Assembly (NCBI GenBank): GCA_022703055.1
Contig: JAKLEP010000001.1
Location: 474,850 to 538,849, forward strand
DNA length: 64,000 nt
DNA from: Candidatus Omnitrophota bacterium
GTDB lineage: Bacteria; Omnitrophota; Gorgyraeia; VGKH01
Direction of reading: 5' to 3'
Part shown: positions 1 through 64,000 of the stretch, piece after piece
How positions within the stretch are numbered: position 1 is the stretch's first letter
Layout: every line of letters begins with the position of its first letter
Position numbers and translations under genes: made by a program
The notes under the pieces: generated by a model
What the model was told of the DNA's origin: nothing
What the model saw: the letters and a program-made list of their open reading frames with translations, nothing else
Database searches by the model: none

Positions 1-258
1 GATGAGATTGCTCAAGAAGAATTTGAAAAGTTTTTGGTTGACCAAGGCGTGCCTCCAGAACAATATTATGAAGTTAGAGAGTTTTTTAAGTCATATCTTA
101 TTGATGAAGCTTTTAGAGTAGCCATAAATCAAAAAGAATTTAATAAATTCGCATCAAACCCTGTAATGATGGAAATTTTTCGTAAACTCGGACGCGAAAA
201 GATCCAAAATGTATCTGAATACATTAAAGACAATGTAATACTTAATATATTTAGTTAA
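1..258 (+). CDS. C-terminal fragment of an ORF continuing upstream of the window; possibly the R subunit of the adjacent type I R-M system
   Basis: Frame 1 is open from base 1 to TAA 256-258, which ends 2 nt before the methyltransferase start. Function is guessed from adjacency only; no catalytic motif is visible. Confidence 0.35.
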   Translation, partial: DEIAQEEFEKFLVDQGVPPEQYYEVREFFKSYLIDEAFRVAINQKEFNKFASNPVMMEIFRKLGREKIQNVSEYIKDNVILNIFS

Positions 259-260
259 AA

Positions 261-2240
261 ATGTTAAACGCAGAAACCAAACGAAAAATTGATGGCTTAC
301 GTGATACTTTAGTTGGCAAGATACCTGTGCCAACTGAGCAGGTTAAATTGATTACCCTTGGGCTTATTTACAAGTTTATGAGCGATATAGACCAGGAAAA
401 TAAAGAGCTAGGCGGCAAGTCGTTTTTTGCTGGAGAATACGAACAATACGCTTGGCATAAATTGATGGACAGGTCGCTTTCAAGCTATGAAAGGGTAGCA
501 ATATACTCGGAGGGCCTAGAAAAAATGGCTCTTAATCCTAATATCCCACAGCTTTTTAGAGATATTTTTAAAGGTGCATTTCTTCCCTTTAGGGATCCTG
601 CTACAGTAGATTTATTTTTGCGTGGCATTAACGATTTCCATTATGAACATAGCGAAGATTTAGGTGATGCCTTTGAATACCTAATTTCAATAATGGGTAC
701 ACAAGGCGAAGCAGGACAGTTTAGGACACCTCGCCATATTATTGACTTTATCGTAAAGGCCGTTGATCCACGAAAAACTGATACTGTTTTAGATCCTGCC
801 TGCGGCACAGCCGGATTCTTAATCTCTGCCTACAAACACATCCTTGAGCAAAACATGGATCCTCAATCAAAGAGGCCAGGTTCAGCTCTTACAACTGCAG
901 AAAGAAATAAATTAAGTAAAAATTTTGTTGGTTATGATATTTCTCACGATATGGTACGACTTTCTTTGGTAAATATGTACCTACATCAATTCGGAGATCC
1001 TAAAATTTACGAATACGATACGCTTACCAGCTTAGATCACTGGGAAGATAATTTCGATTGCATTTTAACCAATCCTCCTTTTATGACACCGAAGGGAGGA
1101 ATTAGACCGCACAAGAGGTTTGCTGTTAAGGCAAAGAAATCAGAAGTTTTATTTGTGGATTATGTTTTAGAGCATTTAAACAAAAGTTGTCGCGCTGGTA
1201 TCATTGTTCCTGAAGGAATAATTGAAAATGACGCTACAGCATACATCAGTTTAAGAAAAACCATGATCGATAGTAATTTTTTATATGCTATTATTTCCTT
1301 ACCCGTTGGGACATTTCAGCCGTATAGTGCAAACATAAAAACAAGTATTTTATTCTTTGACCGAATGTTGGCCGGTAGTACTAATACGTTATTGCATTTG
1401 AAAGTCGATCATGATGGGTTCGATTTAGGCAAAAATAGAAATCCTATTCAAGAAAATGACTTACCATTTATTCTTAGCGTTATAAAAAAATTTCAAAGCG
1501 ATATAGAAAGTAGACAATCGATAATAATACCTAAGCACCCCAAAGTTACTTTAATTGACAAAAATAAGATTAGAGAAAGAAATGATTATTCTTTAATGCT
1601 TAGGTATTATTTATTAAAAAAGCCTCAAAAAATTTCTGGCCAATGTGAAATGTTAGAGCTTGGCCAATTGTTCGACGTCAAAAAAGGAAGTTTACAGAGT
1701 TCTAAAAATACAGATGGCGAATACGATTTCATAACAGCATCAGAAACATGGAAAAAACATAATACCTATACACATGATTGTGAGGCTTTGCTTTTTGCAA
1801 TGGGTGCTTCAGGGTCTTTAGGAAGGACACATTATGTAAAAGGAAAATTTATTGCAAGCGATCTTTGTTTCATCTTGACTCCCAAAAAAGATTCCGATAG
1901 ACAAATTAATTTTAAGTTTTATTTCAAATATTTTACTCTACTGAGAGAAAAAGTAGTAAATGATATTGTTAAAGGTGCAGCAAAGAAAGCGATTAGTGCT
2001 AAGAATTTCAAAAAACATAAAGTACCATATCTCCCAATAGATACTCAAGAAAAAATTGTTAAAGAAATAGAGGATTTAGAGAATAAGATTAATAATGAAC
2101 AGGAAATAATAAATCGTCATTTAAATAGTATAGAAAGCTACAAAAATGACATCGAGAGGAAAATATTATCATCCTGGCAAATCGACCCCGGACCTTTTCC
2201 AGTTAAGAATGCTAGTAAGAAGATGGGTATTATAAATTAA
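261..2240 (+). CDS. hsdM: Type I R-M N6-adenine DNA methyltransferase (HsdM-like) fused to one HsdS-like target recognition domain plus helical spacer
   Basis: 659 aa. It has an HsdM-type N-terminus, GQFRTPRHII, motif I LDPACGTAGFL and motif IV TNPPF. The C-terminal ~190 aa (LELGQLFDVKKGS...ASDLCFILTPKK...IDTQEKIVKEIEDLENKI) resembles one HsdS TRD plus the conserved coiled-coil region. Confidence 0.85.
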   Translation: MLNAETKRKIDGLRDTLVGKIPVPTEQVKLITLGLIYKFMSDIDQENKELGGKSFFAGEYEQYAWHKLMDRSLSSYERVAIYSEGLEKMALNPNIPQLFRDIFKGAFLPFRDPATVDLFLRGINDFHYEHSEDLGDAFEYLISIMGTQGEAGQFRTPRHIIDFIVKAVDPRKTDTVLDPACGTAGFLISAYKHILEQNMDPQSKRPGSALTTAERNKLSKNFVGYDISHDMVRLSLVNMYLHQFGDPKIYEYDTLTSLDHWEDNFDCILTNPPFMTPKGGIRPHKRFAVKAKKSEVLFVDYVLEHLNKSCRAGIIVPEGIIENDATAYISLRKTMIDSNFLYAIISLPVGTFQPYSANIKTSILFFDRMLAGSTNTLLHLKVDHDGFDLGKNRNPIQENDLPFILSVIKKFQSDIESRQSIIIPKHPKVTLIDKNKIRERNDYSLMLRYYLLKKPQKISGQCEMLELGQLFDVKKGSLQSSKNTDGEYDFITASETWKKHNTYTHDCEALLFAMGASGSLGRTHYVKGKFIASDLCFILTPKKDSDRQINFKFYFKYFTLLREKVVNDIVKGAAKKAISAKNFKKHKVPYLPIDTQEKIVKEIEDLENKINNEQEIINRHLNSIESYKNDIERKILSSWQIDPGPFPVKNASKKMGIIN

Positions 2241-2269
2241 TTGACAATTTATATTAACTTTAATAGACT
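2241..2269 (+). promoter_or_regulatory. Candidate sigma70-type promoter for the small-ORF/PIN-PilZ pair
   Basis: TTGACA 2241-2246, 17-nt spacer, TAGACT 2264-2269, directly after the hsdM stop. Confidence 0.35.
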
Positions 2270-2290
2270 ATATTAAAAAGGGGGAGGAAA

Positions 2291-2464
2291 ATGAGTGGGG
2301 ATAGATTAGAAAAGCATAGAAAAGCAGAAAAAAGAGAAAATCCTAATGCTTTCTATGATTGGTTAAAAACTAATTGTCGTAAAGCTGTTCCTCATGAAGA
2401 GTTGAAAAGCCTGCCGGAAGAAAAGAAAAAAATCATAGAAGCAATCGTTTTAAAAAATTCTTAA
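2291..2464 (+). CDS. Small hypothetical protein (57 aa), candidate partner of the downstream PIN-PilZ protein
   Basis: ATG 2291 is preceded by GGGGGAGG (2280-2287). TAA 2462-2464 lies 3 nt before the next start. The ORF is below the ORF-track size cutoff. It translates as MSGDRLEKHRKAEKRENPNAFYDWLKTNCRKAVPHEELKSLPEEKKKIIEAIVLKNS. Confidence 0.45.
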   Translation: MSGDRLEKHRKAEKRENPNAFYDWLKTNCRKAVPHEELKSLPEEKKKIIEAIVLKNS

Positions 2465-2467
2465 TGA

Positions 2468-3331
2468 ATGATAATTGATTGCTTGCTTGATACAAATTCA
2501 ATTATAAAATTATATGTAGATATGAGGGGATCTGAAGTAGTAAGGCATCTCTACCAAAATCCTGCTGTACTTATCAATATTGCAAACACTCAAGTAGTTG
2601 AGGTTATCTCTCTTTTTTATAAGTTTAGAAGAGAAGGTGTATTTTCTAGCGATGAAGAAAGAACTAAATATGTCGATACTTTTTTAAAGGATATCTCTGA
2701 TAAAAAAATTGAAGTATATGATTTTGCAGATGAACACATTAAAGATTTTGAAGTATATGAAAAAATAACCAACATAAAACCTCCTTTTAAAAATCCAATT
2801 CGTCCTAAACAAGTTTTTATTCATAAATGGAATGCTTTTTTTAAAGAAGTAAAAGAGCCCGCAGACGGCATTGATACAATTATGCTATTAATAATGAGAG
2901 AAATGCATTTAATGACTCAAAAAGAAGCTTTTATTTTTTCTTCTGATGGACATGTTAAGAAAGTTGCTGAAGCTTTAGGTTTAAAAATTATAGACCCAGA
3001 ATCAAAGTCTTTGAGAGAATTGCCAGAAGAGTTATTGCGTTTTAGAAACAAAAGAGAAAATATTAATTTAAGAGCAATTTGTATAGATTGTGAAAGTTCA
3101 CTCCAACTAAATACATCCAGAGCAGTAAATATTTGTAAAGGTGGTTTATGCCTCGAAACAAGAAATTTATTAACAGTTGGTAAAAGATTAGATATTAGAA
3201 GACTAGAGTCTTATGATGGCTCAAAAACTATTGAAAATATTCCTTCGACTATTGTTTGGTATGATCAGCAAAAACAACAAGCAGGCTTAAAATTTCTGAA
3301 CGATTTTGATCATTCCGTTTTTCTTTCATAA
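2468..3331 (+). CDS. PIN-like nuclease domain fused to a C-terminal PilZ-like domain
   Basis: 287 aa. The PIN-type acidic residues fall in the expected contexts: D8 (LLDTN), E45 (QVVEVIS), D136 (GIDTIML) and D160 (FSSDGH). The C-terminus has RFRNKRENINLR, then 25 aa later NICKGGLCL, matching PilZ (D/N)xSxxG with S to C. The RxxxR motif is degenerate. Confidence 0.55.
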   Translation: MIIDCLLDTNSIIKLYVDMRGSEVVRHLYQNPAVLINIANTQVVEVISLFYKFRREGVFSSDEERTKYVDTFLKDISDKKIEVYDFADEHIKDFEVYEKITNIKPPFKNPIRPKQVFIHKWNAFFKEVKEPADGIDTIMLLIMREMHLMTQKEAFIFSSDGHVKKVAEALGLKIIDPESKSLRELPEELLRFRNKRENINLRAICIDCESSLQLNTSRAVNICKGGLCLETRNLLTVGKRLDIRRLESYDGSKTIENIPSTIVWYDQQKQQAGLKFLNDFDHSVFLS

Positions 3332-3368
3332 AAAAACTCAAAACAAAGAGACGGTCATATTTAATTTT

Positions 3369-3400
3369 TAGGGACGTTCCCCGAGTTGAACTTGAGGGAC
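3369..3400. repeat. Left copy of a 32-bp direct repeat bracketing the 3437-4045 gene
   Basis: TAGGGACGTTCCCCGAGTTGAACTTGAGGGAC matches 4057-4088 at 29 of 32 positions. It is followed by a small hairpin, AGGGAC-ctt-GTCCCT (3395-3409). Confidence 0.8.
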
Positions 3401-3436
3401 CTTGTCCCTATATGATTTGCGCACTAAATTTGTCAG

Positions 3437-4045
3437 ATGAAAAACATCAATATAAATATTATAAATACTGCTTGTAAGACAGGAAAATGGGATCTCGGTA
3501 ATGAAGTTTTATATTCCTTATGTAGAGAATACCCCTTTCATAAAAAAGACGGCGAAATTATTGCGAAGGTTTGGTTAATAGGAAGATCATACGCCGCTTC
3601 TATAGAACGTAGAAAAAATGCTAAGAGCAATAACGAAGAATTTTACGAATCAGAAGTTGTTCCAGCTATTAAAAATTCGAATATTGATTCCTGGCTATCC
3701 ATTACTTCTAAATTGCAAATTCCTGGAAGTGAAGAATCAGTTCTTGTTCACAAGAAACTAATGGATTTGTTTGCCTCGATATCTGGTCATAATAATAGGT
3801 CATTAGCGTCAAAGTATCTTCATTTTCACCAGCCAAAAGTATTTTTTATCTATGACAGCAGAGCAAGAAACGCCATTACAGAATATTGTCCTAAACTAAA
3901 CAAGATTGAAGATATCAATACTAAAGAATTTGATAAAGAGTATAAGGATTTTGTGAGAAAGTGCGTTTGGCTTAGGGGCCATATTAAGTCACTTTACGGA
4001 TTATCTCTTAAACCAAGAGAAATAGATAATTTCTTGTTAGGATAG
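3437..4045 (+). CDS. Hypothetical protein (202 aa), orphan gene between direct repeats
   Basis: The ORF is intact and AT-rich like the R-M islet. I cannot name a family with confidence. Motifs KVWLIGRSYAASIERR and ASKYLHFHQPKVFFIYDSRA are noted. Confidence 0.6.
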   Translation: MKNININIINTACKTGKWDLGNEVLYSLCREYPFHKKDGEIIAKVWLIGRSYAASIERRKNAKSNNEEFYESEVVPAIKNSNIDSWLSITSKLQIPGSEESVLVHKKLMDLFASISGHNNRSLASKYLHFHQPKVFFIYDSRARNAITEYCPKLNKIEDINTKEFDKEYKDFVRKCVWLRGHIKSLYGLSLKPREIDNFLLG

Positions 4046-4056
4046 AGTGATTAATC

Positions 4057-4088
4057 TAGGGACATTCCCCAAGTTGAACTTGAGGGCC
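4057..4088. repeat. Right copy of the 32-bp direct repeat
   Basis: TAGGGACATTCCCCAAGTTGAACTTGAGGGCC contains the 13-bp palindrome CAAGTTgAACTTG. It is followed by CCG-ctt-CGG plus a T-run (4090-4105). Confidence 0.8.
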
Positions 4089-4120
4089 CCCGCTTCGGAT
4101 TTTTGATGGAATTGAAAAAG

Positions 4121-4266
4121 ATCCCTCGCGCCTTTTGGCACTTCCTTCGCGTTGCTCAGGACTGTTCGAAGGACACTGAGCAAAGCGAACGTGCGGGATT
4201 CAATTCGCACTGACAACTTATGTTCACTATCGTTCCATAAGTTGTGTGCTCATTGAAGGAGAAAAA
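4121..4266 (+). promoter_or_regulatory. Conserved structured 5' leader, copy 1
   Basis: Boxes CCCTCGC (4123-4129) and CGGGATT (4194-4200) enclose a variable hairpin (4146-4189). A conserved hairpin follows, ACAACTTATG 4213-4222 / CATAAGTTGT 4236-4245, then GTGCTCATT, SD GAAGGAG and ATG 4267. Confidence 0.7.
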
Positions 4267-5013
4267 ATGAAAAAAATAGTCTATATTATTTCTGTTTTGT
4301 TGATTTTTGCAGCCGCTCAAGCGTTTGCGGAGATTCCGGGAAAAGTGCCAAGTTTGACAACATCAAAACAAAAGAGGTTGCAGAGTAGCGTTGTAAGTTC
4401 TGTCCAAGAGAAAGAGGAACACCCCGGTGTGCCGGCAGTCCCGTTTAATCTGCATGCCACTGTCCGCAGCAGTAAACAGATTGACCTTGCCTGGGGTTAT
4501 GGTAGATCAACCGAAGATGGTTTCGTGCTGGAGCGGCGTACAGAGACGGAAGGCGAGTACAAAGTCGTGGCTGCCATTTCTCAGGGAAGCCTGCGCTATG
4601 AAGATCTCCGGGTATATCCGAATACGACGTATCTGTATCGCGTCCGCGCATTTAATCGCGATGGGTACTCTGAAGCCAGTGCGGAAATTCAGGCTACTAC
4701 CCCGCCTCAGTTATTGCCATCAGCGCCGAATAACGTCAGTGCCCAGATCATCGAGGGTGTGACCAATGATGAATGTAAAGGCCCGCATGTTCTGATACAG
4801 TGGTATGATACTTCCAATAATGAAGACGGATTCAAAGTTGAACGCAAACGAGAAGGCGAGGGAGTATTTACTGAAATCGGCAGAGCCAAGAGGAATGAAA
4901 AAGCCCTGATACCGTCTGGTTGCGCGGTTTGGGGGACATCTTATTATCGCGTCAAGGCATTCAATAGCTACGGGGATTCAGAGGAATCGCCCATATGCTC
5001 TGCGGTTAGATAA
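4267..5013 (+). CDS. Secreted protein with two fibronectin type III domains
   Basis: Signal peptide MKKIVYIISVLLIFAAAQAFA. Two FN3-like units are present (...IDLAWGY...DGFVLERR...YLYRVRAFNRDGYSE and ...IQWYD...DGFKVERK...YYRVKAFNSYGDSE). I chose ATG 4267 with an SD rather than the track GTG 4246, which lies inside the conserved leader. Confidence 0.75.
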   Translation: MKKIVYIISVLLIFAAAQAFAEIPGKVPSLTTSKQKRLQSSVVSSVQEKEEHPGVPAVPFNLHATVRSSKQIDLAWGYGRSTEDGFVLERRTETEGEYKVVAAISQGSLRYEDLRVYPNTTYLYRVRAFNRDGYSEASAEIQATTPPQLLPSAPNNVSAQIIEGVTNDECKGPHVLIQWYDTSNNEDGFKVERKREGEGVFTEIGRAKRNEKALIPSGCAVWGTSYYRVKAFNSYGDSEESPICSAVR

Positions 5014-5030
5014 GGCAATCCAGGAATCCA

Positions 5031-5071
5031 GGGACGTTGCCGCCGAAAGTTAAAATCATCGGCAACGTCCC
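5031..5071. repeat. Inverted repeat of the GGGACGTTGCC family
   Basis: GGGACGTTGCCG (5031-5042) and CGGCAACGTCCC (5060-5071) form 12-bp perfect arms with a 17-nt loop. The same arm sequence recurs at 10773-10815. Confidence 0.8.
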
Positions 5072-5084
5072 CAGAAATAAATTT

Positions 5085-6338
5085 ATGACACATAAAATTA
5101 CAAATACCAATAATCATCCGCTGGACAATATTGTCCCGGAGAGGACTTTTTACGGCCTGGGGATAGCCCCGAAGATTCTTGATATCCTTGGGCATATAAA
5201 ATTCAAGGTTCCCACACCCATCCAGTTTAAGGCCATACCCCTGGCGCTTGAAGGTAAAGATGTTATCGGGATCGCCCAGACCGGGACCGGCAAGACTCAC
5301 GCCTTTGCCATTCCCATGATTCAGCGCCTGGCGCAAAGAAAAGGTGTGGGCCTGGTCTTGGCGCCTACGCGCGAATTGGCGATTCAGATCGACGAGGCTT
5401 TTATGAAAATGGCTCCTGCCTTCGGCATGAAGACAGCTTGTCTTATCGGCGGAGCTCCGATGGATGGTCAACTGCAGGCGCTGCGAAAAAATCCGCGTAT
5501 CGTTATTGCCACTCCGGGCAGGCTGATAGATCATATTGGCCGCTGGAATTTTATGCCGGATAGCGTATCGATGCTGGTGCTTGATGAAGCTGACCGCATG
5601 CTGGATATGGGATTTGCCCCGCAGATTGCACAGATCCTTAAGTTCCTTCCCAAAGACCGGCAGACCATGCTTTTTTCCGCCACTATCCCCAAGGAGATTA
5701 TGGAGATCGCCGCTAAGTATATGAAGCTTCCGGTTTCTCTTGAGGTTGCGCCTTCAGGCACGACCGTAGAGCACGTGACCCAGGAATTATTCATCGTCAA
5801 AAGAGAAGCCAAGATACGGCTTCTGGGAAAATTGCTGGCGCAATATCACGGCTCAGTCCTTTTGTTTAGCCGCACCAAGCATAATGCCCGCAATATCATG
5901 ATGGCCATACGCAAAATGGGATACAGCGCCGCAGAGATGCATTCTAACCGTTCGCTCGGACAGCGCCGCGAAGCGCTTGAGGGTTTTAAATCAGGAAGAT
6001 ACAAGGTGCTGGTGGCTACAGACATTGCATCACGGGGCATTGATGTGATCGGAATCGAGCTGGTAATTAATTATGACCTTCCGGAAGACTCGGAAAATTA
6101 TGTGCATAGGATCGGGCGCACGGCCAGGGCCGGCAGCCAGGGGCATGCGATTTCTTTTGCCACTCCTGAGCAGAGCCGCGATGTCCGGGCGATTGAGAAG
6201 CTTATCCGGCTGACGCTTACCGTCTCAAAACATCCGGATATACCTTCTGAGAAATTTGATGAATCTGCGCGGGCGAGGCCACGCAGGGATTTCAAGAGGT
6301 TTCACGGACCGAGACGGAATAAATTCCGTCCGCGTTAA
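5085..6338 (+). CDS. DEAD-box ATP-dependent RNA helicase (RhlE-like) with a basic C-terminal tail
   Basis: Q-motif region TPIQ, AQTGTGKT, PTRELA, VLDEADRMLDMGF, SAT, HRIGRTARAG, and an Arg/Lys-rich tail. The start is uncertain. I prefer ATG 5085 because the track TTG 5037 sits inside the palindrome. Confidence 0.9.
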   Translation: MTHKITNTNNHPLDNIVPERTFYGLGIAPKILDILGHIKFKVPTPIQFKAIPLALEGKDVIGIAQTGTGKTHAFAIPMIQRLAQRKGVGLVLAPTRELAIQIDEAFMKMAPAFGMKTACLIGGAPMDGQLQALRKNPRIVIATPGRLIDHIGRWNFMPDSVSMLVLDEADRMLDMGFAPQIAQILKFLPKDRQTMLFSATIPKEIMEIAAKYMKLPVSLEVAPSGTTVEHVTQELFIVKREAKIRLLGKLLAQYHGSVLLFSRTKHNARNIMMAIRKMGYSAAEMHSNRSLGQRREALEGFKSGRYKVLVATDIASRGIDVIGIELVINYDLPEDSENYVHRIGRTARAGSQGHAISFATPEQSRDVRAIEKLIRLTLTVSKHPDIPSEKFDESARARPRRDFKRFHGPRRNKFRPR

Positions 6339-6353
6339 ATTCCGGACCGGTTT

Positions 6354-6371
6354 CCCTCGCTTTGCTCGGGA
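6354..6371 (+). repeat. Minimal copy of the CCCTCGC/CTCGGGA box pair
   Basis: CCCTCGC (6354-6360), tttg, CTCGGGA (6365-6371). It is followed by hairpin GCACGC 6374-6379 / GCGTGC 6395-6400. Confidence 0.5.
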
Positions 6372-6400
6372 CTGCACGCTTAATGTAAAATAGGGCGTGC

Positions 6401-6427
6401 TTGCCAATTAAGTATTTGTGGTATAAT
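6401..6427 (+). promoter_or_regulatory. Candidate promoter with extended -10, driving leader copy 2
   Basis: TTGCCA 6401-6406, 15-nt spacer, TGgTATAAT 6419-6427. Confidence 0.45.
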
Positions 6428-6454
6428 AAGTTTTGAAGGCCCCTCGCCTTTTTA

Positions 6455-6620
6455 GGATTGAAGAGGAATTTTAGGGATAAGTAACTTAATTGATTTTTGT
6501 CCCTCGCCTAAGCACTTGTCAATTTCTCCGAAATTGACTGCGTAGGCTCGGGATTAATTCGCACTGACAACTTATGTTCGCTAGCGCTCCATAAGTTGTG
6601 TGCTCATTAAGGAGGGTGAT
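6455..6620 (+). promoter_or_regulatory. Conserved structured 5' leader, copy 2
   Basis: GGATTGAAGAGG, then GGGATAAGTAACTTAATTGATT. Boxes CCCTCGCC 6501-6508 and GGCTCGGGATT 6545-6555 enclose hairpin 6518-6538. The conserved hairpin is ACAACTTATG 6567-6576 / CATAAGTTGT 6590-6599, followed by GTGCTCATT, SD AAGGAGG and ATG 6621. Confidence 0.7.
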
Positions 6621-7436
6621 ATGAAAAAGGTTTTTGTTTTGATGATGGTGTTTTATGTCCTATCGGTTCAAGCAGCCAGCGCAGAGGATCGCTTGATGCA
6701 GAAACTGAAGACGGTAGACTGGACGAAAAAGAACCAGCCAGCCGAGCAGGCGCAAGAAAACCGGCCGGTTTCCAAAGCCCGCCAGGTGTCGAAGGCTACC
6801 GTGATCGATGTCCGCAACATAGCCGTCCCCGTCCCGCAACCGGGCGCGAACCAGGGAAACATCATTAGTTTCAAGACAGCATCCCCATCAGAGCCGGCGG
6901 CGAATTTGGTCAGTCTTGATTCATCCCAGCTTAAAGATATCTTAAGCGATTCCGGACTGCAGTTTACGCCGTCAAATCTTTATATGAGGCTAAGCCCGAA
7001 ACAGATATCCGTTTCCGGCAAAGGTTATCTTCATCCCTATAAGCCTTATATCGTCGTCCCTAGTTTCATGCTCTTTGATGAGTTCTACACGGGTAAAGAT
7101 TCCTCAGACGGGATACACGTGGTTTTGAAGGAAGCGGGGACCTATGTCCTTGATTTTCTTATCGAGATTGTAGATGGCTATCCGGTCGGACAGGTATATC
7201 CTTGTAAGGTCTTAAAAAGCCTTAGTTCAACGCTTCAAACCGTCAATATTTCTAAAGTTGACGGGCCTCAGCATATTCTCGTCGTTGTCAATTACGACGG
7301 AACCGCCTGGAGCAGTTCCCTTTCAGCTACAGGGGCCAATTTAAATCAACTATACGGCATTCATCTTGATAAACCCGAAGGAAGCTATTATGAGACCAAG
7401 TTTAAGTTTTATCAACTCGACGTCACCAAGATGTAG
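6621..7436 (+). CDS. Secreted hypothetical protein (271 aa)
   Basis: Signal peptide MKKVFVLMMVFYVLSVQAASA, a strong SD, and no recognisable domain. Confidence 0.7.
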   Translation: MKKVFVLMMVFYVLSVQAASAEDRLMQKLKTVDWTKKNQPAEQAQENRPVSKARQVSKATVIDVRNIAVPVPQPGANQGNIISFKTASPSEPAANLVSLDSSQLKDILSDSGLQFTPSNLYMRLSPKQISVSGKGYLHPYKPYIVVPSFMLFDEFYTGKDSSDGIHVVLKEAGTYVLDFLIEIVDGYPVGQVYPCKVLKSLSSTLQTVNISKVDGPQHILVVVNYDGTAWSSSLSATGANLNQLYGIHLDKPEGSYYETKFKFYQLDVTKM

Positions 7437-7471
7437 GCCCATTAGCCAGTTTAAGCCAGGGAGTTTTTAGT

Positions 7472-7619
7472 GTTGAAGAGTAATTTGGGGAATAAGTAAC
7501 TTAATTAATTGTTTTCCCTCGCCCGCCAATGCAGCAATGGCGGACTCGGGATTAATTCGGGCATACAACTTACGTCAGCTTCGCTTCCGTAAGTTGTGTT
7601 CTCATTAAGAAAGGACAAA
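7472..7619 (+). promoter_or_regulatory. Conserved structured 5' leader, copy 3
   Basis: GTTGAAGAG, then GGAATAAGTAACTTAATTAATT. Boxes CCCTCGCC 7516-7523 and CTCGGGATT 7545-7553 enclose hairpin 7523-7543. The conserved hairpin carries a compensatory change: ACAACTTACG 7565-7574 / CGTAAGTTGT 7588-7597. GTTCTCATT and ATG 7620 follow. Confidence 0.7.
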
Positions 7620-8048
7620 ATGGCAAAACTGTTTAGACGAAAACGCGCTGTAGCGCCGGTTGCGGCTGATGTGGATATCGCCGGCTTAATGGATAAGATT
7701 CAAAGCCAGCTGGATTCTCTGGAAAGAAAACTGGATACCTTGATCAGCCAATCATCCGGCCGGAGCCAAGATCGGCCTTTTAGGGGAAGATCCTTTGGCG
7801 GCCGTTCTTTTGGCCATGACAGAGGAAGGCGGGATGATCGTTCACGGGAAAGAATTCTTACCAAGGTGATTTGCGCCGAATGCGGCCAAGAATGCGAAGT
7901 CCCATTCAAGCCCACTGCAGACCGCCCGGTATACTGCAGGGAATGTTTCGCCAAGCGTAAAGGCGGCGGTGGCGGCTCTGATAGTTCCGTCCAGGAACAG
8001 GGAGATTTTAAACTAAAAACGAAATCGTTTTCGCGCCGGAGAAAATAA
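7620..8048 (+). CDS. Arg/Gly-rich zinc-ribbon protein (142 aa)
   Basis: The protein starts MAKLFRRKR and has a predicted helical segment. An RG-rich stretch RPFRGRSFGGRSFGHDRGRRDDRSRER follows. The four-Cys ribbon is CAECGQECEVPFKPTADRPVYCRECF. It is a paralog of 13496-13660. Confidence 0.7.
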   Translation: MAKLFRRKRAVAPVAADVDIAGLMDKIQSQLDSLERKLDTLISQSSGRSQDRPFRGRSFGGRSFGHDRGRRDDRSRERILTKVICAECGQECEVPFKPTADRPVYCRECFAKRKGGGGGSDSSVQEQGDFKLKTKSFSRRRK

Positions 8049-8058
8049 GAAGATTTTC

Positions 8059-8982
8059 ATGCTCACCAAGTTCCTGGAAAAATTTGCAAAATTGCTAGTG
8101 CTGTGGGTGGTTTTGGCGGCGGCAGTGGGATTTGTTTTTCCCCAGGTTTTAGTGCCGCTTAAGCCGTTCACTGATTGGCTGTTTGCATTTACCATGTTAG
8201 GTATCGGATGTTTACTTTCCGTCCAGGATTTTATGCCCATCCTTAAAAAACCTAAACTGATTCTGTTCGGCACTGCGGCGCAGTTCGTGATTATGCCTGT
8301 CTTGGCTTTTATCATCATCAAAATTTTAGGCCTGCCCGCTGCATTGGCAGTGGGATTGATCCTGGCCGCGGCAGTTCCCGATGCCATGGCAGCAGGAGTA
8401 ATGTCATATCTTGCCGAAGCCGATGTAGCATTTTCCGTGGCTTTGACTACTGCCACCACACTTGTCTCGCCGATTATCACCCCGGCATTGACCTATTTTC
8501 TGGGCCGGCAGTATATCCCGATACAATTCTGGCCGATGGTAAAAAGCATCTTGATGATGGTGATTTTTCCTTTGCTCCTTGGTTTGTGGGTGCAACATCG
8601 CTTTCATAAAATCACCACCCAAATCAAGCCGGTATTTCCCGCGTTATCCACATTGTTTATCGCATTTATCTGTGGCCTGGTCGTGGCATTAAACAAGAAT
8701 GCCATCAATAAAGTCACGGGAATAGTTTTGGTTTCCGTGGTAGCCTTGAATGTTTTCGGGTTGATTTTTGGATACCTGGCAGGCAAGGGATTCAAATTTG
8801 ATTTGGCCCAGCGCAGGACTCTGGCCATCAACGTGGGTATGCAAAACGCCGGAATGGGCGCGGTCTTGGCCATCAAGCATATTTCGCCCGAGGCAGCAAT
8901 CCCCAATGCGCTTTTTGCCACCTGGTGCATTGTCTCGGCGGCGATCCTGGCAGGAGTCTGGACGAGACATCAAATTAAATGA
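8059..8982 (+). CDS. Bile acid:sodium symporter (BASS/SBF-like) family transporter
   Basis: 307 aa polytopic membrane protein. It has a family-typical NVGMQNAGMGAVLA segment and BASS-like overall topology. Confidence 0.65.
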   Translation: MLTKFLEKFAKLLVLWVVLAAAVGFVFPQVLVPLKPFTDWLFAFTMLGIGCLLSVQDFMPILKKPKLILFGTAAQFVIMPVLAFIIIKILGLPAALAVGLILAAAVPDAMAAGVMSYLAEADVAFSVALTTATTLVSPIITPALTYFLGRQYIPIQFWPMVKSILMMVIFPLLLGLWVQHRFHKITTQIKPVFPALSTLFIAFICGLVVALNKNAINKVTGIVLVSVVALNVFGLIFGYLAGKGFKFDLAQRRTLAINVGMQNAGMGAVLAIKHISPEAAIPNALFATWCIVSAAILAGVWTRHQIK

Positions 8983-9635
8983 CACCTTATAAAAATTCTT
9001 CTTTAAAACTGGATAGGAAAACCTCAAGGCTTATTTCCGGCATAATTGTGGCTGTTTTGGTTGCGATCGCTTCTTATTTTCAGAATCAGGCCCGCCCTGT
9101 GAGTAATGCGCAGTATCAGTATCCCGAGAATAAAACCTACACCGTTACCAGAGTTTTTGACGGCGATTCGCTTGAGCTTGATGATGAAATCAAGGTCAGG
9201 CTTATCGGGATAGATGCCCCTGAGGATTTTCCCAATGTAAAATCGGCCAAGGAAAGCATGGCAACCGGCCAGGATGTCGGCACCATCGTAAAGATGGGAA
9301 GAGAAGCAAGGGACTTCGTCAAGGGCTTAGTTGAGGGCAAAAAAGTGCGTTTAGAGTTTGATAAAGATAAAAAAGATAAATACGGAAGGTTATTAGCTTA
9401 TGTTTTTATAGACACAAATTATAAATGGCGCATGACAGGCCGTGATTTTAGGGAAGATTCAGATATTGTTTATACTATTTACGGCGATGTTTGGAGTTTA
9501 TTTGTTAATGCGACGATTATCAAGCAAGGCTATGCCGAACCTTTGGATTTCGCGCCCAATGAAAAATACGCTGATTTATTCCGGAAGTTGTATCAGGAGG
9601 CAAAAGAGAAAAAGAGAGGGTTGTGGAAGCAGTAA
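8979..9635 (+). CDS. Membrane-anchored thermonuclease (staphylococcal nuclease homolog)
   Basis: N-terminal TM helix. SNase-like motifs VTRVFDGDSLEL, VRLIGIDAPE, GREARDFV, KYGRLLAYVF and QGYAE. Confidence 0.8.
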   Translation: MTPYKNSSLKLDRKTSRLISGIIVAVLVAIASYFQNQARPVSNAQYQYPENKTYTVTRVFDGDSLELDDEIKVRLIGIDAPEDFPNVKSAKESMATGQDVGTIVKMGREARDFVKGLVEGKKVRLEFDKDKKDKYGRLLAYVFIDTNYKWRMTGRDFREDSDIVYTIYGDVWSLFVNATIIKQGYAEPLDFAPNEKYADLFRKLYQEAKEKKRGLWKQ

Positions 9636-9655
9636 AAATATTCGCGGAGGTGTAA

Positions 9656-10351
9656 ATGAAGGTTTTATTTTCGGTCTTGATTTTTTTAGCAAGCGTTTCT
9701 GTGGCGAATGCGACAGAGGTTGTGGCGACCTGGGATGATGCAGCCCAGGCCCTTGCCGGTTGGCAGGGCGTAGCGGTAGGTAATTCCTTGGTTTATCACG
9801 ATACAGAAGGCAATCCCGGAGGATATATCGAAGCTTACGGTAATTTCAATTCGGGGATATCAAGCAACCAGCAGGATTTCACCGGTAATTTCTCAGAGAA
9901 AAATTATAATCGCATATTGATAGATATAAAGCCGATTATGGTGGCGGTTGCGGCCTGCAAGCCGGGAGTTTATCTGCGCTACAGCGCTTCTTTTGCCGCT
10001 TGGAAATACATTTTAAACAATTTCACCAATACCGCCGGAGCCTGGCAGCATTTTGAGGTGAATTTCAATCCTGCATGGACCGATGCAGAGGCTCAGGCCA
10101 ATGGCTGGAGCCTGGAAGAGGGGCCGGCGAAGAGCTTCGCCGAGACTATGGCGCATGTGGGTTCAGTTGCAGTTAAGATTAAATATATTTCTAATGCCGC
10201 AGCCTATATCGGTTATGATAATTTTACCTTAAAATATGTTGCGCCGCCGGCGACTAAATCGATAGGCCAGGTTTCAGGTTCAAAAACAAAACAAATAATC
10301 CCTTCTTCGGTTCTGGGCACGAAAAATACCCAGACGCAAGGGAAAAAATAG
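9656..10351 (+). CDS. Secreted hypothetical protein (possible jelly-roll/CBM-like fold)
   Basis: Signal peptide MKVLFSVLIFLASVSVANA and a GC-rich ORF. No confident family. Confidence 0.6.
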   Translation: MKVLFSVLIFLASVSVANATEVVATWDDAAQALAGWQGVAVGNSLVYHDTEGNPGGYIEAYGNFNSGISSNQQDFTGNFSEKNYNRILIDIKPIMVAVAACKPGVYLRYSASFAAWKYILNNFTNTAGAWQHFEVNFNPAWTDAEAQANGWSLEEGPAKSFAETMAHVGSVAVKIKYISNAAAYIGYDNFTLKYVAPPATKSIGQVSGSKTKQIIPSSVLGTKNTQTQGKK

Positions 10352-10362
10352 CAAAGGAAAAG

Positions 10363-10746
10363 ATGTATCAAGTAACCGTGACTGATCAAGATAATTATTG
10401 CTTCAAGGTTAAATCTAAAGATTACGCATTTGATGTGGATATGCGGGGGCAGAAGGGTATCAGCCCTCCGGATACGCTTCTTGCCAGCCTGGGAACATGC
10501 CTGGGGGTTTATATTCGTAAATATTTTGAAGGCGCAAAGATTCCAGTCCCGGGATTCGAGGTAATCGTTAGCGCCGATTTTTCGGAAGAGAAGCCGGCCT
10601 GTTTCAGGAGCGTCGATGTCTCGGTGGATTTAAAGGGCGCAAAGCTTGACCAGCGCCGTATTGATGCTATGCTATCGTTTATAAAGAATTGCCCGGTGCA
10701 TAATACCTTGAAACAGAATCCGAAAATTGATATAACTATAAAATAA
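10363..10746 (+). CDS. OsmC/Ohr family peroxiredoxin-like protein
   Basis: 127 aa with two conserved Cys contexts, LASLGTCLGVY and IKNCPVHNTL. Confidence 0.65.
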   Translation: MYQVTVTDQDNYCFKVKSKDYAFDVDMRGQKGISPPDTLLASLGTCLGVYIRKYFEGAKIPVPGFEVIVSADFSEEKPACFRSVDVSVDLKGAKLDQRRIDAMLSFIKNCPVHNTLKQNPKIDITIK

Positions 10747-10768
10747 CAGTGGTTAAGTTTGATGATTG

Positions 10769-10820
10769 TTTTCCGGGACGTTGCCCTAAATTTCAGGAAA
10801 TCGGCAACGTCCCGGAAAAA
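10769..10820. repeat. Inverted repeat of the GGGACGTTGCC family
   Basis: TTTT-CCGGGACGTTGCC (10773-10785), 17-nt loop, GGCAACGTCCCGG (10803-10815)-AAAAA. The arms are 13-bp perfect. Confidence 0.8.
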
Positions 10821-10848
10821 CTCAGATTAATAAAGAGAGGAGGATGCA

Positions 10849-11301
10849 ATGAAGACTATAGCTATCCTTTCAGTTATGTTGTTTTTTATAGTGGGTTTAT
10901 CGTTTGCTGCAAGTCCGCCATCTAACGCTCCTATGGTAATGCCTCAAAAAAGTACAAAGAGTGGCATGTCTACAGCGATGCCGGCAAATCAAGGGCAAAC
11001 TGGATTGCCTGATGCGCCCCGCGACCTGCACCTGACTGTGCGCAGTGCAACCCGTATTGACCTTTCCTGGCGTTACTATAATGTTTCCACCGAGGACGGA
11101 TTTATCATCGAGCGCAAAACAGGGGAAAATGGAGATTACAAAGTCATCTATGCCAACGACCGGACTAAACTTTTGTACGAAGACCAGAAAGTAGCTGCGA
11201 ATACAACATATTTTTACCGTGTGCGGGCGTTTAACCGCTATGGCTATACCGAGCCATGCCCAGAGGCAAAAGCCACTACTCCGACCGGTGGGCCGGATTA
11301 G
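10849..11301 (+). CDS. Secreted single-FN3-domain protein, paralog of 4267-5013
   Basis: It has a signal peptide. The FN3 unit LHLTVRSATRIDLSWRY...EDGFIIERKTGENGDYKV...TTYFYRVRAFNRYGYTE closely parallels the first FN3 of 4267-5013. Confidence 0.75.
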   Translation: MKTIAILSVMLFFIVGLSFAASPPSNAPMVMPQKSTKSGMSTAMPANQGQTGLPDAPRDLHLTVRSATRIDLSWRYYNVSTEDGFIIERKTGENGDYKVIYANDRTKLLYEDQKVAANTTYFYRVRAFNRYGYTEPCPEAKATTPTGGPD

Positions 11302-11349
11302 CTTTAAAATAATGGACAGGGCATAGCACAGGAAAACTTGGAGGAGGAT

Positions 11350-11547
11350 ATGAAGATTTCGCAGTTAATGGGGCCCTTAGGTATGGCCGCCTACATATCT
11401 TTAGCGGTTGCTTTTTTGACCGGGATTCTAAAATTCAAATTCCATGTTAAATGGATAAATATGAAATGGCACATTTGGGCGGGAATTTTGGCGATAACAT
11501 TTGCTACTTTGCATTTGGCAGTCTTCATTTATATTAATTTCTTTTAA
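11350..11547 (+). CDS. Small two-TM membrane protein with conserved His residues
   Basis: 65 aa from ATG 11350 with SD GGAGG at 11340-11344. Hydrophobic, with the sequence FHVKWINMKWHIWAGILAITFATLHLAVF. Confidence 0.5.
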   Translation: MKISQLMGPLGMAAYISLAVAFLTGILKFKFHVKWINMKWHIWAGILAITFATLHLAVFIYINFF

Positions 11548-11559
11548 AATGGAGGGAAT

Positions 11560-11913
11560 ATGAGAAGGATAATGATTTTAGCAGTTTTGTTTTTGACGGT
11601 GGCGGCTACCGGCGCCTGGGCGCATCCGCCGTCAGATATCATGATTACTTTTGATTCAAAGACAAAAATGCTCACCGCGATGATTATGCACGATGTCAAG
11701 AATCCCTTGGAGCATTACATTATTAAGGTTGATGTCGGATTAAACGGCAAAGAGATCTTAAGCCAGGCGATATCTCAGCAGGACAATAATATCAGCCAGA
11801 CTGTCAGTTATTTGATTCCCGACGCCAAATCCGGCGATACGCTATCGGTGGAGGCTTATTGTAGTATCAGTGGCAAATTGGAAAAAGAAATTACCGTAGG
11901 AGATAAAAAATAA
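11560..11913 (+). CDS. Secreted protein with weak superoxide-reductase-like (SORL) features
   Basis: Signal peptide ending AWA-HPP. EHYIIKVDV resembles the SOR EHYIxWIEL motif. EAYCSISG resembles YCNxHG, but with His replaced by Ser. The resemblance is from memory and was not searched. Confidence 0.35.
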   Translation: MRRIMILAVLFLTVAATGAWAHPPSDIMITFDSKTKMLTAMIMHDVKNPLEHYIIKVDVGLNGKEILSQAISQQDNNISQTVSYLIPDAKSGDTLSVEAYCSISGKLEKEITVGDKK

Positions 11914-11936
11914 CTAAAGCCGGTTAAGGAGAATAT

Positions 11937-12542
11937 ATGAGAATTGTGTCTTTGTTTTTTATGTTCTTGTTTGTCGGAGGAGTATTTTTTACGATTCTTA
12001 TTTATCCGATTTGGCTGCTGATCCATTGCGCGCTTTCTGAAAATCGCAGCACCAAATCCAAGGTTATCTGGATTATTTTGATGCTTTTGGCCTGGCCGTT
12101 TACCGCTATTGTCTACGGCTTGTTCGGCTCCAAAAGAAGGCTATTCCAATGGCTTTCCGGGATAATCATCGGCGTAGCCATTGCGGTGTTTATCGGTTTT
12201 TCCATCTTTATGGCAAAGATCCCGCAAATAGCAAGGCAGGAGATCTCAAACACGATAGCTGCCATTGACCGCCTGGATACAACCGGGATATCCGAGTCGG
12301 AATTAAAAGAGCTTAAACTCAATATGATGGTTCTAGGCGACGAAATGAGGATGATGTATTCAAGGTCCTCGGTGGAAAAGGTGGCTAAAGATATAAACCT
12401 GATGAAATTATTCTATATCTACATCAAAGACAATAGAATCTCTATGGACGAATATAGCGACTGGGTAGCAAAATACAAATCAAGGGAAATGCTGGATAGG
12501 AAGGCCTTGGAAAAATACATAGACGGCCTGGAAAAGAAATAA
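11937..12542 (+). CDS. Membrane protein with PLD-nuclease N-terminal-like (PLDc_N) segment
   Basis: The segment KVIWIILMLLAWPFTAIVYGLFGSKRR is typical of the PLDc_N short membrane domain. It has 3-4 TM helices and a soluble C-terminus. Confidence 0.45.
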   Translation: MRIVSLFFMFLFVGGVFFTILIYPIWLLIHCALSENRSTKSKVIWIILMLLAWPFTAIVYGLFGSKRRLFQWLSGIIIGVAIAVFIGFSIFMAKIPQIARQEISNTIAAIDRLDTTGISESELKELKLNMMVLGDEMRMMYSRSSVEKVAKDINLMKLFYIYIKDNRISMDEYSDWVAKYKSREMLDRKALEKYIDGLEKK

Positions 12543-12554
12543 TCGGAGGGTGTA

Positions 12555-12875
12555 ATGAAAAAGTTTTATATTTTTATCATTATGTTTATGATTTTTGCTT
12601 CGGCCTGTTTTGCCGACGACATCGGCTTTGTATTCGATTCGAATAAACAATACGACATTTACCTTAAGGCATACGAAAACCAGTCGCTGGTGATAAAAAA
12701 CGTCAAGATAATCAAAAGAGTTCAGATACTGGATGCGGATTTTCTAGTTATTGAGACTTCAAGCGCATCGCTGAAAGAAAACTTAGGATACATCCGCTTT
12801 GACGCCATAATCGCCGTATTAGCCAAGAATTCGGATGTGCTAAGTGCCACGGGGACTTTTAAGATAGGCCAGTAG
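12555..12875 (+). CDS. Small secreted hypothetical protein
   Basis: Signal peptide MKKFYIFIIMFMIFASACFA and SD GGAGGGTG. Confidence 0.55.
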   Translation: MKKFYIFIIMFMIFASACFADDIGFVFDSNKQYDIYLKAYENQSLVIKNVKIIKRVQILDADFLVIETSSASLKENLGYIRFDAIIAVLAKNSDVLSATGTFKIGQ

Positions 12876-12890
12876 CCGGATAAAAATAAC

Positions 12891-13406
12891 ATGTTCAGAA
12901 AGACTATTGAAGAATTAAAGAATAAAGCAATAAAATTAGGAGCCAGAGATAGTAAGGTTATTGATGTAAAGACCATCAAGACCGCGGCATGGGTGAGGTA
13001 TAAATGCGAATTTGGCTGCGATGGATTCGGGGAATGCCTTACTTGCCCGCCGTATTCGCCCACCCCTGATGCGACGCAAAAAATCTTGGATTGTTTTAAG
13101 AAGGCGATTTTCATTCATTGCCAGAGCGGCTCCCACGTAGATATCTCCCGGGTGGTATTAAAATTGGAGAAAGAGGCGTTTTTGGCCGGATATCATAAGG
13201 CTTTGGGGATGGGCGCAGGCCCATGCAGGCTTTGTAACGATTGTAATTTAAAAGGCGCCTGCCGCCATCGCGAAATGGCGCGTCCGTCAATGGAGGCCTG
13301 CGGGATAGATGTTTTTACTACCGCGCGAAACAACGGATTTAAGATTGAGACGCTTGATTCAACCAGATGTAGGGCAAATTACTTTGGTCTGGTATTGATT
13401 GCATAA
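12891..13406 (+). CDS. DUF2284-type predicted metal-binding protein
   Basis: Cys-rich pattern CEFGCDGFGECLTCPPYSP plus CRLCNDCNLKGACRH. Confidence 0.6.
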   Translation: MFRKTIEELKNKAIKLGARDSKVIDVKTIKTAAWVRYKCEFGCDGFGECLTCPPYSPTPDATQKILDCFKKAIFIHCQSGSHVDISRVVLKLEKEAFLAGYHKALGMGAGPCRLCNDCNLKGACRHREMARPSMEACGIDVFTTARNNGFKIETLDSTRCRANYFGLVLIA

Positions 13407-13495
13407 TTAAAAGATATCAGTTGTCATTTGAAAATTAAATGATATATTGTATTTGGAGATTCGCTTATGAGTCTCTAATGGGTTAGGGGGTGAAA

Positions 13496-13660
13496 ATGAC
13501 AGCATATAATGACGGCGGATTCCGTAAAGATTTCCGCCCAAGAGAAATGTTCAAGGCAGTTTGCGCAGAATGTAATCAGGAATGTGAAGTTCCATTCAAG
13601 CCGACTGAAGGCAAACCCGTTTACTGCAGGGATTGCTATAAAAAGAAAAAAGGATATTAA
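13496..13660 (+). CDS. Small zinc-ribbon protein (54 aa), paralog of the C-terminus of 7620-8048
   Basis: Not in the ORF track. ATG 13496 follows GGGGGTGA and the stop is TAA 13658-13660. The ribbon is CAECNQECEVPFKPTEGKPVYCRDCY. Confidence 0.65.
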   Translation: MTAYNDGGFRKDFRPREMFKAVCAECNQECEVPFKPTEGKPVYCRDCYKKKKGY

Positions 13661-13694
13661 GTTTAGATAGATTAATATCTAGTTTGAAGATAGG

Positions 13695-13773
13695 GGCCCC
13701 TCACCTTTTTAGAATTCAAATAGTTTTTAATTTGAGTTTTAAAGATTATTGAATAAATAAAAGGTGAGGGGCC
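13695..13773. repeat. Long-loop inverted repeat; the left arm belongs to the GGCCCCTCRCCTTTTTAG repeat
   Basis: GGCCCCTCACCTTTT (13695-13709) pairs perfectly with AAAAGGTGAGGGGCC (13759-13773). The left arm plus flank resembles 6438-6463. Confidence 0.6.
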
Positions 13774-13791
13774 TATCGATTCCTCTTTGTC

Positions 13792-14754
13792 ATGTTAAAA
13801 ATCGGCAATCTAAAATTAAAATCCCGCCTGATACTTGCTCCTATGGCAGGAGTGAGCGATTATCCTTACCGCATGATCAACCGTAAATTCGGATTTGAAC
13901 TGGCATTTACGGAAATGATTAACTGCCGTTCCTTAAGCTTTAAAAGCAAAAAGACTAAACGCATGCTTTATTTCGATTCCAACGACAAGCCTATAGGTAT
14001 CCAGTTATTGGCTGCTCATCCGGAATATTTATTGCGCGCCCTCGAAGTAATCAAGGACTATAAATTTGATATTATTGATTTTAATGCCGCCTGCCCGGTG
14101 AAAAAAGTGGTTAATAGGGGCGAGGGTGCGGCGCTCTTGAAGCATCCCAAGAAATTAAATCGTCTTCTTCGAATCATTGTCAAGGAATCAAGTGTTCCGG
14201 TTACGGTGAAACTGCGTACCGGCTGGGACGGTAAAGTTTCTGACATCAAAGAACTGGCTTCTGCCTGCGAAGATTCCGGGATTGACGCGATTTTTATCCA
14301 CGGCAGGACCAGAGAACAGGCTTACGGCGGCGATATCGATTACGAAACCATCAAGGAACTTAAGGACCACGTTAAGATTCCGGTGATTGCCAGCGGCAAT
14401 GTCCTCAATCCGCAATTGGCCAAGAAGATGTTCGATGAAACTGATTGCGATGCGGTCCTTGTGGCTCGCGGTGCTTTGGGCAACCCTTGGATATTTAAAG
14501 AGATTTCTGGGTTCCTAAAAGACGGTAGTTCCATGAAGGAACCTTCTAAAAGCGAGAGAATAGAGGCGATTAAGCGGCATTTAGATATGAATGTCGACTT
14601 TTACGGTGAGAAAAACGGCGTAAAATTATTCCGTAGGTTTCTTATCTGGTATACCAAGGGCCTGCCCAAGATACGAACTTTAAGAGAAACCATAAACCGC
14701 ATGAAGACCAAGGAGAGCATGGTTGATTTTATCGACAGGTGCTTTTATCTTTAA
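13792..14754 (+). CDS. dusB: tRNA-dihydrouridine synthase
   Basis: LAPMAGVSDYPYR, NAACPVKKV, and a TIM-barrel Dus pattern including IFIHGRT. Confidence 0.85.
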   Translation: MLKIGNLKLKSRLILAPMAGVSDYPYRMINRKFGFELAFTEMINCRSLSFKSKKTKRMLYFDSNDKPIGIQLLAAHPEYLLRALEVIKDYKFDIIDFNAACPVKKVVNRGEGAALLKHPKKLNRLLRIIVKESSVPVTVKLRTGWDGKVSDIKELASACEDSGIDAIFIHGRTREQAYGGDIDYETIKELKDHVKIPVIASGNVLNPQLAKKMFDETDCDAVLVARGALGNPWIFKEISGFLKDGSSMKEPSKSERIEAIKRHLDMNVDFYGEKNGVKLFRRFLIWYTKGLPKIRTLRETINRMKTKESMVDFIDRCFYL

Positions 14755-14812
14755 AAATCGCCTTTAGTTCTAATCCTTGACTCTTTAGGAACAAATTGAT
14801 AAGCTATTAGAG

Positions 14813-15232
14813 ATGAAAAAAGTAATCAGTCCGGAAAAAAGGATTAAGCGCGGGTTAAAAAAGAATTGGGATGCGCTTTTGATTTTTGGGGTCGTGATCC
14901 TTATCGGCGCCATTCTCTGGAAGATATTCCCCAGTATTGAAGAGAAACTTATTTACAATAAAAATATACCTGAGACACCAGAGCATGCGGTGAGTGTATC
15001 TAGCGCATCGGAGTTTGCTACCAGGAGTGATGAGGCCGCGACATTTTCCGATAAGGTAAAAGATTTTCTTGGTATCCGCAGGACAACTACAGGCAAGACC
15101 CCGGAAGCTACCCGGGAAGCTCAAAAAGAACAGGATGTAATCATTCAGGATAAAATCGATCGCATGGATGAAACCTTGCAAGATATCAAAGACAGATTGA
15201 GAGAGGACAGAGAGTTAAGGAGCATACCTTAA
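14813..15232 (+). CDS. Hypothetical single-pass membrane protein
   Basis: 139 aa with one TM helix (ALLIFGVVILIGAILW) and a charged C-terminus. Confidence 0.5.
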   Translation: MKKVISPEKRIKRGLKKNWDALLIFGVVILIGAILWKIFPSIEEKLIYNKNIPETPEHAVSVSSASEFATRSDEAATFSDKVKDFLGIRRTTTGKTPEATREAQKEQDVIIQDKIDRMDETLQDIKDRLREDRELRSIP

Positions 15233-15242
15233 GGTGATAAAA

Positions 15243-15878
15243 ATGAAGATCAGATTAATTTTGGTTCTATTATTATTTTTCCCGTTGTTTGTTTTCGCCG
15301 AGGAATTAAAACCGATTAATTTGCCTGCGCCTAATACAAAAGGCGGCAGGCCTCTGATGCAGGCTTTGAAAGAAAGAAAAAGCCAGCGCGAATTCAGCTC
15401 TAAAGAGCTGCCGATCCAAGTTCTTTCGGACTTGCTTTGGGCGGCAAATGGTATAAATCGTCCGGAAATTTCACACCACACTGCGCCGACGTCAATGAAT
15501 ATGCAGGAGATTGATATTTACGTGGTAAAATCCGACGGAGCATATCTTTATGATGCCGAGAATAACGATCTTATTCAGATTGTTTCTGGTGACATCAGGT
15601 CTCTAGCAGGAAGCCAGCCGTTCGTTAAAGATGCGCCGTTGAATCTTGTTTATGTTGCAGACCTTTCTAAAATGAGCAGAATTTCTATACAGGAGAAGGA
15701 TTTCTATTCTGCTACCGACACGGGTTTTATCAGTCAGAATGTATATCTGTTTTGCTCATCAGCCGGTTTAGCCACGGTCGTACGCGGCTGGGTTGACAAG
15801 GTAGCTTTAGCCAAAGCGTTGAAGCTGCGTCCCAATCAGAAAATTATCCTCGCCCAAACCATAGGCTATCCCAAGTAA
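15243..15878 (+). CDS. Nitroreductase family (SagB-type) protein with N-terminal signal sequence
   Basis: RKSQREFSSKELPIQVLSDLLWAANGINR. ATG 15243 follows AAGGTGA. The hydrophobic N-terminus is unusual for this family. Confidence 0.7.
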   Translation: MKIRLILVLLLFFPLFVFAEELKPINLPAPNTKGGRPLMQALKERKSQREFSSKELPIQVLSDLLWAANGINRPEISHHTAPTSMNMQEIDIYVVKSDGAYLYDAENNDLIQIVSGDIRSLAGSQPFVKDAPLNLVYVADLSKMSRISIQEKDFYSATDTGFISQNVYLFCSSAGLATVVRGWVDKVALAKALKLRPNQKIILAQTIGYPK

Positions 15879-15883
15879 CAAAT

Positions 15884-16294
15884 ATGCTGATAAAGAGAAT
15901 ATTGCTATTTTTGATATGTGCGTTGGTTCTCGGCTGCCAAAGGCAAGAAACTGCCGTACTGATAGAGATAAAAAATCTGATAGTGGAAGGCAAGACCACC
16001 GAGCAGGAAATTCTGGAGATTTTCGGAAAACCGACCAGTATAACCAGCCTGCCTCGTTTTCAGCTGGTATCCAAAGACCTGAATATCCCCGACGAGTTAA
16101 AGAGCCGCCTGATTTCTATCGAAAACAATATGCCGTCCAGGCTTAAAGGCGGCGAAATCTGGAACTACACGCAAATCAATATTCAAAAAGGCCGCGTCTT
16201 TAATACGTTGTCATCTGCTTATTTGACTGTAATATTTGATTTAGATGGCGTAGTTTCCGGATACCACTTCAAGAGCGCCAGGACCAGATATTAA
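15884..16294 (+). CDS. Putative lipoprotein
   Basis: Lipobox LVLGC near the N-terminus; no family recognised. Confidence 0.5.
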   Translation: MLIKRILLFLICALVLGCQRQETAVLIEIKNLIVEGKTTEQEILEIFGKPTSITSLPRFQLVSKDLNIPDELKSRLISIENNMPSRLKGGEIWNYTQINIQKGRVFNTLSSAYLTVIFDLDGVVSGYHFKSARTRY

Positions 16295-16320
16295 ATTTTC
16301 TTACAGTAAAAATATTTTAT

Positions 16321-17730
16321 ATGAATATACTATTTGTTACATCAGCTGCAAGTAAAGTATCTCCGTTTTTTATGCTGGAAAAGAGGCCGCCGCTGGGGTT
16401 GGGGACGCTTATTTCCATAGTCAGAAATCATGGGCATAAGGTTTTCTTTATCGACAACTTTCTTGATCCTTCCGGTTTTATCGAGGACGGTTTTATCCAG
16501 AAAAATAAAATTGATTTTGTAGCCGTTTCTGTAAATACCGTTTGCTATCGGGAAAGCTTAAAGATGCTGAAGAAGATTGATAAGTTGCGCAGGGAAAAAC
16601 TCTCTAAAGTAAAAATAATCGTCGGAGGTCCGCATACTTCGGTAGCTCCTGATTCCATCCCCGGCTTCGTGGATTACATTGTCCAGGGCGAAGGCGAAGA
16701 GGTGATTTTGGATATAATCAATGGCAACGTAAAAGAGAGGATGATAAAGAAACCCCGTCTTAAAGATTTGGATTCGCTTCCTTTTCAGCCGTGGGATATT
16801 CTTTCCAAATTAGCTTATAACTATCAGGCACCGTTTTTTGGTAAGGATACAAAGCCTGTTTTTACCATGAATACCAGCCGTGGCTGCCCCTTGAATTGCG
16901 CCTTTTGTTCGGTTGCGTCTATTTGGGGAAAAGAGTATACCTTTTTTAGCGCGCAGAGAATCATTTCGGAAATAGAATATCTAATCAAGAATTACGATGC
17001 CAAAGGAGTTTTCTTTAGAGAAGATAATTTTACATTAAATACCGCAAGGACAAGAGAATTTTGTGATGGCCTTATAAGACAAAAGATTGAGATTCCTTGG
17101 ATGTGCGAGTCAAGGGCGGATGATTTATGCGATGAAGATCTGGTTAAATTGATGAGCAGCGCCGGTTGCGCTGCTGTATATCTGGGAATCGAGAGCGGTA
17201 GCCAAAGAATCTTAGATGCACTGCATAAAGGCATTACCATTGAGCAGATAAAGAAGGCGATCGGTCTATGCAAAAAGTATGATATCAAAACTTACTGTAG
17301 CCTAATGGTGGGTTTGCCCAATGAAACTTATGAGGATTTCTTGCTCACGCGAAGATTAATGGAAGACTTAAGCCCTGATATTTACAGATTTTCTGTCTTT
17401 GCAGGAGTCCCCGGTAGCCCTCTTTATAATTCGCTGCGGGAAGATAGGTCTTATGAACATATTGATGACCTAGGTATCTTATACTTGCCGGGCTATGATG
17501 TGAAGGCAAGATTTTTTTATAGAATAAATAGCGGAAGTCTTGTAAAATATAGATTCCGGCAGAGGACAGATTACGATAAATGCCTGCTTCGGGAATTGCG
17601 CTTAGAGAGAATTGACAAGATAGTCAATTGCGCCGACAGAATAATGCCTTTTTTACCCTTATTTCTAGCAAAAGCTATAACAAAGATTAAGTTAACATTG
17701 AAAAACATTTTATTCAGGATTTTTATTTAA
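16321..17730 (+). CDS. B12-binding-domain radical SAM enzyme
   Basis: N-terminal Rossmann-like B12-binding region and the radical SAM motif GCPLNCAFCSV. Confidence 0.8.
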   Translation: MNILFVTSAASKVSPFFMLEKRPPLGLGTLISIVRNHGHKVFFIDNFLDPSGFIEDGFIQKNKIDFVAVSVNTVCYRESLKMLKKIDKLRREKLSKVKIIVGGPHTSVAPDSIPGFVDYIVQGEGEEVILDIINGNVKERMIKKPRLKDLDSLPFQPWDILSKLAYNYQAPFFGKDTKPVFTMNTSRGCPLNCAFCSVASIWGKEYTFFSAQRIISEIEYLIKNYDAKGVFFREDNFTLNTARTREFCDGLIRQKIEIPWMCESRADDLCDEDLVKLMSSAGCAAVYLGIESGSQRILDALHKGITIEQIKKAIGLCKKYDIKTYCSLMVGLPNETYEDFLLTRRLMEDLSPDIYRFSVFAGVPGSPLYNSLREDRSYEHIDDLGILYLPGYDVKARFFYRINSGSLVKYRFRQRTDYDKCLLRELRLERIDKIVNCADRIMPFLPLFLAKAITKIKLTLKNILFRIFI

Positions 17731-17756
17731 ATCTATTCATTTTGAAGAGGAGAATT

Positions 17757-18836
17757 ATGAGAAGAGCGCTTATTGTGGGCTTAATTTTATCAGCAATATT
17801 CGTATTTTATGGTTATGTGGTCCAGGCAGATTCGGTTTTAAAACTAGGTTTGTCGTTTCCGCCGATAAAAACCGAGAAGCACCGTGAGTTTACTCTTAAG
17901 CATCTCAGGAAACTGGGTATCGAACATATCAGATCAGCCGTGGCTTGGGAAAATATCGAACCGGTCAAAGGAAAATTTAAATGGGGTGGGCTTGATAAGA
18001 GATTACAATTTATGGAAGATAATAATTTATCTGTGTTGTTGACCATACAATCCAGCGGGCCTTCATGGGCTTGTAGTGGCCAGAAGAATCAAAAATCGTG
18101 TTTGTATAAAAATGAAGGTGACTTCAAGGCTTTTGTAGAGGCTTTGCTTTCCAGGTATTCTAATAAAATCGACAAAATACAATTCGGTAATGAATGGCCC
18201 AGTAAATGGTGGTATATAGGAGGCGCGGACGATTTTGTCAGGTTCAACAATATTTTGTATGATGCGGTAAAGAAATTCTCGCCTAAGACAAAGGTCGTAT
18301 TGGGTGGTATAAGCATCGGGCAGTTAAGGGGGCTGGCTGCCTGCGAAGGCAGCGTAGATTCTATCTTTGACGATGAGGGCAATGTTTACACAAAAAAAGA
18401 TTTATTGAAATATTGCCAATCGGATAAATCTTCCGAATTAAAGCAGAGGGTTGATTATGGATTAAAAATGGCTAAATATGATATCATTGATATCCATCTT
18501 TATGACGACCCGGAGAATTGGCATATTTATTATAATATTATAAAGGCCAAGTCGCCTGAGAAGCCGATTATAGTTTCGGAGTTCGGCGGGCCGAATGTGT
18601 TTGTCGAGAAGTATTCCGATGAATACCATGCGAAAAGAGTAGGTGATTATCTGGCAGCCTTACAGAATATGGGTATCGAGGAAGCGTATTATTTTAAGTT
18701 AGCGGGGGAAAAAGAGGGTATTGCCCATGCTAAATCAACTTTAATCGGCGGCACAAGTAAACTGCAGGAAAAGCCGGCTTATAATGTTTTTGCGGAGTTT
18801 AGCAGGGGCCTAAGGAATACTGAGGAGCAGAAATAG
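17757..18836 (+). CDS. Secreted TIM-barrel glycoside hydrolase (clan GH-A, GH5/cellulase-like)
   Basis: It has a signal/anchor sequence. QFGNEWP is the acid/base NE candidate and IIVSEFGGP the nucleophile candidate. The family call is approximate. Confidence 0.5.
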   Translation: MRRALIVGLILSAIFVFYGYVVQADSVLKLGLSFPPIKTEKHREFTLKHLRKLGIEHIRSAVAWENIEPVKGKFKWGGLDKRLQFMEDNNLSVLLTIQSSGPSWACSGQKNQKSCLYKNEGDFKAFVEALLSRYSNKIDKIQFGNEWPSKWWYIGGADDFVRFNNILYDAVKKFSPKTKVVLGGISIGQLRGLAACEGSVDSIFDDEGNVYTKKDLLKYCQSDKSSELKQRVDYGLKMAKYDIIDIHLYDDPENWHIYYNIIKAKSPEKPIIVSEFGGPNVFVEKYSDEYHAKRVGDYLAALQNMGIEEAYYFKLAGEKEGIAHAKSTLIGGTSKLQEKPAYNVFAEFSRGLRNTEEQK

Positions 18837-18888
18837 CAATGGCACATGGTACAAATCAGCCCTGGACTAGGGAATAAAGAATTTATAA

Positions 18889-19131
18889 ATGGCCGAAAAT
18901 AAACCTCAAGAGAAATGGTATTTTAGGAATTCGACGCTGGTAACGGCTTTTCTGATAGTCGGCCCTTTGGCGTTGCCGCTAGTTTGGCTTAATCCGCGCT
19001 TCAGTAAATCAAATAAGATAATCATCACTTTTATCGTGGCTGTCTTGACTTATTATTTGGCTAGCGCGACCATCTCATCAGTTAAGACAATCAGAGATTA
19101 TTATTGGCAGATACAACAAATGAGTTTTTAG
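18889..19131 (+). CDS. Small membrane protein
   Basis: 80 aa with two hydrophobic helices. Confidence 0.45.
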   Translation: MAENKPQEKWYFRNSTLVTAFLIVGPLALPLVWLNPRFSKSNKIIITFIVAVLTYYLASATISSVKTIRDYYWQIQQMSF

Positions 19132-19146
19132 TAAATCGCTATAGTT

Positions 19147-22062
19147 ATGAAAGATAAAATCCTGGAAAATTTAAACCCTGAACAGAGAGAAGCGATGATC
19201 CATGAGGCCGGGCCGCTTCTGATTATCGCCGGAGCAGGCACTGGCAAGACGGCGGTCATTACCCGTCGCATCGCCCATCTTATCGAGACCAAAAAAGCCA
19301 AGCCCGAGGAGATCCTGGCACTAACCTTTACTGATAAGGCAGCGCTTGAAATGCAGGAGCGCGTGGATATCTTGGTTCCTTATGGGTTTACCGACGCCTG
19401 GATTCAGACTTTTCATGCCTTCGGTGATAGGATTTTGAGGGAAAAAGCCATCGAACTAGGATTGAATCCCGATTTTAAAGTACTCACCCGTCCCGAGACC
19501 ATAGTATTTTTCCGCGAACATATTTTTGATTTCCCTTTGAACTATTACCGGCCGCTCAGCAACCCCACGAAATTTATCGAAGCGATGATAACTCTGTTTA
19601 GCCGCGCCAAAGACGAAGATATCTCGCCTGAAGAATATGTAAGTTTCGCCAAAAAATTACAAAAAGATGCTACAAGCAATCCTTCTGATTTGGCTCTTGT
19701 AGAGGAGGCAGATAAGCAACTTGAAATCGCTTTATGCTACAAAAAATACCAGGAGCTTCTGGCGGAGGAGGGAAAGGTTGATTTCGGCAATCAATTTTAT
19801 CTGACTTTGCAGTTGTTCCGAACGCGCCCCAGCGCCCTAAAATATTATCAAAATAAATTTAAATTTATTTTAGTTGATGAGTTTCAGGATACCAATTATG
19901 CCCAATTTGAGCTGGTTAAATTGCTTGCCGCATCTCATAAGAATTTAACAGTGGTTGCCGATGACGACCAGTCCATTTACAAATGGCGCGGAGCGGCAGT
20001 CAGTAACATTTTGAATTTTATTAAGATTTATCCGGAGGCGAAGAAGATCGCGCTCACCAAAAATTATCGTTCCACCCAGGCGATCTTGGATAGTGCCTAC
20101 CAGTTGATCCAGAATAATAATCCTGACCGGCTCGAGGTTGAAGCTAAAATAGATAAGCATCTTATCGGAACCCAGAAGGGCGGCAAAGAAGTCGAGCACC
20201 TGCATTTTGATAATGTTTCGTCTGAGGCCGATGAGGTAGCAAAGATTATCAAAGAAAAAGTTGAGAAGGGCCAATGCCGGTTTCAGGATTTTGCGATTTT
20301 AGTAAGGTCCAATTCCGACGCTGATCCGTTTTTGCGCGCGCTAAATATGTATAATCTTCCCTGGCGCTTCAGCGGAAACCAGGGTCTTTATTCACGTGAG
20401 GAAATCAAGCTCTGCATCACATTCTTGAAATTGATGGCAAGCTTGAACGACTCCATAAGCCTTTATTATTTGGCAAGCTCTGAAATTTATAAAATGCCGC
20501 TAGTGGATTTGACCTTGGCCATGAATTATTCCAGCCGTAGAAAACAGAGCCTTTTTAGCGTATTCCAGAATATCTCAACCATCGAAGAGTTAAAGTCGAT
20601 TTCTAAAGAATCGTTGGCGACCGTAGACAAGATTGTCGAAGATATCTTGCATTATCTTGAGATATCGCGCGCCCAGACTACTGGCAGATTGCTTTACAGG
20701 TTTCTTATCGACAGCGGGTATATCAATCGGTTGGTAAAAAATCCCAGCCTTGAGAATGAGGATAAGATTAAGAATATCGCCAGGTTCTTTGATATGGTGC
20801 GCAATTTCGAAATCGTGGCAAAAGAGGATCGGGTTATATATTTCGTAAACTACCTGGATATGCTTATTCAGGCCGGAGACGACCCGGCTATAGTCGAAGC
20901 CGACCTGGATATCCCGGCAATTAATGTCCTTACCATACATCGGGCAAAAGGGTTAGAGTTTGAGGTGGTGTTTTTGGTAAGTTTGGTTATGGGGAAATTC
21001 CCCTGGCCGCATCGCCACGAGATATTTGAATTACCTGACGAATTGATAAAAGATATCCTGCCTGCAGGAGACTTTCATATCCAGGAGGAGAGACGACTTT
21101 TTTATGTTGGTATGACTCGGGCGAAAAAAGAGCTTTATCTTACTTCTGCCCGGGATTACGGCACGGAAAAATTAAGAAAAATCAGCCGTTTCGTCTTGGA
21201 GGCTTTGGGAAAGCAAGAGGATGAGAAAATCAAGAAAACCGAAGCCCTGGAAGCAATCAAACGGCATGCGCCCAAAGCGGAGACAAAATTGGAAGGCATA
21301 GGAGTCATTCCTGAAGACCAGGTAATCAATCTAAGCCATTATCAGATAGACGATTTCCTGACTTGCCCGTTGAAATATAAATATGTGCATATCTTGCGCG
21401 TGCCGATTCTGGAGCACCATGTCGTCATCTATGGCAAGGCCATGCATGATGCTGTCCAGCGCTACAATCAGCATAAACTTCAAGGAATACCAATAAAATT
21501 AGATGAGATAATCAAGGTTTTTGAGAATTCGTTTAGGCCCGAAGGTTTTTTGAGCCAGGAGCATTACGAAAAGAGGCTTTTTGCCGGCAGGAGGGCGCTG
21601 GAGAATTTCTACCGTAAGCAGGAAGAAGAAAAGAACACTCCTACTCATGTGGAAAAAGAGTTTTCCTTTATGCTGGGTAATATACGTATTTCCGGCAGAT
21701 GGGACCGTGTTGATATAAAAGGAGAAGAGGTATCGATTATCGATTTCAAGACTTCGGAAGTCAAGGAACAGAAGGATGCCGACGAGAAAGCCAAGAAAAG
21801 CCTTCAACTTTCCATATACAGCCTCGCCTACAGGACAATTTTTGGCAAGCTTCCGGAGAATGTAAGGCTGTATTTTCTGGATTCAGGAATTATCGGTACG
21901 GCGAAGAAGACTGATAAGGATATAGATGCGGCTATTGAGAAGATCGATGTGGCAGCAAAAGGTATCCGCAGCGCGAATTTTACCGCCAAGCCCACATATT
22001 TTGCCTGCGAATTTTGTGCCTACAATCAGATTTGCCCAGCAGCGAATTTAAAAAAATATTAG
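19147..22062 (+). CDS. UvrD/PcrA-type superfamily 1 helicase fused to a C-terminal Cas4/AddB-like PD-(D/E)XK nuclease with a 4-Cys cluster
   Basis: LNPEQREA...AGAGTGKT, DEFQDTN and TIHRAKGLEF. The C-terminal part has FLTCPLKY, GRWDRVD...IIDFKT, QLSIYSLAY and CEFCAYNQIC. Confidence 0.85.
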   Translation: MKDKILENLNPEQREAMIHEAGPLLIIAGAGTGKTAVITRRIAHLIETKKAKPEEILALTFTDKAALEMQERVDILVPYGFTDAWIQTFHAFGDRILREKAIELGLNPDFKVLTRPETIVFFREHIFDFPLNYYRPLSNPTKFIEAMITLFSRAKDEDISPEEYVSFAKKLQKDATSNPSDLALVEEADKQLEIALCYKKYQELLAEEGKVDFGNQFYLTLQLFRTRPSALKYYQNKFKFILVDEFQDTNYAQFELVKLLAASHKNLTVVADDDQSIYKWRGAAVSNILNFIKIYPEAKKIALTKNYRSTQAILDSAYQLIQNNNPDRLEVEAKIDKHLIGTQKGGKEVEHLHFDNVSSEADEVAKIIKEKVEKGQCRFQDFAILVRSNSDADPFLRALNMYNLPWRFSGNQGLYSREEIKLCITFLKLMASLNDSISLYYLASSEIYKMPLVDLTLAMNYSSRRKQSLFSVFQNISTIEELKSISKESLATVDKIVEDILHYLEISRAQTTGRLLYRFLIDSGYINRLVKNPSLENEDKIKNIARFFDMVRNFEIVAKEDRVIYFVNYLDMLIQAGDDPAIVEADLDIPAINVLTIHRAKGLEFEVVFLVSLVMGKFPWPHRHEIFELPDELIKDILPAGDFHIQEERRLFYVGMTRAKKELYLTSARDYGTEKLRKISRFVLEALGKQEDEKIKKTEALEAIKRHAPKAETKLEGIGVIPEDQVINLSHYQIDDFLTCPLKYKYVHILRVPILEHHVVIYGKAMHDAVQRYNQHKLQGIPIKLDEIIKVFENSFRPEGFLSQEHYEKRLFAGRRALENFYRKQEEEKNTPTHVEKEFSFMLGNIRISGRWDRVDIKGEEVSIIDFKTSEVKEQKDADEKAKKSLQLSIYSLAYRTIFGKLPENVRLYFLDSGIIGTAKKTDKDIDAAIEKIDVAAKGIRSANFTAKPTYFACEFCAYNQICPAANLKKY

Positions 22063-22102
22063 CTTTTTTGCGTAATTATATTATAATATGTCTTTCTTTT
22101 GC

Positions 22103-22130
22103 TTGACTTGGAAGGCTAGTTGTGTATAAT
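22103..22130 (+). promoter_or_regulatory. Candidate promoter of rpsO-pnp
   Basis: TTGACT 22103-22108, 16-nt spacer, TATAAT 22125-22130. Confidence 0.55.
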
Positions 22131-22182
22131 ATACTCCTAGATAACAACAAATTTTTGCTTAACTTTTGGAGGTGAAGTAGTT

Positions 22183-22452
22183 TTGGTCTTACAGAAAGAA
22201 AAAAAGAACAAGTTGATCGGCGAGTTTAAGGTTCATTCAGGTGATACCGGTTCAGCATCGGTGCAGGTCGCGCTTTTGACCGAGAGAATAAACGCGCTTA
22301 CAGAGCATTTTAAATCCCACAAAAGAGATTTTAATTCCCGCCGCGGACTTCTGTGTATGGTAGGAAAACGCAGAAGGCTCTTAAATTATCTAAAGAAAAG
22401 CGACACTAAGAAATACGAAGAAATTCTCACCAAATTAGACCTTCGTAAATAG
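22183..22452 (+). CDS. rpsO: 30S ribosomal protein S15
   Basis: [41 protein letters not shown] start after GGAGGTG. Confidence 0.9.
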
Positions 22453-22467
22453 AGAGGTTATAAAAAT

Positions 22468-24564
22468 ATGGAAGTCCAACAGGTACAAATTGATTTTGGA
22501 AGGCAAAAGCTTATTATTGATACTGGTAAGATTGCCAAGCAGGCAAACGGAGCGGTCAGGGTTCAATATGGCGGAACAGTGGTTTTGGTCACTGCTTGTG
22601 CCAGCAAAGAGCCGAAAGAAGGCATTAATTTCTTCCCTTTGACGGTTGAATATCAGGAAAAGACCTACGCGGCCGGGAGAATACCCGGAGGATTTTTTAA
22701 GCGCGAAGGCCGTCCGTCGGAAGGCGAAATATTGGCTGCAAGGCTCATAGACAGGCCATGCAGACCGCTTTTCCCTGAGGGCATGACTAACGAAGTCCAG
22801 ATTATGGCTATGGTTTTATCGAGCGATGCCGAATATGATCCTGATATCTTAGCCTTGATTGGCGCTTCAACTGCTTTGTCAATATCAGATATACCTTTCA
22901 ACGGCCCCGTCGGCGCTTGCCGCGTGGGAATGGTTGAGGGCCAATTCATTTTAAATCCCAATTACGAAGAACGCGAAAAGGGCACTCTTGATCTGGTGGT
23001 TGCCGGTACCGAAGATAACGTGATTATGCTCGAAGGCAATGCCAAAGAGGTTGACGAGAAGACTTTGCTTTCCGCGGTTAAATTCGGCCACGATAATTTA
23101 AAGATTTCTATTAAGCTGCAAAAGGATTTGGTCAAACTTTGTGGCGAAAAGAAAATGGAAGTCGAGCTTAAAACTTACGATAAAGAGCTATTTAATAAAG
23201 TAAGGAAGCTTTCCGAAGAAAGATTCAACGCGATTTTTAAATTAGCCAAAAAAGAAGGAAGAGAAGAAGCAGTTGAGTTTTTAGGCAAAGAATTAATTAA
23301 AGAATTGGTACCTGCAGATCTTCCCGAATCGGATCGCAAGAAATCCGAAGGCGAAATAAAAACAGTTTTAGTGGAAGTTGAAAAAGAATTAGTCAGGGAA
23401 TTCACTCTTAAAAGCGATAAAAGGATTGACGGCCGCTCGCGCACCGATATCAGGCCGATAACCTGCGAAATCGGGGTCCTGCCGCGCACCCACGGTTCAA
23501 GCCTTTTTACCAGAGGCCAAACTCAGAGTTTGGCAGTCACTACTCTAGGCACGCGTAATGACGAGCAGATGATTGAAGCCTTAGAAGGTGAGACCTTCAA
23601 GACTTTTATGTTGCATTACAGTTTCCCGCCGTTTAGCGTGGGAGAAGTCGGTCCTGTAAGAGGCCCGGGAAGGCGCGAGATCGGACACGGAGCATTAGCG
23701 GAAAAAGCGCTCAAAGCAGTTATGCCGGAGAAAGATAAATTCCCTTATACCGTAAGAGTAGTCTCGGAAATCTTGGAATCCAATGGTTCTTCCAGTATGG
23801 CTTCGGTTTGCGCCGCAACTTTGTCGCTAATGGATGCAGGCGTTCCGATTAAAGAACCTGTTGCAGGAGTCGCATTAGGCTTAATCACAGAGAAGAACAA
23901 AACTCTGATTCTGACCGATATTTCAGGGTTAGAAGATCACTTCGGAGATATGGATTTCAAAATCGCCGGGACTAAAAACGGCGTAAATGTCATTCAGTTG
24001 GATCTTAAGGTCCAGGGAGTCGGCATGGATATAATTTCTCAAGGCCTGGATGATGCGAAAAAAGCAAGGATGGAAGTTTTGCAGAAAATGCTTGCAGTAA
24101 TTGCGAAACCCAAAGAGACGCTTTCCGATTTAGCCCCGCGCATCACTACCTTAATGATTAATCCGGAGAAAATCGGTGAATTAATCGGGCCGGGTGGAAA
24201 AACTATTAGAAAGATTATCCAGAATACCGGCGTGACTATTGATATCGAAGACGACGGCAGCGTCTTGATTGCTTCCACCGATGCCAAGGCAGCAGAAAAG
24301 GCTATTGAGATCGTCAAAAGCCTCACCGAAGAGGTCCAGGTAGGCAAGGTTTATACCGCCACCGTAAAACGCATTGTTCCTTTTGGAGCTTTTTGCGAAA
24401 TACTTCCTAATAAAGAAGGCCTGATTCATATTTCGGAACTCGCCAGCGAATATGTGCGTTCAGTTGAAGACGTCGTTAAACTTGGCGATAAGATCAAGGC
24501 TAAAGTTATAGGAATTGATGAATTAGGCAGGATTAATTTAAGTAAGAAACAAGCGGAAGAATGA
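22468..24564 (+). CDS. pnp: Polyribonucleotide nucleotidyltransferase (PNPase)
   Basis: 698 aa with two RNase PH domains plus KH (GPGGKTIRKI) and S1 domains. Confidence 0.95.
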   Translation: MEVQQVQIDFGRQKLIIDTGKIAKQANGAVRVQYGGTVVLVTACASKEPKEGINFFPLTVEYQEKTYAAGRIPGGFFKREGRPSEGEILAARLIDRPCRPLFPEGMTNEVQIMAMVLSSDAEYDPDILALIGASTALSISDIPFNGPVGACRVGMVEGQFILNPNYEEREKGTLDLVVAGTEDNVIMLEGNAKEVDEKTLLSAVKFGHDNLKISIKLQKDLVKLCGEKKMEVELKTYDKELFNKVRKLSEERFNAIFKLAKKEGREEAVEFLGKELIKELVPADLPESDRKKSEGEIKTVLVEVEKELVREFTLKSDKRIDGRSRTDIRPITCEIGVLPRTHGSSLFTRGQTQSLAVTTLGTRNDEQMIEALEGETFKTFMLHYSFPPFSVGEVGPVRGPGRREIGHGALAEKALKAVMPEKDKFPYTVRVVSEILESNGSSSMASVCAATLSLMDAGVPIKEPVAGVALGLITEKNKTLILTDISGLEDHFGDMDFKIAGTKNGVNVIQLDLKVQGVGMDIISQGLDDAKKARMEVLQKMLAVIAKPKETLSDLAPRITTLMINPEKIGELIGPGGKTIRKIIQNTGVTIDIEDDGSVLIASTDAKAAEKAIEIVKSLTEEVQVGKVYTATVKRIVPFGAFCEILPNKEGLIHISELASEYVRSVEDVVKLGDKIKAKVIGIDELGRINLSKKQAEE

Positions 24565-26726
24565 AACGACAACATATTAACGAAATAAAGGCAATTGTGA
24601 TTTTTGCAATTGCCTTGTTGATTTTTGCCAGCCTCATATCTTTTCATAAAGAAGACTTACCTTTTTATACTTCCCATCCCAATAATCCGCCCAAGAATCT
24701 GGTGAGAATTTTTGGAGCTTATCTTGCCGGAGGAACATTTTTCCTCATCGGCTGGAGCGGGTACATTATTGTTTTCTTGCTTTTGTATTGGAGTATTAAT
24801 AAATTCCTTTCCCGGGAGACCGGCATCAGATTCAGCAAGATATTCTTTATCGCTGTATTGTTTCTGGCTTTGAGTGCATTTTTTAGTACCTTGGGAAGCC
24901 AGGAGGCCAGCCAGAAATTCTTAAGAGGCGGAATATTAGGTTCGGTATCTTCCGATTTTCTGGTCAAGTATTGCGGGCTGGTCGGAACATATATCATACT
25001 TGCAGTATTGAGTATCCTATCCTTTATTATCACCGCTGAAGTTTTAGTTTCTCCATTTGTCTTAAGATTCTTTGATAGGTTGTCATCATTTTTTGGGAAT
25101 TTAAAAGCACCGAAGATTTCCCTGCCGCAGAGAAGAGAAAAGAAAGAGGTTCTCCTCAAGCCAAAACCAAAGGTGCTTCCGACACCTGCTCAGCCGTTGC
25201 AGGCAAAACCTATAGCTCCCCCCAAGATAGATATCAGACAGCCTAAATCGCAACCGGTGATTAAAGAAGCTGTATCTAAAGTCAAGCCGGTTGAGGAAAA
25301 AGAAAGATTTATCGGAGAATATAATTTACCTTCCTTGGATTTATTAGATAATCCGCCTCCGTTATCCACTCGTCAGATAAAAGAAGATTTGATGGAAAAT
25401 GCGCGGGTTCTAGAGGAGACCTTGAATGATTTCGGGGTAAGTGTCAGGATCGCCGATATTGAAAGAGGGCCAGTCATCACGCGCTATGAACTAGAACCAG
25501 CCCCTGGAGTTAAAGTAAATAAGATTGTTAGTTTGTCCGATGATATCGCGCTTGCGATGAAGGCTCCGACGGTAAGAATCGTTGCTCCTATCCCAGGCAA
25601 AAACCGGGTAGGGGTTGAAGTGCCAAATACCCAATCAAGCATCGTTTATCTAAAAGAAGTTTTTTCCACGGATGATTTCAGGAAATTCGGTTCGAAATTA
25701 GTCTTGGCTTTAGGCAAAGACACCGCAGGCAAGCCTTTGATTTCTGATTTAGGCGAGATGCCACATCTTTTGATTGCCGGAGCTACAGGTTCAGGAAAAA
25801 CCGTCTGCGTAAACTCGATTATTATGTCCATGCTTTATTCCGCGACTCCGCAGGAAGTGAAATTCATGATGATTGATCCCAAGATGGTGGAACTTGCTCC
25901 TTTTAACGGCTTGCCACATCTTTTATGCCCGGTAATTACCGACCATAAGAAAGTTTCCTCCGCACTTAATTGGGTGGTCAATGAGATGGAGGAGCGATAC
26001 ACTTTGTTAGCCCAGGCCGGAGTAAGAAATATTGAGGGCTATAATGACAAGAAGGAGAAATTACCATATATCGTAGTAATAATAGATGAGCTTGCTGATT
26101 TAATGGTGGTTGCAGCAGCCCAGATCGAAAATGCTATCACCAGATTGGCGCAGCTTTCCCGCGCTGTAGGTATACATTTAATTCTGGCAACTCAGCGTCC
26201 CTCGGTTGATGTCATTACCGGCGTAATCAAGGCTAACTTCCCGGCAAGAATTTCATTTAAAGTAGCATCGAAAGTTGATTCGCGCACGGTTTTGGATATG
26301 AACGGAGCCGATAAGCTTGTTGGCAAAGGCGATATGTTATTTTTGAAACCCGGAGAAGCAAAGCCGATCCGCGCCCAGGGCAGCCTTATCCAGGATAAAG
26401 AAATTGAAAGGGTCGTGGAATTTATCCGTTCCCAGCAGGAGCCGTTTTATGACGAAGATTTGATAAAGGAACAGGAAAAGAAAGCCATGCATATGGACCT
26501 GGAAAAGGATGAATTATTCGACGAAGCCGTTAAATTAATCCTCGAGTCAAACCAGGCTTCTGTTTCTGTATTGCAAAGAAGAATGAGATTGGGTTATACG
26601 AGGGCGGCGCGAATTATCGACATGATGGAGCAGGAAGGCATCGTTGGGCCTTTTCGCGGAAGCAAGCCCCGAGAAATTTTAGTAGATAAAGACGCATGGT
26701 TAGCAAAGGATAATCCCCAGAAATGA
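24561..26726 (+). CDS. ftsK: DNA translocase FtsK
   Basis: N-terminal TM helices, a Pro-rich linker, GATGSGKTVCVN, IDELADLM and a C-terminal gamma winged helix. Confidence 0.95.
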   Translation: MKRQHINEIKAIVIFAIALLIFASLISFHKEDLPFYTSHPNNPPKNLVRIFGAYLAGGTFFLIGWSGYIIVFLLLYWSINKFLSRETGIRFSKIFFIAVLFLALSAFFSTLGSQEASQKFLRGGILGSVSSDFLVKYCGLVGTYIILAVLSILSFIITAEVLVSPFVLRFFDRLSSFFGNLKAPKISLPQRREKKEVLLKPKPKVLPTPAQPLQAKPIAPPKIDIRQPKSQPVIKEAVSKVKPVEEKERFIGEYNLPSLDLLDNPPPLSTRQIKEDLMENARVLEETLNDFGVSVRIADIERGPVITRYELEPAPGVKVNKIVSLSDDIALAMKAPTVRIVAPIPGKNRVGVEVPNTQSSIVYLKEVFSTDDFRKFGSKLVLALGKDTAGKPLISDLGEMPHLLIAGATGSGKTVCVNSIIMSMLYSATPQEVKFMMIDPKMVELAPFNGLPHLLCPVITDHKKVSSALNWVVNEMEERYTLLAQAGVRNIEGYNDKKEKLPYIVVIIDELADLMVVAAAQIENAITRLAQLSRAVGIHLILATQRPSVDVITGVIKANFPARISFKVASKVDSRTVLDMNGADKLVGKGDMLFLKPGEAKPIRAQGSLIQDKEIERVVEFIRSQQEPFYDEDLIKEQEKKAMHMDLEKDELFDEAVKLILESNQASVSVLQRRMRLGYTRAARIIDMMEQEGIVGPFRGSKPREILVDKDAWLAKDNPQK

Positions 26727-27472
26727 GCGAGTCTATAGGCGCAAAATTAAGACAGGCAAGAGAAGCCAAGAATTTGACTTTGGAACAGGCTTATGCCAAG
26801 ACCAAAATCCACGTCAATATTTTACAGGCTTTGGAAGAAGATAGATTCCAGGAGCAAAGCCTGATCTATTTAAAAAGTTTCCTGAAAATCTATGCTCAGT
26901 TCTTGAAGTTGGATGTCGATGCTCTTATGCAGGAGTTTAAGGAGTTATACCAGCCAAAAGGTTCTGAAGTTGTCCGCAAAACAAATCCTAAGGCACAAGC
27001 AAAAACTAGCTCGTTTAAATTCAAGATAGACCCGAAGGTGTTTAAGATGATTGTTGTAGTCGTTGTCGCGGCGATTTTGTTGTTTATACTTATTTCTTTT
27101 ATCAAATTTGTGAAGTCAAAATTACCTGTTAGGCAACCTAAACAAGAAGAAGTGGTCAAAGAAACTATTGTTAAGCCTAAGCCTCTTTCCGAGGAGAGAA
27201 AACCTAAATTTGCCAAATTATCCATACGCGCAACCGAGAACAGTTGGCTGCAGGTTAAATTAGACGGCAAAACCATCTTTGAGGGGACATTCAAGAAGAA
27301 CTTGTCGGATAACTGGCAAGCCAAGGAAAAGATTGAACTATCCGTCGGAAATGCCGGAGCTATCCAGGCAGAGATTAACGGGCAGATTTTATCTCCTCTC
27401 GGTAAGAAGGGTGAGGTAATCAAGAATATCGTTATCACCAGAGACGGCTTCTCCCTGGGCAAAGGCCACTAA
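26723..27472 (+). CDS. rodZ: RodZ-like cytoskeleton protein (HTH, TM, DUF4115)
   Basis: N-terminal HTH IGAKLRQAREAKNLTLEQ, one TM helix, and a C-terminal WLQVKLDG...VGNAGAIQAEINGQ. Confidence 0.75.
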   Translation: MSESIGAKLRQAREAKNLTLEQAYAKTKIHVNILQALEEDRFQEQSLIYLKSFLKIYAQFLKLDVDALMQEFKELYQPKGSEVVRKTNPKAQAKTSSFKFKIDPKVFKMIVVVVVAAILLFILISFIKFVKSKLPVRQPKQEEVVKETIVKPKPLSEERKPKFAKLSIRATENSWLQVKLDGKTIFEGTFKKNLSDNWQAKEKIELSVGNAGAIQAEINGQILSPLGKKGEVIKNIVITRDGFSLGKGH

Positions 27473-27508
27473 ATCCTAAGTTTTAGGAAACAAATCTCAC
27501 CTTTTAAA

Positions 27509-28774
27509 ATGATAAAAAACGCAAAACCAAAAGTTGGTATTATCAGTTTAGGCTGCCCGCGCAATTTAGTTGATTCAGAAATCATCTTGGGAAATCTCAA
27601 AAACCAAGGCTATCAGATAAGCGATATACAAGATGCAGATATCGCCATAGTCAATACTTGCTGCTTTATCAAAGAGGCCAAAGAGGAATCAATCGAAACG
27701 ATATTGGAGCTTGCCGATTTAAAAGCTCAAGGCAGGATTAAAAAACTCATAGTTAGCGGATGCCTACCCCAGCGTTACCGAAAAGAATTAATCCCGCACT
27801 TGAAAGAAGTTGATGCATTCGTGGGAAGGTTGTCGCTAGATAACTTCCCCAAGGAGCGCTATAATCTTGTACCTAAACATTTTGCTTACCTTAAAATCTC
27901 CGAAGGATGCAATAACCATTGCAGCTATTGCGTTATTCCTAAAATAAAGGGTAAATTTAGAAGCCGGCCGATAGAGGATATCTTGAAAGAGATAAGGTTG
28001 CTCGATAAGAATAAGGTTAAAGAAATTAATATCATCGGTCAGGACATTACTTCCTACGGAATGGATATCTATAAGAAGCCTTCGCTGGCAAAACTGCTTA
28101 AGAAAATAGTTTCATCCACCAAGAATGTAAAATGGATCAGGCTGCTTTATACTTACCCTACCAATATCGATGATGAGCTCATTGAATTAATTGCAAGCAA
28201 TAAGAAAATCTGTAAATATCTGGACTTGCCGATTCAACATATCAATAACCGTATTTTGAAATTGATGAATCGCAGGATTTCTAAAGAACAGATTGTAGAT
28301 TTAATTAAAAGGTTGAGAATCAAAGTGCCTGGCATAGCGATCCGCACTTCGCTTATAGTCGGTTTTCCGTCTGAGACTGAGAAGGAATTTCAGGAGCTTT
28401 TGGATTTTGTAAGCATAACAAAATTTGAAAGGCTTGGGGTTTTTATGTACTCTCGCGAAGAAGGTACGCCGGCATATAATTTCAAAAATCAAATTCCACA
28501 AAAAGTCAAAGAAGAGCGCCTGCATAAAATTATGTCGATGCAACAGGCAATAGCCAGGGAAATAAATTCAAAGTTCTTGAACAAAGAAATATATGTTTTG
28601 ATTGATGAAATTGGCGAAGAGCCTGGTTTATTTCTGGGGCGTACCGAATCCGACGCTCCGGAAGTTGACGGCATGGTCTATGTGCATTCCAAAAACAAAG
28701 TAAAACCCGGCGACTTAGTAAAGGTGAAGATAAAAGATACCTATGAATATGATCTGGTAGGTGAAAAAATATGA
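27509..28774 (+). CDS. rimO: Ribosomal protein S12 methylthiotransferase RimO
   Basis: SLGCPRNLVDSE, radical SAM motif EGCNNHCSYCVIP, and a TRAM C-terminus. Confidence 0.9.
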   Translation: MIKNAKPKVGIISLGCPRNLVDSEIILGNLKNQGYQISDIQDADIAIVNTCCFIKEAKEESIETILELADLKAQGRIKKLIVSGCLPQRYRKELIPHLKEVDAFVGRLSLDNFPKERYNLVPKHFAYLKISEGCNNHCSYCVIPKIKGKFRSRPIEDILKEIRLLDKNKVKEINIIGQDITSYGMDIYKKPSLAKLLKKIVSSTKNVKWIRLLYTYPTNIDDELIELIASNKKICKYLDLPIQHINNRILKLMNRRISKEQIVDLIKRLRIKVPGIAIRTSLIVGFPSETEKEFQELLDFVSITKFERLGVFMYSREEGTPAYNFKNQIPQKVKEERLHKIMSMQQAIAREINSKFLNKEIYVLIDEIGEEPGLFLGRTESDAPEVDGMVYVHSKNKVKPGDLVKVKIKDTYEYDLVGEKI

Positions 28775-29346
28775 ATCTGCCCAATAAATTGACTATTCTC
28801 AGGATTGTTCTTACCTTTGTTTTTATGTTGTTTCTTTTTTCGCGGGGTCTGGTTTTTAAGATTATCGCATTAGTTGTATTTTCTCTGGCTTCATTGACCG
28901 ATTTCTACGACGGATACATCGCTAGAAAACGAAACTTGGTTACAAATTTCGGGAAAATCATGGACCCGATAGCTGATAAACTTCTTGTTTTAGGCGCTTT
29001 TCTGGCTTTCGTACAATTACATATAATCTCTGCCTGGATGGTGGTTTTGATCATAAGCCGCGAAATGATTATTACAGGCTTGAGGTTATTTGCTATGACT
29101 AAGGGTAAGTTTTTACAGGCGGAAAAGGGCGGCAAGCACAAGACGGTTTCTCAGATGGTTGCCATTTTTCTGATTTTAGGATATCTGATCTTTAAAGAAA
29201 TAATTATCCGCTATTTTAACTGGACCTATAACATTGAAGTATGGTGCCGACTTGGCATAGTCCTTACAATGTTGGTAACGGTAACCTTGACGCTTATTTC
29301 GGGTATATCGTATTTATGGAATAATAGGAGTCTATTCAATGATTAA
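28771..29346 (+). CDS. pgsA: CDP-diacylglycerol--glycerol-3-phosphate 3-phosphatidyltransferase
   Basis: CDP-alcohol phosphatidyltransferase motif DFYDGYIARK...GKIMDPIADK. Confidence 0.9.
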   Translation: MNLPNKLTILRIVLTFVFMLFLFSRGLVFKIIALVVFSLASLTDFYDGYIARKRNLVTNFGKIMDPIADKLLVLGAFLAFVQLHIISAWMVVLIISREMIITGLRLFAMTKGKFLQAEKGGKHKTVSQMVAIFLILGYLIFKEIIIRYFNWTYNIEVWCRLGIVLTMLVTVTLTLISGISYLWNNRSLFND

Positions 29347-29797
29347 GAAGATTGTTGAGTTCATTGCAACAGCGTTTTACGTAGGATACCTGCCTATATC
29401 GGGGACGATGGCAAGCCTGGTCGGCTTAGTGATTTATTTCTGTATAAATAATAATAATTATCTGTATGCGGTTGTTTTGGCAGCTACTTTGATTTTAGGG
29501 TTTCTGACAAGCGGAAGGGCGGAGGGGATTTTAAAGCAGAAAGACTCGCGTAGGATTGTTATCGATGAGGTCTCCGGGATGCTTATTTCGTTATTCTTGC
29601 TGCCCGTAAAACTGCCGGTAATAATCCTTGGTTTTTTTCTTTTCAGGGCCTTCGATACGCTCAAGCCGCCGCCTTTAGATAGATTACAAAATCTTCGCGG
29701 CAGCGCAGGCGTCATGCTTGACGATATCGTCGCCGCAATTTATACCAACCTAATTCTTCAGCTTTCCTTAAGATTGACTTCAACCATGGCTTCGTAG
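29339..29797 (+). CDS. pgpA: Phosphatidylglycerophosphatase A
   Basis: PGTMASLVG, IDEVSGM and FRAFDTLKPPP. Confidence 0.85.
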   Translation: MIKKIVEFIATAFYVGYLPISGTMASLVGLVIYFCINNNNYLYAVVLAATLILGFLTSGRAEGILKQKDSRRIVIDEVSGMLISLFLLPVKLPVIILGFFLFRAFDTLKPPPLDRLQNLRGSAGVMLDDIVAAIYTNLILQLSLRLTSTMAS

Positions 29798-30333
29798 ATA
29801 GGGCCTTTTGGGGTGAGAGTACTCTTGAAGAGAGTAATTCTGTCTGCAACAAAATTCAAATCAGATATATCCTTGTTTTTGTTAATAAGCTCGCTTAATT
29901 TGAAGCGGTTTATCGGGCTTTTTACTCTTCCCAGAGTCAAATGCGGCACAAAATCTCTTTCCTCTTTGGGGATGCCAAGTTTGGAAAGATTATTTTCTAA
30001 GTCGTTTGCGATAGATACTGAATTTTCTTTGCCTGCTTCGATTCCCACCCAAATTACTCGTGGGCTCCTGGCATTTGGAAATGCGCCTAATTCTTTTATT
30101 GCGGCAGAAAACTTATTATGATTTTTGCTTAAATCTTCGAGCATATTTTTGATTTTGGGAATCAAATCAGTTTCAATATCTCCTAGGAACTTTAAGGTTA
30201 GATGGATATTTTTAGGCTCGACCCATTTTACGTCGGAGCCGCTGGCTTTCAGTTCGTTTTGAATCTTAGCAAGGCTTTCTTGGGTTTGTTTATCGAGTTC
30301 AATGGCAATAAATGTGCGGATTTTATCGCTCAT
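29758..30333 (-). CDS. thpR: RNA 2',3'-cyclic phosphodiesterase (2H family, LigT/ThpR)
   Basis: Two HxT motifs, HLTLKFLG and HLTLGRV. Confidence 0.85.
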   Translation of the reverse strand: MSDKIRTFIAIELDKQTQESLAKIQNELKASGSDVKWVEPKNIHLTLKFLGDIETDLIPKIKNMLEDLSKNHNKFSAAIKELGAFPNARSPRVIWVGIEAGKENSVSIANDLENNLSKLGIPKEERDFVPHLTLGRVKSPINRFKLSELINKNKDISDLNFVADRITLFKSTLTPKGPIYEAMVEVNLKES

Positions 30334-30334
30334 T

Positions 30335-30808
30335 TTATTTGGCTAGAAAATCATATAGCAATTTTAACACAGCAGAGGATGCTTGTTTCTTTACTGCAAG
30401 CCGGCTGCCTTTAAAATTAAGTTTCCTGGCTACTTCATAATTTTTGGTTGCCAGTGCAATGTAGACTAGCCCGACCGGTTTTTCTTTCGTGCCGCCGCTT
30501 GGCCCAGCAATGCCGGTCACCCCTAATCCTATATCCGTTTCGCAAATTCGCCTGATGTTTCTTGCCATCATAATAGCTACTGGTTTGCTAACTGTGCCAT
30601 TTTTGGCTATTATTCGGCTAGGGATCTTCAATAGCTTGATTTTTATTGTCCTTCTATAGGCAACAATAGCGGCTTTAAAATATGTTGAAATTCCCGGGAT
30701 ATTGGTAAGTCTGTCAGATACAAGTCCGCCAGTGCATGATTCGGCGACGGAAATAGCCTTGTTTTGTTTCCTTAATAATTCTGCAACTTTTTGCTCTAAG
30801 GATTTCAT
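30335..30808 (-). CDS. pncC: CinA C-terminal domain protein / nicotinamide-nucleotide amidohydrolase
   Basis: AESCTGGL and GVTGIAGP. I chose ATG at 30808 (MKSLEQK) over the track TTG at 30856. Confidence 0.8.
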   Translation of the reverse strand: MKSLEQKVAELLRKQNKAISVAESCTGGLVSDRLTNIPGISTYFKAAIVAYRRTIKIKLLKIPSRIIAKNGTVSKPVAIMMARNIRRICETDIGLGVTGIAGPSGGTKEKPVGLVYIALATKNYEVARKLNFKGSRLAVKKQASSAVLKLLYDFLAK

Positions 30809-30889
30809 GACAATATTATATGCTAAATACTCTAGTGCTTCAATACGAAAATACAAAAAACTTCTTTACAACCTTGGGCAATCTTAGTA

Positions 30890-30909
30890 TTATTAGCATA
30901 TGCTAATAA
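30890..30909. promoter_or_regulatory. Perfect 20-bp palindrome, candidate operator upstream of the DUF134 gene
   Basis: TTATTAGCAT|ATGCTAATAA lies 3 nt upstream of SD AAGGAGG (30913-30919), in the divergent cinA/DUF134 intergenic region. Confidence 0.45.
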
Positions 30910-30924
30910 CTCAAGGAGGCGAAT

Positions 30925-31392
30925 ATGCCGAGGCCTTTTAGATTAAGGAAGGTTTGCTGCAGGCCAACCTCAAATTATTTTAAACCGAGAGGTATCCCCA
31001 TAGAGGCATTGCAGGAAGTTAATTTAACTATGGATGAGCTAGAGGCCGTGAGACTTGCTGACTTGGAAGGATTGTATCAGGAGGACGCCGCAAAGAAAAT
31101 GAATATTTCTCGTCAGACTTTCGGAAACATTATTGTTTCAGCGCATAAGAAGATAGCGGATTCATTGGTCAATAGCAGGGCATTGAAGATAGAAGGGGGT
31201 GTAGTAAAAATGATAGAGAGAAATTTTGTTTGTTATGATTGTAAACACGAATGGACTTCGCCACATGGCGCAGGGAGGCCCGATGAATGTCCCAAGTGCA
31301 AAAGTATAAATATTCATAGATCAGTAAAAGACAGGGGCTGGTCAAGACATGGAGGCCATGGCGGTGGTCACCGAGTTTGCAGGAGGGCTTAA
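30925..31392 (+). CDS. DUF134 (UPF0251) DNA-binding-like protein with C-terminal zinc ribbon and His/Gly tail
   Basis: MPRPFRLRKVCCRPTSNYFKPRGIP, an HTH-like EDAAKKMNISRQTFGNII, CYDC...CPKC, and HGGHGGGH. Confidence 0.75.
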   Translation: MPRPFRLRKVCCRPTSNYFKPRGIPIEALQEVNLTMDELEAVRLADLEGLYQEDAAKKMNISRQTFGNIIVSAHKKIADSLVNSRALKIEGGVVKMIERNFVCYDCKHEWTSPHGAGRPDECPKCKSINIHRSVKDRGWSRHGGHGGGHRVCRRA

Positions 31393-31985
31393 TGGATAAA
31401 AATATTATACATCTTCTGCAGAGATTGGTTCAGTTCAAAAAGCTCGGTTATGATATGTTAAAAGAGCGTAACTTCGCTTTGAAAAAGGCAGAGTTCAAAA
31501 AGAATAAAGATATCCTTGAAATAGGTACGGGTAGAGGTTTTATGGCGTTAACCCTTGCTAAAAAAGGTTTCAAGGTTACGACAATCGATAGTGATAGTCG
31601 TATTCAACGAATCGCACGAAGTATCCTTCGGTATTATCATCTAGAAAAGTTTGTTCGGTTTAAGACAATGGATGCCGAGCGTATTTTGTTTGATGACGAT
31701 TCGTTTGATTACGTATTGGCAGTTAATTTTATGCATCATGCAAAAAAACCTTTTATTTGTCTTAAAGAGATGGTGCGAGTAGCAAAAGAAAAGATTCTGA
31801 TAGTGGATGTGAATAAGCGAGGAGCCAAGATATTAGAAGAAATACATACCCAAGAGGGGCATCATCACGAACGCTCAAGGATAGGTTTTTTGGAAGTTAA
31901 GGATTTCTTTCGTAAAAATAAGATGGCGGTTGAGACTTTTCAGAGCAAATGTCAAACCATTATCGTGGCTAAGAAAGGATGTTGA
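31392..31985 (+). CDS. Class I SAM-dependent methyltransferase
   Basis: Motif I ILEIGTGRGFMAL. ATG 31392 overlaps the previous stop (TAATG) and follows AGGAGGG. Confidence 0.7.
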   Translation: MDKNIIHLLQRLVQFKKLGYDMLKERNFALKKAEFKKNKDILEIGTGRGFMALTLAKKGFKVTTIDSDSRIQRIARSILRYYHLEKFVRFKTMDAERILFDDDSFDYVLAVNFMHHAKKPFICLKEMVRVAKEKILIVDVNKRGAKILEEIHTQEGHHHERSRIGFLEVKDFFRKNKMAVETFQSKCQTIIVAKKGC

Positions 31986-31986
31986 T

Positions 31987-32355
31987 ATGAGGATATGTGT
32001 TCCGACTGAAACAGACGAGGGGTTAAAAGCTAAGATCAACGCTCATTTCGGCAGTGCAGCTTTTTTTACTATTTATGACTCAGATAAAGAATCGCTCGAA
32101 GTCATTAGCAACAGCAATCAGCATCATATGCATGGCATGTGTCAGCCCATGAGCGCTTTAGATAATAAAAAAATAGATATTGTTATTTGCGGAGGTATGG
32201 GTGCACGGGCAGTTATGAAACTTAACGATAGTGGCATTAAAGCCTATAAAGCCATAGCTGGGACTGTCGCCGATGTGATAAAACGGTGTAAAGCAGGTTC
32301 GCTTGAAGAGATAACCGCTGAGTCTGCTTGCGACCATAGCGATTGCCGCCAGTAA
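31987..32355 (+). CDS. NifB/NifX-family (dinitrogenase FeMo-cofactor-binding-like) domain protein
   Basis: MRICVPTETDEGLKAKINAHFGSAAFFTIYD and GGMGARA. Confidence 0.7.
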   Translation: MRICVPTETDEGLKAKINAHFGSAAFFTIYDSDKESLEVISNSNQHHMHGMCQPMSALDNKKIDIVICGGMGARAVMKLNDSGIKAYKAIAGTVADVIKRCKAGSLEEITAESACDHSDCRQ

Positions 32356-32456
32356 TCTATAGTTAAAATCGCCAAATCGTAAAAATTTACTCTCCCAAAA
32401 AAATGTCAGAAAATTAAGACCCTTCTTGATCTATAAAGCTTATTGTTCAAAAACTG

Positions 32457-32485
32457 TTGATTTTTTGATTAACGTATGTTATAAA
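32457..32485 (+). promoter_or_regulatory. Candidate promoter in the nifX-like/otsA intergenic region
   Basis: TTGATT 32457-32462, 17-nt spacer, TATAAA 32480-32485. Confidence 0.4.
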
Positions 32486-32563
32486 TAAAACAATCGTAAT
32501 TAAACCTAATGGGTCCAGAAATGAATATTTTTTTCTGGAGGTTAAAATTTTGAGATGGTCGGG

Positions 32564-32601
32564 CCGCCATCTGCTAAAAAAGCAGATGGCGGTTTTATTT
32601 T
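32564..32601 (+). terminator. Strong rho-independent terminator
   Basis: 12-bp perfect stem CCGCCATCTGCT (32564-32575) / AGCAGATGGCGG (32581-32592), loop AAAAA, then TTTTATTTT. Confidence 0.8.
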
Positions 32602-32651
32602 GAATGGGAGATGCAGCCATTTAGGAAAATGATTGCAAACTAAAGGAAGTA

Positions 32652-34889
32652 ATGAAGAGAATTCTACTATTTATTTTGCCGATTTTGATTATAGTTGCTC
32701 TGGGAGTTACTATTTCTGGAATTATGCAGGTACGTTTTACGGAAGAGAGGCTTATAGACGATCTTAAAAGAAAGGCCAAGAGCGTCGACGAGAGCCTGGA
32801 GGTATCGGCACGGTATATTCTTATAAATAATGATTTAAGATCGGCTAATCGTATCGTTGAAACTTTTCAAAAAAGAGAAAGGCTCCAAGGTTGCGTTATC
32901 TATGATAAAGAAGGGAATATTCTGGCTATTACCGAGAAGATCTCTGACTGGGCTCAAAAAGATAAGCCTTATATTCAGGAAATTCTAGCTTCAAAGAATC
33001 CTCGTGGCACGATTGAAAATTTTAAAGAATACTCTGTGTATAGCTATATTTTACCAGTTTTGGATGACGAAAGTAATGTGCTGGGGTTGGTTGAGGTTGT
33101 ATACGACACTTCCTACATGTTTATAACTTTAACGGAGCTTTGGAAAAGGACAAGTATCACTTTGATCATCTTAATATTATTAATAGCTGCTACTGCATTG
33201 TTGATTCAAAGGCAAATTTTTATTTTGCCTGTCAGAAGACTGACCGAATGGTTTGTGCATTTTCAAAAGGGGGATACCGAAAGATGGCATCCGATCAAGG
33301 AAAAGGGTGAGTTGGGCAAGCTTGCCAGTGAAGTCGAGCAGCTAGCGTTGGGCATCAGGGTCGCTCGCAAGACGATCTCCGAGGATGCGCAATTCCGCCT
33401 GCTTAAAGAAGAATCTTGGACTGAAACAAAATTGAGGGACTTGGTTAGGGCAAAACTGGGAGAAAAAGCGTTCTTTGTCGTGTCTAACAGAGAGCCTTAT
33501 ATGCATGTTATTGACGAGGCAACGGGTATACCTAAATGTATCAGGCCTGCAAGCGGCGTAGTAACGGCTATAGACCCAATTTTGCGCGCTTGCGGTGGAA
33601 CTTGGATCGCTAATGGCAGCGCCGATGCCGATAAGAAATTCGTGAACTCCAAGAATAAACTTGGCGTTCCTCCCGAGGACAATCGATATATATTGAAAAG
33701 AGTTTGGTTAACCAAAGAAGAGGAAGAGGGGTATTATTATGGATTTGCCAATGAAGGGTTATGGCCCCTGTGTCACGTTACTCACACCAGGCCTATTTTC
33801 AGAGAGTCTGACTGGCAGATTTATAAAAAAGTGAATCAGAAATTCGCAGAAAGTGTTTTGGAAGAGCTGCCTGCAGGCAACCCTTTTATTTTTATCCAGG
33901 ATTACCACTTCACCTTGCTTGCCAAAATGATTAAAGAAAGGCGCCCGGATGCTATCGTAGCTTTATTTTGGCATATCCCATGGCCGAATCCGGAAGTTTT
34001 TGGTATTTGCCCTTATCAAAAGGAGATTCTATTTGGGATGTTGTCTTGCGACTTGATAGGTTTTCATGTGCAGTACCATTGCAACAACTTTTTAGATACA
34101 GCCAATAGGTCCATAGAATGCCGGGTGGACACAGAGAAATTCAGCGTGGTAATGGCCAATAAAGAAACATTGGTGAGAGCTTTTCCGATAAGTATCAATG
34201 GCCAGACAAATGGCAGTGGTTTTCAGGCAGAGCCAGCCAGGGAAATAGAGAACTTGAAGAAAGAATTTGAGTTGCACGATAAAATAATTGCCCTTGGCGT
34301 AGACAGAATAGACTATACCAAAGGTATAGTCGAGAGGATATTAGCAATCGACAGATTCCTGGAGAAGTATCCTCAATACAAGAAAAAGTTTGTTTTTATC
34401 CAGTTAGCCGCCCCAAGCCGCACGCATATAAAGCGTTATCATGACCTTATAGGAGAGATTGACGAGTTGGTAGAAAAGAAAAACTGGAAATACCAAGACG
34501 GTAATTGGAGGCCGATAGTATATCTCAAGAAGCATTTTTCTCAAGATGAAATAAAGCCATTTTATATGCTTGCCGATATATGTATAGTCAGTTCTTTGCA
34601 TGATGGCATGAATTTGGTGGCTAAAGAATACGTTGCGTCAAAGAGAGATTTATCAGGCGCGTTGATCTTGAGCCAATTTACTGGCGCTGCGAAAGAATTA
34701 GCAGATGCAATCCAGATTAATCCGTACTCTATAGAAGAATTTGCTGATGCAATAAAGTTTACAGTGGAATTGCCTTCGGAAGACAAGAAAAAACGCATGG
34801 AAAGCATGCGCAAGGTTATTACCGAGAATAATGTCTACCGATGGGCCGGAGATATTATTACAGAACTGACCTCCCTTAGAAAAAGCTAG
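32652..34889 (+). CDS. otsA: Trehalose-6-phosphate synthase (GT20, OtsA) with an N-terminal TM, extracytoplasmic sensor, TM and HAMP-like module
   Basis: There is TM1 near aa 5-25 and a ~140-aa loop with VIYDKEGNILA. TM2 is ITLIILILLIAATALLI. The HAMP-like segment is ILPVRRLTEWF...GELGKLASEVEQLA. The GT20 core has FFVVSNREPY, GLWPLCH, FIQDYHFTLL and FWHIPWPNPE. Confidence 0.85.
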   Translation: MKRILLFILPILIIVALGVTISGIMQVRFTEERLIDDLKRKAKSVDESLEVSARYILINNDLRSANRIVETFQKRERLQGCVIYDKEGNILAITEKISDWAQKDKPYIQEILASKNPRGTIENFKEYSVYSYILPVLDDESNVLGLVEVVYDTSYMFITLTELWKRTSITLIILILLIAATALLIQRQIFILPVRRLTEWFVHFQKGDTERWHPIKEKGELGKLASEVEQLALGIRVARKTISEDAQFRLLKEESWTETKLRDLVRAKLGEKAFFVVSNREPYMHVIDEATGIPKCIRPASGVVTAIDPILRACGGTWIANGSADADKKFVNSKNKLGVPPEDNRYILKRVWLTKEEEEGYYYGFANEGLWPLCHVTHTRPIFRESDWQIYKKVNQKFAESVLEELPAGNPFIFIQDYHFTLLAKMIKERRPDAIVALFWHIPWPNPEVFGICPYQKEILFGMLSCDLIGFHVQYHCNNFLDTANRSIECRVDTEKFSVVMANKETLVRAFPISINGQTNGSGFQAEPAREIENLKKEFELHDKIIALGVDRIDYTKGIVERILAIDRFLEKYPQYKKKFVFIQLAAPSRTHIKRYHDLIGEIDELVEKKNWKYQDGNWRPIVYLKKHFSQDEIKPFYMLADICIVSSLHDGMNLVAKEYVASKRDLSGALILSQFTGAAKELADAIQINPYSIEEFADAIKFTVELPSEDKKKRMESMRKVITENNVYRWAGDIITELTSLRKS

Positions 34890-34911
34890 GATTACAAGAT
34901 GGAGTTGCCTG

Positions 34912-35706
34912 ATGGAACATTTACTTGATAGTTGGCCAAAACTGGAAGGCAATTTTAAAGACAGGGTAGTTTTTATTTTCTTTGACTACGACGGTACTTT
35001 GACGCCGATTGCGGATACTCCTGCCGAGGCGACGATATCCCAAGATGTTAAGAATTTATTAAACAAGCTCTCCGAAAATCCCGCTTTCAAATTAGCTATT
35101 ATCAGCGGGAGATCATTAAACGATATAAAAAATATTATTGGCCTTACGAATATTATTTATGTTGGTAACCATGGTTTGGAAATAGAAGGGGAAAAGATAA
35201 AATTTGAAAGCCAGGTTTCGCCGAGATTGAAATCGATTATAAAGCGTCTATATGAGAACTCGGTAAAAAAGTTTTCGAAAATTAAAGGAGTTTTAGTCGA
35301 AGATAAAGGATTGTCAATTAGCGTCCATTACCGCTTGGTAGACAAAAACGATATGCAAGAATTTATGAGGATTCTCAATGAATTAATTGAGCCTTATATT
35401 GGCCGCGGGAAAATAAAAATTAATCCTGGGAAGAAAGTTTATGATATAAAACCTCCAGCAGGCTGGGATAAAGGAAAAGTTGCATTGTGGCTATTGGCAA
35501 GAGAGCAATTTTCAAAAGGGGAAAATAAGATTTTCCCGGTTTATATCGGAGATGACGTAACTGATGAGGATGCTTTTAGGGCATTGGCCAACAAAGGCCT
35601 GACAATATTCGTGGGTGAACCTGATAAAACTGAAGCAAAGTTTTATTTAAAAGACACATCCGAAGTCGCTGAATTTATTAGACGCATTGCAGCATTAAGA
35701 GAATAA
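34912..35706 (+). CDS. otsB: Trehalose-6-phosphate phosphatase (HAD)
   Basis: FFDYDGTLTPI, ISGR and IGDDVTDEDAF. Confidence 0.85.
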   Translation: MEHLLDSWPKLEGNFKDRVVFIFFDYDGTLTPIADTPAEATISQDVKNLLNKLSENPAFKLAIISGRSLNDIKNIIGLTNIIYVGNHGLEIEGEKIKFESQVSPRLKSIIKRLYENSVKKFSKIKGVLVEDKGLSISVHYRLVDKNDMQEFMRILNELIEPYIGRGKIKINPGKKVYDIKPPAGWDKGKVALWLLAREQFSKGENKIFPVYIGDDVTDEDAFRALANKGLTIFVGEPDKTEAKFYLKDTSEVAEFIRRIAALRE

Positions 35707-35711
35707 GATAT

Positions 35712-36392
35712 ATGCCTAAATCGACAGAAGCAAAAGAGCCGTTTAAATTTTATACAAGACTGCATTTATCGGAATTGACCGGTTTAAGGGCCTCGACTTT
35801 GGGGCAGCTTTTAGACTTAATAAAAACCGTCCCGGGTTCTTGTATTTATCATCATACCCATAGATTTTTGCAACAGCATCAATACCTTTCCCCTGAACCG
35901 CCCAACGATTTTGCTTATTGGGTAGCCAATGTTCTGGGCGAAGATGAGCTCGGAGAAAGGTTGGCTAGCATTGACACAATACAATATTCAACTATACGTG
36001 CTTTAAGAGAAATAATTGTATTTACCATAGAAGATTATTTAAAGAACAATCCTTTGGCTAAGCTAAAGTTTGCCCGAGCCGGCGAAGAATTTTATTTTAT
36101 AAAATCAGCGAGTTTTATTTTACCTACAAATTATGTTGTTAATGACTTGGAAGGCTTCGTGGAAGTGGTGAAAAAAATAACAATAGACTCGATATATTTT
36201 CATATTTTTGAGTCGCGTCTTAGGCTTGAGCGGCCAACCAATGATTTTTCTAATTGGATAGAAACTTCTGTGGGAAACAAAAAATTAGCTGATGAGATTT
36301 CTAGGCTTGACCCTTATACCCATACTTTAGAAGACTTAAGAAAAACAATTATTAGGGTAATTAAAAGGAATATGCATGGCAAAAATAGATGA
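35712..36392 (+). CDS. Conserved hypothetical protein, translationally coupled to treT
   Basis: 226 aa. Its end overlaps the treT start by 17 nt. No motif recognised. Confidence 0.6.
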   Translation: MPKSTEAKEPFKFYTRLHLSELTGLRASTLGQLLDLIKTVPGSCIYHHTHRFLQQHQYLSPEPPNDFAYWVANVLGEDELGERLASIDTIQYSTIRALREIIVFTIEDYLKNNPLAKLKFARAGEEFYFIKSASFILPTNYVVNDLEGFVEVVKKITIDSIYFHIFESRLRLERPTNDFSNWIETSVGNKKLADEISRLDPYTHTLEDLRKTIIRVIKRNMHGKNR

Positions 36393-37587
36393 ATATATCC
36401 CTATCGTGGGCCAATCGACAATAGATGATTTGAAATTGCTCGCTGAGAGGCTGAAAGGTAAGGTAGTCCAGCATATCAATTCGACTTCTGTTGGTGGTGG
36501 AGTGGCAGAAATATTAAATCGCATGGTGCCGCTTTTGAGAGAGGTAGGGGTGGATACGAGATGGGATTTGATTAAAGGAGGAGAGCAGTTTTTTGAGGTA
36601 ACAAAGAAAATTCACAATGCCTTGCATGGCAGGCTTGATACGGTAAATCGGCAAGATATTGATATCTTTATGGAAACAAGCAAAAAGAATATCGAAGAGG
36701 TAAATACTTCGAGCGATATTGTTTTTATTCACGACCCTCAGCCAATCGCCTTAATAGATAAAAAGGCTACCAACAAGTGGATTTGGCGTTGTCATGTAGA
36801 CGTATCAAATCCCAGCCAGGAAGTTTGGGATTTTTTGATGGGGTTTATATCTAGGTATGATGCGGCGGTATTTTCTGCGCCTAGCTTTTCCCGAGTAATG
36901 CCCATAAGGCAATTTTTAATATCTCCTTCCATCGATCCTTTAAGCGATAAGAATAAAGATCTTTCCGACGAGACTATTAATGAAGTCTTAGAAAAATACG
37001 GGATTTTTAGGGATAAACCAATTATAACTCAGATTTCCCGTTTTGACCGGCTAAAAGATCCTATTGGTGTCATCGAGGCTTATCTTAAAGTTAAAAAATA
37101 TATCGATTGCCAACTGATTTTAGCCGGAGGTACAGCATCTGATGATCCGGAAGGCCTCCAAGTCCTAGAAGAAGTCAAAGAAAGAGCCCAACAGGATAAA
37201 GACATGCACATTCTTCTTTTACCTCAAAATGATATAGAGGTTAACGCCTTACAAAGAGCTTCCGATGTAATTGTCCAGAAATCAATCAAGGAAGGATTTG
37301 GATTAACTGTAGCTGAGGCCTTGTGGAAAGCTAAGCCTGTGGTGGCTTCGAATATCGGCGGGATACCACTGCAAATAAAGCACAGATATTCTGGTTTGCT
37401 TTGTAATTCAATTGACGGTGCAGCATTTGCGATAAAACAGCTTCTTAACAGCCAAGAGTACGCTAAGAAACTAGGAGAGAATGGCAGGGAGCACATAAAA
37501 AACAATTTTTTAGTCACTCGCCATATTAGGGATTATCTGTTGTTATTCCTTTCTCTTTATCATCAAGAAGATGTCGTTTATTTATAA
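36376..37587 (+). CDS. treT: Trehalose glycosyltransferring synthase (TreT-like GT4)
   Basis: Long collinear similarity to archaeal TreT as I recall it. Shared segments are NSTSVGGGVAEIL, FFEVTKKIHNALHG, HDPQP, WRCHVD, SIDPLSDKN, PIITQISRFDRLKDP, DDPEG and EGFGLTVAEALWK. Confidence 0.7.
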   Translation: MAKIDEYIPIVGQSTIDDLKLLAERLKGKVVQHINSTSVGGGVAEILNRMVPLLREVGVDTRWDLIKGGEQFFEVTKKIHNALHGRLDTVNRQDIDIFMETSKKNIEEVNTSSDIVFIHDPQPIALIDKKATNKWIWRCHVDVSNPSQEVWDFLMGFISRYDAAVFSAPSFSRVMPIRQFLISPSIDPLSDKNKDLSDETINEVLEKYGIFRDKPIITQISRFDRLKDPIGVIEAYLKVKKYIDCQLILAGGTASDDPEGLQVLEEVKERAQQDKDMHILLLPQNDIEVNALQRASDVIVQKSIKEGFGLTVAEALWKAKPVVASNIGGIPLQIKHRYSGLLCNSIDGAAFAIKQLLNSQEYAKKLGENGREHIKNNFLVTRHIRDYLLLFLSLYHQEDVVYL

Positions 37588-37600
37588 AAAGGCATAAATA

Positions 37601-37744
37601 ATGAAGCTTAGCGGTTGGATTTTTATGATAGTCTCCTGGACAATTATTCTTGGTATGGCGATATTTTGTTTTAGCAGAATCTTTAAAAAAGGCTTGGGTG
37701 GCGGTAATCCAAGAAAAGAGACTAGGAATTCCCGCTCACAATAG
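37601..37744 (+). CDS. Tiny membrane protein (47 aa), speculative
   Basis: MKLSGWIFMIVSWTIILGMAIFCFSRIFKKGLGGGNPRKETRNSRSQ. Below the track cutoff, with no clear SD. Confidence 0.3.
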   Translation: MKLSGWIFMIVSWTIILGMAIFCFSRIFKKGLGGGNPRKETRNSRSQ

Positions 37745-37753
37745 GAGGATGGA

Positions 37754-37858
37754 ATGGGGGCGAATACCTCTCAGATCATTTCGGTTGTTATTCTTGTTTT
37801 AGGCTTTGTAGCTTTTTTTGTATTTATGTTTATCTTAAATAAAAAATCAAGTAAATAA
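37754..37858 (+). CDS. Tiny membrane protein (34 aa), speculative
   Basis: ATG 37754 follows AGGAGG (37743-37748). Sequence MGANTSQIISVVILVLGFVAFFVFMFILNKKSSK. Confidence 0.35.
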   Translation: MGANTSQIISVVILVLGFVAFFVFMFILNKKSSK

Positions 37859-37940
37859 ATACCGCATAAGCCTTATCGCCAGGCGCATCAATCAAAAAAG
37901 TCAGAGGCTCTTTATTATTAACTGAGACTAGAAACTTAAC

Positions 37941-37968
37941 TTGACAATAATTAATATTTTGGTATATT
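37941..37968 (+). promoter_or_regulatory. Candidate promoter of the riboflavin operon
   Basis: TTGACA 37941-37946, 16-nt spacer, TATATT 37963-37968. Confidence 0.6.
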
Positions 37969-37973
37969 AATAG

Positions 37974-38098
37974 CTACCTTCGGGAGAGGGGTGAAATTCC
38001 CGACTGGTGGTAAAGTCCACGAGATTCGACCAATCGTCGGATCAGACCAAGTGTAATTCTTGGACCAATAGTCACAGTCTAGATGGGAGAAGGTAAAA
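37974..38098 (+). promoter_or_regulatory. FMN riboswitch (RFN element)
   Basis: P1 is ACCTTC...GAAGGT. Hallmark segments are GGGGTGAAATTCCCGACTGGTGGTAAAGTCCAC, GACCAAGTGTAATTCTTGGACC and AGTCTAGATGGGAGAAGG. It lies directly upstream of ribBA. Confidence 0.9.
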
Positions 38099-38119
38099 AG
38101 TAGGAGTTACCAAAGATTT

Positions 38120-38150
38120 ATCCCGGAGGTCCATTCGGGATTTTTTATTT
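38120..38150 (+). terminator. Riboswitch expression-platform terminator
   Basis: ATCCCG (38120-38125) / CGGGAT (38136-38141) followed by TTTTTTATTTT. Confidence 0.55.
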
Positions 38151-38166
38151 TCATAGAAAGGCAAAA

Positions 38167-39381
38167 ATGTCATTTAACACCATTCCAGAAATAATCGAAG
38201 ATTTGATACATGGCCGTATGGTTATAGTCATTGATGACGAAGACCGCGAGAATGAAGGGGATATTATCATGTCCGCTTCTTTTGTTAAACCGGAAGACAT
38301 CAATTTTATGGCTAAAGAGGCGCGAGGTTTGGTCTGTGTTCCCATGGAAGAGGAACGTCTTAGATTCCTGAATCTGCAGCCGATGGTTGACAAATTAGTC
38401 AAAGAACCGAAGAAAGTCAAAGATCCTTACGGAACCGCCTGGATGATGTCAGTAGATGCGGCTACCGGTATCACAACTGGGATTTCCGCTTTTGACCGTT
38501 CAAGGACGATAAAAACTCTGGTTGACCCGAAGGCAAAACCAGAAGATTTGACTAGGCCTGGCCATGTGTTTCCCCTGCAGGCAGTAAAGGGTGGAGTTTT
38601 AGTTCGTGCCGGCCACACCGAAGCCGCAGTTGATTTAATGAAATTGGCAAAGTTGTATCCTGCTGCGGTGATTTGTGAAATCATGAATGAAGATGGTTCG
38701 ATGGCAAGGACTCCGCAGCTTTTGGAATTCGCCAAAAAACACTATCTGAAAATCTGCACCATTGCTAATCTTATCGAGTATCGCAGAAAAACCGAAAAAT
38801 TGGTAAGAAGAGTTACGCAAACAGTACTTCCAACCGAATTCGGAGAATTCAATTTGATTCTTTACGAGTCGGAGATAGAGAATTTGAGTCATTTGGCCTT
38901 GGTGATGGGTGAGATTAAAAAAGACGAGTCTATTTTAGCCAGGGTTCATTCTGGTTGTTTAACTGGCGATGTTTTTGGGTCGCTTCGCTGCGATTGCGGC
39001 AGCCAACTTAAAAAGGCAATGCAGATGATTAATCGCGAAGGCAAAGGAGTAATTTTATATATGAATCAGGAAGGGCGAGGAATCGGATTAAAAAATAAGA
39101 TTTTCGCTTATAACCTTCAGGACAAAGGCATGGATACCGTTGAAGCCAATGAAGCTCTAGGATTTGCCGCGGACTTGCGCGATTATGGAATCGGCGCCCA
39201 GATTCTCGTAGATTTAGGCGTCAATAAAATCAGGCTGATGACTAATAATCCGCGTAAGATTGTTGGTTTAGAAGGTTATGGCCTTGAGGTGGTAGAACGA
39301 GTTCCGCTTAAGATTTCTCCAACTTCAAAAAATGAAAATTATCTAAAAACAAAGAAAGAAAAATTAGGACATATACTATAA
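38167..39381 (+). CDS. ribBA: Bifunctional 3,4-dihydroxy-2-butanone-4-phosphate synthase / GTP cyclohydrolase II
   Basis: [18 protein letters not shown] and CDCG...EGRGIGL. Confidence 0.95.
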
Positions 39382-39402
39382 AAGAAAGGGAGGTGTATTT
39401 CT

Positions 39403-39867
39403 ATGGCAAAGGTAATTGAAGGACAGCTGGTGGCTAAAGGCAAGAAATTCTCTATCGTCGCATCGAGGTTCAACGATTTTATCACCAAACAACTTATTGA
39501 TGGTTGCGTGGATGCGCTTATCCGTCATGGCGTCAAAGATGAAGAGATTTCTATCGCCTGGGTTCCTGGAGCTTTTGAGATGCCGACGATAGCAATGAGA
39601 TTGGCGGCAGATAAAGCTACCGATGCGGTAATCTGTTTAGGAACCATAATACGCGGCGCAACTCCACATTTTGACTACATTGCATCCGAGGTGGCAAAAG
39701 GTATCGCTCATGTTTCCCTTAAAAGTGGAAAGCCGGCGATATTCGGCGTGATAACCGCCGATACTATTGAGCAGGCAATTGAGCGTGCTGGTACAAAGGA
39801 TGGCAATAAAGGAAGAGACGCGGCGTTGAATGCCATCGAAATGGTCAATCTTATTGATAAAATATAA
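39403..39867 (+). CDS. ribH: 6,7-dimethyl-8-ribityllumazine synthase
   Basis: [20 protein letters not shown] and [13 protein letters not shown]. Confidence 0.95.
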
Positions 39868-39869
39868 GA

Positions 39870-40295
39870 ATGAGAAAAAGAACGAGAGCTCGAGAATGTG
39901 CTTTAAAGATTCTCTACGGAATTGATATTACCGGAGATTCCGCTGAGGCGTCATTGGATAATTTCTGGCAGTCGCAGGAGATAGAAGATTCGGGAGTCCA
40001 GGAGTTTGCCAACGATTTAGTCAAAGGTGTATTAGAGAATTTGGATAAAATTGATAAGGAGATTGCTAAATCCGCCGCAAACTGGCAATTGAAACGAATG
40101 GCAGTTATCGACAGGAATATCTTAAGGATCGCTACTTTTGAATTGTTATTTGCACAGGATATTCCTCCCAAGGTTTCCATTAATGAAGCGGTAGATCTTG
40201 CCAAAAGATTTGGAGATGTCGATTCGGGAAGATTCGTTAACGGCATCCTGGATAAAATAAACAAGACATTCTGCCAAGACAAGCAATCCAAATAA
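39870..40295 (+). CDS. nusB: Transcription antitermination factor NusB
   Basis: RTRARECALKILY, a DRNILRIATFEL-type helix, and INEAVDLAKRFG. Confidence 0.9.
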   Translation: MRKRTRARECALKILYGIDITGDSAEASLDNFWQSQEIEDSGVQEFANDLVKGVLENLDKIDKEIAKSAANWQLKRMAVIDRNILRIATFELLFAQDIPPKVSINEAVDLAKRFGDVDSGRFVNGILDKINKTFCQDKQSK

Positions 40296-40302
40296 CTTTA
40301 CG

Positions 40303-41130
40303 ATGAAACTTGTCGATTTACATCTACATACAGATTTCTCCGACAGCACTTTATCGCCAGCCGAATTAGTGCAGGTGGCGGTAAGCGCCGGGTTATCTGC
40401 CATTGCCATTACCGACCATGATTGCGTTGAAGGAATAGAGCCCGCCATTAAAGAAGCCAATAAATTTGACCTTGAGATTATTCCAGGAATTGAGCTTACT
40501 GCTGAAAAATACGGTAAAGAAGTTCATATCTTGGGGTATTCTATCGATTATCACGATAAAGCCTTCTTGGAAAAATTAGAAAAAATAAAAGCCATCCGCG
40601 AGAAACGTATCTTCGATATGGTGGAGAAATTAAAAGAGCTTGGCGTCGACGACATCGAAGCCCAGGATGTGTTTGATCTTTCAGGCATGGGGACGGTGGG
40701 GAGGGCGCATCTGGCTTCGCTTTTAAAAAAGAAGGGTTGGGTTTCTTCTGTCTCTGAAGCCTTTAAGAAATATATCGGCAATAATTCTCCTGCCTATGTC
40801 AGCAAATTTAATATGACACCTGAACAGGCGATTAGGACAATTTTAGATGTTGGCGGGATTCCCGTTTTTGCCCATCCACATAATCCTGGCGATGATAATT
40901 TAATATCAGAGTTTGTAGGTTATGGGCTAAAAGGGCTAGAAGTTTATTATCCCGGCTATCCCGAAAGTATAATTAAACACTATTCTAGCTTAGCGGCAAA
41001 ATACGGGTTGATTTTAACCGGTGGTTCTGATTTTCACGGAGATGTAAAAGAAGGAAGTGTTATTGGCGTGCCAAGAGTTCCTTATGAATTGGTTGAGAAG
41101 CTGAAACAGGCGAAAAATGAAAAAAGATGA
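40303..41130 (+). CDS. PHP-domain metal-dependent phosphoesterase (TrpH/YciV-like)
   Basis: VDLHLHTDFSDS, AITDHD, FAHP and GGSDFHG. Confidence 0.8.
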   Translation: MKLVDLHLHTDFSDSTLSPAELVQVAVSAGLSAIAITDHDCVEGIEPAIKEANKFDLEIIPGIELTAEKYGKEVHILGYSIDYHDKAFLEKLEKIKAIREKRIFDMVEKLKELGVDDIEAQDVFDLSGMGTVGRAHLASLLKKKGWVSSVSEAFKKYIGNNSPAYVSKFNMTPEQAIRTILDVGGIPVFAHPHNPGDDNLISEFVGYGLKGLEVYYPGYPESIIKHYSSLAAKYGLILTGGSDFHGDVKEGSVIGVPRVPYELVEKLKQAKNEKR

Positions 41131-42235
41131 ATATTTTATGGATTTGGCTTTGAAGCTAGCGCTTAAAGCCAAAGGCAAGACCAGCCCTAATCCACTAGTC
41201 GGAGCAGTTATAGTAAAAAATAATAGAATTATAGGAGAAGGTTTCCATCGTAGAGCTGGAGAGCCGCACGCTGAGATAATTGCTTTAAGAAAAGCTGGAG
41301 AGAGTTCAAGAGGTTCGACCTTGTTCGTGACTTTAGAGCCTTGTTCACATTTTGGCAGGACCCCTCCTTGTGTTGTGGAGATTATTAAAAGCAAAATTAA
41401 GAAAGTAGTAATTGGCATGCAGGATCCCAATCCGATTAATAACGGGAAATCTATCCAGATCCTGCGCAGCCAGAAAATAGAGGTAAAGGTAGGTTGCCTT
41501 GAAGAAAAACTAAGAAGAATTAATGAAGATTTTACTAAATATATTACTCAAAAGATACCTTTTGTTACTGTAAAGGTTGCCCAGAGTCTCGACGGTAAGA
41601 TCGCCGTGGCTTCAGGGGAATCAAAGTGGATTACTTCCGAGAAATCAAGAAGCATAAGCCATGATTTAAGAAAATATTATGATGCTATTTTAGTGGGGAT
41701 AAATACAGTTTTAAAAGATGACCCTTTGCTTGATTGCCCTGATAGAGAAAAAAAGTTATATAAGGTTATAGTTGATAGCGATTTGAGAATTCCGCTAAAG
41801 TCCAAAATCTTTTCTGATGCTTCACACGGTAAAATCATCATCGCTACCACTAAGGATTTTACCAAAGAAAGCAAATACGACATTTTAGCTAAAAAAGAAG
41901 TTATTTTTATCAAAACTCCCAAGAAAGATGGCAAGGTAGACTTGCGATATTTGCTCAACCAACTCGCAAGGCTCGAGATAATGAATGTTTTGGTTGAGGG
42001 CGGAGGAAAGGTTATCGGTTCCATGTTTGATGAAGGACTGGTTGATAAGTTGATGTTTTTTATCGCGCTCAAGATTATTGGAGGAAATAATTCTATTACT
42101 TCGGTCAGCGGAAAAGGCGTAAGATTTATCAATGAAGCGATTCCCATAAATGATATCCAAATAAAGAACATTGACGGCGATATATTAGTGGAGGGATATG
42201 TTCACAGGGATAATAGAAAATCTCGGCAGTGTTGA
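41117..42235 (+). CDS. ribD: Bifunctional diaminohydroxyphosphoribosylaminopyrimidine deaminase / 5-amino-6-(5-phosphoribosylamino)uracil reductase
   Basis: NPLVGAVIV, HAEIIAL and TLEPCSHFGRTPPC, plus a C-terminal reductase domain. Confidence 0.95.
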   Translation: MKKDEYFMDLALKLALKAKGKTSPNPLVGAVIVKNNRIIGEGFHRRAGEPHAEIIALRKAGESSRGSTLFVTLEPCSHFGRTPPCVVEIIKSKIKKVVIGMQDPNPINNGKSIQILRSQKIEVKVGCLEEKLRRINEDFTKYITQKIPFVTVKVAQSLDGKIAVASGESKWITSEKSRSISHDLRKYYDAILVGINTVLKDDPLLDCPDREKKLYKVIVDSDLRIPLKSKIFSDASHGKIIIATTKDFTKESKYDILAKKEVIFIKTPKKDGKVDLRYLLNQLARLEIMNVLVEGGGKVIGSMFDEGLVDKLMFFIALKIIGGNNSITSVSGKGVRFINEAIPINDIQIKNIDGDILVEGYVHRDNRKSRQC

Positions 42236-42791
42236 AAAGAAAACATTTTTTGGCGGAATGTTGCGGCTTACGATAAAACTTGCTAAGCCAGTAAATGATA
42301 TCCGCTTGGGTGAAAGCATATCAGTAAACGGGGTATGCCTTACCGTGACAAAGATCGATAAAGATTTATTAACCTTTGATATTTTAGAGGAGACAAAAGC
42401 GAAAACTAATTTAGATGATTTGAAGATAAGAGATATGGTTAACATCGAGCGCGCCCTGAAGGCTAACGATCGCTTGAGCGGTCATTTTGTCGCTGGCCAC
42501 GTTGATAATACAGGAATCATCCGAAGAAAAGAATTGAGAAACGGAAGCTACGTTTTTCATATAGCAGTTTCAAAAGAACTAATTCCTTATATCGTACCTA
42601 AGGGTTCTATCGCCGTTGACGGGATAAGCTTAACCATCGTGGAAGTAAAAGGTAATATATTTAGCGTCCATATCATACCTCATACCTACAAAAATACATC
42701 GTTATCACAGAAATCGAATTCAGATAAGGTTAATATCGAAGTCGACCAACTTTCAAAATACGCAGCAAATTTGAATAAAACTCCCAGATAA
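42198..42791 (+). CDS. ribE: Riboflavin synthase alpha chain
   Basis: MFTGIIENLG and duplicated lumazine-binding repeats (SISVNGVCLTV and SIAVDGISLTI). Confidence 0.95.
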   Translation: MFTGIIENLGSVEKKTFFGGMLRLTIKLAKPVNDIRLGESISVNGVCLTVTKIDKDLLTFDILEETKAKTNLDDLKIRDMVNIERALKANDRLSGHFVAGHVDNTGIIRRKELRNGSYVFHIAVSKELIPYIVPKGSIAVDGISLTIVEVKGNIFSVHIIPHTYKNTSLSQKSNSDKVNIEVDQLSKYAANLNKTPR

Positions 42792-42833
42792 ATTGCTTGA
42801 AATAAGGCAGATTTTAGGATATTCTCTAATATA

Positions 42834-44072
42834 ATGGATAAACGCATTGTTATTTCGGGAATCGGAGTCCTCGCCTCAAACGGCGTTGGGCGTGCGCAAT
42901 ACTGGCAGTCACTGCGCCAGGGTAAAACCGGATTCAAGGAAGTTAGCCTTTTTGATGTTTCCAATCTAAAGGTAAAGATTGCTGGCGAAATCAGCGATTT
43001 TGATGCTAAAGTTTTCTTGGGGCAGAAGGGCCTGCGTTCCCTGGATAGAAGTACCAAGCTTCTTTGTTCTGCGGGAAAACTCGCCATTGACGATGCAGCA
43101 CTCAATATTACCGAAGAAAATTCCCAGGATACAGGAGTAGTTGTCGGTACCACTTTAGGCAGCGTCTATAGTATCAGCGAATTTGACAAGACTGCGCTTC
43201 GCGAAGGCCCGCGCTTTGTAAATCCCGCCGAATTCCCCAATACCGTAATTAATTCACCCGGCAGCCAAGTCTCTATCAAATTTAATATTAAAGGTTTTAA
43301 CACTACGATTTCTACAGGTTTTACGGCGAGCCTTGATGCTATCGGCTACGCCATTGATTTTATAAATTTTGGCAGGGCAAATGTTGTTTTAGCCGGGGGA
43401 GTCGAAGAGATGTGCATTCAGACTTTCTTAGGATTTTATAAATTAGAATTCATGTCTGGCTCCAAAGACGGCAATTTGCCGATTTGTTGTCCTTTCGACA
43501 AAAGAAGAAACGGTATAATTTTTGGCGAGGGGGCGGCATTTTTAGTACTGGAGGAATTGGAGCATGCTTTATCGCGGGGTGCTAATATCTTAGTAGAGAT
43601 TACAAATTTCTCTAGCGTCTTTGATCCCTATAGGATAAACAAATATAATCCTCGGGGAGATGGAATAAAAAATGCCATGCGTTTGGCGCTAGAAGAGGCA
43701 AGGCTTAAACCACAAGATATAGATTATATCTGTGCGAATGCAAATTCGACTGTTAAAGCAGATAAGATTGAGACTGACGCGATAAAAGAAATTTTCGGAA
43801 ACCAGGCCAAAAAAATCCCTGTAAGTGCGATAAAATCTATGACTGGTGAATGCTTTAGCGTTTCTGCGGTGCTGCAGGTAGCGGCAGCGGTAGGCGCGGT
43901 TAAGGAAGGTTTTATTCCTCCGACGGTAAATTATCACGAGAAAGACCCAGAATGCGATTTGGATTATGTTCCCAACCAAGCCAGACAAAAAGAAATCAGA
44001 AATGTATTAGTCAATTCTTTCGGGCCAAGTGGCAACAATAGCTGCCTTATAATAAAGAGGTACGAGAAATGA
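42834..44072 (+). CDS. Beta-ketoacyl-ACP synthase II homolog lacking the Cys-His-His catalytic triad
   Basis: Full-length FabF-like fold. TISTGFTASLDAIG aligns to E. coli FabF IATACTSGVHNIG (Cys to Phe). ICANANSTVKADK aligns to VNAHGTSTPAGDK (His to Asn). KSMTGECFSVSA aligns to KSMTGHLLGAAG (His to Glu). Confidence 0.8.
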   Translation: MDKRIVISGIGVLASNGVGRAQYWQSLRQGKTGFKEVSLFDVSNLKVKIAGEISDFDAKVFLGQKGLRSLDRSTKLLCSAGKLAIDDAALNITEENSQDTGVVVGTTLGSVYSISEFDKTALREGPRFVNPAEFPNTVINSPGSQVSIKFNIKGFNTTISTGFTASLDAIGYAIDFINFGRANVVLAGGVEEMCIQTFLGFYKLEFMSGSKDGNLPICCPFDKRRNGIIFGEGAAFLVLEELEHALSRGANILVEITNFSSVFDPYRINKYNPRGDGIKNAMRLALEEARLKPQDIDYICANANSTVKADKIETDAIKEIFGNQAKKIPVSAIKSMTGECFSVSAVLQVAAAVGAVKEGFIPPTVNYHEKDPECDLDYVPNQARQKEIRNVLVNSFGPSGNNSCLIIKRYEK

Positions 44073-44815
44073 TCCTAAAAGGAAAAGTAGCGATAATAAC
44101 TGGAGCGACCCGAGGTATCGGTCGGGCAATTGCCTTGGAATTGGCCAAAGAAGGCGCAGACATATCTTTCAACTATTTAAAGAACGCTGAACAGGCAAAA
44201 AATCTTGTTAAAGAAATTAATTCGTTGGGCAGAAAAGCTTTTGCTGAGCAGGTCGATATCAGCGATTTTGCGAAGGTAAAAGATTTTGTCGAGAAAACAA
44301 AAAATACTTTTGGCAAGCTTGATATCTTGGTCAACAATGCAGGTATTATTATTGATAAAGCATTAATGATGATGGAAGAGCAGGATTGGAGAAAAGTTAT
44401 TGATACCGATTTAAATGGCGCGTTTAATGCAACCCGTGCCTGTATTGTGAGTTTCTTAAAACAGAAGAGCGGTCAGATTGTAAATATATCCTCGGTGAGC
44501 GGGATTATTGGTTCTTCGCGGCAGACGAATTATTCGGCATCCAAAGCTGGGATTATCGGATTTACCAAAGCTTTGGCTAAAGAGGTGGCCGAATACAATA
44601 TCAGGGTTAATGCCGTAGCTCCGGGATATATCCAGACTGATATGTTGAATTCATTAAAAGAAGAACAAAAAGAGAGCGTGAAGAAGTTTATTCCTTTAGG
44701 TAGATTCGGCAAGCCTGAAGACATCGCAAGAGTAGTTTTATTTCTTTTAAGCGATGCGTCGCAGTATATAACCGGCCAAGTCATCGCAGTTGATGGTGGC
44801 ATAGCCATGCGTTAA
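44069..44815 (+). CDS. fabG: 3-oxoacyl-ACP reductase
   Basis: TGATRGIGRAIA, NNAG and YSASKAG. Confidence 0.9.
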   Translation: MILKGKVAIITGATRGIGRAIALELAKEGADISFNYLKNAEQAKNLVKEINSLGRKAFAEQVDISDFAKVKDFVEKTKNTFGKLDILVNNAGIIIDKALMMMEEQDWRKVIDTDLNGAFNATRACIVSFLKQKSGQIVNISSVSGIIGSSRQTNYSASKAGIIGFTKALAKEVAEYNIRVNAVAPGYIQTDMLNSLKEEQKESVKKFIPLGRFGKPEDIARVVLFLLSDASQYITGQVIAVDGGIAMR

Positions 44816-44830
44816 AAAAGGAGAATATGT

Positions 44831-45268
44831 ATGAAATATATGGGAATTGAAGAGATAAAACAGATCATACCGCATCGTTATCCGTTTCTGCTGGTAGACA
44901 AAGTCATTGATTGTGTCCCTAATGAGAAACTCGTTGCGATCAAGAATGTCTCGGTAAATGAAGAATTCTTTGTCGGGCATTTTCCTCAAGAGAAGGTTAT
45001 GCCGGGAGTATTAATTGTCGAAGCCTTAGCCCAGGCCGGGGCGGTATTTTTCTATTTAAGCAAAAAAACCAAAGAAGATAAAAACTTAATTTATTATCTG
45101 GCCAAGATTGAAGCGAAATTCATGAAGCCAGTTATACCCGGCGATCAACTAAGATTGGAAGTTAAGCCGATAAAGATGCTCTCAAACGTTGGTATTTTGT
45201 CTGCCGAGGCCTATGTTGGCGATGATTTAGTCACAAAAGCTGAACTAGCTTTTAGCGTAAAGGGTTAG
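44831..45268 (+). CDS. fabZ: 3-hydroxyacyl-ACP dehydratase FabZ
   Basis: PHRYPFLLVD, FFVGHFP, and PGVLIVEALAQAG. Confidence 0.9.
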   Translation: MKYMGIEEIKQIIPHRYPFLLVDKVIDCVPNEKLVAIKNVSVNEEFFVGHFPQEKVMPGVLIVEALAQAGAVFFYLSKKTKEDKNLIYYLAKIEAKFMKPVIPGDQLRLEVKPIKMLSNVGILSAEAYVGDDLVTKAELAFSVKG

Positions 45269-45386
45269 ATTCCAATAGGTTTTAAATATAGATAAGTTAA
45301 GATTCCCGCCAAAATCGCAGTTTTTGCTATTACGAATAGATTGACTAAACCCTTCCGAAATGATAAACTATTTCGATAATATTTTA

Positions 45387-45465
45387 CGGGGAGTGGCTCA
45401 GTTTGGCTTAGAGCGCTTGGTTCGGGACCAAGAGGTCGTGGGTTCAAGTCCCACCTCCCCGACCA
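45387..45465 (+). tRNA. tRNA-Pro (anticodon CGG), CCA encoded
   Basis: Acceptor CGGGGAG/CTCCCCG. D arm GCTC-AGTTTGGCTTA-GAGC. Anticodon arm CTTGG-TTCGGGA-CCAAG with G37. T arm GTGGG-TTCAAGT-CCCAC. Discriminator A plus CCA. Confidence 0.9.
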
Positions 45466-45537
45466 TTTTGCTATTATTTGGTTTTAGGCAAAATGATCCC
45501 GAGCCATCTTGGTAGCTAATGGTAAGTGGCGAGGGGC
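45445..45537 (+). repeat. Copy A of a ~90-bp duplicated block that begins inside the tRNA-Pro T arm
   Basis: CAAGTCCCACCTCCCCGACCAT (45445-45466), then ATGATCCCGAGCCATC..GGTAGCTAATGGTAAGTGGCGAGGGGC (45493-45537). Confidence 0.85.
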
Positions 45538-45615
45538 GGTTTCCCTCGACTCAGATTAATATAAGTGGAGTCTCGGGACTTCGCCGCTAAAAAAGAGAAA
45601 AGCTAAAGCGGCTTG

Positions 45616-45703
45616 CAAGTCCCACCTCCCCGACCATCTGCCATTGGTACTTTGGCGGATGATCCCGAGCCATCAGGGTAGCTAATGGTAAGTGGCGAGG
45701 GGC
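45616..45703 (+). repeat. Copy B of the duplicated block (pseudo tRNA 3' end)
   Basis: There is a perfect 22-nt repeat of the tRNA 3' end at 45616-45637. The second conserved segment follows at 45659-45703, with 2 substitutions. Confidence 0.85.
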
Positions 45704-45711
45704 ATGATTTC

Positions 45712-45980
45712 ATGAAGAGAATCCATGTTTTTTATTCCGGAAAAGTTCAAGGCGTAGGTTTTAGATTTACCGCTGAGAATATCGCTGCAAAATTAGGGAT
45801 TACTGGCTGGGTAAAGAATATGCGCGATGGCAGAGTTGAGGTTGTCGCTGAGGGCAATCCGGAGAAATTGGAACAATTCTTTAAAGAGATTAATGCATAT
45901 TTCGCTAATTATATCAATGATTCTCAAATTAATTGGCTGGAAGCCACTGGAGAATTCAGGGATTTCGGGGTTAAATTCTA

Positions 45981-45981
<1 letters not shown>
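45712..45981 (+). CDS. acyP: Acylphosphatase
   Basis: VQGVGFRF and GWVKNMRDGRVEVVAEG. I chose ATG 45712 because the track start 45685 lies inside the repeat. Confidence 0.85.
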
Positions 45982-48715
<2,734 letters not shown>

Positions 48716-48724
48716 GAGGTTGTC

Positions 48725-49231
48725 TTGGATAAAATATTTTTGAAAAGAGCAATAGTTGTGCTGATGATTTTATCATTTTTTTCTTTAGAGGGTTGTGAGG
48801 CTTTTCGTAAGAAATTCATTAGAAAAAAACAAGTAGAGGAAGAAGCAGAAGAACAGGTTATTTTAGAGCCGCAGGTCTATCCCGATGTAGTTTATGATAA
48901 CCCCACGCTCTATAAAAATTATTATACCTTCTGTAAGGCTTGGTATGGAGATTTACTGGATTCGCTTAATCAGGAAGGAAATTACAAAAAACAATTGCAA
49001 TGCTTTAGCGAGGTAATAAAGAACTTAAGTTTGATGCGCGATTTGTTAAAGACGGAAAAACAGCAAGAGATATCTTCTTATATAGAAATGATCTCTAAAA
49101 ATAAAGAGAAGCTAATGACAGCTAGCCTTAAAGATGCCATCTTGCCACAATTGAAAAACGATCTTAGCAGTATCGAGAAAAAGATTGTCGCTAAATTTAG
49201 TTACAGTAAAATTAAAGATAATATAAAATGA
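48725..49231 (+). CDS. Putative lipoprotein
   Basis: TTG start after TAGGAGG and a lipobox-like SLEGC. Confidence 0.5.
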   Translation: MDKIFLKRAIVVLMILSFFSLEGCEAFRKKFIRKKQVEEEAEEQVILEPQVYPDVVYDNPTLYKNYYTFCKAWYGDLLDSLNQEGNYKKQLQCFSEVIKNLSLMRDLLKTEKQQEISSYIEMISKNKEKLMTASLKDAILPQLKNDLSSIEKKIVAKFSYSKIKDNIK

Positions 49232-49830
49232 TTCTGGAGACTGTTGTCGTTGGGGCTTATCAGGTGAATTGCTATATTTTAGCGGAAAAAGAAGGTTCGC
49301 AGGCAATAATTATCGATCCCGGAGAAGATTATAATAGGATCAAGAAAGTTATTGATAAACATAAATTAACTCCGAAGATAATTATTAATACTCACGGCCA
49401 TATCGACCATATCGGAGCAAATGATAAATTTGGCTTGCCGGTTTATATTCATAAAGACGATGCTGATTGTATTTCTGATTCTAAAAGAAACATGTCGGCT
49501 TTTTTAGGCTCCCCGTCGTCATTTAATTCTAAAATAAAGACATTAAATGATAAGGATAAGATAGAATTAGGGAAAATAAGCCTTGAAGTTATGCATACGC
49601 CTGGACATACCCCGGGCAGCGTCTGTCTTAAATTTGATGATACCGTATTCACAGGCGATACATTATTTTATGAAGGCATAGGAAGAACAGATTTTCCTTA
49701 CTCAGACCCCGAAAAAATGGCCCAGTCCATAAATAAGTTAATGGGCTTGCCGGACAATATCAAGATCCTCCCGGGACATGGCCAGGCTTCATCAATTGGC
49801 GAAGAGAGAAAAACGAACCCTTTTATCTAA
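49228..49830 (+). CDS. MBL-fold metallo-hydrolase (glyoxalase II-like)
   Basis: THGHIDHIG, HTPGHTPG and TGDTLF. Confidence 0.85.
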   Translation: MILETVVVGAYQVNCYILAEKEGSQAIIIDPGEDYNRIKKVIDKHKLTPKIIINTHGHIDHIGANDKFGLPVYIHKDDADCISDSKRNMSAFLGSPSSFNSKIKTLNDKDKIELGKISLEVMHTPGHTPGSVCLKFDDTVFTGDTLFYEGIGRTDFPYSDPEKMAQSINKLMGLPDNIKILPGHGQASSIGEERKTNPFI

Positions 49831-49831
49831 A

Positions 49832-50719
49832 ATGCAAGAACTATTAGAGAACTTTATTAATTATCTGTCCATCGAGCGCGGTCTGGCCAAGAATACCTTG
49901 GAATCTTACAGACGGGACTTAAATAAATACATCATTTTTATGAAGTCAAAAGGTTTTTCTGACGCTACCAGAATCGATAGGGAGCAGATTAATGCGTTTT
50001 TGTTTTCTTTGAAAGATAAAAGCCTATCGATGAATTCCATAAGCAGGAATTTAGTCGCTATAAAGATGTTCCATCGTTTTTTAGTGAGAGAAGGCCATTC
50101 CAAACAAGATCCGACAAGTTTATTAGAGTCTCCGAAGCTTTGGAAGCGCATCCCCGATGTTTTGTCATCGGATGAGGTAGAAGCGATTATCGAAGCCAGC
50201 TACCCCCGTGATTGGCAGACCATAAGAGACAGAGCGCTTTTGGAATTGATGTATGCCTCCGGAATGCGCGTCTCGGAGGTAGTAAACCTGAAAGTCTCAG
50301 ATCTGAATTTAGATATTGGATTTGTGCGCTGCCTAGGAAAGGGTCAGAAGGAAAGAATCATCCCTATCGGCAAAAGCGCCATTCTTTCAATTCGAAGATA
50401 CCTTGATAAGACCAGGCCGAAGTTAGCCAAAAAAGAAGCTACGCCATTTTTATTCTTAAGCAGGATGGGAAAAAAGATTTCCCGCCAGTCGATCTGGAAG
50501 CTGATAAAACAATACGCGCTTAAAGCTAAAATTAAGAAAGAAATAAAACCGCACACCTTAAGACATTCCTTCGCTACGCATCTTTTGGAAAGAGGCGCTG
50601 ATTTAAGGTCAGTTCAGGAAATGCTGGGTCATTCAGATATTTCAACCACTCAAGTTTATACCCATATAAATAAAGACAGATTAAAATCTATTCATCAAAA
50701 ATTTCATCCCAGGCCTTAG
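49832..50719 (+). CDS. xerD: Site-specific tyrosine recombinase XerD-like
   Basis: YLSIERGLAKNTLESYRRDL, ASGMRVSE, LRHSFATHLLERGADLRSVQEMLGHSDISTTQVYTH. Confidence 0.75.
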   Translation: MQELLENFINYLSIERGLAKNTLESYRRDLNKYIIFMKSKGFSDATRIDREQINAFLFSLKDKSLSMNSISRNLVAIKMFHRFLVREGHSKQDPTSLLESPKLWKRIPDVLSSDEVEAIIEASYPRDWQTIRDRALLELMYASGMRVSEVVNLKVSDLNLDIGFVRCLGKGQKERIIPIGKSAILSIRRYLDKTRPKLAKKEATPFLFLSRMGKKISRQSIWKLIKQYALKAKIKKEIKPHTLRHSFATHLLERGADLRSVQEMLGHSDISTTQVYTHINKDRLKSIHQKFHPRP

Positions 50720-50721
50720 AT

Positions 50722-51999
50722 ATGTTAGTAAATAATTTAGAAAATTTACCTCAGGATATTCTTAGGCTATTTAGGCAAATCGGAAAAATAGCCCAGGAAA
50801 ATAATTGTAGGGTTTATATTGTCGGAGGGATGATCAGAGACCTCTATCTGGGCAGAGAAAACTTCGATTTTGATATTGTTGTTGAAGGCGATGGCATAGC
50901 TTTAGCCAAGAAGCTCGCCGATAAATTCAAGGCTAAATTAGTCGACCATGAAAAATTTGCAACAGCAGTATTATTTGTGCCTAATGGAATCAAGATTGAT
51001 ATAGCCACGGCACGAAAAGAAACCTATGAACATCCGGGCGCGCTGCCCAATGTTGTTCCGGGAAACATAGAAGACGATCTTTCCCGCAGAGACTTTTCTA
51101 TCAATGCTATGGCCGCGTCTTTGAATCCAGAAGACTTCGGAGAGTTAATTGATTTCTTTGACGGTTTAAGTGATTTAAAAAAGAAAGAAATCAAGGTTCT
51201 TCACGATTTGAGTTTCATCGATGACCCGACGAGAATCCTAAGAGCCATCAGGTTTGAACAGAGGTTGAAGTTCAAAATAGAAGATCACTCTTTAAGATTA
51301 ATTAAAGAAGCGGTAAAACGCAAGGCATTTGATACCGTGAAGCCGCCAAGGATTTGGCATGAGTTGATCCTGATTCTCTATGAGAGAAATCCCAAGAAAT
51401 ATTTTGCTCGCATTTCACAGTTGTGCAGCCTTAAGTTTATACACCCGAGATTAAGATTTAAAAAAGATACCTTAAGGCTCTTAGAATCCGTTGAGAAGAT
51501 ACTTAACTCATATAACAGGTTATATCCGGATAACGAGCCGGTTCGCGGCTGGTTTATTTATTTTATTGCGCTAACAGATAGGCTTGGCCGCAGAGAAATT
51601 AAAGATGTGGCCGAAAAGTTTAATCTTAATAGAGAAGAGAGAGACAGCCTGTATTCTTATAAGGATACGAATAGGAATTTCTTCAGTTTTTTAAGTAAAA
51701 ACACGTTGTTGCCTAGTCAGATTTATATCTTGCTTGAAAAGTTAAGCTATGAAACAATTTTAGCTTTGAGAGCCAAAACTGTTGATAAATTGGCAAAAAA
51801 AAGAATAGATGACTTTTTGAACATTTATGATAAAGTCAAATTGAACATAACTGGAGATTATTTGAATGATTTAGGAGTAAGCTTAGATAGTAATTTTAAG
51901 AAAATCTTAGATAGGATTTTCTATGCCAAGCTTGATGGCAAGTTAAAGACCAAAGAAGAGGAGCTTCAATTAGCAAGAGAACTAGTCAAGAATCAATGA
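50722..51999 (+). CDS. tRNA nucleotidyltransferase / poly(A) polymerase family protein (CCA-adding-enzyme-like)
   Basis: VYIVGGMIRDLYLG, DFDIVVEG, RRDFSINAMA and DPTRILRAIRF. Confidence 0.75.
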   Translation: MLVNNLENLPQDILRLFRQIGKIAQENNCRVYIVGGMIRDLYLGRENFDFDIVVEGDGIALAKKLADKFKAKLVDHEKFATAVLFVPNGIKIDIATARKETYEHPGALPNVVPGNIEDDLSRRDFSINAMAASLNPEDFGELIDFFDGLSDLKKKEIKVLHDLSFIDDPTRILRAIRFEQRLKFKIEDHSLRLIKEAVKRKAFDTVKPPRIWHELILILYERNPKKYFARISQLCSLKFIHPRLRFKKDTLRLLESVEKILNSYNRLYPDNEPVRGWFIYFIALTDRLGRREIKDVAEKFNLNREERDSLYSYKDTNRNFFSFLSKNTLLPSQIYILLEKLSYETILALRAKTVDKLAKKRIDDFLNIYDKVKLNITGDYLNDLGVSLDSNFKKILDRIFYAKLDGKLKTKEEELQLARELVKNQ

Positions 52000-52277
52000 C
52001 TCTAGGACTATTACAGTTGATTATTAGAATCCCTGGTAGTAATTCGTTAAAAGAAAAACGTAGAGTTTTACACAGCTTAAGAGACAGATTGAGAGAAAAG
52101 TACAATATTTCAATAACCGAGACAGATGAACAAGATAAATGGCAGAAGGCAGTTTTGGCGATAGCCAAGGTTGAACATGAGCGCAAAATGATTGATACTG
52201 CATTCGGGAACATAGTAGATTTCATCAAGAACTCAAGCGCAGTTGAAATTATCGATTATCAGATAGAGTTATTCTAA
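51996..52277 (+). CDS. DUF503 (YlxP-like) protein
   Basis: IRIPGSNSLKEKRRVLHSLRDRLREKYNIS, in the usual position upstream of rbfA. Confidence 0.7.
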   Translation: MTLGLLQLIIRIPGSNSLKEKRRVLHSLRDRLREKYNISITETDEQDKWQKAVLAIAKVEHERKMIDTAFGNIVDFIKNSSAVEIIDYQIELF

Positions 52278-52278
52278 G

Positions 52279-52647
52279 ATGAGCAGAATAGAAAAATTAA
52301 ATCAGCAATTTAAAAGAGAGATAAGCAGCATTATCCAGAACGAGCTAAACGATCCGCGACTAGGTTTTATCACCATCAACAGGGTGGAGATTACCAAGGA
52401 TTTAAGTTATGCTAAGGTTTATTTTAGTGTTTTGGCTGACGCCAAGAAAACCCAGAGGGCAGAGAAGGGATTGCTTAGCGCCGCCGGATATATCAGAAGA
52501 TTATTATCGGATCGGATAAAAACCAGGTTGACTCCAGAGCTTATTTTTAAACTGGATAAGTCCACCGAATATAGCATCCACATAGAAGAAGAAATCGAAA
52601 GGTTGAAAAATGAATCTAGAAAAGGTAGTCAAGGCGTTAAAGAGTAA
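52279..52647 (+). CDS. rbfA: Ribosome-binding factor A
   Basis: REISSIIQNELNDPRLGFITINRVEITKDLSYAKVYFS. Confidence 0.9.
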   Translation: MSRIEKLNQQFKREISSIIQNELNDPRLGFITINRVEITKDLSYAKVYFSVLADAKKTQRAEKGLLSAAGYIRRLLSDRIKTRLTPELIFKLDKSTEYSIHIEEEIERLKNESRKGSQGVKE

Positions 52648-53566
52648 CAAGGTTTTCTTAATCAGTGCGCATACAAACCTTGAAGGCGATGCGATCTGTT
52701 CCGAGTTGTCTTTTGCAAGGCTGTTGCAAAAAATGGGCAAGAAGACCTTTATCGTGAATACAGATAAAATTCCAGAGCTTTACAATTTTCTGCCGGGAGT
52801 AAAGTCTGTTTCGAAATTCAACGGTATTTTGCCAGAATATCAAGTTTTTTGCGCCTTGGATTGCGCTGACAGAGAAAGACTAGGAAAAATCTCTGACTTT
52901 ATAGAAAGAGATAAGGGTATTATTAACATAGACCATCATAAAAGCAATGTTAATTTCGGTGATATAAATTGGGTTATGCCGTATACCTCCTCGGTATGTG
53001 AGATGATTTATTATCTGTTTAAGAAAACCCATACCAGGATAGACAAAACTTCCGCCTTATTATTGTATGTAGGGATATTGACGGATACAGGCTCATTTAA
53101 ATATAGCAATACCAGCCCCGAAACGCATAAAATTGTGGCAGAATTATTAGGAAAAGGTTTATCCGCGTTTAGGATTTATCAGCAAATCTACGAGGCAAAT
53201 CCTCTTGATGAGATGAAGATTTTATCTGACATCATTAGCAGCTTCGAAACCGATAAGAAAAAAAAGATAGCCTGGGTGGAAATTAAGGCAGACACGTTGC
53301 AGAAATTATGTTCGAGAATAGATATTGCGGATAACGTTTTTGATTTCTTAAGGTCAATAAAAGGTGTGGAGGTTACGATAATATTTAAAGAAATTAATTC
53401 CCGTGAGACTAAAGTTAATTTTAGATCTCGGGGCAAGATAGACGTCTCCAAGTTTGCCAGGATATTCGGCGGCGGAGGGCATCATAATGCCAGCGGGTGC
53501 AATATATCCAAAGGTCTCAAGGACGCAAGGCAAATTGTCCTAAAGAGATTAAAAAGGTTGGTATGA
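52610..53566 (+). CDS. nrnA: DHH/DHHA1 phosphoesterase (NrnA-like oligoribonuclease/pAp phosphatase)
   Basis: H.N.EGDA, LDCAD, NIDHH, DTGSF and GGGHHNASG. Confidence 0.8.
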   Translation: MNLEKVVKALKSNKVFLISAHTNLEGDAICSELSFARLLQKMGKKTFIVNTDKIPELYNFLPGVKSVSKFNGILPEYQVFCALDCADRERLGKISDFIERDKGIINIDHHKSNVNFGDINWVMPYTSSVCEMIYYLFKKTHTRIDKTSALLLYVGILTDTGSFKYSNTSPETHKIVAELLGKGLSAFRIYQQIYEANPLDEMKILSDIISSFETDKKKKIAWVEIKADTLQKLCSRIDIADNVFDFLRSIKGVEVTIIFKEINSRETKVNFRSRGKIDVSKFARIFGGGGHHNASGCNISKGLKDARQIVLKRLKRLV

Positions 53567-54228
53567 AAGAAGGAATTCTTATTATTGATAAGCCTCAAGG
53601 CATCACTTCCCATGATGTGGTCAACTCCGTAAGAAGAAAACTTGGTATTAAAAGAGTGGGGCATGCCGGAACTCTCGATCCCATAGCCACCGGTTTATTA
53701 ATAATCCTGGTTGGTAAGGTAACCAAGTCTTTCAATAAATTTGTAAATTTTGACAAGGAATACTTGGCGACTTTGACTCTGGGAAAACGTACTGATACCG
53801 GGGATGCCTTAGGAAATGTCGTTAAAACTGAACCTTTTGGTCACATCACTCAAGAGAAAGTCAAAGAAGTATCCAATTCGTTTGTGGGAGACATCGAGCA
53901 GATCCCGCCAATGGTTTCTGCTCTAAAATATAAGGGCAAAAGGCTTTACAGCTTAGCGAAAAAAGGCATCAGCGTGCCTCGCGAATCAAGAAAAATAAAG
54001 ATTCATTCTTTAGAAATTATAAAATTCTCTCTCCCAGACGTGGATTTGCGAATAGCCTGTTCAAAGGGGACTTATATCCGTAAGCTCGGAGAGGATATGG
54101 GCGAATTACTTGGCTGTGGAGCCCATATATCACAAATCAGAAGAACTGCTATAGGCCCTTTTAGAATAGAAGAGGCAATTAAGCTTGAAGAAGTCGATGA
54201 AAGTTTATTACGGAATTGGCCAGTTTAA
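53563..54228 (+). CDS. truB: tRNA pseudouridine(55) synthase
   Basis: GILIIDKPQGITSHDVV and VGHAGTLDPIATGLL. ATG 53563 overlaps the nrnA stop (ATGA). Confidence 0.9.
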   Translation: MKEGILIIDKPQGITSHDVVNSVRRKLGIKRVGHAGTLDPIATGLLIILVGKVTKSFNKFVNFDKEYLATLTLGKRTDTGDALGNVVKTEPFGHITQEKVKEVSNSFVGDIEQIPPMVSALKYKGKRLYSLAKKGISVPRESRKIKIHSLEIIKFSLPDVDLRIACSKGTYIRKLGEDMGELLGCGAHISQIRRTAIGPFRIEEAIKLEEVDESLLRNWPV

Positions 54229-55132
54229 AAGTAAAATTAGTAAACCTATACTAGCCATTGGAATTTTTGATGGAGTCCATTTAGGCCATCAGTATATAAT
54301 TAAGAAAATTGTCAGGGAATCTCTTCGAACAAATGGCGCTAGCGTTGTTTTAACTTTCTTTCCGCATCCCTACCATATCTTGAAACCAAAAAGATATCTA
54401 CCGCTTTTAATTTCATTGGAACATAGATTAAAGTTATTAGCAGACCTGGGAGTCGATGTTTGTATTGTACAGGATTTTACTACACAGTTTGCCGGGATTC
54501 ATAAAAATGAGTTTATAAGGGACTTTCTTTTTAGAAAATTAAAGCCTGTTGAGATTTTTGTAGGGAAAGATTTTACTTTTGGCAGGAGAAAATCTGGGAA
54601 TGTAAAACTTTTGTATAAATTAAGCGATACCTATAATTATAAAACTAGAGTAGTCTCACCGATAATTATCGACGGAAAGAGAATAAGCAGCACATTTATT
54701 CGCAAATTAATTATCAGCGGGAATCTAAAAACGGCTGCTAGATTTCTCGGTAGGCCGGTTTCGATTTTTGGAAGGATAATCAAGGGATCGCGTCGCGGAA
54801 AAATATTAGGTTTTCCCACCGCTAATATAGACTATAGGCATGAGATATTACCGCCTAGAGGAGTATATGCTGTTAGGTTAAATTTAGACAAAGAAAAACT
54901 TTTCGGAGTTGCAAATTTGGGTTTTCGCCCATCATTTGAAAAATCAAATAAAAAGAATAAGGTTGTCGCGGAGGTTTATATATTTGATTTTGATAAGAAT
55001 ATCTATGGCAGGACTGCGGAATTAGAGTTTATTAAACGAATCCGCGCGGAAAAGAAATTTAAAAACAGGCAGCATTTAATTTATCAAATAGAGCAAGACA
55101 TTAAGAAAGCTAAGCAATTCTTCAGAATATAG
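54197..55132 (+). CDS. ribF: Bifunctional riboflavin kinase / FMN adenylyltransferase
   Basis: IGIFDGVHLGHQ, plus a C-terminal kinase domain with GFPTANI and VYIFDF. Confidence 0.9.
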   Translation: MKVYYGIGQFKSKISKPILAIGIFDGVHLGHQYIIKKIVRESLRTNGASVVLTFFPHPYHILKPKRYLPLLISLEHRLKLLADLGVDVCIVQDFTTQFAGIHKNEFIRDFLFRKLKPVEIFVGKDFTFGRRKSGNVKLLYKLSDTYNYKTRVVSPIIIDGKRISSTFIRKLIISGNLKTAARFLGRPVSIFGRIIKGSRRGKILGFPTANIDYRHEILPPRGVYAVRLNLDKEKLFGVANLGFRPSFEKSNKKNKVVAEVYIFDFDKNIYGRTAELEFIKRIRAEKKFKNRQHLIYQIEQDIKKAKQFFRI

Positions 55133-55237
55133 CCTTTTTTCCCACCACAACCCACACCTTAAATCACAATATATAGTTGTATAGCTAGATTTTTTCCACT
55201 ATTTATTGTGCTACAATAAAATAAGGCAAAATTTCTC

Positions 55238-55265
55238 TTGACAAAGCCCGCACAAGTAGTAGAAT
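55238..55265 (+). promoter_or_regulatory. Candidate dcw (Pmra-like) promoter
   Basis: TTGACA 55238-55243, 16-nt spacer, TAGAAT 55260-55265. Confidence 0.6.
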
Positions 55266-55273
55266 TTGACTAT

Positions 55274-55308
55274 AAAGTGCCATAAAGTGGAGGGAAGTGG
55301 CAAAGTGT
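55274..55308 (+). promoter_or_regulatory. Array of AAGTG repeats, candidate MraZ operator
   Basis: AAGTG occurs at 55275, 55285, 55295 (exact 10-bp phasing) and 55303. The array lies just downstream of the -10 and upstream of mraZ. Confidence 0.55.
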
Positions 55309-55335
55309 CAAAACTTTTTAAACTTTTGAAAGAAT

Positions 55336-55770
55336 ATGTTTTACGGTGAATATCTCCATACATTAGATAGAAAAGGCCGCATAATCCTGCCATCAAAATT
55401 CCGTGATGCCGCAAAAGCAAATTTCGTTGAAAAATTTTATTTAACAAGAGGTCTCGATAAATGTTTATTCATGTTCGCTGAAGAAGAGTGGAAGCTTCAG
55501 GAACAGAAATTTAGAACAATGTCTTTTACTAAACAAGAATCTCGGAAATTTAACAGAATATATTTTTCCGGGGCAGTTGAAATTATCCCCGATAAACAGG
55601 GAAGAATTTTAGTCCCGCAATACCTGAAAGATTTCGCCGGAATAAGGCGAGATGTAATTATTATTGGTGTATCAAATAGAATCGAAATCTGGAGCAAGGA
55701 CTCCTGGGGGGAATTTTATAATTCATCCAAGGAATCTTTTGAGGATATAGCAGAGAAGTTGATTGAGTAG
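55336..55770 (+). CDS. mraZ: Transcriptional regulator MraZ
   Basis: MFYGEYLHTLDRKGRIILPSKFR, with a second SpoVT/AbrB-like repeat DKQGRILVPQYL. Confidence 0.95.
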   Translation: MFYGEYLHTLDRKGRIILPSKFRDAAKANFVEKFYLTRGLDKCLFMFAEEEWKLQEQKFRTMSFTKQESRKFNRIYFSGAVEIIPDKQGRILVPQYLKDFAGIRRDVIIIGVSNRIEIWSKDSWGEFYNSSKESFEDIAEKLIE

Positions 55771-55776
55771 AAAGAA

Positions 55777-56661
55777 ATGGAGCATAAGCCTGTTATGCGA
55801 GAAGAAATAGCAAACTATATGAATCTCAATCCGGGCCAAGTAGTCCTTGACTGTACGATAGGTACAGGTGGACACGCCCAGGAGATCCTCAAGAAAATTG
55901 CTCCTCAAGGGAGACTTATCGGCGTCGATAGAGATGCGGACTCCCTATCAATAGCTGACAAAAATTTAAAAGACTTTAATGGGTTTTATACTCTTGTCAA
56001 AGATGATTTTAGGCATTTGGACAGGATATTGGAGAATCTAAAAATACAAAATATAGATGGGATACTGTTTGATTTAGGTATTTCATCATTTCAGCTGGAT
56101 AATGCCAAAAGAGGATTTAGCATAAGAGAAGATGGTCCGCTGGATATGCGCATGGATAAAGACAGCTATATTTCTGCTTACGATTTAGTTAACTCTTTGT
56201 CTGAAACAGAGATTTCGGGTATATTGAAGAACTTCGGTCAAGAGAGATGGCATAACCGTATCGCACATTACCTGGTTGAAGAAAGGAATAGGGCCCCGAT
56301 TTCAACTACTAAACAACTTTCAGATCTAGTAATGAAAGCGGTAGGTTATAGATACGGCGCACAAAAGATACATCCGGCTACGCGGACTTTTCAAGCATTT
56401 CGGATTGCCGTCAATCGAGAGCTGGAGGCACTTGATATGGCCCTTGACAAGGCTGTACGATCCTTGAATAAAGGCGGCAGGATTTGTGTGATTTCTTTTC
56501 ACTCTTTGGAAGACAAGATAGTTAAGGAAAGGTTCCGTAAGTTTTCGCGAGAAGGCATCTTAACGATTATTACTAAAAAACCTTTGAGGTCTTCTGAAAG
56601 TGAAATAGCAGAAAATATTCGCTCAAGAAGCGCCCGTTTGCGGGTAGCTGAAAGGATATAG
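55777..56661 (+). CDS. rsmH: 16S rRNA (cytosine1402-N4)-methyltransferase
   Basis: HKPVM, DCTIGTGGHA, DLGISSFQLD and SFHSLEDKIVK. Confidence 0.95.
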   Translation: MEHKPVMREEIANYMNLNPGQVVLDCTIGTGGHAQEILKKIAPQGRLIGVDRDADSLSIADKNLKDFNGFYTLVKDDFRHLDRILENLKIQNIDGILFDLGISSFQLDNAKRGFSIREDGPLDMRMDKDSYISAYDLVNSLSETEISGILKNFGQERWHNRIAHYLVEERNRAPISTTKQLSDLVMKAVGYRYGAQKIHPATRTFQAFRIAVNRELEALDMALDKAVRSLNKGGRICVISFHSLEDKIVKERFRKFSREGILTIITKKPLRSSESEIAENIRSRSARLRVAERI

Positions 56662-57054
56662 ATGAGGTTAAGCAGATTCTTTGTGATACTTATATTAGTG
56701 ACAATGATCAGCCTGCTTTATGTGCAGATGCAGGTTGCCATTTTTCAGTCTGCCTATGCCGCAAGCGATAAAGAAAGCCAAGTGCGCGACTTGCTTGATA
56801 CCAAAACCGTTCTAGTGTATAATATAAACCGATTAGAGTCGGCCCAAAATATAGGCAATAAAGTACTTTGTTCCAAAACCGACCTTCAGTTTACGGCCGA
56901 AGACCAGATAGCATCTTTAAAGTTGCCGGCTCAATTGGCTAAGTCTTGGAGAGTTAATTCATCAGTACGGCAGTCCCATCCAAGATATAATTTATTTGCT
57001 TATTTATTTAATTTAGGTTCTCAGGCAGAAGCTACAGAGAGAATCAGAAAGTAA
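56662..57054 (+). CDS. ftsL: FtsL-like cell division protein (position-based)
   Basis: 130 aa with a single N-terminal TM helix, in the canonical slot between rsmH and ftsI. No sequence motif. Confidence 0.5.
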   Translation: MRLSRFFVILILVTMISLLYVQMQVAIFQSAYAASDKESQVRDLLDTKTVLVYNINRLESAQNIGNKVLCSKTDLQFTAEDQIASLKLPAQLAKSWRVNSSVRQSHPRYNLFAYLFNLGSQAEATERIRK

Positions 57055-57063
57055 TATAAAATT

Positions 57064-58779
57064 GTGTTTATTAAGAAAACCCCCAACCGCCTCAGGGCGG
57101 TTATTTCCTTTCTTTTATTAGCCCTATTTTTTTTCTCAATTAAACTAATCCTCATACAGATTTTTAGGTCTGACCATCTTCGCAAGATTGCCCAGAAGCA
57201 ACATAATTTGTTGTTGGAATTGGAGCCTGAAAGGGGCATAATCTACGACCGGCATATGAGGCCGCTTTCGACTAATCTTCCCGCGCAATCTTTATACGCC
57301 GTACCGTCTAAAATAAAAAATAAAAATGATTTGGCAGAAAAACTCGCCAGAATTACTGGCCAAAGCAAAGATTCATTTCTTGATAGATTAAACCGTAAGA
57401 AAGCTTTTATTTGGCTGGCAAGAAAATTGCCTGGCAGGCAATATGAAGAAATAAAGAAAATAAATTCAGATGGCTTGGGTTTTAGGCGCGAGACAAAAAG
57501 GTATTATCCGAATGCCCAATTAGCTTCGCAGATCATCGGCTTCGCAGGGCTGGATAATATCGGCCTCGAGGGGATTGAGCTTTCTTTCGATAAATATCTT
57601 AAAGGAAAACTTGGCTGGTGTTTGCTTCTTCGGGATGCGAAACAACGGGGGATAATGCTCGAAGAAGAATTTGTTCCTTCCCAAGATGGCAATGATATTG
57701 TTTTAACAATCGACGAAACAATCCAATTTATCGCCGAGAGAGCGCTTGACGAAACATTCAAAAAACACAATGCTAGGGGAGCGACTATCGTAGTAATTAA
57801 TCCCAAAACAGGAGAGATATTAGCCTTGGCAAACCGGCCAACGTTCGATCTTAATAATTTTGATAATTCGATAGCAGAGTCTCATAGGAATAGGGCTATA
57901 TGCGATTTCTACGAACCTGGTTCAGTATTTAAGATTGTCACCGCTTCAGCTGCTTTAGAGGAAAATAAGGTACAAGAGACAGATAAATTCTTCTGTGAGA
58001 ATGGCTCATACAAAGTCGCTAATCACATATTACATGATTATCGTCCGCATGGCACTTTGACATTTAAAGAAGTTATGATGCAATCAAGCAATATTGGCGT
58101 TACAAAAGTGGCTCAGATTCTGGGTCCAGAGCTCGTATACAAATATGCTAAGCTTTTTGGTTTCGGTTCTCTGACAGGGATAGATTTGCCCGGAGAGGTA
58201 CAAGGTCAGAATAAGCCTCCGGAAAAATGGTCCAAGACTTCTATCGGAGCTGTACCTATTGGACAAGAGGTATGCGTTACGGCAATTCAATTGGTTACCG
58301 CAATATCTGCTATAGCCAATGATGGGGTTCTGATGCGGCCTTTTGTGATTAAGCGCATACAAGATAAAAAGGGCGAGATAATTAAAGAGTTCCATCCGCA
58401 AGAAATAAGGAGAGTCATAACCGAAAAAACAGCGGCAAGAATGAAGGATATATTGGCTGCGGTAGTTGCTGAAGGAACAGGAAGGGGAGGTCAGATACCA
58501 GGATACAGAGCAGCCGGCAAAACCGGTACCGCCCAGAAAGTTGAAAATGGCGTGTATTCTCATTCGAAGTTCACGGCTACTTTTATGGGGTTTGTTCCAG
58601 TGGAAGATCCTAAACTTGCAATTGTAGTTTCTGTCGATGAGCCGCATCCTGCATATTTAGGAGGAACTGTTTCGGCGCCGGTTTTTAAGAGAGTTGCCGA
58701 GGATTCTTTGAAGTATTTGAAAAGCTTAGAAGAAATGGAATTGGTAGACTTAAATGAAAATAAAAGAGCTGCTCGATAA
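57064..58779 (+). CDS. ftsI: Peptidoglycan D,D-transpeptidase FtsI (class B PBP)
   Basis: TM anchor, dimerisation domain, SVFK (SxxK), SSN and KTGT. Confidence 0.9.
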   Translation: MFIKKTPNRLRAVISFLLLALFFFSIKLILIQIFRSDHLRKIAQKQHNLLLELEPERGIIYDRHMRPLSTNLPAQSLYAVPSKIKNKNDLAEKLARITGQSKDSFLDRLNRKKAFIWLARKLPGRQYEEIKKINSDGLGFRRETKRYYPNAQLASQIIGFAGLDNIGLEGIELSFDKYLKGKLGWCLLLRDAKQRGIMLEEEFVPSQDGNDIVLTIDETIQFIAERALDETFKKHNARGATIVVINPKTGEILALANRPTFDLNNFDNSIAESHRNRAICDFYEPGSVFKIVTASAALEENKVQETDKFFCENGSYKVANHILHDYRPHGTLTFKEVMMQSSNIGVTKVAQILGPELVYKYAKLFGFGSLTGIDLPGEVQGQNKPPEKWSKTSIGAVPIGQEVCVTAIQLVTAISAIANDGVLMRPFVIKRIQDKKGEIIKEFHPQEIRRVITEKTAARMKDILAAVVAEGTGRGGQIPGYRAAGKTGTAQKVENGVYSHSKFTATFMGFVPVEDPKLAIVVSVDEPHPAYLGGTVSAPVFKRVAEDSLKYLKSLEEMELVDLNENKRAAR

Positions 58780-60205
58780 TCTAGATAATATTCCGGATTT
58801 AGAAATTAATGAAATAAATACCGATTCAAATTTAGTTAAGCCAGGCGATATTTTTGTTGCGATCAAAGGTGCCGAGCAGGACGGTCATAAGTTCATAAAA
58901 GACGCGGTCAGAAATGGCGCAATCTGCGTGGTAAAAGAGAAAAATAGTCCTGCCCCTAAAGACTTAGACTTAAATAAAACCATTATTATCAATGTTCCCG
59001 ATACCCGCAAAGCAATTTCAGAGTTAGCGGCAAGATTCTATAGGTTTCCTTCCAAGAAATTAAAAGTAATCGGCGTAACCGGTACCAATGGCAAAACCAC
59101 AATTACCTACCTTATCAAAAGTGTTTTAGAAGAAGCCAACTTTCCTGCCGGTCTTCTTGGCACTATAGATTATGAATTCAAGAATATGACTCTTCCGTCG
59201 ATCAATACGACCCCTGGCGCACTCGAAATGCAGGCATTCTTAGCTAAGATGGAAAAGGAAAAGTTAAGGTATTGCGTCATGGAGGCGTCTTCGCATTCCT
59301 TAGAGCAGGACAGGGTTAGGGATGTTAACTTTCATATCGCTATTTTTACTAATCTTACTCAAGACCATTTGGATTACCATCATAACTTGGAGGAATATTT
59401 TGAAGCTAAAGCAAAATTATTTACAAATTTGAGTCCTAAAGCTTACGCTGTTGTGAATATTGACGATCCATATTCAACCCGGCTATTGAAAATGACTAAA
59501 GCCAAGAAAATTACTTTTGGCTTAACTAAAAGATCTCAGATAACTGCTACTAATATTAAGCTAGGAATTAAAGGAAGCGATTTTAAAGTAATTACTCCTA
59601 AAGGAAGTTTTACAATAAAAACTAAATTGATAGGTAGGCACAATATCTATAATATTCTTTCGGCGGTCGCTGTTGGTTTTATCGAGGGCATAAGATTTGA
59701 TACGATTAAAAAAGGCATCGAACGGATAGATTGTGTCGCAGGAAGGCTTGAGGCGATAGAAGAAGGCCAGAGGTTCGGAGTGTTTGTCGATTACGCCCAT
59801 ACGGAAGATGCCCTTAAAAACGTTCTGACCTCTTTAAAAGAGTTTCACAAAGGCAGGATCATCGTAGTTTTTGGCTGCGGCGGCCAACGCGACACAGGCA
59901 AGCGGCCTAAAATGGGAAAATTAGTCAGCGAGATAGCGGATTATTTTATTATTACTAATGATAATCCCAGGAAGGAAGACCCGCGTAAAATACTACGGGA
60001 TATATTAAAAGGCATAAAAACCAAGAATTACGATGTGATTTTAGATAGAGAAAAGGCTATTGAGAAAGCAATTAAGATGGCTGGAGAGAATGATACGGTT
60101 TTAATCGCTGGAAAAGGCCATGAAACCTGTCAGATATTAAAAAATAAAAGCTTAGCCTTCGACGACAGAGAAGTGACAAGAAGGATACTAAATTGTTTAA
60201 AGTAA
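58754..60205 (+). CDS. murE: UDP-N-acetylmuramoyl-L-alanyl-D-glutamate--2,6-diaminopimelate ligase
   Basis: GVTGTNGKTT, a Mur ligase middle domain, and a DNPR-type motif (NDNPRKEDP). Confidence 0.9.
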   Translation: MKIKELLDNLDNIPDLEINEINTDSNLVKPGDIFVAIKGAEQDGHKFIKDAVRNGAICVVKEKNSPAPKDLDLNKTIIINVPDTRKAISELAARFYRFPSKKLKVIGVTGTNGKTTITYLIKSVLEEANFPAGLLGTIDYEFKNMTLPSINTTPGALEMQAFLAKMEKEKLRYCVMEASSHSLEQDRVRDVNFHIAIFTNLTQDHLDYHHNLEEYFEAKAKLFTNLSPKAYAVVNIDDPYSTRLLKMTKAKKITFGLTKRSQITATNIKLGIKGSDFKVITPKGSFTIKTKLIGRHNIYNILSAVAVGFIEGIRFDTIKKGIERIDCVAGRLEAIEEGQRFGVFVDYAHTEDALKNVLTSLKEFHKGRIIVVFGCGGQRDTGKRPKMGKLVSEIADYFIITNDNPRKEDPRKILRDILKGIKTKNYDVILDREKAIEKAIKMAGENDTVLIAGKGHETCQILKNKSLAFDDREVTRRILNCLK

Positions 60206-61557
60206 AAGATATATTGGAAGCTACCGGAGGGAGGCTGCTTCAAGGCAGCTCTGGTGCTACTTTCAAAAACATTTCCACAGATACCAGAAGTATAAAGCCA
60301 AAAGAATTATTTCTTGCCATTAAAGGAGAAAACTTTAATGGCCATTCTTTTATAAAGAAAGCGATAGAAAATAAGGCTTTTGGAGTCATCATTTCCGAGC
60401 GCAGAAAAAGTTCTTTCCCTAAAGATTTCGTTGTCATTTTAGTTAATGATACTGTTAAGGCGCTTGGAGATATAGCCAATTTCCATCGCAGGAAATTCAA
60501 GATACCCGTGATTGCAGTCACAGGCAGTAACGGCAAGACTACTACTAAAGATATGATCGCGCATATCTTGGCACAAGAATATAATGTTTTATCTGCACAG
60601 GGTACGCATAATAATAACATCGGCGTTCCATCGACATTATTGCAGCTCAATAAAAAACACGAAGTAGCCGTTTTGGAACTCGGAACAAATCATAAAGGAG
60701 AGATACTTAATCTTTCTGCGATAGCTTTACCTGATATCGCTGTGTTCACTAATATCGGGCCTTCGCATTTAGAATTTTTTAGGAATACAAAAGCAGTCTT
60801 TGCAGAAAAATTCACTCTGCTGAAGAATTTAAAATTAAAAGGTGTTGTCGTTATAAATAAAGATGACTGTTTTCTTAGAAATATCGATACCGATTATAAA
60901 ATAATGTTTAAAATTCTAGGATACAGCATAAAAAATAGCTCTCAGTTTAGAGCAACGAAAATTAATTTAGGATTTGATTCTTTGGAGTTTTTGTTAAATA
61001 ATAAGACTTGGGTCCGGTTGAATACACCGGCAGAGCATAATATCTATAATGCCTTAGCGGCCATAGCTTGTACCGATGCCCTTAAGGTAGATAAAGCTGT
61101 AGCCAAACGGGCATTGGAAAGTTTTGTTTTCCCGAAATCGCGCTTCAATTTTATCAAAATAAAAGATTTTTCTTTGATAGACGATTCGTATAATTCTAAT
61201 CCGCTTTCTTTGGAAAGCGCGATCAAAGTAATGTCCCGATACAATTCCGGACGTAAGATTTTAATCTGCGGAGACATGCTGGAGCTCGGTAAGGACAGCA
61301 TAAAATTTCATTACGACTTAGGTAGAAAGCTTGGCAGCTATGGAATCGACGTATTAATTACCGTGGGGAAACTGGCCAAGTTTATGGCTAAAGGTGCCAG
61401 TAGTAAGAAAATAAGTATTTTTACTTTTGATTCAGTAGATAAGGCAGCAAATAAACTTATTGAAACAATAAACCCTCAAGACATGATTCTTATCAAGGGC
61501 TCAAGATTGTTAAGAATGGAAAGAATAGTCGAAGAGGTAAAAAAACAGTTTAGTTAG
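60193..61557 (+). CDS. murF: UDP-N-acetylmuramoyl-tripeptide--D-alanyl-D-alanine ligase
   Basis: AVTGSNGKTTTKDM, DDSYNSNP and a TTG start. Confidence 0.9.
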   Translation: MFKVKDILEATGGRLLQGSSGATFKNISTDTRSIKPKELFLAIKGENFNGHSFIKKAIENKAFGVIISERRKSSFPKDFVVILVNDTVKALGDIANFHRRKFKIPVIAVTGSNGKTTTKDMIAHILAQEYNVLSAQGTHNNNIGVPSTLLQLNKKHEVAVLELGTNHKGEILNLSAIALPDIAVFTNIGPSHLEFFRNTKAVFAEKFTLLKNLKLKGVVVINKDDCFLRNIDTDYKIMFKILGYSIKNSSQFRATKINLGFDSLEFLLNNKTWVRLNTPAEHNIYNALAAIACTDALKVDKAVAKRALESFVFPKSRFNFIKIKDFSLIDDSYNSNPLSLESAIKVMSRYNSGRKILICGDMLELGKDSIKFHYDLGRKLGSYGIDVLITVGKLAKFMAKGASSKKISIFTFDSVDKAANKLIETINPQDMILIKGSRLLRMERIVEEVKKQFS

Positions 61558-61570
61558 GAGAGTACTCGCA

Positions 61571-62659
61571 ATGTTCTATCATTTTTTGTACCCATTAAGA
61601 GATATTTTCTTTGGTTTTAACGTCCTTCATTATATTACCTTTAGGGCAGCAATGGCGGCAGTTACGGCTTTTGTCTTGTGTCTAATTCTCGGCCAAATAT
61701 TCATTCCAAAATTTGCCAGCCATAAGATTCGTGAGAAAGTTAAGAAGGAAGATAGCGATAAGCTGGATATTTTGCACGGCCATAAAGCCGGCACCCCAAC
61801 AATGGGGGGAGTTTTTATTTTATTGAGTTTGTTTATAACGGTTTTGTTATGGGCAGACCTGACAAACAAATTTATATTACTTTCTCTATTTGTCAGTCTG
61901 TATTTAGGTCTTCTTGGAGCTAAAGATGATCTTTTAAAGCAAAAAGGAAAAGTTTCTAAAGGTTTATCGGCAAAGGCAAAATTATTTTGGCAAGTTCTGT
62001 TAGGTTTGATAGTGGGGGCAGTCCTCTATCTAGACCCTAATTTTTCATTGAATCTCAGCCTTCCTTTCTTGAAAAATGTAGTAATTGATGCAGGCCTGTT
62101 TTATATTCTCTTTGCCGCTCTTGTGATTGTAGCCACGTCTAATGCGGTGAATATTACTGACGGTCTTGATGGATTAGCCATTGGCTGCATCAGCATATCC
62201 GCCTTAACCATAGCAATCTTGAGTTATATAAGCGGTAACTTGAAATTTAGCGAATATCTATTCCTACCTTACATACAAGACGCCGGAGAGCTCACTGTTT
62301 ATTGTTCAGCTATCTTTGGCGCAAGTTTAGGTTTTCTTTGGTATAATTGCCATCCGGCTGAAATATTTATGGGCGATGTGGGTTCGCTTGCACTCGGAGG
62401 TACACTTGGTGCGATCGCTATATTTATTAAAAAGGAATTTCTTTTGGTCCTTTTGGGCGGAATATTCGTTATTGAGGCGGCTTCGGTAATTTTGCAGGTT
62501 GGCTCATTTAAATTAAGAAAAAAGCGTATATTTAAAATTGCCCCGCTACACCATCATTTTCAGTTTCTGGGTTGGGATGAGTCCAAAGTTATTATAAGAT
62601 TTTGGATAATTGCCATAATTCTAGCCTTAATCACATTAGCCACGTTAAAATTAAGATAA
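61571..62659 (+). CDS. mraY: Phospho-N-acetylmuramoyl-pentapeptide transferase
   Basis: HKAGTPTMGG, NAVNITDGLDGLA and PLHHHF. Confidence 0.95.
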   Translation: MFYHFLYPLRDIFFGFNVLHYITFRAAMAAVTAFVLCLILGQIFIPKFASHKIREKVKKEDSDKLDILHGHKAGTPTMGGVFILLSLFITVLLWADLTNKFILLSLFVSLYLGLLGAKDDLLKQKGKVSKGLSAKAKLFWQVLLGLIVGAVLYLDPNFSLNLSLPFLKNVVIDAGLFYILFAALVIVATSNAVNITDGLDGLAIGCISISALTIAILSYISGNLKFSEYLFLPYIQDAGELTVYCSAIFGASLGFLWYNCHPAEIFMGDVGSLALGGTLGAIAIFIKKEFLLVLLGGIFVIEAASVILQVGSFKLRKKRIFKIAPLHHHFQFLGWDESKVIIRFWIIAIILALITLATLKLR

Positions 62660-62660
62660 G

Positions 62661-63917
62661 ATGAATTTTAAGAATAAGACTATAACCGTATTTGGGTTAG
62701 CAAGAAGCGGCCTGGATGTTGCCTTGCTTTTGTCACAGATGAAAGAGGCTTCTAAAATCAAAATTACAGACGTAAATGATAATCCCGTAATAAGGGAAAA
62801 TGCCAAGAAGCTGCCTCCGAGAATAGAGGCAGAGATAGGCAGGCACAGCGAGGATTTCATTAAAGACAGCGATATTATCGTCATAAGCCCCGGCATAAGG
62901 ACTGATTTGCCGATTTTGGAGTGGGCTAGGCAAAAAGGCATAAAGGTCATTGGAGAAATCGAGCTGGGGTTTCTATTGTGTCCTGCGCCAATTGTGGCAG
63001 TTACCGGAACAAATGGAAAGACCACGGTGACAACTTTATCCTCACAGATCCTTAAATTAACCGGCAAAAACGTACATTTATGCGGCAACATTGGCAATCC
63101 TTTTTCAAGAGAAATATTAAAGATCAAGAAAGATGATTTAGTTTGTCTTGAGGTCAGTTCATTTCAACTAGAAACTATTGAGACATTCAAACCTAATGTG
63201 GCAGTGTTTTTAAATTTGAGCAGGAATCATTTAGACCGATATAATAATATGCAAGAGTATCTTGCGGCTAAAAAGCGTATTTTTATAAATCAAGACAAGA
63301 ACGATTGGGCAGTATTAAATTATGAAGATGAATCTGTAAGAAATGTATCCAAAGCAATAAAATCGCAAATCGTATTTTTTAATACCCAAGACGATAAAAA
63401 GGAAGACCTAAATTCTAATTTTTTAGCTGCCATGGCCGTAGGGAGGATTTTTGGAGTGAAAAAAGAAAAGTGCTTGGAAGTGTTTAGGGATTTTAAAGGG
63501 ATAGAGCATCGGTTGGAGTGGGTCAGAAATGTCGATGGCATCGATTTTATAAACGATTCCAAGTCTACCACCATAGAAGCCACAATTTGGGCGCTAAACA
63601 ACATAAATAAGCCGATTATTATGATTGCCGGAGGAAGGGAAAAGGGCAGTGATTTCTCGACGATCAAGCAGCAGGTCGGCGAAAAAGTTAAAGAAATCAT
63701 TCTTATTGGAGAGGCAAAACAAAAGATAAAGAAGGCTTTAGAAGGTGCTACTATGATTTTGGAGGCGGAATCCTTGCAAGATTCTGTCAGCCTGGCCCGC
63801 AGAGACGCTAAAAGAGGAGATATAATTTTATTTTCTCCGATGTGCAAAAGTTTCGATATGTTTATTGATTTCGAAGATAGAGGAAAGAAATTTAAGGAAA
63901 TAGTTAGAAATATCTAA
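62661..63917 (+). CDS. murD: UDP-N-acetylmuramoylalanine--D-glutamate ligase
   Basis: VFGLARSG, VTGTNGKTT, HRLE and NDSKSTT. Confidence 0.9.
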   Translation: MNFKNKTITVFGLARSGLDVALLLSQMKEASKIKITDVNDNPVIRENAKKLPPRIEAEIGRHSEDFIKDSDIIVISPGIRTDLPILEWARQKGIKVIGEIELGFLLCPAPIVAVTGTNGKTTVTTLSSQILKLTGKNVHLCGNIGNPFSREILKIKKDDLVCLEVSSFQLETIETFKPNVAVFLNLSRNHLDRYNNMQEYLAAKKRIFINQDKNDWAVLNYEDESVRNVSKAIKSQIVFFNTQDDKKEDLNSNFLAAMAVGRIFGVKKEKCLEVFRDFKGIEHRLEWVRNVDGIDFINDSKSTTIEATIWALNNINKPIIMIAGGREKGSDFSTIKQQVGEKVKEIILIGEAKQKIKKALEGATMILEAESLQDSVSLARRDAKRGDIILFSPMCKSFDMFIDFEDRGKKFKEIVRNI

Positions 63918-63920
63918 GAT

Positions 63921-64000
63921 ATGATACGAGATACGCGTAAATATTTGGTTATTGTTTCTGCGATACTGATCTGCTTGGGCATAGTCATGATTTATAGCTC
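63921..64000 (+). CDS. ftsW: N-terminal fragment of an FtsW/RodA-family (SEDS) protein, running off the window
   Basis: MIRDTRKYLVIVSAILICLGIVMIYS. It sits in the canonical position after murD. Confidence 0.6.
   Translation, partial: MIRDTRKYLVIVSAILICLGIVMIYS

What the first reader, a model, noticed from the sequence alone, without database searches (positions are those of the whole stretch)
2241..3331. Two-gene module: a 57-aa ORF plus a PIN-PilZ fusion protein embedded next to the type I R-M genes
The module sits directly after hsdM and has its own promoter-like site. An unannotated 57-aa ORF (2291-2464, strong SD) ends 3 nt before a 287-aa protein.

- **N-terminal half:** this has the four acidic residues of a PIN nuclease in the expected contexts (D8, E45, D136, D160).
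- **C-terminal ~95 aa:** this looks like a PilZ domain. NICKGG lies 25 aa after an Arg-rich RFRNKR segment.

The small-upstream-gene plus PIN layout resembles a VapBC toxin-antitoxin pair, but the small protein has no obvious RHH/AbrB/HTH fold. A PilZ fused to a PIN nuclease would imply nucleotide second-messenger control of an RNase in a defence context. I am not aware of a characterised example. The RxxxR motif is degenerate, so c-di-GMP binding is uncertain.
Basis: partly seen in the sequence, partly recalled or inferred. Interest (0 to 1): 0.6.

Follow-up and report, generated by a model that had tools for sequence, protein, structure and literature searches.

The report
PIN nuclease–PilZ fusion with tiny partner
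A two-gene cassette in an uncultured Omnitrophota bacterium encodes a 57-residue basic protein and a predicted RNA-cutting PIN enzyme fused to a PilZ (cyclic-di-GMP receptor) domain; this looks like a toxin–antitoxin pair that a bacterial second messenger might control, a combination I could not find described.

Summary
Both ORFs sit at the stated coordinates: 57 aa at 2291-2464 and 287 aa at 2468-3331. The domain reading is supported. No Pfam or PADLOC model hits the window protein directly. The evidence is indirect:
- Of 25 full-length relatives, 17 hit Pfam PilZ and 3 hit Pfam PIN models.
- Stand-alone relatives of the N-terminal half pass the PF01850 cut-off.
- The AlphaFold model matches PilZ structures (Alg44, YcgR, MapZ) and PIN structures (PAE0151, VapC, SMG6).
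- D8, E45 and D136 are invariant; D160 is kept in 23 of 25.

The 57-aa protein defines a new family of about 39 members. It lies directly upstream of the PIN–PilZ gene in all 26 loci where it could be checked. Nothing else is shared between loci, so this is a self-contained cassette. The type I R-M adjacency is specific to this lineage, although defence or mobile genes are frequent neighbours.

Most likely it is a VapBC-like toxin–antitoxin or abortive-infection module whose RNase is gated through the PilZ domain. c-di-GMP binding by this copy is uncertain: it has RFRNKR and NICKGG instead of RxxxR and [D/N]hSxxG, while 18 of 25 relatives keep RxxxR. Toxicity, neutralisation and ligand binding are untested. 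I rate it a new variant of a known kind.

The parts
2241..2269 (+). Sigma-70-like promoter site, TTGACA-17-TAGACT, directly after the hsdM-S stop codon
   Evidence: 10 of 12 matches. A comparable TTGAC[AT]-N16-18-TAnnnT site precedes the small gene in 11 of 23 related loci, against 3.4% of random windows.
2280..2287 (+). Shine-Dalgarno-like purine run (GGGGGAGG) ahead of the small ORF
   Evidence: Sequence. GGAGG-type sites precede the small gene in the other loci printed.
2291..2464 (+). 57-aa basic protein (pI 9.4) and founding member of a new small-protein family. It is the candidate antitoxin or inhibitor of the PIN–PilZ protein.
   Evidence: ORF. 39 homologues of 51-60 aa, plus one of 72 aa from an upstream alternative start. 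R15, N28 and C29 are invariant; W24 and L25 are nearly so. Present directly upstream of the PIN–PilZ gene in every locus with room. No Pfam, PDB-sequence or fold match. AF2 model pLDDT 76: an N-terminal coil followed by three short helices.
2468..3013 (+). PIN (VapC-like) nuclease domain, about aa 1-182 of the 287-aa protein. Predicted catalytic residues are D8 (2489-2491), E45 (2600-2602), D136 (2873-2875) and D160 (2945-2947). A variable, low-confidence insert spans aa 87-132.
   Evidence: Acidic residues conserved 25/25, 25/25, 25/25 and 23/25. Stand-alone relatives pass the PF01850 cut-off. Foldseek: 2fe1 E 4e-5, TM-score normalised to the target (TMt) 0.77; also VapC 5x3t and 3zvk, and SMG6. 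Model.
3014..3331 (+). Linker plus PilZ beta-barrel domain (about aa 183-287) and the stop codon. The Arg-rich segment RFRNKR is aa 191-196 (3038-3055). NICKGG is aa 221-226 (3128-3145).
   Evidence: TIGR02266 E 7e-5 on aa 206-279. PF07238 in 17 of 25 relatives. Foldseek matches to Alg44 (4rt1, E 2e-6, TMt 0.68), YcgR, MapZ, PlzD and BcsA. R196 and G226 are invariant; R at position 192 in 18 of 25 relatives but F in the window.
3395..3419 (+). Terminator-like hairpin (AGGGACCTTGTCCCT) with a T-rich tail, downstream of the module
   Evidence: It lies inside a 33-nt element that is repeated at 4057-4089.

Best explanation
**What it is**
The locus is an autonomous, horizontally mobile two-gene cassette with its own promoter. 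It has two parts:
- a 57-aa basic protein;
- a VapC-like PIN ribonuclease fused through a short Arg-rich linker to a PilZ beta-barrel. Its translation is probably coupled to that of the small gene.

**How it probably works**
- The PIN domain is a latent toxic RNase.
- The small protein is its dedicated inhibitor, in the sense of an antitoxin, although it belongs to no known antitoxin family.
- The PilZ domain is a regulatory input. The ligand-binding motif sits in the PIN–PilZ interdomain linker, as it does in YcgR/PlzD-type receptors. Binding of c-di-GMP or a related ligand there would reposition the barrel against the PIN active site and switch the nuclease on or off.
- The cassette would then act as a toxin–antitoxin, abortive-infection or growth-arrest module that reads the cell's second-messenger state.

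**Shown here**
- The gene pair and its strict co-conservation.
- The PIN and PilZ assignments.
- Conservation of the catalytic acids and of R196 and G226.
- Variable genomic contexts, often with defence or mobile genes.

**Inferred**
- RNase toxicity.
- Neutralisation by the small protein.
- Ligand identity and the direction of regulation.
For: **The pair**
- ORFs and spacing.
- 10 close and at least 25 full-length homologues with the same two-domain length.
- The small gene is immediately upstream, with a 3-nt gap or a 1-14-nt overlap, in 11 loci and in 15 of 15 further loci with room.
- Only these two genes are shared across 23 loci.

**PIN**
- D8, E45 and D136 conserved 25/25; D160 23/25.
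- Transitive PF01850 hits on stand-alone relatives: 53, 35 and 31 bits against a 23.6-bit cut-off.
- Direct PIN_12, PIN_4 and PIN hits in 3 full-length members.
- Fold matches to PAE0151, VapC and SMG6.

**PilZ**
- PF07238 in 17 of 25 members and TIGR02266 in 13 of 25.
- Fold matches to c-di-GMP-bound PilZ structures.
- R196 and G226 are invariant. The canonical R192xxxR196 is present in 18 of 25. [D/N]h[S/C]xxG is present in 25 of 25.
- The motif definitions, and the point that c-di-GMP binds the inter-domain linker in two-domain PilZ proteins, come from bioRxiv 10.1101/814665.

**Autonomy and mobility**
- GC is about 29% in the module against about 48% in the flanking genome.
- A conserved promoter-like site is present in 11 of 23 loci.
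- Neighbours include type I R-M (window), GmrSD/HEC-06 (PADLOC E 2e-95; three loci), C5 DNA methylases, a GHKL ATPase, an integrase and Bro-N.

**Other**
- Charges are complementary: small protein pI 9.4, PIN domain pI 6.0.
- Stand-alone PIN relatives also carry tiny basic upstream partners that overlap the PIN gene.
Against: - The window protein gets no direct hit to any PIN or PilZ model in Pfam at E <= 1, and none in PADLOC.
- In the window protein and its nearest clade the first PilZ motif is RFRNKR (RxRxxR), not RxxxR, and the Ser of the second motif is Cys. c-di-GMP binding by this copy may be weakened or lost.
- The small protein has no detectable DNA-binding or known antitoxin fold, and no conserved operator palindrome was seen.
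- No diguanylate cyclase or other nucleotide cyclase is linked to the cassette in 23 loci. No GGDEF motif was found in the 64-kb window.
- Several loci lie among housekeeping genes.
- The interdomain geometry of the model is uncertain (pTM 0.53).
- A co-fold of the pair could not be run.
Confidence: 0.45

Rival explanations
1. This is a plain VapBC-like toxin–antitoxin module in which the PilZ barrel no longer senses c-di-GMP, at least in this clade. The barrel instead serves as a structural, oligomerisation, protein-docking or RNA-binding appendage of the PIN toxin.
For: - The window clade lacks the canonical RxxxR (F192; RFRNKR) and has Cys in place of the motif-2 Ser.
- Pfam PilZ fails on the window protein.
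- PilZ domains that have lost their motifs and act through protein contacts are documented (bioRxiv 10.1101/814665).
- No cyclase is linked to the cassette.
Against: - R196, G226, the D/N and the hydrophobic h position are kept in all 25 members, and 18 of 25 keep the full RxxxR. That pattern suggests selection for ligand binding across the family.
- The window copy still has three Arg and one Lys within six residues at the motif site.
Confidence: 0.3
2. This is not a toxin system. The PIN–PilZ protein is a non-toxic, second-messenger-regulated RNA-processing or RNA-decay enzyme, and the small basic protein is a cofactor, substrate adaptor or RNA-binding partner.
For: - Some loci sit among housekeeping genes (L005 next to hrcA-grpE-dnaK; L016 next to acetyl-CoA pathway genes).
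- The small protein resembles no known antitoxin.
- PIN domains also act in RNA maturation (general knowledge; classification in PMC5499597).
Against: - Distribution is patchy and apparently confined to a few lineages; the two organism-named genome hits are both Omnitrophota. GC is atypically low and contexts vary, often with defence or mobile genes.
- One copy is frameshifted (L023).
- These are features of accessory selfish or defence cassettes rather than core RNA metabolism.
Confidence: 0.15
3. The pair is a functional accessory of the adjacent type I restriction-modification system, for example a regulator or an extra effector of HsdR/HsdM-S.
For: In the window it lies immediately after hsdM-S on the same strand.
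Against: - The R-M genes accompany the pair only in this lineage.
- Across 23 loci, only the two genes of the pair are shared.
- The pair has its own promoter-like site.
- Its GC is lower than that of the R-M genes.
Confidence: 0.03

Closest known systems
VapBC type II toxin–antitoxin modules (PIN-domain toxin VapC, Pfam PF01850)
   Same: - A small upstream gene is tightly coupled to a PIN-domain gene.
- All four catalytic acidic residues are conserved.
- The fold matches VapC and PAE0151 structures.
- The cassette is mobile and sits in variable contexts.
   Different: - The upstream protein is only 57 aa, is basic, and has no RHH, AbrB, Phd/YefM or HTH similarity.
- The toxin carries a C-terminal PilZ domain.
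- The PIN domain has a variable insert of about 45 aa.
- The window protein is too divergent to hit PF01850 directly.
Two-domain PilZ c-di-GMP receptors (YcgR, PlzD/VCA0042, MotI)
   Same: - A C-terminal canonical-type PilZ barrel.
- The Arg motif lies in the linker to an N-terminal domain, the arrangement that gives ligand-induced domain closure in those proteins.
   Different: - The N-terminal partner domain is an enzyme (a PIN nuclease), not a PilZN or xPilZ domain.
- The outputs of the known receptors are motility or secretion machinery, not RNA cleavage.
- The motifs in this copy are RFRNKR and NICKGG.
Nucleotide-activated defence effectors: CBASS TIR–STING (which senses c-di-GMP), and Cap4/NucC and type III CRISPR Csm6/Can nucleases. 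This comparison rests on my own knowledge, not on a tool result.
   Same: - The concept of a nuclease or toxic effector fused to a cyclic-nucleotide sensor domain.
- Frequent location in defence islands.
   Different: - The sensor is PilZ rather than STING, SAVED or CARF.
- No dedicated cyclase gene accompanies the cassette in any of 23 loci.
- A small partner protein is present instead.

Membership tests
PIN domain superfamily (VapC-like, PF01850) | Three-layer alpha/beta/alpha fold with a parallel beta-sheet | tested here: met
   The AF2 model matches PAE0151 (2fe1, E 4e-5, TM-score normalised to the target 0.77), VapC (5x3t, 3zvk), AF0591 and the SMG6 PIN domain. pLDDT is low in the insert at aa 87-132.
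PIN domain superfamily (VapC-like, PF01850) | Four conserved acidic residues at the ends of beta1, in alpha3, after beta4 and after beta5 | tested here: met
   D8, E45 and D136 in 25 of 25 and D160 in 23 of 25 full-length homologues. Their positions agree with the secondary structure of the model.
PIN domain superfamily (VapC-like, PF01850) | Profile-HMM match above the curated threshold | tested here: inconclusive
   The window protein has no hit at E <= 1. Three full-length relatives hit PIN_12, PIN_4 and PIN at 3e-6 to 1e-5. Stand-alone relatives found with the family profile score 30-53 bits against a 23.6-bit cut-off.
PIN domain superfamily (VapC-like, PF01850) | Metal-dependent ribonuclease activity | not testable with these tools
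   Needs in vitro RNase assays.
PilZ domain (PF07238) | Six-stranded beta-barrel fold | tested here: met
   Foldseek matches: Alg44 PilZ (4rt1, 4rt0, 4xrn; E about 2e-6; TM-score normalised to the target 0.64-0.70), BcsA, YcgR, MotI, PlzD, MapZ and PA0012. pLDDT is 83-89 over aa 200-280.
PilZ domain (PF07238) | RxxxR motif in the N-terminal loop | tested here: not met
   The window has R191-F-R193-N-K-R196, so there is no Arg pair at i/i+4. 18 of 25 relatives have R192xxxR196, and R196 is invariant.
PilZ domain (PF07238) | [D/N]hSxxG motif | tested here: inconclusive
   The window has N-I-C-K-G-G, with D/N, h and G kept and Ser replaced by Cys. Across the family D/N is 25 of 25, G is 25 of 25, and the third position is Ser in 10 and Cys in 15.
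PilZ domain (PF07238) | Profile-HMM match | tested here: inconclusive
   The window protein has no PF07238 hit at E <= 1. The PilZ-type model TIGR02266 scores E 7e-5, below its cut-off. 17 of 25 relatives hit PF07238, best E 5.6e-11.
PilZ domain (PF07238) | Binds c-di-GMP | not testable with these tools
   Needs DRaCALA or ITC.
Type II toxin–antitoxin system (VapBC type) | Small antitoxin gene immediately upstream of the toxin gene and co-transcribed or translationally coupled with it | tested here: met
   There is a 3-nt gap in the window and a 1-14-nt overlap or a gap of a few nt elsewhere. The small gene is present in all 26 loci that could be checked.
Type II toxin–antitoxin system (VapBC type) | Antitoxin with a recognisable DNA-binding domain (RHH, AbrB, Phd/YefM, HTH) | tested here: not met
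   No Pfam family across 38 members. No PDB sequence match. No Foldseek match to the AF2 model.
Type II toxin–antitoxin system (VapBC type) | Toxin inhibits growth and the antitoxin neutralises it by direct binding | not testable with these tools
Experiments are needed.
Cyclic-nucleotide defence systems (CBASS, Pycsar, type III CRISPR-like) | A dedicated nucleotide cyclase or synthase encoded with the effector | tested here: not met
   No gene other than the pair is shared across 23 loci. The annotated neighbours include no cyclase.

The most novel reading that the evidence does not exclude
The cassette is the first PilZ-gated nuclease. In this reading it is a toxin–antitoxin or abortive-infection module whose PIN RNase is switched by the cell's global c-di-GMP pool, or by another nucleotide read by a variant PilZ, and is restrained by a new 57-aa inhibitor family. 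That would link lifestyle second-messenger signalling directly to RNA cleavage and possibly to phage defence, with no dedicated cyclase.
Probability: 0.35. Interest if true: 0.75.

Novelty: new variant of a known kind. Interest (0 to 1): 0.6.

Why it matters
**For c-di-GMP signalling.** Known PilZ outputs are motility, secretion, polysaccharide synthesis and chaperones. I found no PIN or other nuclease partner in a census of PilZ-related domains, in the PIN-superfamily classification, or in full-text searches. A nuclease under PilZ control would add RNA decay or growth arrest to the c-di-GMP output repertoire.

**For toxin–antitoxin and defence biology.** It would be a toxin with a built-in small-molecule sensor and a new, very small partner family.

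**Testability.** The system is only two genes and about 1.1 kb, so it can be tested directly in E. coli.

**Limits.** The family is small (about 40-50 sequences) and appears confined to uncultured Omnitrophota-like bacteria. The ligand-binding motif is degenerate in the copy in this window.

Tried and rejected
**Searches that returned nothing useful**
- Direct Pfam, PADLOC and NCBIfam scans of both proteins gave only the sub-threshold TIGR02266 hit.
- phmmer and profile searches against PDB sequences gave only chance hits: full protein, family profile, PilZ-only profile and small-protein profile. The LRR and RluF hits to the PilZ profile are spurious.
- The small-protein AF2 model had no Foldseek match in the PDB.
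- The viral structure library gave only generic PIN and PilZ-like hits.
- tblastn against phage and plasmid collections, and a viral-contig scan, found no match. The cassette is therefore not known to be phage- or plasmid-borne.
- Rfam found no RNA family in or near the module.
- A GGDEF, EAL and HD-GYP motif scan of all window ORFs of at least 150 aa found nothing. Whether the host makes c-di-GMP is not settled. A relative's contig, L005, does encode a GAF-GGDEF protein.

**Jobs that could not be run**

**Ideas tested and dropped**
- A conserved operator palindrome upstream of the small gene: nothing was shared between loci.
- P0024 as a natural PIN-only variant with the 57-aa partner: it is a frameshifted PIN–PilZ gene.
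- A functional link to the type I R-M system: the adjacency is not conserved.
Full report
**1. The observation**

The two ORFs exist as described. A 57-aa ORF lies at 2291-2464 and a 287-aa ORF at 2468-3331, both on the + strand. They are in the same frame, separated by TAA TGA. A GGGGGAGG run precedes the first ATG. There is no Shine-Dalgarno site before the second ATG, so I infer that translation of the large protein is coupled to the small ORF.

TTGACA-17-TAGACT at 2241-2269 begins one base after the stop of the upstream gene. The upstream gene (261-2240) is an HsdM–HsdS fusion with N6_Mtase and Methylase_S domains. On the longer public contig an 838-aa HsdR-like gene precedes it. Its tail is the ORF at window 34-258.

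Window positions 1-4100 are at 29-39% GC, against about 48% further on. The module itself is the lowest, at about 29%.

**2. Domain identity of the 287-aa protein**

Direct profile searches fail. Pfam and PADLOC give nothing. NCBIfam gives only TIGR02266, a PilZ-type paralogous domain model, at E 7e-5 over aa 206-279, which is below its cut-off. PDB sequence searches are empty.

Homologues settle the question.
- **Family.** The word-indexed search found 10 proteins of 282-290 aa at 37-99% identity. The closest is from a Candidatus Omnitrophica MAG. The exhaustive profile search found 207 hits. They include about 20 full-length two-domain proteins and many stand-alone proteins of 150-190 aa that match only the N-terminal half.
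- **PIN by sequence.** The stand-alone proteins pass the PF01850 gathering score: P0065 53 bits, P0054 35, P0038 31, against a 23.6-bit cut-off. Among 25 full-length members, 3 hit PIN_12, PIN_4 or PIN directly.
- **PilZ by sequence.** 17 of the 25 hit PF07238, best E 5.6e-11. 13 hit TIGR02266.
- **Fold.** The AlphaFold2 model has mean pLDDT 76.6, is low only in aa 87-132, and has pTM 0.53. Its C-terminal part matches PilZ structures: Alg44 at E 2e-6 with a TM-score normalised to the target (TMt) of 0.68-0.70, and also YcgR, MotI, PlzD, MapZ, BcsA and PA0012. Its N-terminal part matches PIN structures: PAE0151 at E 4e-5 with TMt 0.77, and also VapC 5x3t and 3zvk, AF0591 and SMG6.
- **Catalytic residues.** In the 25-sequence alignment D8, E45 and D136 are invariant and D160 is kept in 23 of 25. 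They sit where PIN catalytic residues belong in the model's secondary structure.

**3. The PilZ ligand motifs**

PilZ binds c-di-GMP through RxxxR and [D/N]hSxxG (bioRxiv 10.1101/814665). Across the family R196 and G226 are invariant. Position 221 is always D or N, and position 222 is always hydrophobic. Position 223 is Ser in 10 and Cys in 15. Position 192 is Arg in 18 of 25, which gives a canonical R192xxxR196.

The window protein and its six nearest relatives in that alignment lack R192. The window has F at that position, although R191 and R193 flank it (RFRNKR). Its second motif reads NICKGG. The family as a whole therefore looks like a ligand-binding PilZ lineage, but this copy is a motif variant whose binding cannot be predicted.

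The motif lies in the PIN–PilZ linker (…DPE…LP…RxxxR…). This is the arrangement in which c-di-GMP closes two domains together in YcgR/PlzD-type proteins (plus general knowledge of those structures).

**4. The 57-aa protein**

It is a real, conserved gene. There are 39 homologues, nearly all of 51-60 aa, at 33-73% identity. R15, N28 and C29 are invariant, and D4, L6, R10, F21, W24, L25, A32 and I49 are nearly so. It is basic (pI 9.4), while the PIN domain is acidic (pI 6.0).

AF2 predicts a basic N-terminal coil followed by three short helices, with pLDDT 76. It matches no Pfam family, no PDB sequence and no PDB fold.

It lies immediately upstream of the PIN–PilZ gene in every locus examined.
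- Eleven loci came from look-ups and the genome scan. Two of the small ORFs there were not called by gene finders, one of them with a GTG start.
- A further 15 of 15 metagenome loci with upstream sequence also carry it.
- The apparent PIN-only partner, P0024, is a frameshifted PIN–PilZ gene.

Genuine stand-alone PIN relatives (L021, L024, L042) have a different tiny Lys/Arg-rich upstream partner. Those partners share an AR.IT…S.S motif and overlap the PIN gene. Small basic upstream partners are therefore a trait of this whole PIN clade. The 57-aa family is specific to the PilZ-fused branch.

**5. Autonomy and context**

Clustering all ORFs around the pair in 23 loci shows that only the two genes are universally shared. 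A strict TTGAC[AT]-N16-18-TAnnnT site precedes the small gene in 11 of 23 loci, against 3.4% of random windows.

Contexts differ between loci:
- type I R-M in the window;
- GmrSD/HEC-06, PADLOC E 2e-95, in three loci;
- C5 DNA methylases in L035 and L038, a GHKL ATPase in L040, an integrase in L027 and Bro-N in L034;
- a Ymh/HEPN-like gene in L018;
- plain housekeeping neighbours in L005 and L016.

An SDH_protease/NfeD-like gene plus a small ORF of about 60 aa precedes the pair in six loci. The five loci where it is directly adjacent lack the promoter-like site, which suggests a four-gene operon in that subclade.

The two genome hits that carry an organism name are both Omnitrophota. No phage, plasmid or viral-contig copy was found. 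No cyclase accompanies the cassette.

**6. Interpretation**

The best-supported reading is a mobile VapBC-like cassette. Its PIN toxin has acquired a PilZ sensor, and its small partner is a new kind of inhibitor.

The assignments and the co-conservation are shown. Toxicity, neutralisation, ligand identity and the sign of regulation are inferred.

The main rival is that PilZ has lost c-di-GMP sensing in this clade and serves another role. A second rival is a non-toxic regulated RNA-processing enzyme. A functional link to the neighbouring R-M system is rejected, because the adjacency is not conserved.

**7. Novelty**

Full-text searches found no description of a PIN–PilZ protein, and none of a PilZ-controlled nuclease or toxin. 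The PIN-superfamily classification does not mention PilZ or c-di-GMP. The census of PilZ-related domains lists no nuclease partner.

I rate it a new variant of a known kind. Interest is moderate to high because the system is small and directly testable. It is limited by the small, uncultured-lineage distribution and the degenerate motif in this copy.

Noticed in passing
window 3369-3401 and 4057-4089 (L001 11079-11111 and 11767-11799): A 33-nt direct repeat (91% identical; TAGGGACGTTCCCCGAGTTGAACTTGAGGGACC) brackets the downstream 202-aa gene at 3437-4045. That gene has a weak precomputed HI_0787_N hit and no hit in our Pfam or PADLOC copies. The first copy overlaps the terminator-like hairpin at 3395-3409. 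The 202-aa gene may be a separately inserted cassette, or the repeat may be a REP-like intergenic element.
   Followed up: partly
window 34-2240: The neighbouring restriction system has a fused HsdM–HsdS subunit: 659 aa, with N6_Mtase plus a single Methylase_S target-recognition domain. The tail of an 838-aa HsdR-like helicase-nuclease precedes it at 34-258.
   Followed up: partly
window 1-4100; L001 4000-11900: A low-GC island (29-39% against about 48%) of roughly 8 kb carries ORF6N, GIY-YIG, HsdR, HsdM-S, the pair and the 202-aa gene. GC is lowest (about 29%) over the pair and the S-domain end of hsdM-S. No tRNA or obvious att repeat marks the borders.
   Followed up: partly
L010 1207-2293; L011 252-1404; L020 1533-2652; L018 3935-5018; L039 4585-5559; L041 1-393: An SDH_protease (PF01972) / NfeD1b_N serine-protease gene recurs upstream of the pair in 6 of 23 loci. 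In four of these loci an annotated 54-63-aa ORF follows it. The protease has no PADLOC hit. Where it is directly adjacent, the pair lacks its own promoter-like site. This may be a four-gene operon, and the protease could act on the small protein.
   Followed up: partly
L007 396-2120; L034 737-2404; L038 2876-5772; L035 3166-5248: In a subclade the pair lies directly downstream of a GmrSD/HEC-06 type IV restriction gene. In L038 a C5 cytosine methylase also precedes it. L035 has two C5 methylases nearby.
   Followed up: partly
L021 1935-2147; L024 3859-4008; L042 5829-6035: Stand-alone PIN relatives of the N-terminal domain have their own conserved tiny Lys/Arg-rich upstream partner. These partners share an 'AR.IT..(I/L)..S.S' motif and overlap the PIN start. 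They appear to form a second uncharacterised small-partner family.
   Followed up: partly
window 2291-2464 (alignment A6): The small protein shows a His/Cys pattern that shifts between subgroups. All have H9 and C29. H30 or H31 is present in most. One subgroup has a C-terminal Cys (DDxC) and another has CC at positions 11-12. This might be a metal site. It was not tested.
   Followed up: no
L023 370-1200: One family member is split by a frameshift. The PIN part is called as a 188-aa protein, and the PilZ part reads on in another frame. It is either a pseudogene or an assembly error.
   Followed up: yes
L001 4679-4703 and 4958-4982 (outside the window, upstream): 25-nt inverted repeats (84% complementary) flank an 84-aa GIY-YIG ORF. 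This is possibly a small mobile element.
   Followed up: no
window 37972-38098; 32511-32572; 45387-45462: Rfam finds an FMN riboswitch, an nhaA-I RNA and a tRNA elsewhere in the window. They are unrelated to the finding. No c-di-GMP riboswitch was found.
   Followed up: no
window 2307-2340: A short 10-nt tandem repeat (AAAAGCAGAA, about 3 copies) lies inside the small ORF. It encodes the basic EKHRKAEKRE stretch.
   Followed up: no

Follow-up and report, generated by a model that had tools for sequence, protein, structure and literature searches.

What brought a single gene into a position exactly between two direct repeats? The question is raised by a 202-aa gene in a 64-kb stretch of Omnitrophota DNA (hereafter, the window), which an earlier note, made by reading the letters, had described as a cassette-like insertion bracketed by 32-bp repeats. 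We examined the repeats and their folds, the DNA on either side of them, the protein family and the surroundings of its members elsewhere, and we weighed what each of these says about how the gene came to lie where it does.

The repeat pair

The two copies, TAGGGACGTTCCCCGAGTTGAACTTGAGGGAC (3369-3400) and TAGGGACATTCCCCAAGTTGAACTTGAGGGCC (4057-4088), match at 29 of 32 positions, as the earlier note had counted, and extension by one base gives 30 identical positions out of 33 (91%) for 3369-3401 against 4057-4089. None of 100 dinucleotide shuffles of the window yielded a repeat match, and the 33-nt repeat is far beyond chance. The spacing was also as described, with the left copy 36 nt 5' of the ATG at 3437 and the right copy 11 nt past the stop codon that ends at 4045, and the change in GC content placed at the right copy was recovered as a rise from 0.33 (3751-4050) to 0.44-0.52 beyond 4051. 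The unit between the repeat starts measures 688 bp. In a global alignment of both intergenic regions, the likeness was restricted to the 33 nt.

No third copy of the repeat was found in the 20 kb around the 202-aa gene, and no further copy of the hairpin that it forms (see below) was found in the rest of the window, in 6.5 kb more upstream or in ~150 fetched loci. There are two copies of the hairpin in ~70 kb of genome, a small fraction of the whole that leaves room for a low-copy family, and each is the other's nearest relative. Exact-pattern scans of public metagenome and genome contig collections gave no match to the repeat, but they missed the source contig too and are hence uninformative.

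Hairpin structure

An inner palindrome had been reported in the repeat, and it is present in both copies, as CCCC(G/A)AGTTgAACTTGAGGG at 3379-3398 and 4067-4086. In the left copy a second, outer stem of 7 bp, TAGGGAC...GTCCCTA, encloses this near-palindrome; asymmetric, unpaired spacers separate the two stems, and the inner one has a single mismatch and a loop of 3 nt (Table 1). The RNA fold of 3355-3425 has an energy of -23.1 kcal/mol (z = -4.1), and the DNA fold of the left stem-loop gave z = -2.75 on the + strand and -2.98 on the - strand. The right copy has the inner stem-loop only: where the left copy runs on with CCTTGTCCCTA, the right copy has CCCCGCTTCGGATTTTT, and the compound 42-nt layout cannot form there. 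The copies differ at three positions, one of which is a G-to-A change at repeat position 15 that replaces a G.T pair in the inner stem by A-T. Each copy sits shortly after a stop codon (11-38 nt), and the inner stem is retained in both.

Table 1. Features around the 202-aa gene, numbered from the first nucleotide of the window
Feature	Position	Strand	Remarks
Restriction-modification genes of the low-GC island	1..2240	+	DEAD/ResIII subunit, 838 aa, C-terminal end (1-258); 659-aa N6-methylase-specificity fusion (261-2240)
57-aa gene (2291-2464) and 287-aa gene (2468-3331), the latter with a weak PilZ-type C-terminus	2291..3331	+	Pair conserved in relatives
Left copy of the 33-nt direct repeat	3369..3401	+	Repeat family D14; begins 38 nt downstream of the 287-aa stop (3331)
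Complete 42-nt compound stem-loop	3369..3410	+	Outer stem TAGGGAC/GTCCCTA; inner CCCCGAGTT-gaa-CTTGAGGG (3379-3398)
202-aa gene	3437..4045	+	Member of a large uncharacterised family of ~200-aa all-helical proteins; GC ~33%
Right copy of the 33-nt repeat	4057..4089	+	Inner stem-loop (4067-4086) kept; 3' outer arm missing
Putative island-host junction overlap, TTGAGGGCCC	4080..4089	+	Likeness to the left copy ends and likeness to the host leader (6433-6470) starts
Host-type upstream leader of the fn3 gene	4090..4267	+	Paralogous to the regions 5' of the genes at 6622 and 7620; families D1 and D3

The low-GC island and its junction with the host

The 202-aa gene is the last gene of a ~7.8-kb low-GC stretch between the pyruvate kinase and fn3-domain genes. 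A restriction-modification system lies upstream in the same island (Table 1), in keeping with the defence-like neighbourhood that the earlier note had suspected, and the island also holds an ORF6N gene, a small GIY-YIG gene and a 74-aa gene. The exact 202-aa protein is found in a Candidatus Omnitrophica MAG (PHI86_07365) and in at least nine metagenome contigs (up to 500 kb among those fetched), and all contigs of this organism are identical over window positions 3301-4300. Exact look-ups of the 202-aa and 287-aa proteins gave the same arrangement in every contig of this organism, with no empty site or single-copy state among them. The flanking fn3 protein had only distant relatives (at most 40% identity) among the GTDB representative genomes, and its exact look-up returned no record.

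Upstream, the 57-aa and 287-aa genes form a conserved two-gene unit, a small family of ten clusters. In three independent relatives (49-65% identity) the pair is followed by a PEGA protein, by the hrcA-grpE-dnaK operon or by a 138-aa ORF, and in the relatives that carry the pair (loci L148-L152) neither the 202-aa gene nor the hairpin lies downstream. This argues that the hairpin is not an ancestral terminator of the 287-aa gene. By this comparison, the hairpin and the 202-aa gene appear to have been added together.

On the other side of the gene, a conserved upstream leader is common to three host genes (at ~4268, 6622 and 7620). The likeness between the leaders of the 4268 and 6622 genes starts at 4080, inside the right repeat (TTGAGGGCCCC against TTGAAGGCCCC), and the local alignment from 4080 has a score of 14.0, which was reached by 0 of 500 shuffles. 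At repeat position 31, the A-to-C mismatch between the copies gives the same base as in the host paralog. From the 10-nt overlap on which this junction rests, the right copy looks like an incoming hairpin that was cut off at a 7-10-nt microhomology with the host. If the right copy was truncated at the host junction in this way, the incoming DNA would already have had two hairpin copies. The edges of the 7.8-kb island carry an 11-nt near-repeat (10/11), TGAGGGGCCCC and TGAGGGCCCCC, and the left-edge copy of it forms the 3' arm of a palindromic host element 80 nt long.

The protein family

The 202-aa gene had been taken for an orphan, a description that did not survive: a single search brought up 2,936 homologous clusters at E<=0.001. 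A filter-free profile search gave at least 1,673 family clusters at 50% identity, with 519 at E<=1e-30, almost all of the profile matches being stand-alone proteins 200-230 aa long. Apart from the protein itself, the nearest relatives have 54-60% identity, and named sources of homologs include Thermoguttaceae, Desulfoferula, Rectinemataceae and Pseudomonadota MAGs. Invariant residues in a 45-member alignment include K44, R50, E57-R59, D84, H105, R121, K126-H131, D140, D166 and D197; the invariant Asp140 comes after a conserved SKYLHFHxP...IYD motif.

The AlphaFold2 model of the protein is all-helical (pLDDT 93.8). Its best Foldseek matches in the PDB were weak (E 0.4, TM-score 0.48) and were to OGG2-type 8-oxoguanine glycosylases, AGOG, MagIII and MUTYH, with M. 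jannaschii Ogg (3knt) and T. maritima Tm1821 (3n0u) among the best. The HhH-GPD superfamily, to which glycosylases of the OGG2/AGOG type belong, has a fold with a helix-hairpin-helix motif and a catalytic Asp. Unlike these enzymes, the 202-aa protein has no sequence match to solved structures or to the HhH-GPD Pfam models, and the Gly-rich hairpin was not found in it. We treat this faint resemblance of the model to a glycosylase-like fold as a lead and not as a result.

Family databases added little. A precomputed weak match links the protein to Pfam PF27257 (HI_0787_N), a local Pfam scan assigned no family, and there were faint matches to DUF6308. Local scans with Pfam, NCBIfam, PADLOC and PHROGs gave no match, a PDB sequence search, a viral fold search and a phage collection gave nothing useful, and a plasmid collection gave one weak match. 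A literature search for HI_0787 or PF27257 also gave nothing useful.

Cassette habit of the family

We then asked how homologs of the gene are flanked elsewhere. For 69 loci, the 300 nt upstream of the homolog were aligned to the 300 nt downstream, and random flank pairings reached at most 13.5. The direct-repeat score of the window is 25.5. Other high direct-repeat scores were 61.5 for L146 (132 nt), 53 for L118/L121 (96 nt), 49.5 for L084, 26.5 for L086 and 26 for L105, and L012 has an inverted-repeat score of 26 from heptamer inverted repeats. L146 and L118 are true integron cassette arrays, each with 8 attC copies at a spacing of 465-978 bp and with CCTAAC...GTTAGG boxes. Canonical attC sites end 5-30 nt before the homolog start in L120, L122, L123 and L135, and short attC sites of 55-60 nt flank the homolog in L104 and L139. 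The direct repeats around the homologs of L084, L086 and L105 are REP-like and are not attC sites. The homolog is therefore an integron cassette with attC in 9 of the 69 loci, is flanked by non-attC direct repeats in 3 more and by inverted repeats in 1. An apparent flank repeat at L094 lies in paralogous coding sequence, is not mobile-element-like and was set aside.

As a control, flanks were scored in the same way for every other long ORF in the non-array loci. A score of 20 or more was reached by two of them, both neighbours of the homolog in the L104 and L139 arrays. Within the window, direct repeats enclose just one further gene of 51, and the cause there is a pair of paralogous leaders up- and downstream. 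Because control ORFs outside the cassette arrays have no comparable flank repeats, we regard structured-repeat flanking as a trait of the gene family and not of its surroundings.

The homologs also lie in unrelated genomic contexts. In L010 (Desulfoferula) the homolog adjoins GmrSD and IS21 genes, in L012 (Thermoguttaceae) it lies between etfA and an acyl-CoA dehydrogenase gene, and in L014 it is near an NmeDI-type endonuclease gene. This diversity of contexts supports the view of the 202-aa gene as a discrete single-gene module that moves horizontally.

Tests for attC sites and other mobile-element signatures

attC sites are imperfect palindromes of 57-141 bp bounded by RYYYAAC and GTTRRRY, and the boundaries of a cassette are defined by GTTRRRY (PMC3053210). 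The complete left element of the window is 42 nt long (the right copy shares 33 nt of it), and is bounded by TAGGGAC/GTCCCTA. Both intergenic regions are free of RYYYAAC. Each repeat has a single match to GTTRRRY, GTTGAAC (at 3385 and 4073), which lies in the central, loop-proximal palindrome and not at the 3' end. A strict rule-based attC scan found no site in the 64-kb window or in L001, and the same scan recovered the sites of L118, L120-L123, L135 and L146; a relaxed scan gave no site spanning the repeats. These rule-based scans took the place of an attC covariance model, which was dropped when good alignment of the 21 attC sites proved to be limited to the R boxes and just 6 pairs came out of RNAalifold. 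The attC-like single-strand layout of the left copy is generic, and the right copy cannot form it. Judged by their sequence features, the hairpins are not canonical attC sites.

The window locus has no attC array and no nearby integrase. No recombinase is encoded within 10 kb on either side of the 202-aa gene, and among window ORFs of at least 240 aa the sole tyrosine recombinase is XerD (49778-50719), ~45 kb away, which scores 386.8 bits with the XerD model versus 162 with the integron-integrase model (cut-off 265). Among these genes, none was identified as a recombinase able to act on the hairpin.

An attL/attR pair is expected to enclose an integrase gene within the element, and its core repeat is in many cases part of the 3' end of a tRNA or tmRNA gene. 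We found no integrase or transposase in or near the 688-bp unit or the low-GC island. Neither a tRNA nor a tmRNA gene lies at this locus, and the left edge of the island does not carry the repeat a third time. A target-site duplication is expected to be short and exact, to lie outside terminal inverted repeats and to be accompanied by a transposase; here the duplicated 33 nt have 3 mismatches, and no terminal inverted repeats are present in 3300-4200. Rfam had no match at the repeats or at the host leaders. CRISPR-like, type III toxin-antitoxin and dif/Xer-site readings were dropped, as there are two copies only, no tandem array and no 11-6-11 dif architecture.

Host hairpins and terminator likeness

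The earlier note had linked the repeat to other palindromes of the window through a shared core. That core, GGGACGTT, is indeed common to the hairpins at 5031-5071 and 10775-10813, but it is a mere 8-mer and speaks weakly for kinship. Host hairpins with GGGAC...GTCCC stems (GGGACGTTGCC...GGCAACGTCCC) were found after other genes, with 5 matches versus 0.32 expected, and the left copy has a borderline similarity (p = 0.05) to a host hairpin in the 6470-6503 leader. Further palindromic element families are present in the host.

An intrinsic terminator consists of a GC-rich stem-loop directly before a T-tract. A terminator scan flagged 3395-3409 with the tail ATATGATTTG, in a scan whose total was below that of shuffles (2 versus 6.6). 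At the right copy, CCCCCGCTTCGGATTTTT follows the inner hairpin, and a T-run comes only past a second small hairpin. Neither hairpin appears to have a proper T-tract. A REP-like or terminator family would occur in many copies after unrelated genes; the two copies are all that the window and the 6.5 kb upstream contain.

How the gene may have arrived

The account that we favour, tentatively and with somewhat less than even confidence, is that the 202-aa gene and the hairpin at its 3' end are a fixed module, probably cut from an array-like donor arrangement. The donor DNA would have consisted of successive genes, each ending in a ~42-nt hairpin, and a hairpin-gene-hairpin piece of it would have been placed downstream of the 57-aa/287-aa pair. 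The right hairpin would then have been shortened when the low-GC island joined host DNA at the 7-10-nt microhomology TTGA(G/A)GG. In their present setting the hairpins would serve at most as gene-end stem-loops, that is, as terminators or as stabilisers of RNA 3' ends, and such a present-day role is what we infer to be most probable. The donor array is hypothetical, since the searches of the window, the upstream DNA and the fetched loci gave no other hairpin copy, and recombination at the hairpin is likewise presumed. What was observed directly, and what the account builds on, are the repeat, its folds, the cassette habit of the family, the relatives of the upstream pair that lack the gene, and the junction's position.

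The proposal of the earlier note that the gene is an inserted cassette stands in part. The single-gene character of the module, the integron cassettes among its homologs and the relatives of the upstream pair that do without the gene all favour it, whereas the attC, att-site and target-duplication tests do not. If the hairpins are relics of recombination sites, the locus would represent a gene of an integron-cassette family that became fixed outside an integron, in the candidate phylum Omnitrophota, with a non-canonical site.

The main rival, rather unlikely in our judgement, is that both copies are ordinary gene-end hairpins, terminators or REP-like elements of the host or the donor, so that the bracketing would be uninformative on the arrival of the gene. 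Their position 11-38 nt after stop codons is what this reading expects, and the host does have gene-end hairpins with GGGAC...GTCCC stems (5031-5071 and 10775-10813) as well as other palindromic element families; the terminator-like call on the left hairpin with its ATATGATTTG tail and the borderline similarity of the left copy to the hairpin at 6470-6503 point the same way. However, elements of this kind would have to be reconciled with only two copies in ~70 kb that are mutual closest relatives, with 287-aa homologs in relatives that have no such hairpin, with a terminator scan that found fewer sites than shuffles did and with the apparent lack of a proper T-tract at either hairpin. Moreover, flank repeats are enriched at this gene family and not at its neighbour genes.

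The remaining readings call for a recombination system. It is improbable that the gene is an integron cassette whose repeats are minimal or degenerate attC sites, whether as part of an integrase-free attC cluster (CALIN) or through insertion by IntI in trans. The recurrence of the family as an integron cassette suits this idea, as do the attC-like layout of the left copy, the short attC sites around the homologs in L104 and L139, and the GTTGAAC in each repeat, which are the sole GTTRRRY matches of both intergenic regions; against it are the length of 42 nt, the outer stem TAGGGAC/GTCCCTA with GTTGAAC misplaced near the loop, the empty strict and relaxed scans at the repeats, and a window whose only candidate enzyme, XerD, falls below the integron-integrase cut-off, with no recombinase within 10 kb. 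We give as little credence to the idea that the 42-nt hairpin is itself the minimal recombination site of a non-integron cassette system that lacks AAC/GTT boxes. An unknown enzyme would then move the family through single-stranded hairpins, possibly aided by the DNA-glycosylase-like product, and mobilisation of this kind might explain why members lie between several kinds of repeat (attC, REP-like direct repeats, heptamer inverted repeats and the present hairpin). Most improbable of all is that the copies are attL and attR of small integrative or accreted elements, or a long target-site duplication made by a transposase. Direct repeats do bracket a foreign low-GC segment that ends at the GC shift, and both island edges have the 11-nt near-repeat, but neither the unit nor the island has an integrase or transposase in or near it, a tRNA or tmRNA gene is missing from the site, no third 33-nt copy marks the island's left edge, the insert has no terminal inverted repeats, and 33 nt with 3 mismatches are far longer and less exact than known target-site duplications.

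The repeat alone changes little, and more promise lies in the protein family. This large family is uncharacterised throughout, has a confident all-helical model faintly like DNA glycosylases, recurs as an integron cassette and at times lies beside restriction or defence genes, which makes it a reasonable candidate for tests of phage defence or DNA-base modification.

Comparison with known systems

The locus most invites comparison with the integron cassettes of sedentary chromosomal arrays. Like them, the unit comprises one compact ORF whose untranslated flanks are short, with a structured imperfect palindrome directly past the stop and a similar element just 5' of the start, and members of the family do occur in true arrays (L146 and L118/L121) or beside attC sites (L104, L120, L122, L123, L135 and L139). 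Unlike in such arrays, the window hairpin is 42 nt long, lacks RYYYAAC/GTTRRRY ends and is present in two copies, one of them truncated; the locus has neither an integron integrase nor an attI site, and the unit sits at the edge of a restriction-modification island.

Hairpins of the REP/BIME and terminator types resemble the present ones in being GC-rich stem-loops 11-38 nt after stop codons, and the host has a hairpin family with GGGACGTT. The window hairpin differs from them in that it is undispersed, with both copies around one gene, seems to have no T-tract and is missing downstream of orthologs of the 287-aa gene. A third comparison is with elements of the IS200/IS605 type and their non-autonomous derivatives (PATEs), which carry similar, directly oriented subterminal hairpins at either end; the window unit likewise has hairpin-forming sequences in one orientation near each end of a short segment. 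In contrast to these elements, it has no TnpA or TnpB, its passenger is all-helical and not HUH or RuvC-like, and its right hairpin is incomplete. The geometric observation that opened this analysis is correct and non-random, and the repeats are, by their sequence, a non-canonical hairpin pair that might be a relic of recombination sites.

A leader shared by three host genes

A conserved leader precedes three host genes, which encode the fn3 protein, a 271-aa protein and a zf_Tbcl_2 zinc-finger protein. In this leader, the hairpin ACAACTTATG...CATAAGTTGT lies directly 5' of the ribosome-binding site, and a search of Rfam returned no match to the leader. It may be a cis-regulatory leader that has not been described so far. 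The same cluster also contains a DEAD-box helicase gene.

At window position 6438, the leader begins with the 5'-arm sequence of a palindromic element having the layout GGGGCCCCTCACCTTTTTAG...TTTTTAATTTGAG...AAAAGGTGAGGGGCC. One copy of this element lies beyond the window, where the low-GC island has its left edge. Within the island, a small 84-aa GIY-YIG ORF is bracketed by a perfect inverted repeat. In addition, two paralogous zf_Tbcl_2 zinc-finger genes have in common a stretch with 76% identity.

Two further hairpins have identical arms of 11-12 nt (GGGACGTTGCC / GGCAACGTCCC) enclosing loops of 17-19 nt that are unrelated to each other. Each follows a stop codon and precedes the next start codon; possible roles are those of a terminator, an operator or a structure in the 5' UTR.

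Coordinates of the repeats and RNA features, in the window unless a locus is named
Feature	Coordinates	Basis
Conserved upstream leader, ~170-230 nt	4046-4274; 6408-6628; 7437-7626	Repeat-family comparison and alignment
Two hairpins with common arms	5031-5071; 10769-10819	
Palindromic element, ~80 nt	13694-13774; L001:2811-2893	
84-nt stretch in zf_Tbcl_2 paralogs	7862-7945; 13552-13635	
Perfect 15-nt inverted repeat, GCCCCCACACCAATT / AATTGGTGTGGGGGC	L001:3540-3557, 3813-3830 (upstream of window)	
nhaA-I RNA motif	32511-32572	Above Rfam gathering threshold
FMN riboswitch	37972-38098	Above Rfam gathering threshold
tRNA-Pro(CGG)	45387-45465	
Inverted AGGGATT heptamer arrays	L012:5922-5952, 6716-6746	
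Non-attC direct repeats	L084:117-187, 1116-1187	
Non-attC direct repeats	L086:354-406, 1107-1160	
Non-attC direct repeats	L105:2916-2971, 3701-3756	

Repeats around homologs of the 202-aa gene and at a tRNA gene

In a Thermoguttaceae contig (L012), etfA and an acyl-CoA dehydrogenase gene are separated by an inserted homolog of the 202-aa gene, which has inverted arrays of the heptamer AGGGATT on either side (31 nt, 94% complementary). Homologs in three other metagenome contigs lie between direct repeats of 53-72 nt, and in one of these (L086) the upstream copy falls within a 113-nt imperfect palindrome with the ends GAAC/GTTC.

The 3' end of tRNA-Pro(CGG) (~21 nt, CAAGTCCCACCTCCCCGACCA) has a second copy at 45616-45637, and each copy is followed on its 3' side by a 45-nt direct repeat that is 96% identical (45493-45537 / 45659-45703). 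The segment 45387-45703 looks like the att scar left by a small integrative element or by one that was deleted.

Known RNA motifs

Two known motifs were recognized in the window: the nhaA-I RNA motif and an FMN riboswitch, the latter upstream of ribBA (38167-39381).

Follow-up and report, generated by a model that had tools for sequence, protein, structure and literature searches.

Three plus-strand copies of a structured module lie within 3.5 kb of the window (the whole 64-kb stretch of Omnitrophota DNA analyzed here), each ending 12–13 nt before an ATG (4267, 6621, and 7620); all coordinates given for three structured leaders in the original prediction hold. In the 64-kb window, no fourth copy was found by nhmmer or by an unfiltered covariance-model search, the latter giving no hit in the remaining 60 kb. 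Every copy folds into two hairpins (z-scores –4.9 to –6.6), referred to as P1 and, within the right arm, P2 (Table 1).

The 10-bp stem of P2 reads ACAACTTATG/CATAAGTTGT in copies 1 and 2 (4213–4222/4236–4245 and 6567–6576/6590–6599) and ACAACTTACG/CGTAAGTTGT in copy 3 (7565–7574/7588–7597), and its pattern was matched three times in the window versus 0.00 times expected from 100 shuffles. A 73-nt direct repeat family spans 4202–4274, 6556–6628, and 7554–7626, with copies 1 and 2 being 85% identical across the 73 nt. Copies 2 and 3 do share the extra segment reported for them—60 nt at 85% identity (6449–6508/7464–7523)—and form a ~170-nt direct repeat with one gene between; the repeat unit in the window is ~190 nt long.

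Copy 3 is intercistronic; the gene before it ends in a stop codon at 7434–7436, and the upstream segment of the copy begins ~28 nt beyond. Judged by sequence, a putative promoter, preceded by GGACCGGTT at 6345–6353, would put copy 2 within a 5′ UTR. This site was missed by a consensus scan because of its 15-nt spacer, and the same motif recurs upstream of zinc-ribbon orthologs in three other loci (L017, L019, L027).

Table 1 Parts of the three copies and neighboring features
Feature	Position	Strand	Content and evidence
Copy 1, decayed left-arm and leader segment	4066–4120	+	Contains CAAGTTGAACTTG and GGCCCCCGCTTCGG..GGAATTGAAAAAG; compared with full left arms; its GAAUUGA can pair with UCAAUUC at 4200–4206
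Copy 1, P1	4121–4199	+	Stem AUCCC-UC-GCGC...GUGC-GGGAU enclosing variable inner hairpin (4146–4189); folding, covariation of P1 stem between genomes
Copy 1, right arm	4195–4254	+	Junction GGGAUUCAAUUCGCAC, P2 4213–4245, tail GUGCUCAUU 4246–4254; 79.8 bits; then SD GAAGGAG, ATG 4267
Lone minimal P1-type hairpin	6354–6371	+	CCCTCGC-TTTG-CTCGGGA; regex match; right after DEAD-box helicase stop codon
Promoter-like site upstream of copy 2	6401–6427	+	TTGCCA, 15 nt, TGgTATAAT (extended –10)
Copy 2, upstream leader segment	6438–6498	+	60-nt repeat with copy 3 (85% identity); decayed left-arm remnant GGGATAAGTAACTTAATTGATT at 6474–6495, from comparison with full left arms
Copy 2, P1	6499–6554	+	GUCCC-UC-GCCUA...UAGGC-UC-GGGAU plus inner hairpin; folding; homologs with compensatory changes in L021, L027, L020, L022
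Copy 2, right arm	6550–6608	+	Junction, P2 6567–6599, tail 6600–6608; 79 bits; then SD AAGGAGG, ATG 6621
Copy 3, upstream segment common with copy 2	7464–7514	+	Left-arm remnant GGGGAATAAGTAACTTAATTAATT
Copy 3, P1	7515–7552	+	UCCC-UC-G.CCGCCA...UGGCGG.C-UC-GGGA; folding
Copy 3, right arm	7548–7606	+	Junction GGGAUUAAUUCGGGC, P2 7565–7597, tail GUUCUCAUU; 77.4 bits; ATG 7620

Covariation and strand preference of the hairpins

P2 is longer than its 10-bp stem. It is extended by a base helix, GCAC/GUGC, which reads GGGC/GUUC in copy 3 and is preserved there via G:U pairs, and it probably continues as AAU/AUU beyond a 2×2 UC/UC internal loop. The 13-nt loop at its other end is located as originally described, but does not drift freely, as it comprises another UC/UC loop, a covarying 2–3-bp helix, and a small loop. 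The boxes CCCTCGC...CTCGGGAT turned out to be the two strands of the P1 stem (AUCCC/GGGAU plus more), and folding confirmed that the variable stem-loop they close is self-complementary in each copy.

The original prediction had inferred a structure kept by compensatory change from a single example, and further homologs bear it out well beyond that. Across the right-arm helices of 21 copies from many Omnitrophota contigs, 98.3% of cells are paired and 8 of 17 pairs show substitutions of both partners; none of 500 shuffles attained this, and slid controls gave 23–44%. Both the 10-bp stem and the 4-bp base helix are preserved in this manner, and P1 stems, too, show compensatory changes between genomes. 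No Rfam family matches the module, consistent with its initial description as no known riboswitch or leader class. However, compensatory change is by itself no proof of a regulatory RNA, because mobile DNA of the REPIN type behaves likewise, with conserved arms around a variable, hairpin-forming spacer that frequently carries such changes (PMC3116915).

Within the arm helices, nine G:U cells as compared to ~2 A·C cells constitute a sense-strand signal; wobble pairs are scarce in total (2.6% of cells). On the minus strand, the three conserved UC/UC internal loops become tandem G·A mismatches in a 5′-YGAR context, the apical loops read GAA, GUA, or GNNA (including GCGAAGC in copy 3), and the fold is slightly better than on the plus strand. 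The G·A loops and the better fold hint at a hairpin shaped on the opposite strand or as single-stranded DNA.

A palindromic element in Omnitrophota spacers

Matches elsewhere (4 from genomes, 12 from metagenomes) correspond to 15 real loci and 13 distinct sequences, with L015 duplicating L001, L012 duplicating L006, and L016 being a chance match. All named matches except one are Omnitrophota MAGs, and the right arm with covarying stems is present in at least 20 further contigs from differing Omnitrophota genomes and contexts. Comparison of these loci revealed the module as the right arm and center of a larger imperfect palindrome, which in full runs from the end of gene A (stop codon or terminator) through an inverted left arm, variable P1, and the right arm to the SD and AUG of gene B. 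The right arm consists of P2 between a constant junction (GGGAUUAAUUCG) and an equally constant tail (CUCAUU(N)AA). Its inverted, diverged version, the left arm, carries hairpin P0 between UUAAGUGAGGAC and GUCCGAACUUAUCCC and was detected by the right-arm model with 37–72 bits in L005, L006, L009 (three times), L010, and L014. P1 combines a basal stem common within a genome with a hypervariable yet always self-complementary interior, and P1 stems and arms resemble one another within a genome. The window's copies retain only P1 and the right arm intact, their left arms being decayed.

Genes downstream of the arm are unrelated (GroES, FabF, ArgC/D/F, RNase E/G, LemA, Band_7, MIP, fn3), and the element occupies many unrelated intergenic spacers, including some inside arg, fab, and groESL operons. 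A same-strand start codon follows at +4 to +20 in 20 of 34 arms. Nine arms are inverted and lie beyond the 3′ end of the gene before them; two of these directly overlap that gene's stop codon (L003; L004, after GroEL), as do the left arms in the arg operon of L009. In three loci (L008, L013, L001), the module sits between a tRNA gene and its 43-nt or 19-nt partial repeat. Separately, a similar 22-nt tRNA-Pro repeat was observed around P1-type hairpins in the window. Searches of viral, plasmid, and phage collections returned no match to the element, the loci examined revealed no transposase, RAYT, or integrase, and no consistent target-site duplication was found around the elements.

Close relatives differ by precise gain and loss of repeat units. 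For instance, between L017 and L021 (proteins 86–97% identical), one spacer differs solely by a precise 58-nt P1 hairpin indel and another is replaced as a whole. Between the constant flanks AAUUC(G) and (C)UCAUU, hairpins are interchangeable: long ACAACUUAYG, short GC-rich, and P1-type hairpins replace one another, with junction and tail remaining invariant. Among relatives whose helicases are 90% identical, the genes surrounding the zinc-ribbon gene stand in shuffled order.

Generic cap, DNA-level element, or dedicated leader

At a probability of about one half, we favor the view that the copies represent the right arm and center of a REP/BIME- or MITE-like intergenic repeat that is modular, imperfectly palindromic, and widespread in Omnitrophota, and that acts as a generic cap, not a switch; a ligand-specific or gene-specific switch appears to be ruled against. 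The element would spread or recombine at the DNA level in REP/BIME/REPIN or MITE fashion. From its placement, the module is likely transcribed within mRNAs, in the same direction as the genes downstream, and because of this the retained right arm would act post-transcriptionally. Forming a stable helix of 17–25 bp located 1–6 nt ahead of the SD region, which is AU-rich and unpaired, it would shield the downstream cistron and insulate it, serving as a 5′ stabilizer or as a site of RNase III/E processing, and the mirrored left arm would supply the upstream cistron with a 3′ hairpin. We infer this stabilizer or insulator role for the right arm. Of the functional RNA proposed originally, the sense orientation and the conserved structure stand, but a leader dedicated to these genes is not supported, given the unrelated genes and inverted copies. 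Some observations sit uneasily with the repeat-element reading: the lack of a transposase, RAYT, or integrase in the loci examined and of a consistent target-site duplication, the low and clustered local copy number (three in 3.5 kb, none in the other 60 kb), the above opposite-strand features (tandem G·A, GNA/GNNA loops, slightly better fold), and an arm sequence far better conserved between divergent genomes than in usual REP/MITE families. Moreover, the near-constant distance from arm to start codon argues for selection for a specific RNA function over passive insertion.

It is unlikely that the arms constitute a purely DNA-level element, namely single-stranded-DNA hairpin sites of an HUH/Y1 transposase (REP-RAYT-like) or attC-like recombination sites flanking single-gene cassettes, in which case transcription and the SD-adjacent position would be by-products of tolerated insertion places. 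Consistent with this are the nested palindrome, the minus-strand loops and fold, the rarity of wobble pairs, the partial tRNA repeats (including that of tRNA-Pro in the window), the ~170-nt direct repeat bracketing one gene, and the shuffled gene order of the zinc-ribbon neighborhood. Yet sequence inspection revealed neither attC core sites (RYYYAAC/GTTRRRY) nor the REP GTAG motif; no recombinase or transposase was seen nearby, nor a target-site duplication or a match among viruses, plasmids, and phages. The presence inside core operons, the sense strand favored by the G:U asymmetry, and a start codon 4–20 nt away in 20 of 34 arms further weaken this explanation.

The dedicated cis-regulatory leader envisaged originally is similarly unlikely. 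Here, a trans-acting factor—the adjacent RG-rich zinc-ribbon protein or DEAD-box helicase being candidates—would bind the constant junction, tail, and internal loops and control a set of stress-type genes at the level of translation or stability. The zinc-ribbon gene shows a striking enrichment of modules beside it: recognizable modules or module-derived hairpins flank it in 7 (the window, L017/L018, L020, L022, L025, L027) of 12 loci retrieved independently by protein rather than by motif. Stress-type genes also abound in the neighborhood (DEAD-box, OsmC, MIP; CSD and RRM in L019). The empty remaining 60 kb, the G:U excess on the sense strand, and a junction and tail that are invariant even after hairpin swaps point in the same direction. 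On the other hand, zinc-ribbon orthologs in L019, L022, and L026 lack the module, which speaks against the suggested autoregulatory circuit, and those in L017, L021, and L023 have a P1-type hairpin only, whereas arg, fab, groES, and rne-like genes bear the right arm with no zinc-ribbon gene nearby. A leader specific to its gene is also disfavored by the same arm preceding unrelated housekeeping genes in other genomes, by hairpins swapped, inserted, and deleted among close relatives, and by inverted post-stop copies and tRNA-linked copies with partial tRNA repeats, to which it assigns no role; nor does it explain the palindromic left arm, of which the module is the right-hand counterpart. Finally, local duplication of a single 5′ UTR in the recent past of this genome, devoid of wider meaning, would account for the clustering within 3.5 kb and the identities between copies 1 and 2 (85% over 73 nt) and 2 and 3 (the extra 60 nt), but is highly improbable, being contradicted by the arm and its covarying stems in at least 20 other Omnitrophota contigs.

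Comparison with known systems

Among the closest parallels to the repeat-element reading are the REP/BIME/REPIN sequences of Enterobacteria and Pseudomonas, which likewise consist of imperfect palindromic units in inverted pairs around a hairpin-forming variable spacer and are extragenic, often within operons and right after stop codons. BIMEs contain two slightly different arm types, the Y and Z REPs; here, too, the two arm types differ slightly and stems are common within a genome. In contrast to those families, no RAYT gene or 5′ GTAG motif was seen here, only three clustered copies occur in 64 kb, arms are conserved between divergent genomes, one arm is nearly fixed at 4–20 nt from start codons, and the hairpin is exchangeable inside constant flanks.

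Correia (CREE/NEMIS) and ERIC-type MITEs share the inverted-repeat-bounded length of ~100–280 nt and the variable presence between related genomes. They are co-transcribed with their neighbors, fold as RNA hairpins that RNase III can cut or protect, and alter the expression of adjacent genes (PMC2649163, PMC2229807). The present element differs in that each arm is a conserved hairpin itself and in that target-site duplications, whether TA or other, are lacking; neither an IHF site nor a promoter of its own could be identified, and no parent IS is known.

With integron attC sites, the element has in common an imperfectly palindromic build in which the ends are conserved, the center varies, and some bases are unpaired, a location between same-orientation ORFs of variable order among relatives, and a better hairpin on the strand opposite the genes. 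The R''/R' consensus is absent, however, no IntI was found, and copies lie inside core biosynthetic operons or next to tRNA genes, the latter not being an integron feature.

Long imperfect helices with small internal loops are also known from the intercistronic RNase III sites of phage T7 early mRNAs and from 5′ stabilizer hairpins such as that of the ompA 5′ UTR. Although there is no sequence relationship and processing or stabilization is putative here, these examples illustrate a possible mode of action for an imperfect helix between cistrons or at a 5′ end, directly before an unpaired RBS.

Architecture and covariation of the module

Inspection of the window sequence confirmed three plus-strand modules with their start codons, and both arms of the 10-bp stem lie where the original prediction had placed them (see table). 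The stem pattern matched three times in the window against 0.00 expected, and the copies form a 73-nt repeat family, extended in copies 2 and 3 by a further 60 nt in common (85% identity). Folding yielded two hairpins per copy, with z-scores of -4.9 to -6.6. All copies are extragenic; those of the window fall inside 3.5 kb, and neither nhmmer nor a covariance model run without filters revealed a fourth in the 64 kb. Among the loci retrieved from other sequences (L001–L027), density reached three copies per 4–12 kb in L004, L009 and L017, a value that refers to loci rather than complete genomes.

As originally stated, the genes 3′ of the window copies are unrelated: they encode an FN3 protein, a protein without Pfam match and a zf_Tbcl_2 (CxxC-x17-CxxC) protein, the RG-rich product referred to here as the zinc-ribbon protein. 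A DEAD-box helicase gene is located between copies 1 and 2, and a ~170-nt leader repeat stands on both sides of the 6621-7436 gene. The sequence UCAUU(N)AAGGAG occurs in the window at modules only, and was thus rejected as the general ribosome-binding context of this genome. A second hairpin family precedes the helicase gene and recurs, whole or half, in intergenic spacers of relatives; in L021 it fills the spacer that holds a module in L017. Two known RNAs elsewhere in the window, an nhaA-I RNA and an FMN riboswitch, scored above the Rfam gathering threshold.

Read on the sense strand, the variable hairpin is closed by the stem P1 (AUCCC...GGGAU). Copies of one genome share the basal part of this stem, which differs between genomes: it reads CCC-UC-GCC for the window and L007, CCCCCACCACUUUUUG for each of the three copies of L009, CCCCCCUUCUU in L005 and L006, CCCUCACCUUUUU in L010, L014 and L017, and CCCGCACC in L003, L008 and L013. 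Directly 3′ of P1 begins the right arm, composed of a constant junction (UUAAUUCG), the hairpin P2 and a constant tail, CUCAUU(N)AA, followed by the Shine–Dalgarno sequence (SD). P2 consists of a 4-bp base helix (GCAC/GUGC), a 1–5-nt bulge and the 10-bp stem, topped by a UC/UC internal loop, a covarying 2–4-bp helix and a small loop.

Alignment of 21 arms over 17 pairs (AAU/AUU, GCAC/GUGC and the 10-bp stem) revealed 98.3% pairing and double-sided changes in 8 of the 17 pairs. None of 500 shuffles matched any covariation measure, and pairing fell to 23–44% when partners were slid. In the base helix, GCAC/GUGC is replaced by CGAC/GUCG (L017), GCGC/GCGC (L020a), ACCC/GGGU (L025), AACC/GGUU (L004:97) or GCUC/GAGC (L020b); in the stem, ACAAC/GUUGU by ACAAU/AUUGU, AUGAC/GUCAU or AUAAC/GUUAU, with AUAAC/GUUGU (U:G) as an intermediate; and in the apical helix, UG/CA by CG/CG or GC/GC. 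The single compensated pair from which conservation of structure had been proposed is therefore the tip of solid covariation.

Coordinates of module copies, variant hairpins and side features
Feature	Sequence	Position	Remark
Copy 1, 73-nt repeat	window (+)	4202-4274	stem arms 4213-4222/4236-4245; start codon 4267
Copy 2, 73-nt repeat	window (+)	6556-6628	stem arms 6567-6576/6590-6599; start codon 6621
Copy 3, 73-nt repeat	window (+)	7554-7626	stem arms 7565-7574/7588-7597; start codon 7620
P2 replaced by short hairpin (type 2)	L017	6540	
P2 replaced by short hairpin (type 2)	L020	4268	
P2 replaced by short hairpin (type 2)	L004	3581	
P2 replaced by P1-type hairpin (type 3)	L017	7588	
P2 replaced by P1-type hairpin (type 3)	L021	1566	
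Solitary P1-type hairpin	window	6354-6371	
Second hairpin family, GGGACGTTGCC...GGCAACGTCCCC	window	5027-5075	just 5′ of helicase start codon
Second hairpin family	L021	562-610	
Second hairpin family	L025	~203-215	
Second hairpin family	L026	~1000-1010	
Promoter-like motif GGACCGGTT ... (G)ATAAGTATTTGTGGTATAATARGTTTTGAA (extended -10)	window	6345-6436	
Promoter-like motif	L017	5822-5865	
Promoter-like motif	L019	5385-5425	
Promoter-like motif	L027	835-870	
Extended -10 promoter-like motif before copy 2	window	6401-6427	also in L017, L019, L027
Reshuffled zinc-ribbon neighbourhood	window	1-10351	compared with L017, L021–L027
Short zinc-ribbon paralogue	window	13523-13654	CxxC-x17-CxxC
nhaA-I RNA	window	32511-32572	52 bits
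FMN riboswitch	window	37972-38098	99 bits
tRNA-Pro(CGG)	window	45387-45465	
Exact 22-nt repeat of tRNA 3′ end	window	45445-45466, 45616-45637	171 nt apart
45-nt hairpin repeats TCCCGAGCC...GGCGAGGGG	window	45493-45537, 45659-45703	96% identical; P1-type box pair, opposite strand
P1-type hairpin CCCTCGACTC...GAGTCTCGGGA	window	~45544-45580	
Acylphosphatase-like ORF, ATG	window	45712	8 nt past second 45-nt repeat
Candidate att-type remnant	window	45387-45714	
Four-helix-bundle protein gene	L001	4301-5063	
Module-free zinc-ribbon locus	L019	10-2159	

Inverted arms, genomic context and turnover

The right-arm profile and covariance model also match the opposite strand just 5′ of P1, identifying inverted left arms in L005 (71.8 bits), L006, L009 (three times), L010 and L014. 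These seven full elements read, in order, left arm (UUAAGUGAGGAC, hairpin P0, GUCCGAACUUAUCCC), P1 and right arm, the two arms being inverted copies of ~65 nt each around P1. In the window the left arms have decayed; the remnant reads CAAGTTGAACTTG in copy 1, whereas copies 2 and 3 retain ATAAGTAACTTAAT. Enclosed by the unvarying flanks AAUUC(G) and (C)UCAUU, the hairpin itself is exchangeable and came in four types: one long, ACAACUUAYG; one short and GC-rich (CCCCGACG/CGUCGGGG; L017, L020, L004); the genome's own P1-type hairpin (L017, L021); and a mini hairpin (L027). P1-type hairpins additionally occur alone, in the window and around tRNA-Pro, and lie immediately 5′ of the zinc-ribbon ATG in L017, L021 and L023.

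A search pattern anchored on the unpaired flanks only, GGGATT(N)AATTCG...TGTGTKCTCATT, with the stem left free, retrieved four loci from GTDB species genomes (three Candidatus Omnitrophota MAGs and one genome labelled Planctomycetia) and 12 from metagenomes, including one chance match (L012 duplicates L006, and L015 the genome locus L001). The pattern had no match in viral contigs, and the module resembled no plasmid or phage sequence. More loci, which contributed additional variants, were fetched by way of homologues of the zinc-ribbon protein. This distribution excludes mere local duplication as the origin of the three window copies, a reading to which we assign next to no probability.

Context was counted for 34 arms scoring ~35 bits or more. 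In 20 of them a same-strand start codon follows 4–20 nt past CAUU, with the SD mostly 1–6 nt beyond the tail. Nine are inverted arms 3′ of the preceding gene, whose stop codon they overlap in L003 and L004 (after GroEL); the left arms in the arg operon of L009 likewise overlap the upstream stop codon, and in L005 and L006 the left arm comes after a terminator-like hairpin and T-run. Three arms have a tRNA gene on one side and, on the other, a direct repeat of part of that tRNA, namely tRNA-Gly with a ~43-nt copy of its 3′ half (L008, L013) and, with the module inverted, a 19-nt copy of the tRNA-Arg 5′ end (L001). The remaining 2/34 fall outside all these classes. The genes served are unrelated (GroES, FabF, ArgC, ArgD, ArgF, an RNase E/G homologue, LemA, Band_7, MIP and fn3 proteins, along with small membrane proteins). 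Three successive arg-operon spacers of L009 are filled by the element, the FabF copy follows a terminator-like hairpin and T-run, and the arm of copy 1 recurs in L007 5′ of an unrelated membrane protein.

The window contains a tRNA-Pro(CGG) gene whose 3′ end is repeated downstream, with two 45-nt hairpin repeats and another P1-type hairpin nearby. Judged by its sequence, this region resembles the tRNA-linked modules of L008, L013 and L001 and may be an att-type remnant. L001 has, between tRNA-Pro and the tRNA-Arg that bears the module, a gene for a four-helix-bundle protein, presumably of the type known from 23S rRNA intervening sequences; repeated TTCACAGTTGACAG / CTGTCAACT motifs stand on either side of this gene.

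Comparison of close relatives revealed turnover. Proteins of L017 and L021 are 86–97% identical, and their genes share one order; the OsmC-MIP spacers of the two differ by nothing but a precise 58-nt P1 hairpin present in L021 only, and the Zn-fn3 spacer is wholly replaced, holding a module in L017 and a different hairpin in L021. Past the zinc-ribbon gene, L025 carries the P1 that L017 has there, but it is joined to a long P2 and another gene follows. P1 of copy 2 is 77% identical to the P1 5′ of MIP in L021 and 73% identical to that of the zinc-ribbon leader in L027, which shares the promoter-like motif. Such indels, hairpin swaps and spacer replacements are how an intergenic element behaves that recombines or is mobile.

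Zinc-ribbon orthologues differ in what they carry: a full module in the window, variant modules in L020, L027 and L025, a P1-type hairpin only in L017, L021 and L023, and nothing recognisable in L019, L022 and L026. Gene order at this gene differs in nearly every relative; the helicases are 90% identical. The module-free orthologues, replaced spacers and reshuffled gene order contradict the notion of a vertically conserved, gene-specific leader.

The reshuffled neighbourhood comprises FN3 proteins, OsmC, MIP, DUF2284, the DEAD-box helicase and SNase, and adjoins type I restriction-modification genes in the window and L017. In relatives the promoter-like motif stands 5′ of the zinc-ribbon gene and in the window 5′ of the 6621-7436 gene, which suggests that this gene and the second leader copy were inserted between promoter and zinc-ribbon gene. 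tblastn identified a second, short zinc-ribbon paralogue in the window (63% identity over 46 aa), and small paralogues are present in L019 and L024. The module-free locus of L019 combines a CSD protein, a small zf_Tbcl_2 protein, an RRM_1 protein and rubrerythrin, a cold-shock type cluster that may be relevant to a possible role of the zinc-ribbon protein.

RNA or DNA: strand evidence and competing readings

The module is certainly transcribed in sense orientation, as copy 2 lies between a conserved, extended -10 promoter-like motif and its gene, and copy 3 and the L009 copies are intercistronic. Promoters within the module were considered and rejected: a sigma-54-like TGGCAC-N5-TCGC is found in copy 1 only and is not conserved, and no conserved -35/-10 pair of sigma-70 type exists. 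In the covarying arm helices, G:U occurs nine times on the sense strand versus A.C about twice, an excess that points to selection on the hairpin of the sense strand; wobble pairs as a whole are few (2.6% of cells). At odds with this excess, summed arm energies are slightly lower for the minus strand (-414 vs. -394 kcal/mol for plus). P1 gives no strand signal, with 40 G:U on plus vs. 30 on minus and mixed energies. Seen from the opposite strand, each of the three conserved internal UC/UC loops becomes a tandem G.A in 5′-YGAR context, a stable context for such pairs, and the apical loops read GAA, GUA or GNNA, including GCGAAGC in copy 3. Through its left arm, the full element shows this 'GA-type' hairpin in mRNA sense directly 3′ of the upstream stop codon. 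We infer that the hairpins were shaped as a DNA-level palindrome and that the retained right arm is under RNA-level constraint.

The likeliest reading combines both levels. Conserved hairpins, a constant junction and tail, a fixed position 5′ of SDs or 3′ of stop codons, modular hairpin exchange, indels between relatives and concerted similarity of copies within genomes are observed. Hairpin units would spread by recombination or transposition; no transposase or integrase was found in any retrieved locus. In mRNA, the right arm would form a stable, slightly imperfect 17–25 bp helix just 5′ of an unpaired, AU-rich SD, and would most probably protect and insulate the downstream cistron, whether by stabilising its 5′ end or by letting RNase III/E process the transcript between hairpins. 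For the upstream cistron, a 3′ hairpin would come from the left arm.

That the element is purely a DNA-level site, REP-RAYT-like or attC-like, is the strongest competitor, yet improbable: the minus-strand motifs, the partial tRNA repeats and the ~170-nt repeat bracketing the 6621-7436 gene would all fit, but no recombinase was found in the retrieved loci, attC and REP consensus sequences and consistent target-site duplications are absent, and the constant spacing to start codons is left unexplained. Slightly less probable still is a dedicated protein-binding leader, as the protein-mediated autoregulation originally held conceivable would involve. Junction and tail are invariant, and modules are enriched beside the zinc-ribbon gene (7/12 independently retrieved loci), but such a leader accounts neither for the inverted, tRNA-linked and housekeeping-operon copies nor for the module-free orthologues. 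Neither zinc-ribbon nor helicase genes occur near the loci found through the motif.

A more speculative idea, which we consider a long shot, is a portable 'leader cassette' whose arms act both as DNA recombination sites and as a standard RNA leader read by a dedicated factor. Through such sites, single genes would enter, leave and change places downstream of one common promoter and leader, in an integron-like manner without a recognisable integron integrase, and tRNA fragments would be captured as well. The arm would give each captured gene a standard structured 5′ end, with the adjacent RG-rich zinc-ribbon protein as the obvious candidate factor. The bracketing repeat, gene-order shuffling, partial tRNA repeats and enrichment at the zinc-ribbon gene are compatible with this idea.

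Omnitrophota are uncultivated, and their gene expression and genome change are almost unknown. The element is a well-defined, covariance-supported structured repeat of many intergenic spacers, including some inside core operons. As it marks so many spacers, varies between close relatives and places a standard hairpin 5′ of the ribosome-binding site, it gives access to the question of how mRNA is processed and stabilised in this phylum, and of how small elements or gene cassettes move, possibly by a new route. For genome scans it carries a caution, as compensatory changes alone do not tell whether a repeated hairpin is a regulatory RNA or a mobile palindrome.

Comparison with known systems

In line with the original prediction, the module belongs to no known Rfam class. 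At the gathering threshold, Rfam 15 gave no family matching it in the window; at E<=10, positions 3900-8100 returned chance-level miRNA, snoRNA and rne5 matches only (rne5 on copy 3: 15.7 bits vs. a gathering score of 180), and six variant-carrying loci gave nothing relevant at E<=0.1. A literature search for Omnitrophota or Omnitrophica repeats or RNA motifs found nothing relevant. A riboswitch or other ligand-sensing leader was rejected, given two independent hairpins with swappable interiors, no conserved multi-helix core and no functionally coherent gene set downstream. None of the helices in the window copies includes the SD, and no terminator follows the module. A tRNA-like fold or split tRNA with adjacent halves was dismissed for want of complementary acceptor or anticodon strands.

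The tail UGCUCAUUAA resembles the Nus-factor boxA, whose consensus type GCUCUUUAACAA is single-stranded. A Nus site was nevertheless rejected because the GUGC part is paired and covaries (CGAC/GUCG, ACCC/GGGU, AACC/GGUU, GCUC/GAGC), leaving only UCAUU(N)AA constant. Integron attC sites were rejected likewise: the core sites R″ (RYYYAAC) and R′ (GTTRRRY) are absent, the ends being AAUUCG...CUCAUU, and the nearest internal sequence, TGACAAC / GTTGTGT, matches partially. None of ten proteins scanned in 261-10351 is an integron integrase.

Closer likenesses exist to mobile palindromes. The terminal inverted repeats formed by left and right arms, and the presence/absence polymorphism of the 58-nt P1 hairpin between L017 and L021, recall MITEs; unlike in MITEs, no consistent target-site duplication surrounds the seven full elements. 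TTAA-like ends alone recur at the flanks and are part of the palindrome itself, and the tRNA-linked repeats of 19–43 nt are too long to be transposase duplications. REP/BIME elements stabilise upstream mRNA. With REP, BIME and REPIN elements the module shares units that are imperfect palindromes and come in inverted pairs, with a variable spacer that forms a hairpin between them, and compensatory changes, but it lacks GTAG at the hairpin foot. Repeats of this kind number tens to hundreds of extragenic copies per genome; the counts for the module cover loci, with three copies in the 64-kb window and up to three per 4–12 kb elsewhere. No cognate RAYT (Y1 transposase) was found among the Pfam-annotated or inspected neighbours of the retrieved loci. 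REPINs combine conserved arms with a variable, compensating hairpin (PMC3116915), and Correia elements, which RNase III cuts or protects, alter the expression of neighbouring genes (PMC2649163).

The element shares its architecture with REP/BIME/REPIN and Correia/ERIC elements and appears to work like them, and we classify it as a variant of structured palindromic intergenic repeats. Unusual within this class are the exchange of hairpins within invariant flanks, the three 2x2 pyrimidine loops that are conserved, the strict adjacency to the SD, tRNA-fragment duplications and conservation across a phylum of uncultivated bacteria.
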